Positions 1 through 63,941 are shown, counted from the whole stretch's first letter. The stretch: 63,941 bases of DNA, filler included, from Hyphochytrium catenoides (GCA_900088475.1; 8 parts of 8 records of this genome joined end to end with filler, not necessarily neighbours in it), one strand, 5' to 3'. The notes: generated by a model from the sequence alone, not told the origin. Numbers and translations: made by a program.

Positions 1-690
1 TGACTGACGACAACCTTCCAACTCTCACTTGGCTGCTGGCGCCCTGCTCTTCAACAAGCCAGAAGACAGACCGGGTCTATTCCGTAAGGAAAGACGACAG
101 AGAAGAGATGGGAGAGAGAGAGAGAGAGACGAGATCTTGCTGTGGGCGATGGTGGATGAGACAAGGCCCAAGTGATTGCGGCCACAGGCCACGAAGCAAG
201 GTGAGAAGCTTGGAATGTGATGGCTTCTCTCTTCGCTTTCGGGCCCTCAAATCTCTCTAACGTGATCTCTCTCCTCTCACTTTCCTATTTACTCCTTCTC
301 TTGACCGTACAAAGAGTGTAATAATGTTACTCTGTCTCACTGTAAAAATACTCTGTCTTCATGCCTCTCCCCTCTGTCTCGGTGCCTTCCTCTTTCTTCC
401 TCGCATAATAGCAAGCTCGCTAATCAAGAGGAGGACCAATCCATCAATATGACCAAAACGCTCCCAATCCGTCACTTTCCCATTTCGGTGATTTTGTTCT
501 CCCACAGATGACAGCAAAGAGGAGATGCCGAAACTGTTTTTTACTTCTCAGAATCAGGTAATTTTCGGGTTGGTGCTTTAAGGGGACAAGCGAATCCCTG
601 ACAGCAGCATAAAACTCAAACCTCAGAACAATATGCATGTTTAAAGCTCTCTATTGGCTTACTCTGAACAAGTGAAAGAAGAAAGAGCGC

Positions 691-1196
691 AAGAATATTA
701 CTTGGGAATTCTTTGTTCTCTTCCATCTTCTCTCTTCATCATCATTACTATTTATTATCGTTCTTTCTTCTAGCCAGTGCTATCATGTCCGCCACCAGTG
801 ACGATAAAGATCGTCGCTCAGTCCCTTTCTTACTACTGCGCCCACTATTAGTCTGCTTGGTCCCAATCATCAGTGCTTACTTCTTATTTATTATAGTCCT
901 CAGCTCTTTCTTTTATAATTTTATTAATATTAATATCACAACCATCACCCCGCAGAAGACGACAGACAGAGCTCAAAGAATATTACTTAGGAGATTCTTT
1001 GTTCTTCCATCCTCTCTTCAGCATCATTATTTATTATTGTTCTTTCTTTTAGCCAGTGCTATCATGTCCCTTTCTTGCTACCGCGCCCACTATGAGTCTG
1101 CTTGGTCCCAATAATCATCAGTAAGTGCTTGCTTCTTATAGTCCTCAGCTCTTTCTTTATTTCTATATTATCACCACCATCCTCCCGCAGACGACG
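691..1196. repeat. Imperfect tandem duplication (period ~285 bp)
   Basis: AAGAATATTACTT...GCCAGTGCTATCATGTCC...TCTGCTTGGTCCCAAT...ATAGTCCTCAGCTCTTTC occurs at ~691 and again at ~976, with indels. Confidence 0.85.
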
Positions 1197-2694
1197 TGGC
1201 CCACGATGATGATGTCGAAGGCAGTGTCGATACTCGTTCTCTGCTTGGTCCGCCCCTCTTCTTCTTGTTGGTGATGAGGAGGCTCTCTTCCGCACCGGGT
1301 GAGTGATGATGTCTCCACTCTTCTCTGCGTGGTTCCTTTATTATAAGAAGTAGTAATGTCGAGCTTCATAAAACTGTTTGTAGTGAACAACAAATTACTG
1401 TTAGGATTAGTCTACGTCTTCTGCTTCCTGGTTGCTTCCTCTTCTCGCCTTGTTGCTTCTTCAGTCCTCTGCTACTTGCCCTCACAGTACTCCTGCTTGT
1501 TGTTATGATAGTGGACGAAAGAGTTATCATCATCCCATTGACCTGAAGTATTTCTAATATAACAATACCACCACTAATGTGCTCTTTTCCACTATCTGTC
1601 TTCCCTCTTCTTCCTTACGTATGTTTACTATTGTCCATGTGGGCGAGGACATTCTTCTCTTAGTGATGTTAGACAGGTATCAGACTGCAAGGTAGAGAAA
1701 TAAGAGGAAGGATTTTGAACGAAGCTCCCCTACTGATGGTCGTAGTGCAGTAGAAATAGTGTACATATAGTAGAAGCAGCAGCAGCAGGAACCACAAAGC
1801 TCTTTGTCTAAGAAGCTCCCCCCCCACCCCCCACCCCTTCTCCTCTCCTAACAGAGGGAGTTAAAGCGTTCAACAAGGAGTCAACTCCCCTCATAGAAAT
1901 ATCCTTGCCTGAAGACTAAAACATAAAGTTATGTGCGGTGCAGCCGGCGGAAGTTTGCCAAGACCACAAACGGACTGCTAGAGTTAGTTTGCTCTTCTTG
2001 CTTGTTTTGATAACCTTCTTCTTCAGTGTTATTGATGAGGTTTGCTCCTCGATCCTATTCTTGCTTTGGTGCTTGGAGGAGGCATCTCCTGGTCACCTTA
2101 GGGTACCGCAGCAGCAAAAAAAGAACAAAACGCGTGCCCTTTTGTGGTCTTCTCAGCAGACTTCTCCGGCGGCCCGGCCGCGCCGTGCTCAGGAATCTAC
2201 AATATCTTGGTTGAACCATCATAATGAATGAAGATCAGGAGATGAGAAACAGCCGCCATCATCATCATCATTAATTCTTCAATGAGTTCATGATGATGGA
2301 CATCATGCTGGCAATTATTTTTTTATTCGTTATAATACTATGGTTATGGCAGCAGCAATAATGACCGCGCTCAACAACAACAACTAATAAAAGATCAACA
2401 ACATCACTCCTCTCTCTGTAAGAGGAAGAAACGCTAAGGCCAAGGCCAAGGGCCCACCGTGGTTTGGTGGGAATATAAAGACTGGCTTAACGCTCTGTCT
2501 CACATACAACAACTAACATGTTCGTCGGCAGTTCAAAAAAGATGATCAACCCCCTGTCCGACACAGGACGACACCCGTCACTTCCCCCAGGAGTAGACAG
2601 TTGTCTCCATACAGAAACTCTCAGCTGGAAAGCTTCTACAGTAAATGTTAGGCAATCGGCATTTCCTAGGCTTCACAATATCTCCACACACCGA

Positions 2695-2926
2695 ATGAGT
2701 AATGAGTACATGATGAGTGGGTTATGAGTGAGTATTGGGCTTTTCTGTGTACACGAGTACCTCCTGTTCTATGAGTACTGGTTACTCATAGAGCCTCCCC
2801 TATGAGTATGAGTGTACAATGTACTCGTGAGTACTTTTAAGCCCTCCTATGAGTAGGCTATGAGTTAAGATGAGGCGTAGGCCATGAGTAAAATAATGAG
2901 TAGGCTATGAGTAGCCTGATGAGTAA
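2695..2926. repeat. Dense cluster of ATGAGT(A) motifs
   Basis: About 13 forward ATGAGT, one reverse TACTCAT and several variants in ~230 bp, irregularly spaced. Confidence 0.85.
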
Positions 2927-3586
2927 AGGACTAGCTAGATAATGACTGTTAAGTTAGTAAGCTGTTGAGGCGGCGGTCTTCTGAGAAGACAATGACGAAG
3001 GAAGGATGACTACAGTGCTGGCTGAGGGCATAGTTCTAGTCGTAGAAGTTAGAGGAGAAGAAAATCTGCAGCTAGTAGGGGCATTATTTATCGGTTGCTG
3101 CTGAAGAACGACGACGAGGAGGCGAGGGAGGACGCCAACAAGCAGGAGATGAAGACTACTGCTGGTTGTTACTTGTCTTTTGCCTGTTCTTCGAAGATGC
3201 TCCTCGTCGGCTCCATTTCTTATTATGGAGAGTGCAACCATTGAAGAACCAGAACTGCAGAAAGAAGAATAATGCGATCATCCACTCATGGAGTGGAAGA
3301 AGAGGAGAAGCATCATCAGGCACTAGGTGCGTCTTCTTCGTCTTCTCATAGTCTTCTTCTTCTTCGACGCTTCGCTCTCCTCCTTTCTCTCAGTCATCCT
3401 AACAAAATCATTGTTCCTCCTACTATGTACCTGTTGTTATCTTCTCATGTCATGCCAGTCCCTTCCTTTCTTCCAAATTGGTGGCTCTTTTTATTTAACT
3501 TCTTTTGTACATCCTGGGCATTCAAGGGCTAGTAGTGATAATAAGAATGATTATGATTCCCCTCCATTACCCGCCACACTCTTCAT

Positions 3587-3885
3587 TCATCGTTGCTGCT
3601 GGCAGCAGGTGGTATGATGATGCTACTAAGCATAGTAGCATGACGATGAAGCCAGAGGACAGAGATAAAGGAATGATCGATGAACTCATTATCGTGATGA
3701 TGTCGCCGCTATCTGCGTTAGCTGACAGGCAAACTGATCATCGTTGCTGGCAGCAGGTGGTATGATGATGCTACTAAGCATAGTAGCATGACGATGAAGC
3801 CAGAGGACAGAGACAAAGGAATGATCGATGAACTCATTATCGTGATGATGTCGCCGCTATCTGCGTTAGCTGACAGGCAAACTGA
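3587..3885. repeat. Near-perfect tandem duplication (~150 bp x2)
   Basis: TCATCGTTGCTG...GACAGGCAAACTGA at 3587-3737 and 3738-3885. The copies differ by a 3-bp indel and one substitution. Confidence 0.95.
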
Positions 3886-4349
3886 ATAATAGTAGTATCA
3901 AAGTGACCAGCGAGAACGACCGGGGTTAAAGCACCTATGACAAGAAATGCTCGCCCAGCTGCTTGTTGCTTTTGGGGCGATGACTCATTTCTTTTGGTTT
4001 ATGTGTCAGTAGGCGGCTGATGGCGGTGCCTTACATCATTCATCATCTATGCCTAATAAGGAGAAGAGATCAAAGTCGTCATCAATGTCCTCTGCGAAAA
4101 ACATGGAGTCAGACTCGTTATCACATGCTGCGTCATTGGGCGAGATGGCAGTGACAGGATTGGCGATATCATCATAGCGCTTGGGAATAAACTTGGCTCT
4201 CCCGCCTGGCGTTTGCTGGACGTCTTTCATCTCTGTCTCTCAAGAGGAAGCACAATCATTCTAAAGCACTAGCGATGAACTCTCTAGAGGAGAAAGAGAG
4301 ACCTATTCCGTTGAGCTCCGCTGATATTTGGAGGGCTATGCAATGGCCT

Positions 4350-5525
4350 CCCGCTGACGACAGACGTTGAAGATTCCTGCGATGACCATCAATCTGTCTC
4401 TCTCGTCTGCTCCACCTTCTATGGCCTCCACGTCCTCCTCAGCATCGCTCGCTTCCGTCTCCTCGATGATCGTCGATGAAATAGCCAAAGAAGCATCATC
4501 ATCCTCTAGGCTGTCGTCGCCTCCTCTCGTTCCGTAGCATTCTTATCCACAACGGGGACAGGAAGGTCGTCCCCAACATTCTTATTCTCAGTGACTCTGC
4601 AGCCCATGTTTTCCTTGACAGTCTCGAGCGAGAGTATGGATTGATTTTCTCCGTATTCGAGGAGGGACGTATGTCTCCCTGTTCAGATAGCGGCAGACAA
4701 TCGTTAGGGAAAGTGCTTGCATACCCTTCTTCTCATCTCGTCGCTCATCCTGAGCTTGAGCGCTGTGCGTGAGTTTCGTAAAGAGCTCTTTTGAGGTGAA
4801 GCTACCTATAAGATAAGTATACAGGTGTCGGAGTAGTGATGAAGCTCCACACAGGAGCACAGCCTGAAGGCACAAAGTATCCGTCACGCTTGGCCACAAG
4901 GGATTTTTGGATAACTGGGCAATCAAGGATACTTTGTGCCGCCAGACTTTGCTTCTGTGTAATGCTGCGTGTGACGCTCTGGGATGCAGATCTCACCTGC
5001 TACCATCCAGGCGCTTCATCTTTGTTCCTTATGGCAGCTTCAACACTGGTGGAGCTATCGCGAGCGCGTAGCTTCCCGAGGTATAGAGTGCGAAGAGAAA
5101 CAGGGGCTATTCTTACCACCTTTGTCGGCGGAGACAATCAGCTAGTGAAGCCGCGTTGATAGAGTTAGGCACCAAGAGTGGGCCTTCAGATAGTCACATC
5201 TTTTCTATGACCCATCCGTCCCCGGAGAAGGCAGGAAATAGATCATTCCCTGCATCAAGACTGTCATTCGAAGACATCGGCTGCATAATCTCAAGATGGG
5301 GACGCCATTCCTGTCCCGTCGTGAATCATAATGCCGCGGAAGGAGAGGAGAGGACGGCAGCCTAGAGGTTTGCTGCTGCTTCTTCGGCTATCTCATCGGC
5401 GATCCTCAAGGATACGGAAGCAATCCTGGGCAGGAGGAGGAGGCAACGGAAGAAGGAGGAGAGAAGAGAACGATCGGCTGATGATGACCATCCCAGCAAT
5501 GTTCGATGTCCGCCCTCAGCAGGGT
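4350..5525. repeat. Diverged inverted duplication of a coding-like segment (arms ~4350-4575 and ~5295-5525)
   Basis: CCTCTAGGCTGTCGTCGCCTCCTCTCGTTCCGTAGCATT...GGGACAGGAAGGTCGTCCCCA matches the reverse complement of ~5295-5370, and the similarity continues outward. Confidence 0.75.
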
Positions 5526-6318
5526 AAAGCTGGCCTTCGGCAATCGGGACATGGGGCATCTTGGGGGCAACAAGCGAGCCAACAACCTCCAACTCTTGTC
5601 CCCAAGGATAATGCCCATACTATGGGCGGTGGGCGGTCGATAAGATCGGACCAGGTGTGAGAGGACCAGCGGAGCGGGCGGTCGATGGAGTTGTTGCCCT
5701 CCCTAGAGCTCATCTTACCTCGCAGCGTAAAGATGAGGTCAGAAAGCAGCATACTAAAGGCACTGCTTGAGAAGATGGAGAAGAGGAAGCAGATGTTGTA
5801 GCCCAGGAAGACTCGGATGCTGTGAGTATGAGCAATAGCCTGCTTTCTTTTGCCAGGGCGGTAGGGATGCAAGTTTGGCCCACACAGTGGAGAAGCAAGC
5901 ACAAACAGGGAGCGAGGTCTTCTATTATCTTACGGTCGATGCTTTCCCTCGCTTGACCCACAAACACTCTATGGTAAGATGCCACAGGAAATCACGGGCA
6001 GAGAGGAAGGGACTCTTCTCCTTCCACAAAGAGGAAACAAGCTGAGATCTAAGGGCAGTTCGAGTTGCACTTTATGGAAGGGAGAGGAACGAGCTAAGGC
6101 GCAAGCACAAAGAGGAGAAGTACCAGCACGGCCGCCCTGGATTGGCGCGAAGGTGAGCGGAGAACAAGCCAGCTGAGGCACGGCTTCTCGCTCTGAGCTT
6201 CGTTCTATTGCATCTCTTCACCACATGGACAGGCAGTATGTTTACCAGTGAGCACGGAGAAGAATATGCATCCTCAGAATAAGTGTAAGAGACGGCACTT
6301 AGGGAGAGAACTCCTGGA

Positions 6319-7510
6319 CTAAAACAAAGGATGGGAGCTAAAGAAGGACTTGAAGCGCTCATAGAGAGACATTGTGATGGCCGTAGACGGCGCATGGAAG
6401 AGCATCCGAGCTCCTGCGCCTCTAAAGAGCGCCCGGTAGCCTTCATGCCTAAAGCCAGGCAAGGGGCATTAGAAATTGGCATGATGGACAGAGAGAGAGA
6501 GAAGAGAATGACAGAGAGCGAAAGAGAGAGAAAGAAATGAAGAGCCAGAGGACGAGAGAGAATATAAAGGAGAGAAACAGAAGAGGGAGATCAAGCGTAA
6601 AGACGTGAGGATGATACCTCATGATCGCAGAGAGAGGGAGATATAGAAAGCGAGAGGAAGGAAAAGCGAGAAAGAAATGAAGAGCAAGAGCAAGAGAGAG
6701 GTTCAGAAAGATGAGAAAGAGAAGAGGAAGAACAAGAGTAAAGACGTCAGGACGGTACCTCATGATCTTCATGAGTCCATCTAATGTCCCTGTATAATGG
6801 TCCTGTGCCGCAGTTATCACTGCTTCTCTCGCCCGAACTCCTCTCTGAACCTGAAGACGGAGCTTCACAAGGTCCAACGGGTTTGTGATGAAAGAAGCCG
6901 CGGCGCCAGCAGCAGCGGAGCTACCGATGACATGGAGAGAGAAAAGGAGAGAGGAGACACAACACGTGAGAGCAGGAGAGGTGAGGGGCGGAAAGAGGAT
7001 AAAGAAAAATAGAACTGCAAGTGAAAGAGACTGACAAATCAAGGAGATAAGAGAGGCTAAAGTGAAAGCTGGGAAAGCGCCGAGGGAGAGAGATAAGAGA
7101 ATGATGACGCCAAGGTATCAGAGAAAGAAAAGAGAGAGAGCATGGGAAAGTGACACAGCTGAGAGAGAGAGCTAAGAGAGAGAGAGAGAGTGTGTCAAAG
7201 CATCTGAGCCAATTCCCTAATTTAACCCGTCTCCACCGCTTACCTTGAAAGCAGCAGAGGAAAGGGGACATCGTCAGCAGTGGAACCATGAGAGAGAGAA
7301 ACTGAAGCTTTCTTGAGCTCTTCGTAGAAGAGGAAGTAGAGGGCTGAGAAAGGCCCAAAAGAGAGGAGAGTGGCCATGTAGCCCTAGAACAAGAGAGGCA
7401 GAGCTGCGCGTTAGAAAGAGGAAGATGGCTCTCCATCCTTGAGCGTTTTGCTGGGCTTTACGTGCCCCAAAACAGCTTCTCAATTTTTTCTTTGTGAGAA
7501 CCCACTCTCT

Positions 7511-7546
<36 letters not shown>

Positions 7547-7863
7547 TTCTCAGCGTGGTCTCTGGCTTCTCTCTCTCTTTCTGTCCCTCTATTCTCTCTC
7601 CTTCGAATCCCTCAGTTTCTATAGGGCGAACCTTATAGATTCCTCTGATCCCCTCGTGCTGCGCGATGGTGCGGACAGCATGGACCGTTCCTCTGTAGCT
7701 CACAGCGCTGTCTGTCCCTTTGCTCTGCACCTGCAGGCGCTCTTTGATAACATCCACAGGGACCCACACCACACAGCTGGAGAGGTTCACGCAAAGACAA
7801 AGAGAGGAAGAGAGAAAGCGGGACGTTAAGTCGTTTGAAAGAAGTGAGAGGAGGAGAGTGAGT

Positions 7864-7895
<32 letters not shown>

Positions 7896-8038
7896 TCGTT
7901 TCCGGATGACTGTAGGACAGAGAGTTTATCGCGGGAAGCGGAAGTGGAGGGCGGAAAATAAAGTGGCTTTTAAGGGCTAGAGCAAGAGAACGAAGGGTGT
8001 GAAATGCAACGAAAGAAAGAGAGAGAGAGAAGGGGAAG

Positions 8039-8073
<35 letters not shown>

Positions 8074-9282
8074 CTTATGACATATTATGCAGGAGCAGAA
8101 AAGACACCGCGCGAGGTGGAAGATAAATGAAAGCAAAAGAGGAAGAGAAATCCTCGTCCTTTCTGTCTGTGAAGGAAAAGATGTGGGCCAACGTTTACCT
8201 TATGGCTTCAGCTATGATCCCTGACGAGAAATGCGCAAGAAACTGGTGGTTCGCTAGCCAGGAGTTCTGAAGAAGGCGCTCTTTTGTCATCTTCAAAGAG
8301 AGAGAGAGAGAGGGGGAATGAGAAGAGAGGATAAGGGAGAGAGGAAGGGCAAGAAAAGGACACATGTGAGAGAGAAACAAAAAGAAGAGCGAGATTAAGA
8401 GAGGGACATAATAGGTCAGCCTTCATCCTCTCTGCTCTCTCTTTCTCTCTCTCTTTCTCTCTCTTTCTTTCTCTCTCTCTCTCTCTCTCTCTTTTCTTCC
8501 CCTTTCACCCTCTCCATCCCCTCCCCTTCTCAATTTATCTGCTTACATCGTAGGAGCTAAGGTAGAGTGCTGTCCCTGGCACTGCCCCAGCTGCGGTCAC
8601 AGCAAAGCCTCTATACAATCCTGCTAGCCCCTCTGCCCTAATGCAAAGGGAACAGGGAGAGAGAAAAGGAGAGAAAAGGGGAGAGAGACGAGAGGGAGAG
8701 AGATGAGAAGAGGAAAGTGGGGAGAATGGGACCTTGTAGAGGCGCAAGAGGACAGCAAGGGAGAGAGAGAGAGAGCGGAGGACACACTGATCTGTGAGAG
8801 GGGAACAATGGAAGACGAGAGAGAAATGCTGGTTAGAAAAGGGAGACAGCGGAAGACAGCGGAGAAGAGAGAAGAACATCCGTGATATCTCTGTCTCTCT
8901 TACGCAAATGTTCTCTTCAACGTGTCGAGAGTGCCCTTGTAGGCCATTCCTGAGAGGTTCTGAACGCCTCCCACCTGTGCCTAAGGAGGAGGGTCCATCA
9001 GGAGGAGAGAGAGAGGCGTTTCAGGTCATCTTCTTTCTTTGTTTAGTGTTCTTTCCTAGCCTCTCTCTTTCTCTTTCTCTCTCTCTCTCTCTCTGCGACT
9101 CTCTATTTACTCTATTATTCTCCTGCTTGGCCTATGTCCAGCCGCCTCATTCTCTTTATGTGAGACCTTCTCTGAAGATTCAAAGTACGGACATAGGGAC
9201 AAAGAGAGAAGTAAAGAAGAGGACAGAGTACACATACACAGAGGGGTGTGAGAGAGAGAGACACAGAGAGAGACAGAGAGGG

Positions 9283-9318
<36 letters not shown>

Positions 9319-9493
9319 GGTGAGGATTCATAGTTTACCTGGAGCCTGGCTTTGCATGTGTCAAGCGGGTGACAGAAGAGTCTGGAGGTCAGGCCAGCGG
9401 CAGTGCTGCCCTAGAGAATTTCAGTGAAGAAAGTGCCATGAGTGAGAGAGAGTGTGTGAGAGAGAGAGAGTGCGTTAGAGAGAGAGACAGAGC

Positions 9494-9540
<47 letters not shown>

Positions 9541-9741
9541 CGAAAAGCAAAAGGAGAGAAGAAGAGCGCGAGAGGTCTGAGAGACTCCAAAGACAACAAG
9601 AGTGAAAGAGGAGAGAGACAGAGAGAGACCACGCAACGAATAAGAGAATAGAGGGAGCAGGGCAAAGGAAATAGCATGACAGCGAAAGGGCTGCCAGAAA
9701 GAGAGAAATAAGGCCAACTGGTGGGATGGGAAGAGAGAAGT

Positions 9742-9794
<53 letters not shown>

Positions 9795-10251
9795 ACAAAG
9801 AGACACACGGAACCAGTAAGACAAACACATCCTGGATAGATCTCTTGGCCTTACCAGGAGAGAGGGCACCAGCTGGACAGGAGAATGAAGAGAGACGAGG
9901 GAAGGAGAGAAACGTTAGAAGAGAGACAGAAAGTGAGAAAGGTGGCTGAGAGAGACACACCGACGGAGTACGGGGTAGACTTAGAAAAGGGAATACGGGG
10001 ATAAAGGAAGAAGAGAGATAGGAAAGAGACGAATCCTTTCCCTCTCTTCTCAGTCTCTCTCTCTCTCTCTCTAGTCTTTCTCTCTCTCCCCTCGAACTCT
10101 CTTTCCCTGTCTTTCACTTTCTCTGTTTCCCCCGAAGAAGTCTGAAAATATGCCTCTGGATGGCACGCACCTCTTCCTCCACCTTGTCATTCTCTTTGTT
10201 CTCTTCATCTTGCCCCGAGAAGGCATCTTGTCTCTCTTCTGTTTCTGACAT
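6319..10251 (-). CDS. Mitochondrial carrier (SLC25/MCF) protein, ~11 exons
   Basis: The spliced exons give all three Px[DE]xxKxRLQ signatures (HPLDTCKARLQ, VPVDVIKERLQ, NPLDLVKLRLQ) plus EGLAGLYRG, EGIRGIYKG and EGYRALFRG. Junctions are GT-AG and the stop is at 6319-6321. The 5' exons (ATG at 10251) are inferred from splice phase and are less certain. Confidence 0.92.
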
Positions 10252-10595
10252 CTGTCTTTGACGTCTCTCTCTCTCTTCCAGGCCCCGAGACCTCTTTCTT
10301 CTCTCTCTTTTCCTAGTCAGGTCTTGGAGAGAGAGGGAGAGAGAGACCAAAGGAGATAGCGTGAGCGCCCGAGAGAGAGAGAGAGCGGCTTGGCTCCTTT
10401 TGAAGCTTCTGAAGCGCTCACTCTCACCTCAACGCGGCCTGGACGGGGAGAGGCAGCAGCTCTCTCCTTCCTCTTCTCAACTGTTTCTTCCTTCCTTCGT
10501 CAGTCTGTCTCTCTCTCTCTCTCTCTCTTGGCCCTCTCCAACTTTTCCTTCGTTGCCATCACGCTTGGGCATGGCTCTGTTCCTCACTTCCAGCA

Positions 10596-10647
<52 letters not shown>

Positions 10648-10753
10648 CACTCTTCTCTTCAATCCCCAGAGCTCCCCCTGGTGCAATAAGTAGATATGGT
10701 AAGGTTGCTGTGGATAACGGCTTTTTTATGATGGGTAGATTCTGATGTTTTGA

Positions 10754-10789
<36 letters not shown>

Positions 10790-11033
10790 TTATCTGTCTG
10801 TCTCTCTCATTCTCCTTTTTTTTTTCCCCACTCTCCACTGTTTGTCCTTTTATTACTCTGTCTTCTCTTTTGCATGACCTCAGGCCATCCAGATACTTTC
10901 TCCTCCGAGGTCTCATTGCTTCTTCTCTCTTTCTCTTTAATGTGCGTTGTTGCACTCGCTCAGTTTCCTGCTTTTGACTCTTGGATTATTATGTACAGCG
11001 AGGGCTTCACTCTCCTCTCTCTCTCTCTCTGTT

Positions 11034-11075
<42 letters not shown>

Positions 11076-11424
11076 TCACTTTTCATAGATGCTGACACAA
11101 GTCTGCAGCACTGCGTCATGCACCAGTCCCGTGATCCTGTCGGTCAGGGGCTGAGAAGAGAAACGACGAAATCTGTCCACGGCAGGGTCAAACCTCTCTC
11201 TCTCTCTCGTCAGCCGAACCTCGTCCACGCGAAGAGAAAGACGAGAGGTGCTGGAGAGAAAGACTCCCTCCCATCTTTCTAAATCTTTAAGGTTCGGAGG
11301 GAGAAAGACAACAGGAATGTCGTTCTCTTGGCATGTTTGGAGAACAATCTTTCTCACTGTTCCTTCCAAGATGCCTTCATTTGCTGTGTAGACCTGGGAG
11401 AGGAAGGAGAGCGAGAAACAGCAA

Positions 11425-11476
<52 letters not shown>

Positions 11477-11715
11477 CAAATAACTCTCAATCAGCTACTT
11501 TTCTCTCTCTCCTTTCCTCTCTTCTGCTCAAGTTTTTCTCTCTTACATATCACTCTCCTTGCTCTTCCTCTCTGTCTGCTTCTGTTCCCCATCAACAATC
11601 CTTGTCTTCTTTTGTCTTTGCTTCTCTTTCTCCCTCTCTCTCTCCTGTCTCCACCTTTTCTTCTGTCTTTTTCTCAATATTTCCACTCTCGCCTCCTTCT
11701 CGGGCTCTACCTCTT

Positions 11716-11751
<36 letters not shown>

Positions 11752-12043
11752 CCCTCCCTTTCTCTCCCTTGAGTCTCCTACCTTCCCGTCCATCACGACA
11801 TAAAAGTTAGATTGCGTTCCTTCAAAGAGTTCGCCGCTCTCCGACACAAGAATCGACTCATTTGCCTCTGAAGAAGTAAGATCTTCAAGCGCCGTGCGCT
11901 CGCTGGACAGAGAGAGAAAGACAGAGAAAGAGAGAGAAAGAGAGAGAAAGAGAGAGAAAGAGAGAGAAAGAGAGAGATGAGCAAATCAATTCCACAGACA
12001 GAGAGAGAGAGGTCAAAGGAAGTCGAAATATACCAATTTGGTT

Positions 12044-12077
<34 letters not shown>

Positions 12078-12834
12078 AAGAGCACAAGAGGGGGATAGAC
12101 AGAGACAGATCCGATAAAGGTTGGGAGAGAGGAAGAGAAAGGAGAAAAGAGTAGCAGGAGAGCTTAGGACAAGAAGAAAACGTAAAGAGAAGAAGGAAGA
12201 CCACAAGGTTAGAGCCTAGAAGGGGAGAGATAACCATTGAGCAAGCACACTGGAGGTGGGAGGAAGAACGAGGGACAGATCAAAGCAAACCGGAGAGAAA
12301 GAGACAGACAAAAAGGAGGAAGACAAACAGGTGAAGAGAGAGAGAGAGAGAGAGAAAAGAGAGAGAGAAATCCCGATCCTGTGCGCATAAATAAGATAGG
12401 AGCGTGACTCCTTGTGTCTCTGTTTGAGAGACAGGAAGATAGATGTGTAGAGACGAAGAAAGAGAAGAGAGAGAGGCGAACTAGGGAACGACAGAAAGAG
12501 AGAGAGAGAGAAGGGAGACTCTGGCTGAGAGGATTGAGCTTACTGCACCCAGTTGAGGTCCTTGACAAGAGCGTTATGCCGGGGTCTCCCTCGACATTCG
12601 ACAATCACTGGCGGCTTAGGAGGAGACGGGAGAGGACCACAGTGACAGTAAAGCTCATAGGACTAGGAACATTGGAAGAGGGAGACGATATAGAGGGAGA
12701 GAGAAGAGAGAAAGACCGAGAGAGAAGAGAAGAGAGAGAAAGGACACATTGCCAGAAAAAGAGAGAGAGAGTCAATAGAGAGAGAGAATAGAAAAGACAG
12801 AAGGAAAGAAAGAGAGAGAGATTAGACAGTGAGA

Positions 12835-12889
<55 letters not shown>

Positions 12890-14278
12890 CAGACCATAAG
12901 TGCGTAAACTAGCGAAGAAAGCTATTATAAAGAGGGAGAGAGAAAGAGACAGACAAAAAGGAGAGAAGAGAAAAGAAAACTGGAAAGGGAAGAATGCGCG
13001 GGCGTGTCAGGCAGAAGGAGAGGTCAACAGGAAGGAGACGGTGATATATGAGAATGAGAAGGTAATAGCTGAGCTACAGAGGAGAGAGGGCGAGAAGGGA
13101 AGGGAAGGTAAAGCCAAGAGAGAAAGTACAGGAACAGTGACAGAGAGACAGGTACTGTGCGTGTGTGAGAAGGAAATAGATGGAGAGAGACAGAGAGAAA
13201 GAGAGCGCAAGCGAGAGTGTCTATATAACCTCTTCTTTCTCCTTATAGAAAAGAAAGTCACTGCAGGAACAGAGACAGAGCGGCAGGACTATTATGCGTA
13301 TGTGGGTGTGTGATGAGAGAGAGAGACACAGAGAGAGAGAGAGAGAGAGAGAGTAAGAAAGAGGGACTCTGTTACCTCTTCTCTCCCTAGTCCCGGCTGC
13401 TGGTTAAGCTGTACAACGACTGTGAGCTTCAGACTCTGTCCGTCCTCCAGCCCGTAACGCGCCTTAAAGTCCTCGATGACCCTCCTGGCCGCTCCCAGAA
13501 CCAAAGGACGGNNNNNNNNNNNNNNNNNNNNNNNNNNNNNNNNNNNNNNAGAGAGAGAGAGAGAGAAAGAGAAAGCGGGGAAGACAGAGAGAGAGAGAGA
13601 CAAGCGTGACAGACAAGGAAGAGAGAGGGAGAGAGGGAGAGAACAACGGGAGAGAGAAAGAACAGGCAGATTCAGCCGTATTGATCTGGCCTTTCGTTTC
13701 CCGAGTATCTCTTTCTCTTTCCCTCTCACTATTTCTCTTTCTCTTCTAATCCTCTCTTCTTGGCGTCTGGGATACCTACCGAGTCTCCGTACGTGAGCTG
13801 AGAAAAGGACGAATTTGTCGGTGCCAAGAGTCCTCGCTCCAGTGTAAACGCCTGTCGATGTTTCCGCAGAAGCTCAGTACTAGCTGGGGCATGCCCGAGA
13901 TAAGAATGGGGACGGAGAGAGAGAGAGAGAGAGAAAGAGAAGGAAAGAGAGAGAGAAAGAGAGGAGCAATCGCGTGGCATAAAAAGGAGAGAACAGAGAT
14001 CACTAGGCCGAAAAGAGAGAGCATGAAGAGAGACAGAGCGAACGAGGAAGAAGACGAAGGGCCATAGGATTAGGGGGAGAGAAACAAGAAAGCCGGGTCT
14101 TCAAGTGAAGAGAAAGACAACAAGAAGATAGAGAGAAAGAGAGAAAAGAGAGAGAAAGAGAACAAGAGAGAGAGGGGAGGGACGAAAATGAAGAGAGAGA
14201 GAGAGAGAGAGAGAGAGAAGAAGAAGAAGAAGAGAGAGAGAAAAGAGAGGAATAGAGAGAGAGGTGAGGGAAGAAAAT

Positions 14279-14322
<44 letters not shown>

Positions 14323-14616
14323 AAAGAGTAAGAGAAGAGATGGAAGAAAAGAGGGTCTAGTCGAAACAGTACCGAGAGAGTGGTCCAACAGGAACTCCTT
14401 GGCATTCAGAGAGCTTCCTTCAACCACTCCGTTATGAAGAACAGAAAACCTTAGCGGAGAGGAAGACGAAGAAGAGGAAGAGACAGAAGAAGAAGACATT
14501 GCCCTTCTCTCTCTCCGGCAGTGAACGGGAGTGAAGGAGGAGAAGCGAGAGAGGGAGAGAGACTTGCGGGCGGCGGAGAGAAGGGGAAGCGTCACTGTCT
14601 TGGTAGAGCGCAACAT
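11076..14616 (-). CDS. Class IV PLP-dependent aminotransferase-like protein (BCAT/DAAT/ADC-lyase fold), multi-exon
   Basis: Spliced motifs GVYTGART..FSAHVRRL, PRHNALVKDLNWV (candidate PLP lysine), GELFEGTQSNFYVV, GILEGTVR and GVFLSSTSR. One exon is partly lost in the N gap at 13512-13549. The start is either 14616 (transit-peptide-like) or 14499. Confidence 0.9.
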
Positions 14617-15039
14617 GCAGAGAGAGGACGAGACGACTCTGGAGCAGCGCTGGCAACCTCTGGGCCTCTACTGACAAGATGTCTGGCCGATGATGGGGAT
14701 CTCCCTCCCTTGGCAGCAAATAAACCTTGCGGCTTTGTCTCTCTCTCAAACATTCTCTCTCTCTGCCTCCCTCTGTCTGTCTGTCTGTCTGTCTCTTCCT
14801 CTCTCTCTCTCTTCCCTTCTCTCCCCGCATCAGAATCTTGGGCAACAGAGGAGAAAAATCTTCTTTGCAGAGCTTCAGAACGGATATGTCCAATAACCAG
14901 GTTAACCAACGATGGGATTGGATTAACGTTGTTGGGCACCTGTTAGTTCCTACCCAAAGGGGAGAAATGTAATATGGGTATTATGGGTGAGAGTTGGATG
15001 GGTTTATCAACAGAGAGAGAGAGAGAAAGAGAGAGAGTA

Positions 15040-15072
<33 letters not shown>

Positions 15073-15228
15073 ATGAAAGTGAGAGAGAAAGAGAGGGAGA
15101 GAGAAAGTGGGAGAGAGAAGAGAGAGAGTGACAGAGAGTGGCAGAGAGAGATAAGGAAACACAGAGAGACACAGAGAGAGAGACAGAGAGAAAGAAATGA
15201 GAGAGAGGGAGGAGAGGAGAGAGACAGA

Positions 15229-15272
<44 letters not shown>

Positions 15273-15323
15273 GAGAGAAGGAGAGAAGGAGAGAAAGAGT
15301 GTAAGAGAGAAAGAGAGAAAGAG

Positions 15324-15365
<42 letters not shown>

Positions 15366-15681
15366 ATGGCATGGAAACCCCATCTTGCTGGTCGTTGGCC
15401 TGTCGGAGACTGAAGAGGCAATGTCACTGCTTCTTTTCCTCTCATAGACACGAGGGAAGGGAGGCGCGCCACAGAAGCCGTCGTGACAAGAAAGACACGA
15501 AGAAAAAAAGAAGTGAGAAAGAGAGAGAGAGACTTGTTCTGAGCTTACTTGTCTTTAATGGGACCTTAGAGAGAAGGCCGTGACAGCAGGACAAAAAGTC
15601 CTTTGAAGAGAGAGAGAGAGAGAAATGCCAAAGTTTCTCTCCTTTCTCTTCTACAGCGGCTGTCGCGGTCGGTAGGAGAGG

Positions 15682-16049
15682 ATGGAGGAGAACGGGGGCG
15701 AGAGAGAGGAGGGAGAAGAGAGAGAGAATCCTTATGAGAGATGGGAGTACCCTCTCCCCTTTCAGCCGAAGAAGGTGAGGAAGAGAAATGTCTCGTCTCT
15801 TCTCTTCCTGTCGTCCTACTCTCTCGTCTCTTAAATTCTCTTACTTTCTCTCTCTTATTCTCTTCCTCTCTCTTTTTCTTTCTCTCCTTCTTTCGTTCCT
15901 TTCTTTTATCCTCTCTTTCTCTCCCTCTCTTTCTCTCTCCCTCTTTCTCTCCTCCGTTATTTTCTCGCTTTCGCGTACCGTGAGTCCTCTCTCTCTCTCT
16001 TGCTTCGTGTTATATTCGGTGACTATCTTCATTTCTCTCTCTCTCTCTG

Positions 16050-16102
<53 letters not shown>

Positions 16103-16702
16103 GTCTTACTCTCCCCGTCCTTCCTTGCAGGCTCGGGAAGAGAGAGCCATAGAAGATGTAGAAGGGAGGCGACGTACGATTCGGGGACAGGAGAGAGAAG
16201 GAGAAGAGTCTTCCAGGAGCGTCCGCACCGCCGGTAAGACAAAACACCCGCGTCTTCTCTTTCTCTCTCTTCTTCGTTTTTCTCACTGTCTCTTTCTCTT
16301 TTTCTCCCTCCCTCTATCTTTCTCTCTTCCATGCTTCTCTCTGTCTTCTCGTCTCCTCTCTCGTTCTCTTGGTGTCGGTCTCTCTCTTGCTCTTGATCCG
16401 CTTCGTACTTTTTGTTCGGTCGTTGTCTCTCTTTTTTTCTTTCCTCGCCGCTGTAGGTTTTACCCTCCTTTTTCTCCTCGTTTGTTGGTCTTCTCCATGC
16501 TAACTAGCTAACTGTCTGTCTCTGTCTCTCTCTCTTTCCCTCTCTCTCTCTCTCTTTCCCCCTCTCTCTCTTTTCTTTCTCCCTTTCTCGTGACTTTCCT
16601 TCTATTTCTCTCTTTTTGGCCTTCTTCCCTCTCTCTCGTTCTTGCCTTGACTACATTTCTTTCTTCTCCTCTTTTTCTTCGATTCCTTCCGTCCCCTCTC
16701 TT

Positions 16703-16734
<32 letters not shown>

Positions 16735-17316
16735 ACTCTCTCTCTCTCTCTCTCTCTCTCTGTGTCACCCTAGAGTCAGATTGTCCCTTCAACACTGAGT
16801 TCCAGTCTCTTCTGGACTCTCTCTCTGACAGTAAAATATTGAGAGAGGAAGAAGTGTTTGTCCGTCTCTCCTCTCTCGCGCGGGATTTTAGATACACAGC
16901 GCTACAGTATGGCAGGATCATCGTGTCAGAGAAGCATCTTCCCTACGAAGAAAAGACTATTAAGCCTTGCACGAGGTGAGTCTCTTTCCTTGATAGAAAG
17001 GCAGAGGGTATGGGGAAGGAGAGAAAAGAGAGAGAGAAGGAGAGAGAGAGGAGTCAAACAGGGTCATCTTTCCTGGAACATTTTCTCCTCTATTCGTGTC
17101 CGAGAGAAACGATTAATTTACCCTTGCCCTGCTATGGTCTCTCTCTCCTTTTCCTCTTCCTTCACTTTTCCTTTCCCTCCCTCTCTTTCTCTCTCTCTCT
17201 CTCTTTCTTTCTCCCTCGGTCTCTCGGTCTCTCTCTCTCTCTCTTTCCCATCGCTCTCGTTGGGGCTCTCAACATTAACCAAACTGACCCATCCCCTCAC
17301 ATCCCCTGTTTTGACC

Positions 17317-17368
<52 letters not shown>

Positions 17369-18121
17369 NNNNNNNNNNNNNNNNNNNNNNNTCTATGGGT
17401 CAGACGAGCTGGCGGCGAAGGAGGCAGGACACCAACTGAAAGGAGCAATCGGTGCGTCTCTCTCTCTCTTTCTCATTTCTCTCTCTCTCGTCCTTCTCTC
17501 TCTCTCATACAGTTTTACCCTCTCTCTCTCTTTCTCTTCTTTCGTCTCTTAGCAAGAGCTACTGAGTAAAAACCTTTCTCTTTCCGTGCGTGGCAGGAAA
17601 GCCTTCTTGTTCTGGTCAAATCCCCTCCCTTTGGTATTCCTCCTCCTCCTCCTCTCTCTTTCTCTCTCTCTCTCTCTCNNNNNNNNNNNNNNNNNNNNNN
17701 NNNNNNNNNNNNNNNNNNNNNNNNNNNNNNNNNNNNNNNNNNNNNNNNNNNNNNNNNNNNNNNNNNNNNNNNNNNNNNNNNNNNNNNNNNNNNNNNNNNT
17801 CTCTCTCGCTCTCTCTCTCGCTCTCTCTCTCGCTCCCCTCTCGCTCCTTCTCGCTTCTTTGCGTCTTCTCTCCTTCTTCTCTTCTTATTTTCTGCCTTTC
17901 CCTTCCCTGGACTTCCTCTCCTTCTGTCAGTGTCGCCTATCCCCTCTCTCTCCTTCTCTCCTCTCTTGTTTCGCTCTCGCTCTTTCTCTTTCTCTCTTGC
18001 TCTCCTCGGTCGTTGTGGCCTTGTGGCTTCCAGTAGTGCAAACTTATCATTTCCTGTATGTTCTGCCTATTTCTTTGTAAACGACTGTGGTCTGAGACTC
18101 TCTTTCTCTTTCTCTCTCTCC

Positions 18122-18169
<48 letters not shown>

Positions 18170-19761
18170 TATCTGCCCTTCTCCCCTGTACTTCACTGCT
18201 CCACTTATTTCCCGCTATACCGTCGCCTCTCCCACCCCGACCCTTCCTCTTGTCTTTCTTCCTCTCTTCTATCTTTTCTTCTCTTCTCTCTCTCTCTCTC
18301 TTCCACTCCTTTCTCTCTCAATCTCTCTCTCTTCTCTCTCAATTTTTCTCTCTCTCTCTCTTTTCTCTCTTTTTTTCTCTCTCTTGCTCTCTTTGTTTTC
18401 ACTCTCTCTCTCTCTCCCTCTCTTTCCCTCTCTTTCTTTCTTCTCTCTCTTCTCTCTCTCTCTCTCTTCTCTCTCATTTTTTTTTCTCTCTCTCTCTCTT
18501 CTCTCTCTCTCTTTCCCTCTCTTTCTTTCTTCTCTCTATTCTGTCTCTCTCTCTTGTCCACGGGCTTGCAGTCAAGGCCTCTCCTCTCATCTCTCCGACG
18601 ATGTCTGAGGCGGCCAAGCTTCTGAACCTGAAAGAGCACAGTGTTGGACCTTCTCCCACCCGCCTCGCTGCTCTCTGCATGCCTTGCGATATTGAGGTTC
18701 ATCAAGGGGTGGATGGGCGCTTCTACGCCTTGGACTTTGCCAGAGTCTTCCCTGCGGAGCCGCCTGCAGGTAGAGAGATAGGGAAGAGAGATAACGACTT
18801 ACATTGCTCTCTCTTCCTCTCTTTCTTTTCTTTCTCTCTCTCTTTCTCTCTCTCTCTTTCTTTCTTTCTCTCTCTTTTTTTCTCCCTCTCTCTCTCTCTT
18901 TTTCTTTTTCTTCCTTTCTCCTTCTTTCTCTCTCTCCCTCTCTTTTCTCTCTCTTCTCTGTGTGTGTGTGTGTGTTTCTTTCTCTCTTCAGGCTCTCTCT
19001 CTCTCTCTTCTTGTCCTCTACCTCTCCTCCCTCAGTAGCCGAACTTCTAGTTCTCCCCACTTCTAGTTCTCTTCCATTTTTTCTTTGGATGGCTCTCTCT
19101 TCTCCCCCGCTTCGGCTAACTTTCTTCAATTGCTCTTTCTCTCTATTGTCTCACTCTACCTCTGTCTCTTTTCATTTGCTTTTAGGGAATGTCAAAGCTT
19201 CTCATCTCGTTCGTCTTCTACGACCCGAGCTAGTGCGAGAGAACAAGAAACCTCTCTCTTCGGATGTCTTCTCCAAGTTTTCAATGTATTGGGGCTTCCA
19301 CCTACTGCATTCTATACGCTCATTCTCTCTCCAACTTAGCTCTCTGTCCTCTATTTCACAAGCGCCTCTCTCTCTCATACACACACACACACACACACTC
19401 TCTCTCTATCCCCGTCTCTCTCTCTGTCTCTCTTCCTGCGCCTCCTGCTTCCCACCTTTCTCCTCTATGTGTGTTCTGCACACATTTTTTCCTTCCCTAA
19501 TCTCTCTTTCTCTCTCTCTTTTTCCTTTTTCTCTCTTTCTCTCTCTCACACACACGCACCCTTCCCTTTCCTTTAAACCAAGCTATGACCCTCAGCGCCA
19601 AGAACACGAGGAAGAGGTAACGAAGGCCCATGACCGCCTGCTGACCGAAGTGATCCCGAGATTTGCAAAGAAGTTGGCCCGTCAGCCTTGCAGTCCTGAC
19701 GCTTTGAGAGACAGAATGCATGAGGTCAGAATGGTCCCGTTTTCTAGGCTTAACAACTCTG

Positions 19762-19792
<31 letters not shown>

Positions 19793-20251
19793 ACTCTCGT
19801 CTTCTGTCTCTCTCTCACTCTCGTCTTCTGTCTCTTGTTACTATGTGCCCTCATCTTCTCCCATACTTAGTCTCTTCCCTCTCTCTACCTAGTTTTTTTT
19901 TTGCTCTTCCCTCTCTACCCAGTCCCTTCTCTCTCTCTCTCTCTTGCTCTCTCTAACTCTTTCGCTCAATCCCTTTGCTTTGCTTTGCTTCTTTCTTCTT
20001 CCGCTATTCTTTGTCCCACTCAATCTCGCCTTCCCTTTCGCTCTCATCCATCTCGTTTTTCTTACTCTCAACTTGACTTGTCTATTGCTCGCGCGCTCTC
20101 TCTCAATCTCTCTCTCTCTCTCTTTCTTTCTTTTTCAGAGTGGCATAAATATGCGTCAATTGGGCCGTGTGAGAGACATCCTGCCCGCCACTGCCGCGCA
20201 GCAGAGAGAGACAATTCTCATAGAAGCTGCCGCGCGGTGCATCAGAAGCAG
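15682..20251 (+). CDS. Clu-domain-containing protein (3' end cut by contig end; some exons lost in N gaps)
   Basis: Exons encode DFRYTALQYGRIIVSE..EKTIKP, YGSDELAAKEAGHQLKG, LNLKEH..DIEVHQGVDGRFYALDFARVFP, RLLRPELV..PLSSDVFSKF and H..GINMRQLGRVR, which are characteristic Clu-domain motifs. Splice phases of exons 1-3 are consistent. Confidence 0.85.
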
Positions 20252-20382
20252 GTGAGAAAGAAAGAGAGAACGGAGGAAAGAGAAATTTCCAAAGCGAAAA
20301 AAATCAGAAGAGAAGGGGAAGGAGCGTCTGTGGACCGTGTCAACGGCAAACAGAACAGATCGCTCACAGAAGAAAGAAAGAA

Positions 20383-20422
<40 letters not shown>

Positions 20423-20438
20423 AGCGAGGAGAACTTTC

Positions 20439-20538
20439 NNNNNNNNNNNNNNNNNNNNNNNNNNNNNNNNNNNNNNNNNNNNTTAATTAATTAANNNNNN
20501 NNNNNNNNNNNNNNNNNNNNNNNNNNNNNNNNNNNNNN
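20439..20538. other. Artificial contig-joining spacer
   Basis: 44 N + TTAATTAATTAA + 44 N. Confidence 0.97.
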
Positions 20539-21143
20539 CTCTAAAGCGAACCCTCTAAACATCGTATGAGAGAGAACCTATAAGGGCTGCAGATGCTTCG
20601 GGCTATATTGGAGGCTCACATAACCTGTAGACAGATAATCTAATGCTCCTTCCAATCTCTGCTGCTGCTGAAGATCAGAGCAGCTTTTTGATTTCCCGAT
20701 AAAAATCTTCAGAATCAGTTTTCTAATGAAAGGCTTGTTATTGTTAGCGTTGAAGGAGCTTTGTCCCAGGGTTAGCGTAGATTTTAGTATCGCCCACAGA
20801 AGAAGAGGGGCACCCCACACCTGCCATTGGGGGGGAAGCGCCCTAGATTCGGATTACCCTCCCAGATTCTCCGGAATACAGCCTCCTCAATCCCCATGAG
20901 ATCCCAAATATGGAAAATGAGAGAGGAGCAAATCACGAAACTCCAGCACTATGGAAAAGGCTGATAAAGAATAAACGGGCAGAATTCAGTTGCTGTTTCG
21001 TGGTAAAAAGCCCTAGATTCATGATCTTCGTTGTTAGATAGCCGTTAGCGGGTTTGTGGGCTGGTGGGCGTTACAGCGGAAGGTCAACAACCGTGCCCTG
21101 ATGGCACCGTCCCTCTCCCCACTACTCGCTTAGCTCTGTCTCT

Positions 21144-21202
<59 letters not shown>

Positions 21203-22436
21203 CCTCTCTCTCTTACTCTCTCTCCATCTCTCTCTCTCTCTTTCTCTCTCTCTCTTTCCCTCTCTCTCTTTCTCTTTCTCTTCTCTCTCTCTATATCTAT
21301 CTGAGCTCCCAATCCCTCTCTGATCTCCTCAATTGTCCCTTGTCTGTCTCTTTGACCTCCTCTCTACCTCCCTCTTTCTCTGTCCTCCCTCCCTTCTCCT
21401 TCCAAACACCTCTCAGATTTCCTGTCTCCGCCACGTCCTCCTTCTGTCTAAACTCTTCACATCCACTACTGGCTCTCTCTCTTGGGATCTGACTCGCCGC
21501 GTCTCACTCCATCCTCTCTAGCTCTTCTCTTCCAATCTCACATTTGAAGTCTATAAGACCTGTATTCCTTTCTACTCTTGTCCTCTCTCGCTCAGCATCC
21601 TGAGGATACCACCTCGGCACTAATCACCATCGGCCATAGTTCACCTGCAGGCTCTTATGTTGGTGCAGCCTGGTGCGCCCTTTTCTCCTCCTCCTCTCTC
21701 CATCCTCTATACCTCTCAGCCTTTGCTTCCCCAGTGTGCTCTTCCTGACACTCTTATCTCTCCGGCTCTTCTCTCCCTGCCCTTGCGGTCGACTGCCAAC
21801 TGTAAAACCATGCTGCCGCCAGGTACCAGTCACCTCTAGATCAGCGGGGAAGCTCTAGTATCCCGGACTCAAGAGCTATTCAGCAGACTGAAGAGGCTGC
21901 TATAAAGTCAGAGGGTCCTTCTTCCTCTCTCTTGCGTATCTCCCTGCTCTTACTTCTGGAATCCAACTGACAGCAGAGTTTCCGTCCGAGTCGACAACAA
22001 ACTCGCAGTACCTCGTTATTATCCTTCGCACGCTTTCTGCGTATCTCCTTTCTCTCTCTGTTCTACATCTCCTCAAGGGCGACGCTAGCCGAATGTTTGT
22101 CACCAACCTCTAAGAAAATATATAAGCTCTTCCACCAGCGGAATGGGCGCGAGTCACTCCGCTGCGGCGGGCCATACCTCGCCTAGGTAAGTGACATACA
22201 ATAACAAAGACCATTGAACAAGAGTGTGAATGAGAGACGAAGTGAGGCCCTGCAGATGCCCTGCGAGATACTCACGGCTTGTCTTTCAAGCTCTCTTTAG
22301 CCTTTCTTGCCATTAGTTCTGGAGGTCAAGTTCTTCTCTTGACTCCTGGATCTCCATCCGTCTTCACCTTTCTTCTTGCTTCAATCTTCTCGGCTGCCCA
22401 CTTACTTAGCGCCAGTTAGGTCGACTTTGGGGTCGT

Positions 22437-25400
22437 ATGAAGGTTTTCGGCCTGTGTGTTCTCATAATCCTTACTGATCTCTTCTTCATTCGTTATTGCT
22501 GCCTCTATAGAGCCATCAAGCGGAAGGTCTGTTACTTCGATGGCACAGAAGCCACTCTGGAGGCAGTTAATCTATGGGAAGTAACCCGCGACATATGGGA
22601 GAACAGAAAGCATCCGGACATTGTAGAGACAATCTGCAATGGACTCAGCCAGATGGTGGCTGCTAAGGCCATATTCGACCAAGTGGAGTTCTATCTGCCT
22701 CAATTGGCCCACATGATCCTCTACCTAGAAAATGACTGGCCAACGTCAGCAATGGAACAGTTCGTGCTGCTTGTCAGTCAGAGTAGCGTACACTTTGCCC
22801 TACAGTTCTTCTGGATCCTTTATGCTGCGCTGGACGAAAACAGGCCGAAAGCAGGCGGAAACTTCCGTATCTACATGCGCTGTGCCCAGCTCCTCTTGAA
22901 TGTGGAGCAATGCCTTGTCTATGGCTCTCCAAATGCCAGGAGGGTCCAGGAACTTCTAGAGAGGGGAGATATCTCGAAGGGAGAAGTGGAGAAGCTCCTG
23001 ATGGCCGATAGGCGGTACTTTGCTACACACACAAGTGATAGTTGCACCACCTCTCAGGGCAACAAGCCACAGGTCCAAGGTTGGCTCTATAAGAAAGGGG
23101 GAGGAACTTCCAAACTGGGCCGACGCAGCTGGAACCAGCGCTGGTGCAGACTCGAGAGAAGGACAATCTTGGTCTATACGAGCCCACAAGACTTTTATGC
23201 CTATGCTTCTATTACCTTGGGCACTGCTAAGGTATAACTGATAGGATTATCCCTTGACATTCTTCCAAGCAAGGCTCTTCCTGTCACTTCCGCCACCATG
23301 AGTTCCACTCATTCTGGCTGGGAGCAATCATTTGTCCATGTCACGCATTACCATGCCTCGTACTTCCATCTTCGTCTGTGCTGCATACTCTATTCCACAG
23401 CCGTAGTCTTTTTAAAACCTCTTGTGATGAGCTTAAGGTTGCTATCAGTCTTGATGCCACTATCTCACCTTTCCAGTTGTTTATGTTGCCTCTGTCAATG
23501 CCAGCCTTCTTCTGAACTACCAGCTAAGGGTCATGCACTTTCTACGCGGTGTTCTTTCAGGTTCTTGTGAAGGACAACAACAAGCACAGCCACTACTTTG
23601 AGGTCCACGACACGTATAGCAGCGCCATCTTCAAGTTCTCCGCTTTGTCAGGTGAAGACATGACACGATGGGTGGAGGCCATCACAGCTGCGGCCGAAGG
23701 GCCTGCTCCTCCTCCTTCCTCCCCTAACAGGCGACCAGCGGCGCCTGCGGAGAAAGATGAAGTTGCCTCGGCATCCTCGCTTCCCCCACCATCATCTTTT
23801 CCTACTAATGCATCGGATCTATCTCAGCAGCGTGCGGTGGACGACCTAGCGATTAAGGTCTCGCCTCCTAAGCATGACGGCATGAAGAGAACCTTTAGCT
23901 GTGAGACTTTCTCTGCTGCCAAGCCAGACATTCTTGCTCTAGCTGTTGGCTCAATTACTGTCTCTAGCAAGTTGCATGAGACTGACAGGAATGACGATCA
24001 GACCGACAAGAAGTCAGAGGAGACTGACCTGAAGAATCGTGACGACACATGTGCAAAGAAGGGAATAGATGGTGATAAGCATGCAGAAGTTAACATGAAG
24101 GAAGATGACTTTGTGAAGGAAGAAGGGCAGAATGGAGACTGCAACAATTGTGACTCTCCAATTGAAGATGATGGGCATCCAGGTCCAATCTCTCTGGCTG
24201 AACCACCAACCAAAGTGAATGCGATCGCTCCTCCTTCTCCTCCCCACCTTCAGCAGTCCTTTAACTCTGCTTCCCTCTCTTCTCTAACTTTGGCGCATAC
24301 TGCTCCGACACTCACGAGACTGCAGTCGAAGAGGCAGCCAAGTGGCTCCTCACTGCTAGGTACTTCGCTCCTCCTCCCGCTGTCTTTATGTCTTTGGGTC
24401 ACAATACGTACTTGCCTTCAATCATTATAGCTCCTTAGCTCCTCTGCCGGGAATATGTGAGATCTCCTTGGCAAACTTCACTCCCAAACTCTATGTAGTC
24501 CACCTTCCGGGACCCGTTGAGTCCGCGGCCAGTGTCTACTCATCGTCAGTGTCGAGTCTGTGTCTTTGGGTTTCGCCATCTAGGGATCCAACTTCTGCTT
24601 TCGATTCCATCGTGTCTCACTCCACCGTCATCTTGTTCGTAGGACCCAATAACTTCTCTCCAGAGGAGAGTGCTCGATACCAGTTCTTCACGGAGCAGAG
24701 AAACTTCATTAAGGCACTGACCGACGTCAGTGAGGAGTTGCGGCTCAAGGAACCCTCTCAGAGGCAGAAACAGCTCAGTCCACTGCTAAAGAACATAAGG
24801 TGTGAAGCCTGAGGTGCCTAGTACTTTTAGTTCCCCGCTCTCTTAGCATGCGGTCTCCGCATCCCCTCTCTGAAGTTAATCTCCCATTTGCAAGTCGCAC
24901 TCTTCACGACTTATCCATTTATCTGACGCACACCCTTGTCATCATGCTGCCAAACAGGATACCTGCCAGCGCGTACATCCCGCTTTGTCGTTCTACTGAC
25001 CGCTACTTCAGTGTACTGCGTATCTGCACGCAAGAGGGTTGCGTCTTCAGCACGAATGAGCGCTCTCCCTGCCTCATTTTCTTTGAGGTCCTTGAAGATC
25101 CAGGGAAAAATGACGTCTCGGGTGCCCTTAATGCCAAGCTCTTTGGACGAGAGGCTGTGACAATGAGTCCGGATGGAGAGAAGGGTGAAAGAATAGTTGA
25201 GAAGGCTGGGGACCAGGCTCACGCCCCAGGGTTGGCAAACAAGGCGCCCAGCACCTCAACCCTAGGGTCTATGGATTCCAGCCTGAGTCATCTGTGTCCA
25301 GTTGAAACAGAAACAGCAGCAAAAGAGGAGCAAGTAGGTGGCAATGCTGTAGAGTACCATGAAGTCAGCATGGAAAAAAGTTCCTCGTCTTCTCTCACTT

Positions 25401-26317
25401 CCCCTGCTGAGGTCCCAACTATTAAGAAGATCCAGAACCAGATCTTCGGGGAATTATGGGAAGATAGGAAAGAGCGTCTGCGAACTGTATCTCCCTACGG
25501 CAGCCTTCAAGGTTGGAATCTTCTTGCTCTTATTGCTAAGAGTCACGATGATCTCCGACAAGAGATGTTCGTCATGCAGCTAATTACGTACTTTAGAGAC
25601 ATCTTCAAGGCAGAAGGTCTGCCACTTTACCTCCATCCATACAAAATCATCTCCACTGGAGCGAAGACTGGTCTCATCGAGTACTTGAAGAACGCGAAAT
25701 CCTTGGACTCTTTAAAGAAGTCCAAAGACTTCCGCAGCCTACGACATCTCTTCGAGCAGCTATATGGTGGACCAGAGTCAGAGAGCTTCAAAACAGCGCA
25801 GAGAAACTTTACGAACTCCCTTGCCGCATACTCTCTCATGTGCTATATCCTAGCCATAAAGGATAGGCACAACGGAAACATCATGTTAGATGTCGACGGC
25901 TACCTAATACACATCGATTATGGCTTTCTCCTTGGAAAAGCTCCAGGAGGGAACTTCTCCTTTGAGACTGCGCCGTTCAAGCTGACTCTTGAGATGGTAG
26001 CTGTAATGGGAGGGAAAGAGAGTGAGGAATTTAAGCGCTTCCGCTCGCTATGTGTCCAGGGCATGCTGGTAGCGAAGAAGAATGCAAGTGAACTACTGAA
26101 GCTAGTGGAGATCATGAGCTTCAAGAGCTCTTTCCTCTGTTTCCAGAACAAGGAGCAGTCTCAATCTTTGTCTGGTCTGCGAGATCGACTCCTTGTGACT
26201 GTTCCGGACAACCAGGTTCCTGCAGTTGTGACCGGGCTAATTGACCGATCTTACAATCACTCTGGAACATCCCAGTATGACCAATATCAGCAGATGGCAA
26301 ATGGCATAAGACGATGA
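22437..26317 (+). CDS. PI4KB: Phosphatidylinositol 4-kinase (type III beta-like) with an internal PH domain
   Basis: Helical-domain motif VEFYLPQL..SVHFALQFFW; PH domain QGWLYKKGG..SWNQRW..DMTRWVEAI; kinase motifs AKSHDDLRQE, LAIKDRHNGNIM, IHIDYGFLL and FETAPFKLT. Approximate exons: 22511-23231, 23561-24360, 24643-24799, 24958-26317. The true start codon is uncertain. Confidence 0.93.
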
Positions 26318-26779
26318 GAACTACATGGCTCACGCTGGTCGGATCCATTCATTCACTTTTCACTGCAGCTACGGAACAGAGGTTGTTCCCGAGAGGACGG
26401 AAGACCTTGGACCTGCCGCGAGTTGATCCAGTGTCCCAGAGTGATAGCAGAGTCTTGGGCGAGCCAAGTCCAAACATGCGAGAAGCTAACATGCCAGTGC
26501 ATTTGGCGCTCTCCGTCCAGGCTTTGTCTTCATTCCCTGTCTCTGCAGGCAATAATAAGCGATAATAATCATCACCTTCAAACTAGCAAAGGAGAGTTAT
26601 GCTGTTGGTCTCCTTTCTGTCGTCCAGCTGGTCAGATTTACTTCTCTTCATCTTGCATTCTAACGGGCATTTGTCGTTGTTGGGTCCAAACTTGAGAAGG
26701 CCCCTCCGTATCTAGCTCTCGACAAGCATTGTTCCACACTTGTCTCAGGGACTTTCTAAGCGATATCCTCAACCACTGA

Positions 26780-27810
26780 CTACTCTAAATCAATGACGAT
26801 AGGTTGATCTCTTGAGGTGATTGGAAGGGAAAACGACGGAGGCAACTTTTTCGCACGCTCTAACCAGTCCGAGACAACCTCAGCGTACCAAAGACTCTCA
26901 TAATCAGGCCCACTCAGCTTCTCCAACGTAGAAGGAGCTGCCGGAGAAGTTGTGAAAGAAGTGGTAGGACCCTTGCCATCATGGAGGACGGTAAAGACGT
27001 GAGAGATAAGAACAGGCTGGCCTGAGGGATCCTCCTTCCGCCGGACTAATGGTCCAATAACCATCACATACATTCCTGGAAACAGGAGGTTACTCGAGTC
27101 TGTAACAAATGAAGAGACCAAGCAGATAGGAAGACCAGTCGCTTTGGACGTTAAAATGTCAAAGTAGACAATGCTCTAGCATGGGTTAGAGCTTCGAAAT
27201 AGTGATAAGTAAGGGCTCATAGGAAGACCAGGACAACGTTAGAGGATTTGGAGAAGGGTTCAGTCTGACCCTTCGCTAGAAAAAGTTTGGTTGCGAGATG
27301 ATTCAACTTGATTGCGACTCGCAGTCGTCCTGTACCGTCATCCAAGGACAGCTCACCATCAGGATACACGCTATCAATAATTCCCTACGGCAATAGTATC
27401 GGAGGCTGAGAGACACAGGATGCTATTTGGATGAACAAATCCGGCGCAAGACGAACATAGAGCTAAGTGAAGGGCATGTTGAGAGTGTTTGAAAGGTGAG
27501 CCTATTGCCAGTGAGATGGAGAAAGGATGAGATGTTAGCCGCTAGACTAGGGGAACGAACGGGAGAGATCGGGAAGGAGGAGGCGGTAGCAGTGTGAGCC
27601 CAGGAACCAAAGTATTTAGCACACCTGTACCCACGCTTTTGGCGCGAAAACATCAGCATGCAGTCTAATCTTCAGTGACAGATATGACTCGTGCTGCGCT
27701 TCAGATGCTTCCTCTACCTGTAGTTGTCCTATAAAGACTCGGACTGCCACTGTCCTGGATACCGGAGACTCGAGTACGGCTCCATCCTTGTTCACTTGAG
27801 TCGAGGTCAT
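26780..27810 (-). CDS. RMI2: RecQ-mediated genome instability protein 2 (OB fold), 3 exons
   Basis: Spliced AVRVFIGQL..AWVQ|GIIDSV..LSLDDGTG..|GMYVMVIG..YESLWYAEV parallels the RMI2 motifs VWMQG, LxDxSG, GKYVMVMG and ESMWxLEV. Confidence 0.85.
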
Positions 27811-28564
27811 AGTGTAACTATGTCAAGATGTCCGGCGAGAGCCCTTTTCCCAACAGAACAGCTCTTAGTTTGAGGATCTTGGTGAAGATGCTTCAGCTTG
27901 GAAGTCTGTCTGCTTTCGCCCCGGATCGGCAGGAGAACTAGAAAGTGTCTGTCAACCCGATCCTAATCTTCGAAGCGTTGTTAGTCAACCTTCGTAACCC
28001 GATGACGAGGAAGGACGCGAAGCTCAGCGATATCGCAAAACTCTAGGAAAGATAAACTAGAAAGTAGAGGATATGTAATAGCGGGTCCATTAGGACTTCT
28101 ACTTTACGCGATTATTTTAATCGTGAAAATGGTCTGAAATCTCCGCCAGCGAGAATAATTTTGAAGACTCTGAAATTCGCGCCAGCCAAAACTGAATCAC
28201 AGAATGCCTAGCCACGGATTATCACATGGGAGCAGTTTTACTCATTTCCTGCTATTATCCATAGCGCAGTCCTACGCAGATTGATCTTTCCTCAATATTG
28301 TCAGTAGTGATTATCAGCTGTCTGATTCTCAATGCGCATTGAGCTTCTGATATCAGCGGGACATCACTGCTTCCAACGATCTCTGCGAGCTTTAGTTCTT
28401 GTTATTAGGTCTTCTTCTGGCTGACTGGAGGCAATGATCTGTGCTCGTCTGGCTCTTCAGGTCCTTCAAAGCATTGACAACGCTTCCTCTTCTTCTACTC
28501 CTCGTTGTTCCTATCTACAGTCATCTTGCATTTATCCACCCACGATCGAAGGTTGTTGCCGTAG

Positions 28565-31500
28565 ATGAATGACCACGATGCGGCCGCAACGAAGGTTATC
28601 ATCCGTCCAGATGGCGAGCGCGCTGTGATTGCCATACGAAAGTGTAAGGCCGGCGAACAGGTAAATTGGCCTTGTTTCCCGGTTCTGGGTTATCTCTGAC
28701 CATTGTCTGCTCTGAGTCATTCCTGCTGTTTCCCATTCACTCTCTCTCTCTCTCTTTTGATCCCAAAAGTCCTCTATCTTACGACGTTCTGCCTCTCTGA
28801 CTGTCTTTCTACTAACGTCGGGCCCCATTCTCCCGTCTTTGACTTGATGTAGCTATTGACGGTTGATCCCACGGCAGCACTCTTGCATCCCTCACTCTGG
28901 GATCAGCTCTGTGCTTCATGTTATCAGCCTCCAGGAGATAAGCATGAGGGCAGTCTCAAGCGCTGCAGTCGCTGTCGCTGTGTCTTTTACTGCTCTGCCT
29001 CCTGTCAGAAGAGAGACTGGGTGCAGTCTCACAAGCAGGAGTGCCGTCACCTGCCTTCCCTCGTTCAGAGCATCACACAGTGGGGAATCCAAGGCGGAGG
29101 GGTTCTCCTCTCCGATGGTTTACTGGCCTGTAGACTCTTACGCATGAAAGAGAAAGAAAAGAAAGAGAGTCTTGGATTAGCAGCGCAAGCCAGACTGATT
29201 CCGCGCTCAACTTTTGTGGAAGAGCAAGGAAACAAGAGAGAAGAAAAAGGTTCGGAAGAGGAGGCCTTTATTGTGCCACGTCAGGTGAAGAAAAGCACCT
29301 CTTGGGCGGATGTGGAAGCTTTGCATTGGCAAGAAAGCGACAGAACGAATAACTTTCCCATTTACCTTCGTCTCTTTTCTATCTTCAAGGACCATGGGCT
29401 CTTAGCGGGTGAGATCTCCTCTTGCCGTCCATCCCTTGACTCGTCTTCGTTTTATTGGTTCTTCTTCTATCGTTGAATGGCGACTCTCTTCTCACCGCAG
29501 TCACCTCTCTTATATTTATCGATGGTCTTTATCCCTCAGTGCTTCGCTCTTGGCCTGCATGTCTAGAAGCTTATGCCTGTTCCGGATTCACCTCTTCATG
29601 CTGTTGCTCTCAGGTCGTATCCCCCGTATCTCTCTATATCTTACCCTCTTCCTTTTCTTACACCGTACGGTACGCTCTCGAATCGGTTGGTACTGACTCC
29701 TGAAAAAGAGAGCTGCACAGCAGAGTGCTTTGCAGCACTAGTCAGTAGATTCCATTGCAACAACTTTGGACTGACTGATCTCACGTTGAAGAACATTGGA
29801 GCGGGAGTTTATCCGCTTGCCGCCATGCTCAATCACTCCTGTGCCAGCAACTGTTATATAACGTAACGAGCTCTCCTACACCTGACTGACTTCTCTCCTG
29901 CAGTCCTTGGGCGCTGTCCAATGATCTACAACTTTCGTTGCGTTCAAGCCAGGCTTTTATTCTTCACCTTGTAACGGCTACTCCCGTTTCGGAGGTCCGC
30001 TACCTCTTCTCATCCTTAAGAATTCGGACAAATGTACTTTCTGTGTAATGTTGCATGACCTATTCTGTGTAGCAACAGTATATGTCTGACACTGCTTCCT
30101 CAATATTTTCCAGCTTCCGCTATCCGGAAGCACGATTGATCATCACATGCGGTCGGGACATTGAGCCAGGAGAAGAGCTGACACACTCATATGGTTCGTT
30201 TGCTCCGTCAACACCCTCCTCTTTGCGCTCCTGCACAATATCTTTCCCTTCTTCTTTAAAAACATACCTATCAGCTAACGGGAAAGCTCAGCCGGTGCTT
30301 CACTTTGTCCCTCCTTCATTGCGTCTTTTCTTTTATCTTCTGCGTATTATCAAACCATCCTTTATGGCTAAGCTCGCTCTATAGTGGATGTAGCAGCAAC
30401 GAGGGAACGGAGACGAGAAAGCTTGCAGCAGGACTATGGGTTTACGTGCCAGTGCACCCGATGTGAAAGACACGGGGAGATCGAGGGACAAGGGGAAGGC
30501 AGCGATGTAAGGGGTCGAGAAGCTGTGGAAAAGGGAGCTTACGATGATCTTTATGACTCTTGGGTTGACGGAAAGAGAATTGATCGCACTGATAGTAGCC
30601 CTGAGAACAAAGAGAAGCTCCAGAAGTTGGAGACCGCAGACAAACTTATGGTGGTAAGAAAGAACATGTTTAGCCTTTTCTTGTGCTGCCTCTGTTCACC
30701 TGCGCTTGCCTAGTGCTAAGCGTCAAACCCGAAAGTTGAGGCTACTTCTCGCTCCCGTGCGCTGCGCTTCACGTGCATAAAGGGTTTTTTCCCATCAGTC
30801 CTATTGATTGGCACTCTCCGACATGTCATGATCTCGTTTATGTAAAGGGCCTACTCCCATCTCACTTCTCTGTCAGAACACTATCGCCACTGTCAGCTTA
30901 GGCCCGTCACACCCTGCTTTTTATGCATTTGCACATCGATTACTGGTGGTCGGGTCAGCCCCATAAGTCCTCATTTCCTCTTTGTCATTGCCTTAGGCAG
31001 CGGTGGGAGAGGATGTCTTCGAAGAGGGCTACAAGAAACTCCGGACCGCACTTTCTATGCTTTCAGCCTCTCTTCACCCACTTCATCTGAAGCTCTTGGA
31101 GTGCCATAACAAGCTTCTCAGTCAGCTCATACTCATGCAGAACTGGGAAGGCGCGGCAAGAGCTTGCGGCGCGACAATCATGGTAAGGCATAAAGGCCCT
31201 CTGTGCCTTCATCACGCAGATGAAACGAAATAACGGTAGACTCGTGGTTACTTCTGAAATTTGCACCCTTCTTGCTTGCCCCTGCTATAGACGTAGACGA
31301 GGGATGACAGTCCCTGGACGGAGATGGGGAGGATCAGGCTAACTGGAGAGAAAAAGTAATTTTGAAAAAAGGTACTAATATCCTTCTCTGTACTACCGCT
31401 TCGCTCTTAGATGTACCAGTACATCTATCCGAGCCACCATCCCATGTTGGGCTTGCAGCACTACACCTTAGGAGATCTTTGGGCTCAACTAGGACGAGCA

Positions 31501-31608
31501 GAACAAGAGAAGAAGGAGCTGCAAAAAGCATACAACATCCTACTTCTGTCCTTTGGAAAAGATAGCGAGCTCACCACAAATCTTCGACTTCGTCTGGAGA
31601 ATACTTAG
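28565..31608 (+). CDS. SET and MYND domain lysine methyltransferase (SMYD-like), multi-exon
   Basis: Split SET domain (ERAVIAIRKCKAGE); MYND finger CASC..RCSRCRCVFYCSASCQKRDW..HKQEC; FHCNNF; GVYPLAAMLNHSC; GEELTHSY; post-SET YGFTCQCTRC; C-terminal YPSHHPMLG. Confidence 0.93.
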
Positions 31609-31722
31609 GTACGGAATATACATTTGATCTTAGTCATAAATAGCTCTGAACTTACTTCGTTGTCGACTCTTGCTCTGTCCCAGGTTCTCCTTGTGGAAAT
31701 TCTACTCTTTTTCTTTACTGAA

Positions 31723-32935
31723 CTAGGCTGCTAAGGACACTCCTCCATAAGCTGCCTGCAGCTCCGACAACACTCCCTCCATGTCTTGTACTTCGTGCTC
31801 TGGAACCTCTCTATCGTCTCTTTTCAATTCTTTATGAAGGAAGCCGAGCACTCTGGCGACGTTCTCCTTGTCGTCCGTGGTAAAGAAGTCCACTGCCAAT
31901 CGGAAGCGCTTTGACTTAGAGAGAAGGAGCAGCCCATGAAGAATATCCTGGATCTGAGAGCAAGTAATGGGCGCATCCTTTCCGGTTTGGTTTTGAACCG
32001 CTTTTTGATCTCCTTCCAGAGCTGCTAGGACCCGTAGAAGTTCGCTTAGAAAGTTGGGGTCAAGCTCTGAACAGACAAATCCGGCAATCGTCTCCAGCTT
32101 CACTATCTCTACGAGTCTATAAAGTAGACAGCCACAAGACGGAACAGTCAGCTTTGGAGAATATACAAAAAACGAACAATTGAGCAAGCCCTGGGGCTAA
32201 CAAGAGAGAGACCGGTGTGCTGCAGTGCGACAACAAGGGCAACACATCCTAACTCAAAAACGCTTAGGAAAAGATAATTGCTAGCCACCAAAGAACGTTT
32301 GCTGCTATGAGCACCTTAATCTCTGCTCTGGCTGGCGCTGAAGTTTTTTCCAGGCTTTCTCAAACTCAATTCTAGTCTTTGGAACTGTAAGCTCTTTCTG
32401 GTCGCTCTTTTCTCTCTGTCCTGCGCTGTCCTTTCGGTCTTTCAGCAATGCGTGAGTCAGCGACGAGGATGCGGAAGAAGATGAAAGACGGTTGTACCGC
32501 CGTTCTGTCTTCATCATGTCCCTAATGTCACTACTGGTGACAGGCTTCAACGTAGCGCAAGCCACCATATTCTGGCAGCCATTGCAGGAATAAAGAGACC
32601 CGTGTGTGAGGTGCAATGCGAAGAGGAGCACGACAAAAGGATAAGGCGGTGGTTTAGATAGAGACGTAATGGGAGCACGGGAGAAAGACTATCTGTGCTG
32701 CTGCTGAGAGGGCGAAAGAGGACGAAAGGAGCTTAAGGATAAGATTTGGCCAGTCAAAAGCCGTATAAGTGTAGATGGACCATTCTTTCTTCCTTCTTTT
32801 CACCTTGAATTCATCATAACTTCGCGCACTCTTGATAGCCCGCTTTTTCATAGCATCCGTAGCTTTATACTTGCGATCCTCCTCTAGAGAGGCAGTCAGC
32901 TCCCTTTCCAGCTTGCTAAAGTCCATTACGTCCAT
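31723..32935 (-). CDS. CCDC103: Dynein-arm attachment factor CCDC103/PR46b-like protein, 3 exons
   Basis: N-terminal DFSKLERELTASLEEDRKYKATDAMKKRAI..SYDEFK|NMVACATLKP (dynein-attachment domain), followed by RPAP3-C-like PKTRIEFEKAWK..LSKSKRFRLAVDF. Confidence 0.88.
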
Positions 32936-33880
32936 CTTTCGGTTCTCTCCTTGAAACAGTGTTCTCCGCGTAGTCAAAGTTACAAGTTGGGAGGTGGTAA
33001 TCAAAGAAAGAAGACGAAAAGATAAGAAACAGCGGTCGCGATGTTAACAAAGGGCAAAGACTATGCGTTCACGAGGTTCAGAGCTCTTGGTCAGTCGTCC
33101 TTTGGAGCTTTGAGAGAGGCAGATAGAGAAAGGGATGCCTGCAGAGCAGTTCATCAACAGAGCTCGAGGCAGAACCGACAACGGAAAGTGGAACGCTGCC
33201 TTGATGAGAAGATGTGGAAGGGAGGAAAGGGCAGGCAGAGTTCTCTGTCTCGCTCGTAGAGACTAATAAGCTATGGGAGAGTGATGCTAAGATGGGAAGA
33301 GGAAACAGAAGGCCAAAAAAATCGAAAGGTCACACCAGGTCACATCATAGGTCAGTATGGGGCACAGCTACCAAACTCAAAGGATCAGTACAAAGAATCA
33401 ATCGGTCCGATTATTTGTGGTTTAGGTTTTCCAGATTAGTTCTCTAGTTGAAGCGGCACAATGATCTGGCTGCGGCGATTTCTATTGCGCAGAGAAAGCT
33501 GCAGCAAAGATGCATCATCATGCGATGAAGCTCTACGATAGCGCGCCTCATGTCCGTCTCTTGTGTCTACATGCCTTAAGTGAGGGCTGAAGCTCCAGTC
33601 GACAGCTTCTCCCCCGTCCTAGATTCTATTTCAGCATATCTCTCCGCGGTAATAGAGGGAACCCTGGCAGTATTGGTCATGAGAAGACCCTGCGGAGACT
33701 CTGGTGTTGAACACCGGTAGCGCTTCTTCATAGACCTCCGAATCATAATCATTTGTCGACCAAGTATATCGGAGTCCTTGAAGCCATCACTTCTTACTGC
33801 TGCCGAAAGCGGCTTTCTTGAGATAACGGGCGAGAAATGGAGGCACTATAGGAGACAAGCCTTGACATATAAGAACGAGG

Positions 33881-34208
33881 ATGGGGACTACCTTCTCAGG
33901 CCCTAAGCGTTGCGCCGCTGAAGCCATATCCAGTCTCATCGACTGTAAGCGTATCGTCCACTTACATCTCATCCATTCGATGTCTTCCCAATTTCTGTGA
34001 ACTCTCTTCTCTGCTAATTCGCTTTACTTGGCATTCGGCTTGACCCTTCTCCTGCTCCGTTATGTCATAGATTCAGAGGAGAAGTTAAGAGTCTTACGCC
34101 AGGAGTTTCGGAACTGCGCCGGTCGGGACCTACCGCGTTCTCAAGCTGAGCTCATCAGCAGACCAGACTTTGAAGCCGCCCTGAGAATATCAAAGATATC
34201 GCCATCAG
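33881..34208 (+). CDS. 5' fragment of an N-myristoylated, probably EF-hand (calcineurin B/NCS-like) protein; cut by contig end
   Basis: Exon 1 MGTTFSGPK..SSLID (MGxxxS motif), a GT-AG intron, then exon 2 YSEEKLRVLRQEF..ELISRPDFEAAL, resembling a degenerate first EF-hand. The family call is an inference. Confidence 0.5.
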
Positions 34209-34281
34209 GTCTCAGGCTCACAGCGCTGTTCTCGGGTCCCCTACCACCATACGCCTAGTAGTCGCTCTTCCTCCTTGTTTC

Positions 34282-34381
34282 NNNNNNNNNNNNNNNNNNN
34301 NNNNNNNNNNNNNNNNNNNNNNNNNTTAATTAATTAANNNNNNNNNNNNNNNNNNNNNNNNNNNNNNNNNNNNNNNNNNNN
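34282..34381. other. Artificial contig-joining spacer
   Basis: 44 N + TTAATTAATTAA + 44 N. Confidence 0.97.
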
Positions 34382-34665
34382 AAAGTGACAGGATATCGGA
34401 GTATGGATGCGAACGAAACTGCCCTGGTCAGAGCGCCGAACGGCTTATAATTACTTGACAGGCCCGAGGCCCAGGGAGGAGCGGGAGAGGAAGAGCAGGA
34501 CCGCAGGGACATCGGCGGCAGCAGGTCAGGGCGGGAGGCTGAGCGCTGTCTGAGCGCTGTCTGCTCAGCATTATGTTGGCCTGCGCTGCCCCAGCGCTGA
34601 TGTCATCGCTGGCAATGGCACCGTAGAGCAGCTGATTTTTGTTGGTACTCGCGCACCCGTGAGCC

Positions 34666-36917
34666 ATGGCGGCCCTGGAGGCCCTGCAGGAGCTGGAGGA
34701 GAATCAGCCCTCGCCGGCTAATTCCACAGGCTCTTCTACCTCTACGGCCTCGGTGACGCCACTGGCCTCACCCGCCCAAGTCGTCGGGACCGATGATGAA
34801 GCTTCTGATGACGGCTATCAGTGGCACGGCTTGCGACAGCCAGGTTCCGTTTTGCAGGGGCGGTTGGGCTCCTGGCACAAATCTGTGAGCCCACTGATTC
34901 CCCAGGCAGATCCAGCCGAAGGAGAGGAGGTGCAGCACCATTTCTTTCTCTCCAATCAAACCTCCGTCCCTCAAAGGCGGCTGGACGCTATTAGAGTCTC
35001 TAAGTACGCAGCTTTCCTAGAGAAGAGTCAGGAGTCTCGACCAGCGGAACTCTCGGAATCGACTACTTCAGAATTCCCGCGTAATGTCTCTCCAGGAGCA
35101 GGAGTTAAGGTGAGAGACAGAGAAGGTCCCCGCTAGACATGCCATTCTCACCCCGGCTTTCAGAGAGATATCATATTCCACGATTTCCAGAGTTTTATTG
35201 GCGAGTCAGCCGTGGAAAAGGGAAGCGACGATGATGAGAATGCAGAATCTCCAGCTCTTCTCTTTGCAGAGGGCGGCCGCTGGCGGCAGAAAGGAGCTGT
35301 GGGTCTGCTAAATAGCGGGAATAACTGGTGAGAGCTTGATTAGTGGGCTTTCGAGAGAGAGCAGGAAGGAAAGTAGACTGGAAGTTTGAAGGCTAAGTTA
35401 GATTCCGCCTGCAGCTTCATCAACACCTGCATTCAGTGCCTTAGCCACCTGCCCCCATTGGTCAAGCTGTTCCTCCAGAACTACGAAGTGAATGCCAACA
35501 GTCCCACCAGAGGCGAACTAGCCAGGTAAGGAGCATGCCAGCTTCTGATACTACGATCCCCCACTCAATCGCTGCCCTTTAGCGCTTTTGGCCACATCAT
35601 CCGCCAGATGTGGTCCAGTCAGATGGAGGGATCTGAGGTCCTCTGCCCGTCAGCGATAAAGGAAGTGGTAGGCTTGTACGCCCCCGGCTTTCTAGACGAT
35701 GAGGAACACGATGCCCAGGAGTTTCTGAGATTCCTTTTGGATGGGCTGCACGAGGACATGAAGACCGATACTGACCTTCCCGTGCCAGTCGGTGACGATG
35801 ATAAGAGTCGGACAGAGGAGGACAAGGCGCTCCTGACCTGGAAAGCTTATTCTGGTGAGTGTGTGCGGCGTTGAACAACAGCCAAGATGTCTCTGTTCTC
35901 CTCCTTACCTGTCAGTTGTCTGCCTTCGTTGTAGCCAAGAATGAGAGCGCCATCAAGGAGACTTTCTGCGGGCAGCTTCAGTCGGCAGTCACCTGCACAG
36001 TCTGCGGGCACAGGTCCACCTGCTACGATATATTCTGGGATCTGTCGGTAAGTGGCCGTGGACTTCGAATCGTGGCCCTAGTAATGGGCGCACTCGGACA
36101 GTGCGAGTTTCTTAGCGGAATACAAGCGATCTGATACCTCTCCCAGCTTCCGTTGCCACAATCGCCGGGCAAGGGAATCACGTCCCGCCTCTTGGGCGGT
36201 AGATCATCAAAGCGCAAGCTGGAGGACTGTCTGCAGGGCTTCACAGCCGAGGAAGTGCTGTCGGGAGCCGATAGCGTGTATTGCCCGAGGTGCGAGCACC
36301 GAAGCAATGCATCGAAGAAGATTTCTATATACCGCCCACCACAGGTAACTTCAATACTGGCAAATCTGTTTTGGTCCCCTCACCGTGCATGGGCGGCAAG
36401 CATGGTACTCACATTAGAACAGACCCTCGTTATACAGCTGAAGCGCTTCTCCCATGAAGGCACCAAGGGCCGCAAGCTACGGTCCGCTGTCGACTTCCCT
36501 ATCAGAGGTCTAGATCTAGGCCAATACTGCAGCACTAAAGGTACTTTCTCTAATTGTATTCCTCTCTCTCCGTTCGTTGACCGACCGTTGTTTCCTCAGA
36601 GACCGGCCTGACGTACGACTTGACCGCGATCTGCCATCACCTCGGAGGGCTGCACACCGGACACTACTTCGCGTGAGTGTGGGATCGTGCTTCTCGCCCT
36701 ATCCCTCCTCTTCCGCAATCTTACGCATAACTATTACTTTCTCTGCCTCCGCTACCTGCCCCGACCGCTTATCTGCAGTACCGCGCTTCAACACGAAAGC
36801 CAAAAGTGGTTCACCTTCAATGACAGTTCAGTTTGCTCGATGTCGGAGCAAGAGATAGACAAAAAATCAGCATATATTCTATTCTACAAGCGGCGTAGCG
36901 ACAGGAAGGAATGGTGA
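34666..36917 (+). CDS. Ubiquitin-specific protease (peptidase C19, USP2/8/21-like), multi-exon
   Basis: Cys box GLLNSGNNC|FINTCIQCLSH; EHDAQEFLRFLLDGLHED; FCGQLQSAVTC; LVIQLKRF; His box HLGGLHTGHYFA; WFTFNDS..AYILFY. Confidence 0.93.
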
Positions 36918-37065
36918 AGCATAATTGTGGTACATTGTGTTAGTGCATAGCCTGGGGCTGGAGTGGGCCGCAGTTATCATTAGACGATTGATAGCAGCGG
37001 ATTTCCACTCGAAGAGCAGGAAGCGTGTCAGCGTGAAGCTGGGAAGAGAAAGTGAGAGAGATCAA

Positions 37066-38363
37066 CTAAGATGGGATCGCACGCACAAAGTGCACTCCTA
37101 TGAGCTTGTTCATTTGGAACATGTCAACACGCTCCTGACCTAGCAGCGACTCTAGCGCTGGGTCGCATATAATCTCTTTCTTATTTTCAGGATTCTGGAG
37201 ATTGTGCGACTTGATGTACTGCCAGAGCCGTTTCACAACCTGCAGGGGCAGAATCAGAGGGCAGTCTGGTAGAGTCAACTTTGCTCGGGGGCTTTACCTC
37301 GGACCGTGCTATCTCCTTCAGACCTCCCAGGAATCGTGAGAGCTCTTCTGAAATGGGGCTTGGGGTCTGAAGACCACCTTTGCTCTCCCCCGTTTTACCT
37401 TGTGACTTGGACTTCGGTTGCCAGCCCGGCCTATTCATAAGCGTTGAGATTTAGATTTCAGACGCACAAATGCGCCAGTTACATATACGCCAGCCACGTA
37501 CGGTTTCAAAAAGTGCTTGCTGATCAACTTATTCATCTCAAACATTGTCACCATTGGCTTTTCGAAAAGACGTTGAAGCCTCGCATCGCACGCAATCTCT
37601 CTTCTATGCTCTGGGTTCTGCAGGTTGTGCTGCTTGATATAGACCCATAAGGCTTTCACCACCTTTTTGAGCAACGGAGTCAGCTAGTTCGTGAGCAGGA
37701 GACCGCAAAGTACACTACACCTACGTCTGAGCGTGCTATATGTGTTTGTCCACCGAGAAAGTCTGCAAGCTCTGCACTGACAGGTTGGGGAGTGCTCAAG
37801 CCTCCATTGAGCGAAGGGTCACGGGGTACCTTCTTCTTTAACTTCCCCTTACCCTTTTTCCCAGGACTTGCCTTCTTTCCCTTAGCAGCCTTCCCCTTTG
37901 CCTTTGAGGGCGTATTCTTGCCGCCTACTTTAGCTTAGGTGTAACTCGACATTGCTGATATGGCTCTTCAAACAATCTTGCTCTTACCTTTGGCGGCACT
38001 CTTTGCCTTTGACTTTGTAGATGTCTTGGCCTTCTTAGCAGGAGATTTGCTTTCAGAGGATGCTTTTCTCTTTTTCGTGACCGGCTCGGCTTCCTCTTCG
38101 ATTTCTGACTCCGGGGCAAAATCCGAAAAGTTTGGTTGGTCCTCGTCGTGGTCTTCCATAATGTCCTCTTGGTGCATCTGAGTTTGCTCCTGAAGAATGC
38201 TCTGTACTTCTTGTTTCAAAAAGTCCTTCTTGTACGCGAGTGACACATTAAACTGGTCCTCCAACATCTTTCGGACGCCTTTGACGGTAAGACTATCAAG
38301 ATTTGCATCCCTTAAGATGAGCCTGATGGCTGTGGTTATCTCGCCATCCGTGGGCAAGCTCAT
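37066..38363 (-). CDS. DEK-C plus two SWIB/MDM2 domain protein (UAF30/Spp27-like)
   Basis: DEK-C domain PTDGEITTAIRLILRDANLDSLTVKGVRKMLE; two SWIB domains, VVKALWVYIKQHNLQNP..MFEMNKLISKH and VVKRLWQYIKSHNLQNP..MFQMNKLIGVH. Confidence 0.92.
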
Positions 38364-39509
38364 ATTGTCAAAAGTGATTCTGTGTACACCAGTAACAGGA
38401 GGCTTCGTACTAGGCAGCACAAACTATGTCAAAGAAAGGCAATGCGGAGTCTGTGTGGCGGTCTCTGGAATAGAATCAGGGCTGGAAGCTAAATCATTCT
38501 GCACGGGCTGGGGAATCCGAATTCTCGATCTGCAATTCGGAGGCTCCAAATGACCTTTTGAAAGGATCAATTCGCTCGACAAAATTGAAAGCCGCGCGGG
38601 ATGCTAAGACAGAGAAGAGAGAGGAGAGAGGAGAGAGGAGAGAGAAAGCGGGTGTTGTACTGTGACAGAGAGAGATGAGGGGAGAGAGAGAGATTGGGGA
38701 GGCCGTTTGTTCTCTGTATGGGAGACTATGCCAGAGAGAGAGAGGAGAGGGCATGGAACACTTCCAGAGCGCCGCCATTTCACCAGAGACAAAAAGCGGT
38801 GAGAGAGGGAAAGGAAGAGACCAAGGAAGGTGACGGTGGGTGGGGGTTGGACTGATGTCTGGTCGCTCATAGCGAAAGCATACAGTACTGGGAGCAGATC
38901 GGCCTATTTTCTGGAGGCCAAGTGTTGCTTGCCCTACAGCGCCCATCCATCTCCAGTGCGTATTTGTAGCTGAAGCGAGGCTAAGAGACAGAGGGAATGC
39001 ATGGAGAAAGCAGTTTATGGCGCAGAGCCAGAGCCATAGTACATTATTTGAGAGCTGTTGACTCTCATCAAACAGAACAATAGGATTCCACGACTTTTTG
39101 AAGGGTTCAAATGGATATTGAATAAGCACGGTTAGGTACCTGAATAGGTATGAATACAGAATACAGATTACAGATTCTAAAGATCTCTCTCAGCTACTGT
39201 ATAAACTCAGCCCTTTGGTTACTTCATCTCTGGTTATCTCTTCTGTATAAGCTGAAGAAGGAGAAGAGGAGAAGAAAGAACAACGATGGTAAGAGCAACA
39301 GAGGCGCCGCACTGTGAATCTTACTTCCTGATCAGCCTTGATGCAGAGCTCTCGTCTCCTCCCACCTCCCCATCATCGTCGCTTCATCGCTTCATCACTT
39401 CATCGGCAGGGTTCACTTCCCTGGACGAGGTCATCTCAAGCACCATTATAAAGCAGTGGAGCTGCCCTCCCCTGCTCTGTGGTAGAGCGTACGAGTTTAT
39501 TAACGGCCC

Positions 39510-41398
<1,889 letters not shown>

Positions 41399-42114
41399 GA
41401 GAGACACAGAAGCTTGGTAGTATCCTGNNNNNNNNNNNNNNNNNNNNNNNNNNNNTGTTCTGAGGTCCACTCCACTCGGCAAGAACCTAATTGTCTTACG
41501 TGCCTCAACAACTCTACAGCAATATCGCAATTCCTTTACTCCGTCAGCAGCTGTGCTCCACCACAGTGTAAAGGCCCAACTCCATGGCCTGTAAGGAAGG
41601 CCTAGATGTAATGAAGATTGACACCCAGTTTTTCGCCACCACATGCCCCGTGCTCCAGAAGCGTCACCATCCATCTGGCACATGCCTCTTCGTGAACGAC
41701 CCCTTGTAGATTCAGCTGGCCCAGTCGACATTTAGAAAGTTCAGTGTCCAAACATCAGAAAAAAAGCCTACTACCACGAACATCGCTTGGGCAGCTCAAA
41801 GCAATAGCACTGCCCAGAAAAGCATACCGGCCGGCACCAAGCCTCCATCAGTAGGCTGGCCTTCGGGAAAGTGTAAGGATGATGGGGAGAAATGACAAAA
41901 GGTGATGGTAGTGAGGCGAAAGGTCTAGAACTACTGTTCTCCCAGCTTGCTTCACTAAGACTAGAACAAGAAGGAGATCAAAAGGGGACCAACCTAAAGT
42001 TCTCTGTCCCCTAACTGCGTCTACGGTGGTGCTTCCTTAGCAAATGCTACTGCTGATTGAGGGACAGCCACATACCTTCAATCGTCACAATCTCTGCCTT
42101 AACGGACACCATTA

Positions 42115-42816
42115 GTGTTATATGTATATCTCCTCAGACTATCAACCAACTCCCACCAACAGATAGAGAAGGATGGACTGCCCTCGGGCGTAGCAGACAC
42201 GCTCGAGAACATCAGAGTATCGCTTCTCGTCGCCCAGGACCGTCTGGACGATAGCCAGGATTACATGGAGGCGCTTCACAACCCGCACCGCACGGTATTG
42301 CAGTTCAAGGTGGGAGACAAGGTCATGTTAGCTACCGACTATAACCTGGACGAAGTGGATCGGCTTCGGCCCAAAACGAAGCTGCTGCCGCGGTACAGAG
42401 GACCCTACAAGGTGCTAGCAGCTAAGGAGTTTGATACATACACATTGGATTTGCCTCCGGCGATGGCGAGACAACACCCAGACTTCCATGTCAGCCTGTT
42501 GAAGCCCTCCTATCACCCGAACCCGAAGGAGTTTGCTTCTCGAACGCCTCCAACCCCATCTCCGGTAGTGGAGCCTGCCACCCAAGCCCTAGTGTGCGAA
42601 GCGGAAGAGCTGTTGGACATACGTCTCACTAGGACCGGCGTCGAGTACCTGGTTAAATGGAAAGGCTTTGATTTGGCGGAGGCCTCTTGGGTGCCTGAAT
42701 ACGATGTAGGAAAACCATTGACAGATGCTTTCAACGCCAAGTCGAAGAGCGCGACCACCACCCCACCGCCTCGGCGGTCGACGAGAGCAAAACGGGGCAC
42801 AAGACGGAGAGTCTAG
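42115..42816 (+). CDS. Retroelement integrase C-terminus (GPY/F) plus chromodomain; open remnant
   Basis: FKVGDKVML..KLLPRYRGPYKV..HPDFHVSLLKP and EYLVKWKGFDLAEASWVP. Confidence 0.9.
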   Translation: MLYVYLLRLSTNSHQQIEKDGLPSGVADTLENIRVSLLVAQDRLDDSQDYMEALHNPHRTVLQFKVGDKVMLATDYNLDEVDRLRPKTKLLPRYRGPYKVLAAKEFDTYTLDLPPAMARQHPDFHVSLLKPSYHPNPKEFASRTPPTPSPVVEPATQALVCEAEELLDIRLTRTGVEYLVKWKGFDLAEASWVPEYDVGKPLTDAFNAKSKSATTTPPPRRSTRAKRGTRRRV

Positions 42817-43350
42817 GCAGCAGACACGATAGTCAAGCTTCTTCACTGAGCCAAGATTTTTAAAGGGGAAGGGTGTTAATATATGTATATCTCCTCAGAC
42901 GGCTGCTATCGCTCTGGACCCGACCGGTGTATGGGATGGGACCTCTTCTCTTTGAGAGCACTATCAGGACGGGTAGTCCCGACTAGAGTCAGCAACGAAT
43001 GGCTCTGACGAAGGATGCACTCTTCCTTTTCCCTTTCTTCTGTCTCTCTTTCTCTTTGCATGTTATTAGATAATAATAGCCTGTTGACACTACTTCTCTT
43101 GCATGTTACTCGTTTATCCTTGCATTCTCAGGTAGACTGACTCTCTCGCAAGGGAGACTCCCTCTTACCCTCTATATGCCAGTAAATAAACTTCTTTCTG
43201 CAGTAGAAGACTCTTTGCTACTTGCGTGTGTTCCCGCGAAGTCTCCCTCTGCGTGGTGCTTGTCTGAACTGAGGCCTGGCCAGCCGAGGTACTGACAGAG
43301 CCCTTCTCTTACTCGCTCTCTTGAGATCTGCATCAGTTTCTCATATTACA
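42116..43350 (+). mobile_element. Internally deleted Ty3/gypsy chromovirus with intact ends
   Basis: 5-bp TSD ATTAG at 42111-42115 and 43351-43355. The 24-bp 5' LTR stub TGTTATATGTATATCTCCTCAGAC matches the start of the 3' LTR (42874-43350, TG...CA). PPT AAAGGGGAAGGG. The integrase tail and chromodomain lie between the ends. Confidence 0.92.
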
Positions 43351-43948
43351 ATTAGTGCAATTGGTTACTCCTTTCCCGATCTTCATCATCTTAGATCTTG
43401 ATTAGCGGACGGGTCTCGTCGTCGCTCGCTAATAATTCTTGAGAGCAAAGAGGAGATACCTAGATGACTGGATGGTGTTAAATCATCATGGTGCATTAAG
43501 TCATGGTATTCGTTGCACCCAACAATAAAACAATCTACTGCTAATATGAACCGACTCGACTTAAGTGCACCGACAGCCAGCGCCCCCCAAAAGCACATTC
43601 TCGTGCAAGGTGGCACAACTTTTCCCGGGACGCAGACTCCACCACTCTCAATGCTTTCTAAGCTTCTTCATCACCTCTGTTCTAGATCGATGCATCCACG
43701 AAAGCACCAGCAGCGGGAAGGAACATTGATAGATTGTTGCCAGATTATAAAAGGAGCTAAACCACCGGACACCTGAAAAGTGCCGCAAGGTCTGTGTTGT
43801 TTCTCTTCATCCTTCGTCCCTGTTTTCTCTTGCACATCGCCCCACCAGCTCCATATCTATCCTCTTTAAACCTCCCTATAATGGTGGACGCGGTAGCGGT
43901 CGACCTCAAACTCTAGAGGACCGAGCCCCAAAGGTACACTATGCTAAT

Positions 43949-44271
43949 CGTTGAATGTGTATGGGATCATTGGACAATGTCATTAGATGAGAGTGCTCTC
44001 TTATAAGCCCAGCTGGGGTCCCACAATCTAGAGCTATTCTGACTATGCCAACTATTCCTAATTAAGTCTAATATATGGAGTTATAGACATATCCCTATCT
44101 AGAATAGTCAGTCCTGAAGGTATTCCGGGGTACTGACCATAAGCCATAGATATAAACAGGGACATTTCGCTTGCTTCATATCTCGGCTTCTAGTGGGACT
44201 TTGGAGCTGAAACTTGGGTAGTCAAGCTTTCCAGCTTGTAGTCCACATAGCTGTGCCCTCAGACTCCAAGA
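43949..44271 (+). mobile_element. Older solo LTR, family C
   Basis: Collinear with 63444-63767 over its whole length; the termini have decayed (CGTTGAA...TCCAAGA). Confidence 0.8.
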
Positions 44272-44438
44272 TTAAAAATTTTCCCGAACGAACGTACAAG
44301 ACTTTTCTCCACTATATTCAGACCGCCCCCAATATCAAAATCGAAGTGCTCACCATCAGTTCTCCGAAATCTAACATGCTGTAAGTTCCGAGCGATATAG
44401 AGCCTACAGAATTCTTCCCTAGAATCCGGGGAAGTGTT

Positions 44439-47347
44439 TGATGAAGTTTACAGAGCTGGATGGCAATGCCTGATGCTTCTGTACGAGCACAATCTTGAGG
44501 AAACGATAGCAAAGGGACTGGGTATTGAAATATGATTGAGATTTCTCTGAATGACTGAGTCATGAGTCTCTCTGGTCTGCTCTCAAGGTCTTTAGCTCGG
44601 CCCAGGTTCCCTCATCTTCTCTCTCTCCTGTGCTCCAGCGTTCTTCTGGAACTCTTCTCACATCTCTCTTTTCCCATAGCACAGGTGTATCCGTAACGTC
44701 TATGTCCCTGAGAGCTAGGTGTGTATAGAGAGTGACTACTGTACCACTGACAACGAACCTCAACACTCCCCCTCATACCTAGCTTCTCTGGACCATCAGT
44801 GGTGACGACGGTCGAATTAACTCATCTAATTGTCGGTCTCACTCTCTCCCCCTCAGACGAAGCTAGGTGGGTAGTGGCAAGAGTACTGATACTAGGAAGG
44901 AGCACTCCAAGGTGAGGACGCATTGTCCAAAAGCGAGGAGCAGGTAAATGCTTGGTGAGGCCATCGGCTACCATAGCTGCAGGGAGAGTATAGACCAGCT
45001 TAATTCTCTCATTGGCTACCTTCTCTTGCAGGACACAGTGCTTGACATACAAAGTCTTTGACTTTGGTCGTGAAGAGGAGCAGAGGACAATCGCTCTCTA
45101 ATTGTCCTGCTTAATAGGAATGGGCAGCTGGTTGGAGAGAGCGTGGTAAGGCTTACGAGTTAGCTTCGCAAGAATGCAGGTCTGTACACTCTCAGGAAGT
45201 TCCGAAGAAGGTAGAGTATCCTGAGAGTGTACAGAGCTAGACACTCTTCTCTGTTCATCAGCCATAATACGATCGATGACCTCATCTGCAGCCAGAGAGG
45301 AAGTCCCTAGGACGTACAGGTGGCTCACTATAGAGTCAAAGGACGGAGGGAGGCTTTGGAGAATTGAGAGATCAGGATTGTCTCATAGACGTCCTGCTGG
45401 TCCTCTTTCTTGTTTCTCCTTTCGAAGATATTCTTTAGAGCGTCTGTCCTCTGTTTCAGGGTGGTCAGGTGGGATATCAGAGAGGTGGTGCCTCCAGAAT
45501 CAAACCTTGAGATGTTGACCTCCTGAAGACGCCTGAGGACGTTGTCCCCTTCCTCTCCATCCATCTGCTCCCCTGCAGTTTGAGCCATCCCGCGTACGCT
45601 GATTCTTGCCCTTCCAGCAGCGACAGGAGCTCATCAGAAACTAGGGGACCAGCTTGTTGAACGTCTTCCGATCATTCTTCTTCCAGTTCTTCTTGCTTGT
45701 CTCTGTGAAATCCTTACTGGTGAGCGGGTCTTTAGCGTCAGCCAGCAGTGTCTGACTCTCATCCTCGATGTGAACGAAGAGGTCTAACTCATCCAGGTAA
45801 CTTCGGACCCGGCTTGACCAGATAGAATACTGGTCCTTGCTGTGTAGAACAGCGATATTGTGGGATGAACTCCGCCTTCCTTTGATGTCATTGTATGCGA
45901 CAGGTCGTCACTCTAGCGGCTTAAGTGAGAAGAGGGAGAAGCAAGAGTCACGACTAACTGTGAGTGTGGGCCAAACATGACCTGATGAAGCTCTCCGCGG
46001 CGTGCGCATCCAGCCCGTCATATAACGCCGGTGACCGAACAAATCTTCCTCAACAGTGTTCGGGCCGATAAAGAGAGTCTCCTCCTCTTCGTCCGAGGAG
46101 ATGTCTGAGGAGCACGCGAGGAAGAGAGAGAGAGAGAGACAGAACGAGACGAAGAGTGACAGAGCGAAGGAGATAAAGAAAAGAAGAAGGAGAAAAGGAC
46201 GCCTTCTTTCGTTGGTGCGGGGGCTATGAATATGAAACCCGATCGTGACGCAGAGCAGAAGCGGAAGGGAAGAAGAGGAAAATGGGAAGGAGGTATCAGG
46301 TGTGAAAGGTTGTCTGTTAGACCTTCTGGCTTTACAAATGATTTGCAGGGTCACAGAAACGAACCTGCTGCCTTTATCTTCTATCCCTCTCTTCTCTCTC
46401 TATCCCTCTCTTTTCTCTCTCTCTCTCTCTCTCTTTCTTTCTTTTGCCTTTGCCATTACTTCCATCGCCTCTGTCTGCCTCCTCATCACTCCCCTAGTTC
46501 CCTTATCATCTTTCCTCCCTAACCCGCACCGCTTCTCTCTCATCGGCTCGCTCGGGGCCGCAGAACTCTGATGCCGGCACGATGTCTCCCTTTGAGCATG
46601 GAGAAGTGTTTGTCCTGGACGACGGAGGAGAGGTAAACCGTCCGCTGCCAACTCTCATGTCTACCGCCGTCTCCCCTTCACTTCGTGTCCCACCCCTTTT
46701 TTCTCTCGCTCTTCTCTCACTTTTTCTCTCTCTCTCTTCCTCTGTGCTTACTCTCTTCGCTCTCCCTCTCAACTCCTTGATGGCAGACTCTTAACTCTCT
46801 GGCTTCTTCTGCCGTTCTTGCTCTCGTTTCTCGTCCATAATTCTCACTCTTCTTCCTCTCGTCTGTGGGGCTTTCCTCCTTTCCCTCTCCTCTGCAGACC
46901 TAGCTCTCTAACTTCCTCCTCCCGTCTATCTATCTCTCACCCGTGCATACACCACACCACGACTATCGCCAGTTGTCCCCGCCAGCGTCAAGTACGGCAG
47001 AAGTTCCCCAGGAGTTAAGTACAGAGCCGGATGGCAATGCCTGATGCTTCTGTATGAGCACAATCTAGATGAAACGATAGCAAAGGGACTGGGTATTGAT
47101 ATATGATTGAGATTTCTCTGAATGACTGAGTCATGAGTCTCTGTGGTCTGCTCTCAAGGTCTTTAGCTCGGCCCAGGTTCCCTCATCTTCTCTCTCTCCT
47201 GTGCTCCAGCGTTCTTCTGGAACTCTTCTCACATCCCTCTCTTTCCCATAACACAGGTGTACCCGTAAGCGTCTATGTCCCTGAGAGCTAGGTGTGTATA
47301 GAGAGTGACTACTGTACTACTGACTTCGAACGTTGTAGCGCTCAATA
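44439..47347 (-). mobile_element. Non-autonomous, internally deleted Ty1/Copia element (LTR family A)
   Basis: TSD GTGTT at 44434-44438 and 47348-47352. 3' LTR at 44439-44765, preceded on the minus strand by PPT GAGGGGGAG. 5' LTR split into 45983-45990 and ~47015-47347. Degenerate PBS at 45967-45982. Internal remnants: gag (YSIWSSRVRSYL), pre-integrase (CILAKLTRKP) and RNase H tail (KQDN..MVADGLTK). Confidence 0.9.
46564..46632 (+). pseudogene. CTPS: Isolated CTP synthase exon inside an insert in the Copia LTR
   Basis: An AG/GT-bounded 69-nt exon encoding [23 protein letters not shown], the highly conserved CTP synthase motif. No complete gene surrounds it. Confidence 0.88.
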
Positions 47348-47348
47348 G

Positions 47349-47540
47349 TGTTGAACTGTGATGTCGCAAGAGTGAAAGGAGTGTACAGCGGACGACGCAG
47401 AGGGGTGGGGCCTCCTGGTATATAGACCAAACGGAGATTAGTTGGTTCAAGGAGTGCGTTTGGTGATGGTGCACGCGGTAGTGCGGTCAACTTCAAACCC
47501 TATAGGACCGCGTTGAATGATACAATGCTCGTTGTAATCA
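47349..47540 (+). mobile_element. LTR family B (start disrupted by the Copia insertion)
   Basis: TGTTGAACTGTGAT..GTGTACAGCGGACGACGCAGAGGGGT is shared with 63840-63941, and the 3' part resembles 43881-43925. A purine tract GGGGAAG precedes the reconstructed empty site. Confidence 0.7.
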
Positions 47541-47541
47541 T

Positions 47542-48333
47542 TCTCTATACACACCTAGCTCTCGGAGGCATAGTCCTTACCGGTATAGACTTTGTTATGG
47601 GTGAAGAGAGATGTGAGGAGAATTTCTCTGACCTCTTCTTTGAGCAAAAGGACCTTGTTAGGAGGAGGATGGAATGAGGCGCAGATTGTTGATTAGAAGA
47701 GCACCAAGAGAGACATTTTATTAAGTGAATTCGCAGGTAATCATCATCAAGTCCTTTGTTATATTTTCATCTAGACAGAGCTTCAGACATCATCAATATC
47801 TACCTCTGCTAGTTTTTATCAGAGAATTCTATAAGTTTCGAAAATCAAACGGAATTGCGACTGTCATTTGTGGTCCCAGGACCGAATGGCTCAATCGATC
47901 CTCCTCCTAACCACTCTCTATACACACCTAATTCTCAGAGGCATAGTCGTTACCGGCATAGACTGTGTTATGGGCGAAGAGAGATGTGAGGAGAATTCCC
48001 TGACCTCTTCTTTTGACCAAAAGGACTTTGTTAGGACGAGGAGGATGGAAAGAGGCGCATATTGATCAGCAGAGCACCAAGAGAGACATTCATTCAGTCA
48101 ATTCACAGATAATCATTTTGAAGTCCCTTTCTTATATGTTCCTCTAGACAGAGCTTCTTGTTGAAGTATGGACTATCTGAGTCTTACTTTATCGAACTAA
48201 GATGTACCAGACCAACTATGATGAATTTTACAGAGATGGGTGCGTGGCAATGCCTGAAGCTTCAGTATGAGCACAATCTAGATGCAATGATAACAAAGGG
48301 ACTTGGTATTGATGTGTGTGAAGATTTCTCTGA
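47542..48333. repeat. Two tandem, inverted, diverged A-related LTR fragments plus a further A LTR copy (48219-48333)
   Basis: CTCTATACACACCTA..GGCATAGTC..GAAGAGAGATGTGAGGAG at ~47543 and ~47916 is the reverse complement of the A LTR core. TGATGAA..TGGCAATGCCTGAAGC begins at 48219. Confidence 0.75.
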
Positions 48334-48433
48334 NNNNNNNNNNNNNNNNNNNNNNNNNNNNNNNNNNNNNNNNNNNNTTAATTAATTAANNNNNNNNNNN
48401 NNNNNNNNNNNNNNNNNNNNNNNNNNNNNNNNN
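48334..48433. other. Artificial contig-joining spacer
   Basis: 44 N + TTAATTAATTAA + 44 N. Confidence 0.97.
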
Positions 48434-50010
48434 CCCCGTGCTAAGCGATGGATATGAAGAGTCCCTACCTCTGTTGCTGGCCTTCGTTAACTTCCCTTTC
48501 TTGGCTCGGAAGTGCAAGATTAAGTATGGAGGGACCCCATCCGCGTCCAATAGAATAGGATTTGCGGGAAGGCCTTGACCTTCATATTGACCTACTGTTT
48601 CAACTACCCCGTCCGTCCGCCGTCCTCGAGGAAGTACAACTCCTTCAAATGTTAGCTGCTCTATCTCGTATCTTCGGCTCATTGTGGCGTGGCATAGCAA
48701 GATCATAACCCATAACGTTAAGTTTGACATCATCCCTAACAACAGAGCTTAGCGTTACGGCAGTGCATCCAGCCAGCGCTAACGTAAGAGGAAAACAGTG
48801 CCAGTACTATAATGCTAGCGAGCTGAGACCGACCACTCTGTAGCATAGTTGATACGTACATCCCTCTTCAAGACCCTCGCTAACCTCCTCGGGAGACATC
48901 TTAAATAGCGTCCGACGGAGGCTCAAAAGATCCTGCAGGTCATAGACTTTAGCGCGTTCGACTTTTCCGCCTCTACCATACCATTCACTTCTTAGGCGCT
49001 GCTCTAGAACCTAGGGATGACGAGATTAATATATGGTGAGTGGACTCGATAGACTATTAATTGATTAAGGAGGGAAATTCATCTAATCTTGCAATTGTAA
49101 TACCTTGGTAGACTTATGATTTACGGGGTTGCGGTTGCCACAGAAATTGTGGTTCTCATGAAAGTTCCTCAGCTGAGAGAGAGCAGCCAGAAGAGAGGAT
49201 TCCTTTAAGCCCTTGCCTTTAATCTTTGCGCCTGGAGCGAAGGGTTGGTCCTTGGGCCGCATCATGTACTCTGGAGAAATGGGTATGTAATAGGCAAGGG
49301 TGTTGTGGGTGATGAGATGAAGAGGTAACAAATCAGCAGAAGCTGGTGAGACCACTATTACTTGAAGGCCTGATGCACAGAGTGAACTATATAGGATTGT
49401 GGGACTTACGCATGAATCCATGTAGTTGGTACAGTTTAAATGGCGCGTCCATTTTCTTCACGTCCACCACCTCTCCAAGAGCAATCTCACAGAAATGAAC
49501 AAACTGCTTCACATAATCTGTCTGCGTGGCGTGTTTGTGTCCCTCTTTCTGGCTTTTCTTCAGGTTCGCTTTTAGGGACCTCACTACAAGAGAATCATGG
49601 TTCCCTTGATGCTCATTACTAGCACCACCTTCCATACCAGCAGCGGAGGAGCTGACATCTGCCATGACACTATTATCGGCATCTGCTGCGTCGGCGCGCT
49701 TACGCTTCCCATTTTCCCTCTAAGAAAACGATGACTTAGTCAACTTCCTTCTCACAGCACTGTCAGGGAAGAATCAAATAGTGGTATCTGTACTTATAAC
49801 AAAAGATAAGGAAGAAGAGCTTATTGCGTCATCTGTTGGAGGACCAGGATCCATCCCGCCGGGAGAGAGCGGATGATACATGCCTCCCACCATCATCCGT
49901 ACCTGAGCATTCACCACAATGGCCTTGCGTCTGACAGTTCCTCGTGCCTTGGCACTTGAAACAAGACGCGCCGCACTGGTTTTGTTTGTTGGTCTTTCTC
50001 CGCGAGCCAT
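48434..50010 (-). mobile_element. Intron-containing tyrosine recombinase gene, Crypton-like (3' end cut by contig end)
   Basis: Five exons splice in frame through GT-AG introns: ..ESSLLAALSQLRNFH..NPVNH..AKVYDLQDLLSL..W..LWVMILLCHATMSRRYEIEQLTFEGV..DADGVPPYLILHFRAKKG. A hydrophobic helix followed by R-x-x-E-I-x-x-L fits tyrosine recombinase box I. The distal HxxR and Tyr are not in the contig. Confidence 0.65.
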
Positions 50011-50135
50011 GTACCCTCTAGTGCTTTCGCTGCTCCCGACAAGGAGATGGTGCAATAGTAAGCTGGCGACCTTGCACCAATATCAGGACACGTGCCAACT
50101 GACCGAAGCCTGCTCAGACAAGCCAGCCGCCGCCA

Positions 50136-50235
50136 NNNNNNNNNNNNNNNNNNNNNNNNNNNNNNNNNNNNNNNNNNNNTTAATTAATTAANNNNNNNNN
50201 NNNNNNNNNNNNNNNNNNNNNNNNNNNNNNNNNNN
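50136..50235. other. Artificial contig-joining spacer
   Basis: 44 N + TTAATTAATTAA + 44 N. Confidence 0.97.
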
Positions 50236-50558
50236 TCTCTCTCTCTCTCTCTCTCTCTCTCTTGCACATCAGAAAAGGATCTTGGTTGTTCGCCCATCAA
50301 ACCAGCCCATGTACCGGCGTATCTTCAGACTTCAACAGGCAGAGATGAATGATATAGACAGGAGGTCAGGTGTTCTTCCCTCCTAAGCGGCGAAGGACTA
50401 GAAGAGAAATCTTCCAAATACAAGGTGACCATGTCATACGATATTCATTATATAATAGCTCTTATTCTTCATACGACCTTTGTCCTGTGCAGATGTGATA
50501 CTCTCTCACTCTCTCTCTCTTGCTATCATGCGCTCTTTCTCTCCTCTCTTTCATGTTG

Positions 50559-50599
<41 letters not shown>

Positions 50600-50628
50600 C
50601 TTCCTCTCTCTTTCTCTCTCCCTCTCTC

Positions 50629-50659
<31 letters not shown>

Positions 50660-51343
50660 TCTTCCCCCTCTTTCTCTCTTCACTCTCTTAAGAGCTATTC
50701 CTCTCGCCCCTCTCTCTCTCTCTCTCCCCTCTCTCGCTTTCTCTCTCTCTCAGACTCTTCTCTTCTCATCATCCCCTAGTTTAGAACCTTCCCTGTTCGT
50801 TATGATCTTCCCGTTCGAAAGTCTTCCGCACTCCCCTCACTTTTCCTGCCATCTTCCCCTTGTCGTCGGAAGGTGGAGCTCGCCTTTCCTTCTCTTTCTC
50901 TTTCCTTCTTTCTCTCTCTCTCTTCTGCTCTCTCCGCTCTCTCTCTCTCAGCCTGGGTCAGTATTCCTAACCCCGGGTCCTACATCTCTCTTTCTAGCCC
51001 CTCTCCTCCAAAAAATTTGTGTATGTTCGTGTCTCTTCTCTCATGGACTTGAACCCTTCTCTCTTCTCCAGGGTCAAGCTTCTCTCTCTCAGACTTTCTC
51101 TTCTCTTCAGCGCCCCGAGCTGCTGACTCTCTTGGTCTCAACTCTTGCCTGCCCGGCAATCACTGTCTTCCCTTATTCTCTACTTTACTGACTTTCTCTT
51201 ACACTCTCTCTCTCTTTCTCTCTCCCCTCTCTCTCTATATTGTCTCTTGATTTCTCTCTCCCTCTCTTTGAACCAAAAAGTCGACGAGATAGGAGAGACA
51301 CGAGAGAAGAGAGAGAGAAAGACAGAAAGACCAAACCCTTTCG

Positions 51344-52777
51344 ATGAAGGAGCTGGAGGAAGAAGAGCCATTCTTGACACCAGAAGGGAGGACCGACAAC
51401 CAATGGCACGAAGAAGAGAGAAGCCCACCAGTGTCTTCTCTCCCTCTCTCTTCTCCTGTCTCTTCTTCCTCTTCTCTCTCTCATTTTCAAAAGTTCAGTG
51501 CCCTGCACTATGGCTCTCATCCTCCTCGTCGCCTACGATCAGGAGGGGGCGGCGGAGGAGGAGCAGGAGAGAGAGAGAGAAAGAGTTCGTTAAAGTCTTC
51601 TCCTGAAAATCTTGATGGCCCTGAAGAGACAGAGGAGGAAGAAGGAGAAGAAGAAGAGAGAAGCACAACAGAAAGAGAAGAGAGAGAGAGAAGGGCAAAT
51701 GCTGCCTCGACAAGCAACTCTCTCTCTTCGTCTCCCGCTTCTCTCCCGTATTCCTCTCCTCCCTTGACAGAAAGGAAAAGCACAATCTACGGTTCAGGAG
51801 AGAGTCTCTCTCCTCCTCCGCTTCTATTTTTCTCTCAGTATCTCTCTCCTCCTCTCTCTTCTCAAGTCTCCTCTCCTCCTCTTTCCTCTACCTTCTCTTC
51901 TCCTCTTCTCTCCACCTCGTCCCTTATCACTTCTCCTTCCTTCTTTGATCCTCTACGGTCTTGCTCTTTCTCTCCTCTGAACTCCGTCTCTCCTCTTTCT
52001 CTTAGCCCGCTCTCGCTCTCCAACCCACAGTCAAAACTTAGGAGAAGACGACCGAGAAGAGAGAGAAGTCTTTCTGACTCTTCTCTCCAGCAGTTCCGTG
52101 GCGCTATTGAGATCTTTGAGCTGTCTGTTGACAGCAGCAAACCTCTTGGCGTCTCTCTCTCCTCTTGCCCTCAGAATCTACGAGAGAGAGAGAGACGTAT
52201 TATCCCGAGAGGAGGAGAGAGAAGAGACGACAAGGAGAGAGAAGAGACGATGCTGCCAAAAGAAAGAGGAGGAGAGAGAAGAAGAATAATCGTGAGAGAG
52301 GTGGACCTCCTCCATTGTCAAAGAGCTTGTCTCCCTCTCTCTCCTGGCGATCAGCTTCTCTCCATCAACGGAGAGAGCGTCTGTCACAGATCAATGGCAG
52401 AGATCAGTCAAATGATTCTACAAAGATCCCCCGCCAGCTTGATCTTTTCGACGTTCTCTCTCTTCTCCGTCATCTGGAGAGCAGGACTGCTGGGTCTGCA
52501 CTTCTCTCCTGGCTCTTTCTCTCATAATAAAGGGCTTCCCGTCGTTGTCAGGACGAGAAAGAGAGAGAAGAAAGAGAGAGAAGAGAGAGTCATCAAGGGA
52601 GGAGCCGAGCAGAGTCTAGCGGAGAACATAGAGAGAGTGAGAGAGGGAGACATTCTCCTTGTTATCAATGGAAAGTCGACCAGTCGGATGTCTTTCTCTG
52701 AGAGCATGGAACTTCTGGCTCACGAGCCGATGCCCATCAGAATGCTCTTCAGGAAAGGGAGACGAACCAAGAACTAA
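51344..52777 (+). CDS. PDZ-domain protein (two PDZ-like domains after a long Ser/Pro/Glu-rich region)
   Basis: 477-aa ORF containing KPLGVSL..LSPGDQLLSINGESV and GLLGLHF..VREGDILLVINGKST..PIRMLFR. Confidence 0.8.
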   Translation: MKELEEEEPFLTPEGRTDNQWHEEERSPPVSSLPLSSPVSSSSSLSHFQKFSALHYGSHPPRRLRSGGGGGGGAGERERKSSLKSSPENLDGPEETEEEEGEEEERSTTEREERERRANAASTSNSLSSSPASLPYSSPPLTERKSTIYGSGESLSPPPLLFFSQYLSPPLSSQVSSPPLSSTFSSPLLSTSSLITSPSFFDPLRSCSFSPLNSVSPLSLSPLSLSNPQSKLRRRRPRRERSLSDSSLQQFRGAIEIFELSVDSSKPLGVSLSSCPQNLRERERRIIPRGGERRDDKEREETMLPKERGGERRRIIVREVDLLHCQRACLPLSPGDQLLSINGESVCHRSMAEISQMILQRSPASLIFSTFSLFSVIWRAGLLGLHFSPGSFSHNKGLPVVVRTRKREKKEREERVIKGGAEQSLAENIERVREGDILLVINGKSTSRMSFSESMELLAHEPMPIRMLFRKGRRTKN

Positions 52778-53164
52778 CGCAGGGAACGCCACATTCTCTC
52801 TCTCTTTCTCTCTCTTCCCTCTCTCTCCGTACTCTTTTCTCTCCCACACTGCTGCTGCTGGGATGCAGAAAGAAAGGTCTCGCACTGTCAAAACACGGGC
52901 TTCGCTGTGTGCGATCCTCTCTCCGGCGCCAGACAGAGCCGCTAATGCTGTTTGTTGTTTTCTAAAATGAACTCAAAATGTCGAAAAGTTCCTTCAACCA
53001 ATGCCTTCTGTCTCTGTCTCTCTCTTCTCTTTCTCTCTCTGACTTTTGCCACTGATTGTCATGAGTCAACGGTCGGAGATAGATAGTACAGAAGAGAAGG
53101 GAGAGAGAAGATGAAAGGAAGGAGACAATCACGCATTTCTCTCTTTCTAGGAATAAGTTAATAG

Positions 53165-54262
53165 TTAGATTACTTGGAGAGAGACTTTGCTGTCAAAAGC
53201 TTTGCTGTCCGTCGCTTTCTCTCTCTCTCTCTTCTCTGCAGCTCTCCGCTCACACGCTCGCAAGAAGATCCTCAGTCTGTCAAAGAAAAACTCGACTCTC
53301 TGGTTCGTGGCCGCTCTTAGAGAGAGAGAGGAAGAGGGATAGGCCGTCCTCATCTCGATATCATTGTGTCCTCCTCCTTCAACCCAGAAAGGCTTCTCTC
53401 TCCATCTTTCTTGGATAGAGAGAAAGAGTCTCTCTCCGTGCCAAAACGGCACCACTTCGTCTTTGGTCCCGTGAATAATAAGCACTGGAGCCTCAATGGA
53501 TGGCATGCGGTCTATGTTCGGGAAAAGGTCTCCTGGAAAAGTGAACCGAAGGGGAGAGAGGACACGGAACACTGACAAGATGGGAGACTGATGAAGAGAT
53601 CACAAAAGAGAGAGAGAGAGTGCGAGAGAGAGAGAGAAGGAGAGGAGAGAGAGAGAAGGAGAAGAGAGAGAGAGAGAAGGAGAGGAGAGAGAGAGAGAAG
53701 AGAGCAAGAGAGAGAGGAGATAAAAGGAAAAAGTAACGGGAGAAAAGCCGTCATGTCAGTGTCAGCAGTACAACTTTGTTGGTGCAAACAAGAGAGGAAG
53801 TTAAAATCACAAACACACAGAGAGAAGGAACGACAGAGAAGAATTAGAGAAGAAAGAGAGAGAGAAAGAGAGAAAATAGAGAGAGTCAGAGGAGAACGGC
53901 ACAGAGAGTGACAGAGACTGAGAGCCAGAGAGAAAAGACCGACAGAGAGACAGAGACCGGCAGAAAGAAGCGCGGGGAAGAGAACAAAGAGCGAGGGGCA
54001 GATCTTGTGCCGTCCACAAAAAGAGAGAGAGGAACTGACTGCCAGCTCTCCCCCTCAGCTTCGGCCACTATAAATCAGAGGAGAAAGCACCGAGTTCTCC
54101 ACCTGAAGAATGACGCCGCGAGGCGGACTGCCGGCCTTTGAAAGCTTCTCCGCAAGGTAACACGTGGGACCAGAGCCAATCGATCGTCCATAGCTGAGGA
54201 GTAAGGAAGTAGGAACTGGTAAGAGAAGTGGTAGCCGCCAACCCTTATTGCGCTTCTTTCCC

Positions 54263-54304
<42 letters not shown>

Positions 54305-55608
54305 AGTCTCGCTTCTCCCTCTCCTTCCCTTGTCAGTCTCTTTCACTTCTCTTTTCTCCCTCTCTCCGTCTCTCGCCTTTACGGCTGACCATACTCTCTC
54401 CCTGCCTCTCTCTCCCTCTCACTCCCTCTTTTACATTCTCTCTCTGTCTGTCTCTCTTCCGCTCTTACACTCTCTCTCTCTCTCTCTCACTAAAGGCGCG
54501 CTTACAGGATCACGTCCCCTGGGCGGAAGCCTTTCTCCTGAATAAGGTAAGAGAAAGCCGTGTCAATATCCCGATAACAGGCGTGCTCATTAGGAACAAC
54601 AGCGGACCCGCTGCCCTCCCCCGGCGACACAACACTGTGCCCGTAGCCCGCGTAGTCGTAACATAGGACATTCACCTGAGAGGGAGGAGAGAGAGAGAGA
54701 GAAGGGAGAGAGAGAGAGGACCGAGAGAGAGAGAGAGAGTCTTCTTAGAGGTGAACGAACGTTGGATGGATTTATAGCAGAACGCATCCAGACGGAAAAA
54801 AGAGAAAGAGAGAAAGAAAGAAAAGGAGAGAGAGATATGGCGAGGACAGCGGAAGGAAGAGAAGAGAGGTCATGGATGGCTGGTACTCGCTTACATTCAG
54901 CAGCCTGGCAAGCTCAATAAACCACTCCATGACGAGGCCGAGATCTGTACAGAGAGAGAGGGAGAGAGAATAAGAGAAAGAGAGAGACGAGCACGTGATA
55001 TGAGCTCATAGAAACAGGAAACGACACAGAGAGGAAGAAACGGAAGGAGAAGCTGAATGACGCAAGGATAACCAGGATAGAAAAGGAGAGATGGGGAGAG
55101 AGAGAGAAAGAGAGAGAGAAAGAAAGAGCAATGAGAGGGAAGACCACCTAATCATCAAGACTTCAAATAGGAGTAGGACAAAGAATCATGCAAAAGAGAA
55201 AATAGTTGGGGAGAAAGCAAAGAAGGAAAGACGGTGAGGAAAGACTCGAAGAAAAGAAGAGACTGCGTCTAATATTCTTGGTCCCTTACCCTCAGCGTTG
55301 CCATGGCTGAACAGGATGCAGACGTCCGACCTAGAGAGAGAGAGAGAGAGAAGAGAGAGAGTTAGCTCGGGAGAGATAGTTTTGGAGTGAGGAGATGCTG
55401 AGGGAAGAGAACGATAAGCCAAAGAAAGGAACAACGAAAGAGAGAGAGATAAAGAGATAAAGCGAGAGAGAAATGGAGAGATTAAGAGAGAGAGATAAAG
55501 ATTACGGAGAATTTCACTGGATGGCTGATGAAGAAAGGATAGAAGGTATGTACAAAGCGGGGGAACGGAGAACCTGGAGCAGACGCAAGAGAAGGAGAAA
55601 GAAAAGGA

Positions 55609-55647
<39 letters not shown>

Positions 55648-56068
55648 AGAGAGAGAGAGAGAGAGAAAGGAGGGAAAGAAAGACAGACAGAGAGAGAGAG
55701 AAAGGTACAGAAATAGATGAAAGAAAAGGAGAAATGGGACGGCTTTGAGGAAGCGAAAAGATTTATCTGTGCAGCGCAATAAATTCAAGACACGAGAGAG
55801 AGAGACAGAGAGCACACCAATGAGAAAGGAGAGAATGATGGAAGTGGGGGAAACCTGTAGAGGGAGAGACAGAGAGAGAGAGAGAGAGTTTTCTAGGAGA
55901 GAAGAGAGAGAGAGAGCTGGGAAAGAGGCAGATGGCATACTTTCTATCCACATAGAAGGCAGGGATTGTCTCCCCGGGCCCCACCTGCAGATGCACGATA
56001 GGCTGGTCGGAAGGGAGAGGCGTGGGAGGAGGAGGTTGGAAGACTAGAGCGGAGAGATACGCACCCAT
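53165..56068 (-). CDS. ABHD17: Alpha/beta hydrolase, ABHD17-like (depalmitoylase family), multi-exon
   Basis: MGAYLSALVFQPP; ILFSHGNAE|DLG; YDYAGYG; nucleophile elbow YGRSIGSGP; IIHGTKDEVVPFWHG; EGGGHND. Confidence 0.9.
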
Positions 56069-56111
56069 AGAGGCCAACAGAAGAGAGAGAGAGAGAGAGA
56101 AAGAAAGAGAG

Positions 56112-56181
<70 letters not shown>

Positions 56182-56559
56182 CAAGACACAGGCAGTTATC
56201 CGGAGGAGACGGCGCGCTGGCACAGAGGAGAAAGAGAAAGAGAGACGGAAAGTAGAAGAGTAAGAGACACAAGGAAGATGAAGATACCGAGAGGAGAGAG
56301 ATACTGTCAGTGCATCAGGGAGAAGAAGAGAAGGGAGAGACTTAAGCTAGCAGGCTATCTTTCTCTGCCCCCGCGCTTATAATTGAAATGCCTTTAGGTC
56401 TGGGCAGTCTTGGGCCTGATAGCAAGGAATATGAAGCAATATGGAGAGAGAGAGAGAGAGAGTAGAGAGAAAGAGAGCGAGGGGAGGAGGGGCGGGGAAG
56501 AGAGAGAGAGAGAGTGTAAGAGAAGAGAGAGAGCAAGAGAGAGAGAGAGAGAGCTAGAA

Positions 56560-56590
<31 letters not shown>

Positions 56591-56976
56591 ATCAGAGGAG
56601 CTCCTATTATTGAGCTCTTATTATGTGATCATCTTTCTGGCTTTTCTCTCTCCATCTCTCTCTTGATCTCTCTTTCTCCCTTTCTCTCTCTCCTGGGTGC
56701 CCTAAGATTATCGTAATACTAGCCCAAACTTACTACTCCGGAGTACTAAGATTAAGCCCAAGTGATGCTCATCTGAGCTACTGTCGTTTATTTCCCTAAC
56801 TATTGCATGGAATACCGGAACCTATGACGAAGATCGGAATCCAGAGGTTTTCGCTATTCTTACATAATAGAGGTCGCCTCCTGTCGCTCACTTCCTCAGA
56901 TTCTCTTCTCTCCTGCTCCTCATTCCTTCTGGGCCTTCGTCGTCACTGTTGGTCGTCTCCTTTCTCTCTCTCCCTC

Positions 56977-57076
56977 NNNNNNNNNNNNNNNNNNNNNNNN
57001 NNNNNNNNNNNNNNNNNNNNTTAATTAATTAANNNNNNNNNNNNNNNNNNNNNNNNNNNNNNNNNNNNNNNNNNNN
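56977..57076. other. Artificial contig-joining spacer
   Basis: 44 N + TTAATTAATTAA + 44 N. Confidence 0.97.
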
Positions 57077-57121
57077 CACCATAACAAAGAAGAGCTTCCA
57101 ACCAACACTGCCATCTCATCA

Positions 57122-58040
57122 CCAGCTACAGCCCAGATGCGGTACAGTGGTACAGCGTAGGAGGCCAGGCTACATCATGTACGTTGCTGCCTGTAGAAGG
57201 CGTTTCGGGATGTCAACAAAGCCCAACAACAAACTCCAGGAACAAAGCCCAACAACAAAAGCCCAACAACAAAGCCTAACAACAAAGCCCAACAACAAAG
57301 CCCAACAACAAAGCCCAACAACAAAGCCCAACAACAAAGCCCAACAACAAAGCCCAACAACAAATCGTCTAAAATCGACGTAGTTCTACGTTGCTGCCTT
57401 TGGGGAAAAGGGATCTAAAATAGGAAAATAGGCTTCCGCTAGGCAACCCAGGGAGAGAGTGTACGGCTAGCTACAGTGGTACAGTCAGATGCGGTACAGC
57501 ATAGGCGGGCAGGCTACATCATGTACGTATACAGTATACAGCCAGCTACAGCCAGATGCTACAGTGGTTCAGCGTAGGACGCCAGGCTACATCATGTACG
57601 TTGCTGCCTGTAGAAGGCGTTTCGNNNNNNNNNNNNNNNNNNNNNNNNNNNNNNNNNNNNNNNNNNNNNNNNNNNNNNNNNNNNNNNNNNNNNNNNNNNN
57701 NNNNNNNNNNNNGCCCAACAACAAAGCCCAACAACAAACCGCCTAAAATCGACGTAGTTCTACGTTGCTGCCTTCGGGGAAAAGGGATCTAAAATAGGAA
57801 AATAGGCTTCCGCTAGGCAACCCAGAGAGAGAGTGTACGGCTAGCTACAGTGGTACAGTCAATTGCGGTACAGCATAAGCGGGCAGACTACATCATGTAC
57901 GGGGCTGCCAGCGATGGAAGGGTTGTAAGACAGGCTTCCGGTAGCCAACCCACCGAAAAAGAGAGAGACTGTGTGTACAACTAACTACCTACAAATGCAA
58001 GAAGCAGACAGCTAGCGACGCCCAGATGCGGTTACGCCAG
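57122..58040. repeat. Higher-order tandem repeat (units of ~420 bp) containing a 13-mer array
   Basis: Units at 57122-57541 and 57542-~57901, then a degenerate partial unit. Each full unit has CTACATCATGTACG subunits and a (GCCCAACAACAAA)n array (~11 copies at 57221-57364). Confidence 0.9.
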
Positions 58041-58752
58041 AGCCATCCAATCAGCCTTTAGAATCCCTAGTCGCTGCGTCGCTGCGGCATCTCACGGCTC
58101 AGAGGCTCCGCGACACTGAGATGAGAGTAAGATAGCGAATTGTCGTCATTCTTCAGGCCCTGAAAGCCTTCTCGAGCACTATTTGAGGCTGCGCCAAACT
58201 GCTTGTGCCAGGCACCAAGCTCACCTTCAGCGCTCGGCATTTCCGAAGGTCTGCGAGGTACTTGCGAGAGAGTATTGAAAATATAGTCAAAGGAAGCAGC
58301 ATATTGTGTGGAGGAAGGGGATGGTAAGGGAAGGAAACGCGAGGCAAGGAGGGGAGGGTTAGGGATATGGAATGAGGGAGGCCACCATCTTGCCAATTGA
58401 GAGGAAGAAGCTGTGCTATCAAAATATCTTTGAATTGTCATGGAGCTAACCCTTGCTATTCTCCAATAGCCTGAACATCTGCCGTTTGAAGATACAGTGA
58501 ACCTTGGTCGTCTACTTGGTCCTCCGGGACCCTAAGTGTTGCCCACTCTTAAGCTGCTCTTGGTGGCTGGCCTGATAAAGTGTGCAAGAGCGCCATCAAA
58601 AAACCTCGCCGGAAGCGCCTGGCACCAGCAATATACACCCTCAGTAGCAAAATAGACATGATGGCGGTATTTTCATCTGTCTTAATGCCATGCGTACAAG
58701 CTCTGTCATAAGAGTAGCTCATCGGTAACTAAATCACTGGTTTGCCTTGAAA

Positions 58753-60081
58753 TTATTCAGAATTGAAGTAGGCGGCAAAGAAGTTAAGGAGGATGAAAGT
58801 CACCCACTCCCTAAGGGAGTTTCTGCCACTACGATCATCTAGCGTAAATCTTATCGATGCCCTATTCTTCTGACAGAGCTTGTACGCGTTAAGACAAAGA
58901 TAGATACCGCAGTCATGTATGTTTTGCTGCTGAGGGCAGCGCATTCTTGTAGGCTTGTCACTGTGTTCTCTAAGTCCCCTGACGTTGGCAATGAATGATC
59001 GCCAGCAAGTATCTCGTCCAGAGCCAACTTCTTTGTTGGCGCTGTCAAGCAGGTAAGCGCGTCCTTCGTTGATGTAAAAAAGAATAAAGTGCCTCTGCTC
59101 TGCGTCAGCTTCAAACTCATTCTCAGTGGCTACTAGGATGACTGGGACGAAGATCCTCTCTGAGTCATTATACTGGAACTCCGGAAGTTGATCAGATGAA
59201 TGAACCCTATAGAAGAGCACGTCGGGATAGTACTCGGCCAGCATGACCATCCACGCGTTGATCACCTCACCGTCTATATTCTGTCCAGCGTTATACACTT
59301 GCCTAAGATCCTCACAATGAAGTACAACGTCAGAGCCGAAATGCGAAGGCAGTAGTTTCTCCCTGCCACCAACTGTTGTCTGCCAGTCCACACCCAGAAT
59401 ACCTTCCACCGCGGCTCTCTGAGAATCTGACAGGCGACGTGACTCCTTCTCTGCTAGTGAAAAGAGCCCTAGAATGCTGCCAATGGAAATAGAACTTGCC
59501 AAGCTTGGTGTCTCAGGAGGGCGTTGTACAGGAGCTTGCGCAGGGGGCTGCTGTGACTTCTCTGGGGGCTGCTGTGCCTGCTCTACCGGTTCACTCGGGC
59601 TTGAATCTGCTTGTTGCCTTAATCGTTGACCTGCAGGTCGGTCCGATCCCCTGTGCGTCTGCTCCATCTCAGCTACCGGTATAGGAGTATTTCGGTGACG
59701 GTGACAAACCCTAGACTTCCCTCTATGAGGTGTTTCGCACCCTGGTATTACACATAGTCCTGGCGCATATCCAGGATCGTTACACGCGGTAGCGTGCCTC
59801 GCACACTTGGATATATTCGATCTTCGCAAGCGATTGCAGCCTTGTACGTCACAAAAGAGCTGTATCCTACAAGCGCCATCCGTATTCATAAGCGCTTTGC
59901 TGTGCTCTCCACACCGACGGGTCTGCTTTGCTATCTGTCGTTTCTCACAACCCTCTATCTCACAGATTTTTCGTTTTCGTTTCATCAGTTGAGTTTCTAA
60001 TGGCAGTAAGTGGTTTGGGCATTGATCATGCTCCCCACTGCGCCGATGAGGGCAGCAACGGACTAGGCACGTCCCAGGCAT
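58753..60081 (-). CDS. Intronless protein with four C-x4-C-x10/11-C-x2-H fingers and a C-terminal Ulp1/C48 cysteine protease domain
   Basis: Fingers CLVRCC..CPNH, CEIEGC..CGEH, CDVQGC..CARH and CVIPGC..CHRH. Protease motifs IDGEVINAW, QRHFIL (His), LLDS (Asp) and PQQQNIHDCGIY (Gln, Cys). Confidence 0.85.
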   Translation of the reverse strand: MPGTCLVRCCPHRRSGEHDQCPNHLLPLETQLMKRKRKICEIEGCEKRQIAKQTRRCGEHSKALMNTDGACRIQLFCDVQGCNRLRRSNISKCARHATACNDPGYAPGLCVIPGCETPHRGKSRVCHRHRNTPIPVAEMEQTHRGSDRPAGQRLRQQADSSPSEPVEQAQQPPEKSQQPPAQAPVQRPPETPSLASSISIGSILGLFSLAEKESRRLSDSQRAAVEGILGVDWQTTVGGREKLLPSHFGSDVVLHCEDLRQVYNAGQNIDGEVINAWMVMLAEYYPDVLFYRVHSSDQLPEFQYNDSERIFVPVILVATENEFEADAEQRHFILFYINEGRAYLLDSANKEVGSGRDTCWRSFIANVRGLREHSDKPTRMRCPQQQNIHDCGIYLCLNAYKLCQKNRASIRFTLDDRSGRNSLREWVTFILLNFFAAYFNSE

Positions 60082-60470
60082 TGGCTATTTGACTGAGTGT
60101 TGGTGGCTTTGCGATGGTGGTGGAAAAAGATGTTGTGTGAGAAACCTGGAGAACAGTCTGCGACTTGGAGTCATCCCCGAGCGGAATTACCCAAGAAAAA
60201 AGCCCAAACAAAGTGTACATAGAGCTATAAAGGGCGAAGAGCTAACTCCCATGGAATTTATTTCTAGGGTAGAGTTGCGAATCTGGACTTTAGAAATATT
60301 ATCTATGGAGTTGTCGGAGCACCAGGCCTCCCAAAAATGACCGGGTAGGCTGTACATTCTTTTGAAGTTTTCTGAGAAGTTTTCGAATCCGAAACTCCAT
60401 AGTTAATATTCTTAAGAGGCCCGGTTTCGCAACGTTTTCCTAAAGTGAAAATAGTCTTCACCCTTATTAA

Positions 60471-60600
60471 GGTTGTAATAAGACAGGCTTCCGCTCTGCA
60501 ACGCCTCGAAAGGTGTACAGCTAGCTACAAACCGATGCCGGTACAGTATAGTGGAGGAAGGCAGGTGTACATCATGTACGTTGCTGCCCCGCGGTAGAAG
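60471..60600. repeat. Copy of the 57-58 kb repeat family, same orientation
   Basis: GGTTGTAATAAGACAGGCTTCCGCT..GTGTACAGCTAGCTACA..TACATCATGTACGTTGCTGCC..GTAGAAG matches subunits at 57122-57960. Confidence 0.85.
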
Positions 60601-60700
60601 NNNNNNNNNNNNNNNNNNNNNNNNNNNNNNNNNNNNNNNNNNNNTTAATTAATTAANNNNNNNNNNNNNNNNNNNNNNNNNNNNNNNNNNNNNNNNNNNN
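60601..60700. other. Artificial contig-joining spacer
   Basis: 44 N + TTAATTAATTAA + 44 N. Confidence 0.97.
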
Positions 60701-61396
60701 CCTTATGGCTATATACGTTCCTAGAGCTGAGCCCACCGCAGCAATAGCGGCCTTAACCTTGGTGTCCGTAACGCCAGGCAACGCGTCAGAAAGAGCGATT
60801 GCGATGCTACCCGATAGAGTTAACAGGCTGAGACCTGTGGCTTGTAGTGATTGGTCTCCGGTAGAATAATAAGCTTGAAAGCTAAGCAGATAGACGCAGG
60901 GTGCCATCTGCAGCATGTAAAACCATGTGTTGAAGTCGTCCAAGATTAATCGTGTCAGCACTGCATTGAAGTCCGGGATAGAGAACACCAAGAAGTAAGT
61001 GTAAAGCGCTCCACAGAGGACGGCACACCGTGCATTCACAGATGGACCAAAGTTTTCTAGCGCGAAGACGCTGCTGGTCACGCTGATGGTGTAGAAGAAA
61101 AGGATACTGGCACTAAATAGACGATAGTATATAGTCCGACGATAACGAAAGAATGCCTCACGGGTCTTTCCTCTGAGGCAAGCCGCCCCAAGCGTCTCTC
61201 TGCCCTCTATGACCTGATCCTGATACCCAGGAGCAGGACTAACCTCCCACAGGATGGAGGATGGTTGTGATGTAGCCGAAGACAGACGGCTACTAGTTTG
61301 TTCCTCACCATTATTGTCCAGGCCCCTCGATTGTTCCACCGGGGGCCCCGCTAGTGTCACTGTTCCCGTCGGTGCTATCAGGTTCTTCTTACCCAT
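60701..61396 (-). CDS. Uncharacterised multi-pass membrane protein (3' end cut by contig end)
   Basis: An open frame of ~232 codons with no low-complexity sequence, a soluble N-terminus and about 5 hydrophobic segments. Confidence 0.65.
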
Positions 61397-62811
61397 ACTG
61401 GTATCCCTCTATATGAAGGTAAAGGCGAAGCTATCGACAAGCTTGCTCTTTCTCCTGATGAGCTAGAATATCACCGAAGTCGCCTTAGCTCCTCCCATGA
61501 CAAGGCTTCCCGGCGTTGAGGCCATTATTGGCCACCCCCAACAGTCAGCCTAAGCCATCCGACTCTTTCTTCGTCTGTGGTGTGCTGGGTGATTCCGCTT
61601 CCACGACAGTGTAACTTATTGACTAGAAGAACTCGCACCTCATGGTCCGATATGCCGTCCCCACTGTTAGCACTAATCGCAAGCTGCTGACTTACGGACG
61701 AGCAGGCAAAGTTCAGAGAGGAGTGCTGTTCAGGGTAGGCGTAAGTGTGTGGCTTCCTTTGCCGCAGCAGTTGCTGGGGACATTTACAGGCGAACGATAG
61801 AACAAGTTTTCGTACAAGGAGGGCCCTCAGTCTGTCATAGCAAGGTCTCCCGAATTGAAGTCCACTCAGCTTGTTCAATGTGCAGTGTGTCTCATGGACT
61901 CGGCCTCAAAAAGAACCAATGTGAGTAATAAAGGACTGACCCACTTCGCAGAGGTTGCCTTCGCCCTATTGTTGGTGTCTTCCAACGGAATATGCCTAAA
62001 GTCCACCAGCAAAGGAGGCCGATAACTAGTGAGCACGATAGGTACCGTGGCCAGGGACGTATCGTGGGCTAGCTATTGGACAAAGAACTCTGAGGAACAG
62101 GAAGTATGAAGGAGAAGAGGTAGACAACGGGGGATCGGCCGAGACAGAGAGAGTTTGGATAAGAGAGGGATGAGTTGTCTCCTAAGGCCCAGATTTATGA
62201 GTTCATTTGGACCGAATGCTGTCGAATGAACAGAACATGATCGGTGTGCTGGGAGGAGATTAGGTCCGTCTTCAGCATGAGAAGGAAGAGTCTTCGAGGA
62301 AGAGAAAGACGGTTTCAGATAAGTCATTTCTTCCCTCAGCAGCAGCACCTAGATTCCTGTGGACTGATACCAAGACAGCGTGGCAGGCTGCTTGCGGGAA
62401 GTGACATAATAGAGGAGAAGAGAGACGAAGAGATAGAGAGACGAGGGGGAGAAAGAAAAAGAAGAGAGAGGGAGAGAGACACAATATAAAACAGAGACCA
62501 ACCGAGACAATCAACAAGACAGAGCAGGTCACGATATATTGTCAACAACTACCAGGAAGACGCTGCCAAGAAGAAGAGAGAGGAGGGAGCGCGCCCGAGA
62601 GAGAGAGAGAGACACAGAGAGAGAGAGAGAGAGAGACCGAGAGAGAGAGACAGAGAGAGAGAGACACGAAGATGACGATGATAGAAGAAGGAAAGGTGAT
62701 GAGAGCCATGCTGGCGAAGGGAAGAAGGATGATGGTTGAGGACGAGACAGGCAGACCAGCACCCTCCTTCCTTTCCTCTGTTTATATCTTAGGGACTTTC
62801 CTAACTGGCGG

Positions 62812-62911
62812 NNNNNNNNNNNNNNNNNNNNNNNNNNNNNNNNNNNNNNNNNNNNTTAATTAATTAANNNNNNNNNNNNNNNNNNNNNNNNNNNNNNNNN
62901 NNNNNNNNNNN
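62812..62911. other. Artificial contig-joining spacer
   Basis: 44 N + TTAATTAATTAA + 44 N. Confidence 0.97.
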
Positions 62912-62928
62912 ACGACCAACTGCGAGTG

Positions 62929-63284
62929 TGGGCCCATAACCTGATGAACTTTACAGAGCTGGGTGGCAATGCCTGAAGCGTCTGTATGAGCACAATCTAG
63001 ATGCAATGATAACAAAGGGACTTGGTATTGATGTGTAATGGAGATTTCTCTGAAAATGATGACTGCGTCCTGAGAGCCTGGTCTGGACTCGAGATCTTTT
63101 TGTTGGGCCCAGCTTCCCTCATCATCTCTCTCTCCTCTGCTGCTCCTGTGTTCTTCTGGAACTTCTTCTCACATCCCTCTTTCCCATAACACAGGTGTAC
63201 CCGTAACGTCTATGTCCCTGAGAGCTAGGTGTGTATAGAGAGTGACTACTGTACTACTGACAACGAACATAGTAGCACTCAACA
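62929..63284 (-). mobile_element. Copia family A 5' LTR (62942-63284) with primer-binding site
   Basis: Homologous to 44439-44765. On the minus strand the LTR runs TGTTGAG...TTCATCA and is followed by GGTTATGGGCCCA, the copia-type PBS complementary to an internal part of tRNA-iMet. Confidence 0.9.
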
Positions 63285-63443
63285 TAGTCAGAATAGCTCT
63301 AGTTTATGGGACCCCAGTTGGGCTTATAAGTAGAGCACTCTCATCTAATGACATTGTCCAACAGGTGACGCTGAAAGGTACATCAGAGCCTTCAACTGTT
63401 TGCTGTCCATGGAAGGGCCCCAGGGTCAGGATGTTGTTCTATC

Positions 63444-63767
63444 TGTTGGATTTGTATGGGATGATTGGACAATGTCATTAGATGAGAGTGCTCTACTTAT
63501 AACCCCAACTGGGGCCCCATAAACTAGAGCTATTCTGACTATGCCAACTATTCCTAATATAGTCTAAGATATGGAGTTATAGAGATATCCCTGTCTAGAA
63601 TAGTCAGTCCTGGAGGTATCCTGGGGTACTGATCATAAGCCATAGATATAAACAGGGACATTTCCTTCACTTCATATCTCGGCTTCTACTGGGAGTTTAG
63701 AGCTGAAACTTTGGTAGTTAAGCTTGCCAGCTTGTAGGCCACATAGCTGTGCCCTCAGACTCCAACA
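63444..63767 (+). mobile_element. Solo LTR, family C
   Basis: Termini TGTTGGA...TCCAACA with 5-bp TSD CTATC on both sides. An inverted partial copy lies at 63285-63362. Confidence 0.92.
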
Positions 63768-63839
63768 CTATCAGTCGATGTTGCTGAATGTTTTTAGCGC
63801 GCCATTCAATCGCTATGGTTGTCGAGACCTTGACGAGGC

Positions 63840-63941
63840 TGTTGAACTGTGATCGACGCTGAAACCAAAAAGTGTACAGCGGACGACGCAGAGGGGTAAA
63901 AACCTGGTATATAAACAAAACCGAGATTAGTTAAAGTGTAC
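63840..63941 (+). mobile_element. Start of LTR family B (cut by window end)
   Basis: TGTTGAACTGTGAT..GTGTACAGCGGACGACGCAGAGGGGT is shared with the sequence from 47349 onward. Confidence 0.75.

Follow-up and report, generated by a model that had tools for sequence, protein, structure and literature searches.

Does the intronless gene that lies between repeats at positions 57077 to 60600 of our window belong to the genome in its own right, or is it part of a selfish element or of an amplified repeat unit? The window is a stretch of 63,941 nt of Hyphochytrium catenoides DNA (GCA_900088475.1), filler included, in which eight parts that are not necessarily neighbours are joined end to end; all positions are counted from its first letter. 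The initial annotation of this 3.5-kb piece had proposed an undescribed selfish cassette or a macrosatellite, with a gene coding for zinc fingers and a Ulp1 protease at its center. We consider it reasonably likely that the locus instead represents a lineage-restricted gene for a probably DNA-tethered, Ulp1-like isopeptidase in a satellite-rich region. An intact intronless gene of eukaryotic type occupies an island of ~2.4 kb within a satellite-type repeat. Its product would carry three to four small Cys3-His zinc-binding modules at the N-terminus, beside a basic cluster resembling a nuclear localisation signal (NLS), and a disordered S/P/Q-rich linker would join these fingers to a C-terminal, very divergent member of MEROPS C48, a clan CE cysteine isopeptidase with a His-Asp-Cys triad and an oxyanion-hole Gln. 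The fingers would anchor the enzyme on nucleic acid, probably DNA, and the protease would there strip neighbouring bound proteins of a ubiquitin-like modifier, most likely SUMO.

The gene and the parts of its product are laid out as follows:

58753..60081, minus strand: single-exon ORF of 442 aa, stop codon included (ORF list; end-to-end alignment with the relatives P0001, P0004 and P0002)
59695..60069, minus strand: four C-x4-C-x10/11-C-x2-H modules (motif scan)
59392..59694, minus strand: S/P/Q-rich low-complexity linker, residues 130 to ~230 (composition; AlphaFold pLDDT 23-29)
58756..59391, minus strand: putative divergent C48 (Ulp1/SENP-like) catalytic domain, residues ~231-442 (family profile against the PDB)

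The 442-aa frame runs from ATG to stop with no internal stop codon, in agreement with the intact intronless ORF of the initial annotation, and since the gene is a single exon no spliced model is needed. By our own arithmetic, a random frame would stay open over this length with a chance of (61/64)^442, about 6e-10. The protein reads zinc-finger array, S/P/Q-rich linker and Ulp1-like protease in this order, and its alignment with P0001, P0004 and P0002 includes the C-terminal residues R424, W426 and L431. The linker contains an in-frame tandem duplication of 21 nt (59543-59584, two copies, 90%). None of the six other ORFs of the 3.5-kb piece matched Pfam at E up to 0.1, consistent with the earlier remark that no transposase is in view. 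An Rfam scan of the piece returned a single sub-threshold match to a miRNA family (E 0.63) and a tRNA scan returned none, so that the flanking repeat shows no recognisable derivation from tRNA or other RNA. A source in bacteria or phages was considered for this DNA and rejected in view of its satellites and microsatellite, of the low-complexity linker, and of the lack of prokaryotic and phage relatives. Nothing in it points to human DNA either.

Only three relatives were recovered when 1.84 billion representative proteins were searched exhaustively. Two of them have the same fingers-plus-protease design, and the third combines the same fingers with an HNH endonuclease. P0001/P0004 (E 2.3e-23) and P0002 (E 1.5e-10) each carry fingers and protease in a single called protein, and this shared architecture points to selection on the fusion. 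Overall identity to the relatives is 29-30%. The third relative, P0003, has an HNH endonuclease at its C-terminus, and its match to phrog_1271 (3e-8) spans both the fingers and the HNH domain. Canonical Ulp1/SENP proteins were not reached by the exhaustive search at E up to 0.001.

The assignment of the C-terminal half to the C48 family comes from the profile of the whole family rather than from curated models. The four predicted catalytic residues are encoded as follows:

59089-59091, minus strand: codon of His331
59044-59046, minus strand: codon of Asp346
58927-58929, minus strand: codon of Gln385
58909-58911, minus strand: codon of Cys391

The Pfam C48 model (PF02902) has a gathering cut-off of 20.7 bits. 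The whole protein remained below it, with 17.2 bits over 30 residues around the Cys, as did its C-terminal half (18.5 bits), P0001 (19.5) and P0004 (19.4), and P0002 gave no C48 match at E up to 1. By contrast, a family profile of four members (the window protein and its three relatives), run against the PDB, matched Ulp1 best (1EUV; E 1e-6, and 6.6e-7 in a second run) over Ulp1 residues 20-216 of 221, followed by SENP1, SENP2, SENP5, SENP8 and Ulp2. The match to SENP2 covers the full domain (E 3e-5), and all 14 of the 14 best PDB matches are clan CE proteases of Ulp/SENP type.

The likeness to Ulp1/SENP (MEROPS C48, PF02902; 1EUV, 1TGZ, 2IYC) thus includes alignment of the profile over the whole domain, and it extends to the order and spacing of the His, Asp, Gln and Cys residues. 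His331, Asp346 (His+15), Gln385 (Cys-6) and Cys391 align with the Ulp1 catalytic motifs SHW, VDS and QQPNGYDCG, and the Q-x5-C box Q-Q-x-N-x-x-D-C-G is common to both. Within the family H331, Q385, N387, D390, C391 and G392 are invariant, whereas the Asp346 site is occupied by Asn in the relatives. These alignments demonstrate homology to C48, with its catalytic residues aligned, and agree with the initial description of a zinc-finger array joined to a C48-type protease whose catalytic set is apparently complete, the former recovered by motif scan and the latter by profile against the PDB. Unlike in Ulp1/SENP, the finger array here takes the place of the usual N-terminus, and the catalytic His is followed by Phe (Tyr in P0002) instead of the Trp of the SHW motif. 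In Ulp1/SENP structures, this Trp and the Trp of the RRW motif clamp the Gly-Gly tail of SUMO. The RRW Trp aligns with Asn in our protein and with Trp in P0002, in an alignment that is uncertain at such divergence. Since both clamp positions differ (Phe, Asn), specificity for SUMO is uncertain, and SUMO is best regarded as the presumed substrate.

The initial annotation had suggested profile and structure searches for both domains. These were successful for the protease through the match of its family profile to Ulp1 (E 1e-6), while the fingers have no curated match, and AlphaFold on the four-sequence alignment reached a pLDDT of only 37.4 for the whole protein and 38.5 for the domain, too low for a fold search.

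The N-terminal modules are the following:

60010-60069, minus strand: finger module 1, residues 5-24
59902-59964, minus strand: finger module 2, residues 40-60
59794-59853, minus strand: finger module 3, residues 77-96
59695-59754, minus strand: finger module 4, residues 110-129

Modules 2-4 match the family consensus C-x-[VI]-x-G-C...C-x2-H. Module 1, which reads C-L-V-R-C-C, is less canonical and may not be translated because it lies upstream of Met33, the start point of the relatives. A basic KRKRK cluster at residues 34-38, found by composition and motif scan, looks like a nuclear localisation signal. By motif scan, the same finger motif occurs two to three times in P0001, P0004 and P0002, and six times in P0003. 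The sole significant relative of the finger region is in fact the finger array of this HNH endonuclease, whose residues 7-104 align with residues 33-131 of our protein (E 3e-10) through the repeated C-x-[VI]-x-G-C-x10-C-x2-H motif. P0003-type proteins (phrog_1271; Cys-rich/HNH proteins, Bacillus phage 0305phi8-36) differ by carrying a nuclease as effector rather than a protease, and the window protein misses the PHROG models. By analogy, finger arrays in an HNH endonuclease setting are DNA-binding modules. The window protein is best described as a candidate zinc- and DNA-binding protein with a predicted nuclear location.

A kinship of the fingers with EsV-1-7/WRKY19-like repeats of stramenopiles and giant viruses, proposed earlier, did not hold against curated models. 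The N-terminal 144 aa gave no EsV-1-7 or WRKY19-like Pfam match at E up to 10, the only matches being CxC6 (E 0.025, below cut-off) and CEMIP_X, and the fingers of the relatives gave only weak matches to zf-C3Hc3H and CxC6. The two groups have in common the tandem modules and the ligand order C-x4-C...C-x2-H, but ten or eleven residues separate the second and third Cys here, whereas this spacing is x16 in EsV-1-7. In Ectocarpus, a transposase has acquired an EsV-1-7 domain (PMC12477816).

The window protein is absent from a collection of 15 billion proteins, and word-index homology searches added nothing new, whether run with the full protein, with the family profile or with the finger region. 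No relatives were found in IMG/VR with the single protein, the family profile or P0003, in JGI metagenomes with the family profile, or in prokaryote genomes with either P0003 or the family profile, and neither the window protein nor P0002 has a match in PHROGs. The gene belongs to a tiny, patchily distributed orphan family that had not been annotated before. Large DNA viruses commonly encode clan CE proteases and Cys-rich repeat proteins, and an orphan gene devoid of introns might have been brought by a large DNA virus or virus-like element of which the locus would be an integrated remnant. The viral context of EsV-1-7 (PMC7457493, PMC12477816) would fit such an origin. We nonetheless judge it highly improbable, as IMG/VR and PHROGs are empty for this protein, the piece contains no other viral gene, and the fingers miss the EsV-1-7 model.

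What surrounds the gene is a repeat family with the following parts:

57077..58045, plus strand: left satellite block, with ~120-bp subunits of two subtypes, a 13-mer microsatellite and an assembly gap
57077-57207, 57415-57535, 57536-57624, 57789-57909 and 57917-58045, plus strand: left subunits of ~120 bp
57214-57364, and 57713-57738 after the gap: 13-mer microsatellite of the left block
57625-57712: assembly gap of 88 N inside the 13-mer microsatellite of the left block
60470..60600, plus strand: right-hand copy of the ~120-bp subunits, oriented as on the left and truncated at the contig end

The left block is a higher-order repeat with a period of ~374-417 bp (189 nt at 96% with a spacing of 374, and 65 nt at 97% with a spacing of 417). 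Its subunits carry an invariant 13-bp near-palindrome, and the invariant core TACATCATGTACG of the repeat occurs five times against zero expected, on either side of the gene. The 21-nt repeat core has no exact match in metagenome or viral contigs. On the left of the gap, 57560-57624 matches 57143-57207 at 97%, and on its right 57713-57901 matches 57339-57527 at 96%; both sides are thus collinear with the unit before, and the gap stands in place of a 13-mer array that measures 131 nt in unit 1. ORFs that span the gap are artefacts. An effect of the gap on the frame of the gene was also ruled out, since it falls in the microsatellite and over 1 kb separates it from the ORF.

Subunit mapping agrees with the initial description of the same repeat family on both sides of the gene, in direct orientation throughout. 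Both ends of the piece lie inside the repeat, which probably causes the assembly break at both ends. Such an arrangement could also result from a macrosatellite in which a unit of ~3.4 kb, made of satellite block and gene, is repeated head to tail and was collapsed by the assembler. Recent copies of such a unit should overlap almost perfectly at the ends, but the best match between the two ends is 80% over 70 nt (57124-57191 against 60523-60588). Moreover, the right-end copy is 77-81% identical to the left copies, against 94-97% among the left copies themselves, which disfavours a recently amplified repeat-plus-gene unit and leaves the macrosatellite improbable.

Could the gene then be the cargo of a mobile element, acting as a sequence-specific anti-silencing factor whose fingers would read the repeats of the element, for example the 13-bp near-palindrome, while the protease would de-SUMOylate the silencing machinery? 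Ulp1 domains are recurrent in transposons, including Ginger1 and Mutator-like elements (PMC2836005) and KIU in VANDAL (PMC13317346). The targets of the VANC proteins are tandem repeats in the non-coding parts of their own element (PMC5735166), and the presence of the invariant repeat core on both sides of the gene would parallel this situation, as would an intronless gene with extremely rare and patchy relatives and an adjoining pseudo-fragment. Against this stands the absence from the 3.5 kb of any transposase, integrase, helicase ORF or viral gene, as well as of terminal inverted repeats or target-site duplications bounding the gene, the only inverted repeats being local ones at its 3' end and upstream. 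Furthermore, the flanking copies are direct, and left and right differ as described; no second full copy is known, and the viral, metagenome and prokaryote genome collections hold no relatives. With ends that are only ~80% alike, neither the selfish cassette nor the macrosatellite of the initial annotation could be demonstrated in this piece, and we regard carriage by a mobile element as rather unlikely. We infer that the flanking repeats are plain satellite and not the termini of an element.

Two inverted repeats lie close to the gene:

58638..58728, plus strand: decayed inverted copy of the catalytic-Cys segment at 58851-58936 (blastn, tblastn, RNA fold)
60274..60433, no strand assigned: inverted repeat with ~45-nt arms at 81%, 190-350 bp upstream of the start codon (DNA fold z = -4.6)

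The decayed copy matches the ORF at 79% over 92 nt by blastn (E 3e-11) and residues 383-411 by tblastn (E 2.5e-4), and contains a stop codon and a Gly in place of the Cys. A tblastn search of the piece for further gene fragments brought out only this segment (58639-58725). This pseudo-copy shows that local rearrangement has taken place. The copy pairs with its partner arm in a long imperfect hairpin that spans the 3' end of the gene (RNA fold z = -9.6) and would arise in any read-through transcript. Hairpin, nearby decayed fragment and location in satellite DNA might all be expected if the gene were itself a relic without function, be it a copy that died recently or a frame preserved by chance in heterochromatin. 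That the 442 codons are open and all catalytic residues and finger ligands intact, conserved at 29-30% identity, next to a fragment that does display decay (stop codon, loss of the Cys), makes such a relic very improbable.

Against our preferred reading, the lack of introns, the extreme rarity of relatives, the adjoining pseudo-fragment and the repeats on both sides would be no less expected of a gene of mobile or viral origin.

The combination of a C48 protease with a DNA-targeting part has precedents. XopD, a type III effector of Xanthomonas, is a C48 deSUMOylase that a DNA-binding module tethers to chromatin and whose targets there are transcription factors (PMC8415633). The present protein is alike in joining a DNA-binding domain, here predicted, to a C48 protease, but the DNA-binding domains are unrelated, with zinc fingers here, and EAR motifs and a secretion signal are both missing from what is a eukaryotic-looking gene; no sequence relationship is seen beyond clan CE. 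In Arabidopsis VANDAL transposons, VANC proteins, some with an Ulp1 domain (KIU), bind their own non-coding tandem motifs and lift silencing (PMC5735166, PMC13317346). KIU/VANDAL and Ginger1, in which Ulp1 is C-terminal on the transposase, share with our protein an Ulp1 domain and a nucleic-acid-targeting part (again predicted here), and KIU/VANDAL also tandem-type repeats, which here lie on both sides of the gene. Unlike these elements, our locus has neither a transposase nor an integrase domain nor terminal inverted repeats in 3.5 kb.

By analogy with these systems, the protein might serve a selfish element or satellite as a sequence-directed deSUMOylase. The fingers would read the 13-bp near-palindrome, the protease would free silencing factors or heterochromatin of SUMO, and the gene, or a larger element that carries it, would thereby stay expressed. 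Such anti-silencing is known in kind from VANC/KIU, and here it is suggested by architecture and position; we think it doubtful at best.

While C48 proteases with DNA-targeting parts were known from XopD and from plant and animal transposons, the present family may represent a separate solution, previously unannotated. It combines a compact Cys3-His array, for which the DNA-targeting part of an HNH endonuclease is the one clear relative, with a protease too divergent for curated models. If the protein is a lineage-specific nuclear SUMO protease only, its value would be modest, consisting of a wider sequence range for C48 and a new finger module. If the fingers read the neighbouring satellite, the locus would offer a simple system for the locus-specific removal of SUMO from chromatin, and would also show how selfish or heterochromatic genes stay active. 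Were a sequence-directed deSUMOylase true, it would represent an independent, non-plant case of VANC/KIU-type anti-silencing, built on a finger module common to homing-type HNH endonucleases.

The 442-aa product of the minus-strand ORF listed below, hereafter the window protein, joins an array of zinc fingers through a linker to a C-terminal protease-like domain, and is most simply read as a putative nuclear, nucleic-acid-tethered Ulp1-like isopeptidase. The analysis covered 57077-60600, a piece with no hint of human DNA; as the gene has a single exon, a spliced model was unnecessary. The gene lies in the following setting.

Features of the piece 57077-60600
57077-58045: left higher-order repeat block, comprising two subtypes of a ~120-bp subunit, a 13-mer microsatellite and a linker
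57214-57364 (11.5 copies) and 57713-57738: 13-mer microsatellite, unit CAACAAAGCCCAA, part of each higher-order unit
57625-57712: assembly gap (N run) inside the left repeat block
58638-58728 (just past the stop) and 58851-58936 (coding, catalytic-Cys region): arms of inverted repeat I1, 79% identity
58753..60081, minus strand: window protein ORF, ATG to stop, 442 aa, single exon
60274-60433: inverted repeat I2, arms of ~45 nt at 81%, 190-350 bp upstream of the start codon, DNA fold z = -4.6
60470-60600: right repeat subunit, in the same orientation as the left subunits and 77-81% identical to them, truncated by the contig end

Taken alone, the window protein matches the Pfam model of C48, the class of Ulp1/SENP-type SUMO proteases, only around the Cys (17.2 bits, cut-off 20.7), and Ulp1 in the PDB with an E-value of 0.0094. 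A family profile, built from the window protein and the database relatives P0001, P0004 and P0002, recovered Ulp1 (1EUV) at 1e-6 over residues 20-216 of 221 and SENP2 across the full domain; the next hits were SENP1, Ulp2, SENP5, SENP8 and bacterial Ulp-like deubiquitinases. When this profile is aligned to 1EUV, His331 (R-H-F) falls on S-H-W, Asp346 (L-L-D-S) on V-D-S, and Q385...C391 (Q-Q-Q-N-I-H-D-C-G) on Q-Q-P-N-G-Y-D-C-G, and the initial annotation was therefore correct in describing an apparently complete His/Asp/Gln/Cys set. Across the family, the catalytic His, Gln, Asn387, Asp390, Cys and Gly392 do not vary; the Asp346 column holds Asn in P0001, P0004 and P0002, as against Asp in the window protein. 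Judged by these alignments, the C-terminal domain truly belongs with the relatives of C48, although at the extreme of their range. Ulp1 carries a Trp after the catalytic His, whereas this family has Phe or Tyr there; the Trp of the Ulp1 RRW stretch is matched by Asn in the window protein, and P0002 alone has kept a Trp in this stretch. In Ulp1, these two Trp residues clamp the Gly-Gly tail of SUMO, so SUMO is only one candidate for the ubiquitin-like protein cut here. Substrate or activity may vary among the window protein, P0001, P0004 and P0002. AlphaFold models of the window protein and of the protease domain have pLDDT values of 37.4 and 38.5, respectively, too low for the models to be of use.

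The GC content of the ORF (50%) equals that of the piece. Three database proteins align with the window protein from the second finger through the last residues, so neither end of the ORF is missing. In the relatives the protein starts close to the position of Met33, thus translation may start at Met1 or Met33, and the less canonical finger 1 (residues 5-24; residues 1-33 correspond to 59983-60081) may belong to a 5' leader and not to the protein. The S/P/Q-rich linker, which evolves by slippage, carries an in-frame 21-nt tandem duplication (59543-59584, 2 copies, 90%). The proposed molecular function is the same under all readings except that of a dead ORF, which we regard as very improbable.

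A motif scan identified four finger modules (residues 5-24, 40-60, 77-96 and 110-129) with the spacing C-x4-C-x10/11-C-x2-H, the family consensus being C-x-[VI]-x-G-C-x9-12-C-x2-H, and a KRKRK cluster at residues 34-38 that looks like a nuclear localisation signal. Pfam gave no significant match to the N-terminal 144 aa (CxC6, E 0.025, below cut-off), and the proposed link to EsV-1-7 or WRKY19-like Cys/His repeats did not hold up, neither model matching the fingers in Pfam. An exhaustive HMMER scan of 1.84 billion proteins (E up to 0.001) returned three relatives: P0001 (323 aa; P0004 is its cluster mate) and P0002 (482 aa), both from assemblies of public sequencing runs, and P0003. The window protein itself is absent from the 15-billion-protein collection. 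P0001/P0004 and P0002 share its fingers-linker-protease design, and the long linker of P0002 has only weak coiled-coil-type matches in Pfam.

P0003 (365 aa, from an NCBI record) is the sole significant relative of the finger array (E 3e-10 against the 1.84 billion proteins), and carries six finger modules followed by an HNH endonuclease domain. Its Pfam matches are weak for HNH (E 0.0076) and below cut-off for the fingers (zf-C3Hc3H, E 0.0067), and phrog_1271 'HNH endonuclease' covers both fingers and nuclease (E 3e-8). The finger module thus appears to be common to nuclease and protease partners, and its use with a DNA-cutting domain is the best available argument, by analogy, that it would bind DNA. 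Cys-rich/HNH genes of Bacillus phage 0305phi8-36 show a weak tblastn match to the finger part of P0003. All further searches for relatives, which covered a word index, prokaryote genomes, IMG/VR and JGI metagenomes, were blank. A viral remnant is a highly unlikely origin for the gene.

As first described, direct-orientation repeats lie on both sides of the gene, ~700 bp downstream and ~390 bp upstream of it. The left block has a period of 374-417 bp with copies 94-97% alike, and its last subunit (57917-58045) is degenerate. The best-conserved part of the flanking subunits is TACATCATGTACG, an exact 13-bp near-palindrome present five times (57171, 57515, 57588, 57889, 60568) against 0 expected, which looks like a candidate protein-binding box. 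The flanking repeat has no match in Rfam or among tRNAs. Directly left of the gap, 57560-57624 is 97% identical to 57143-57207 (direct-repeat family D4), and directly right of it, 57713-57901 is 96% identical to 57339-57527 (family D3); in a complete unit, 131 nt of 13-mer microsatellite lie between these blocks. The gap flanks are therefore collinear with the preceding unit, and the gap stands in for a second 13-mer array. Frames drawn across this N run are artefacts, and an effect of the gap on the ORF was rejected, the two being >1 kb apart.

The I1 arm past the stop is a decayed inverted copy of the coding arm, with a stop codon and Gly replacing Cys, and is the sole trace of any copying of the gene. 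A read-through transcript over both arms is predicted to form a ~90-bp hairpin (fold z = -9.6), which might give rise to small RNAs directed against the gene. I2 may be an element of the promoter, or else a small foldback that inserted there.

The selfish cassette proposed at the outset, with the protein as element cargo or anti-silencing factor, draws on circumstantial evidence: the gene lacks introns, its family is an orphan one, repeats flank it on either side, and a pseudo-fragment lies nearby. The evidence against comes from a view limited to 3.5 kb, which holds neither a transposase (as already noted; six other ORFs were scanned and all lack a Pfam match) nor terminal inverted repeats, and in which the left and right repeats have diverged. 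This reading is unlikely, and a macrosatellite, the amplified unit suggested initially, is distinctly improbable. We lean towards a gene confined to its lineage and located where satellite DNA is abundant.

Three precedents bear on the isopeptidase reading. In XopD, a C48 SUMO protease is fused to a DNA-binding domain (PMC8415633). Transposases of the Ginger1 and Mutator types have Ulp1 domains attached to them (PMC2836005). The VANC/KIU proteins encoded by VANDAL elements bind motifs that recur in tandem within the non-coding DNA of the element itself, and they lift silencing (PMC5735166, PMC13317346). The mechanism suggested initially is therefore of a known kind and not a new category. What is new here is the way the domains are combined and a branch of C48 that has diverged very far, and their importance would rise sharply if it were true that the fingers read the flanking satellite.
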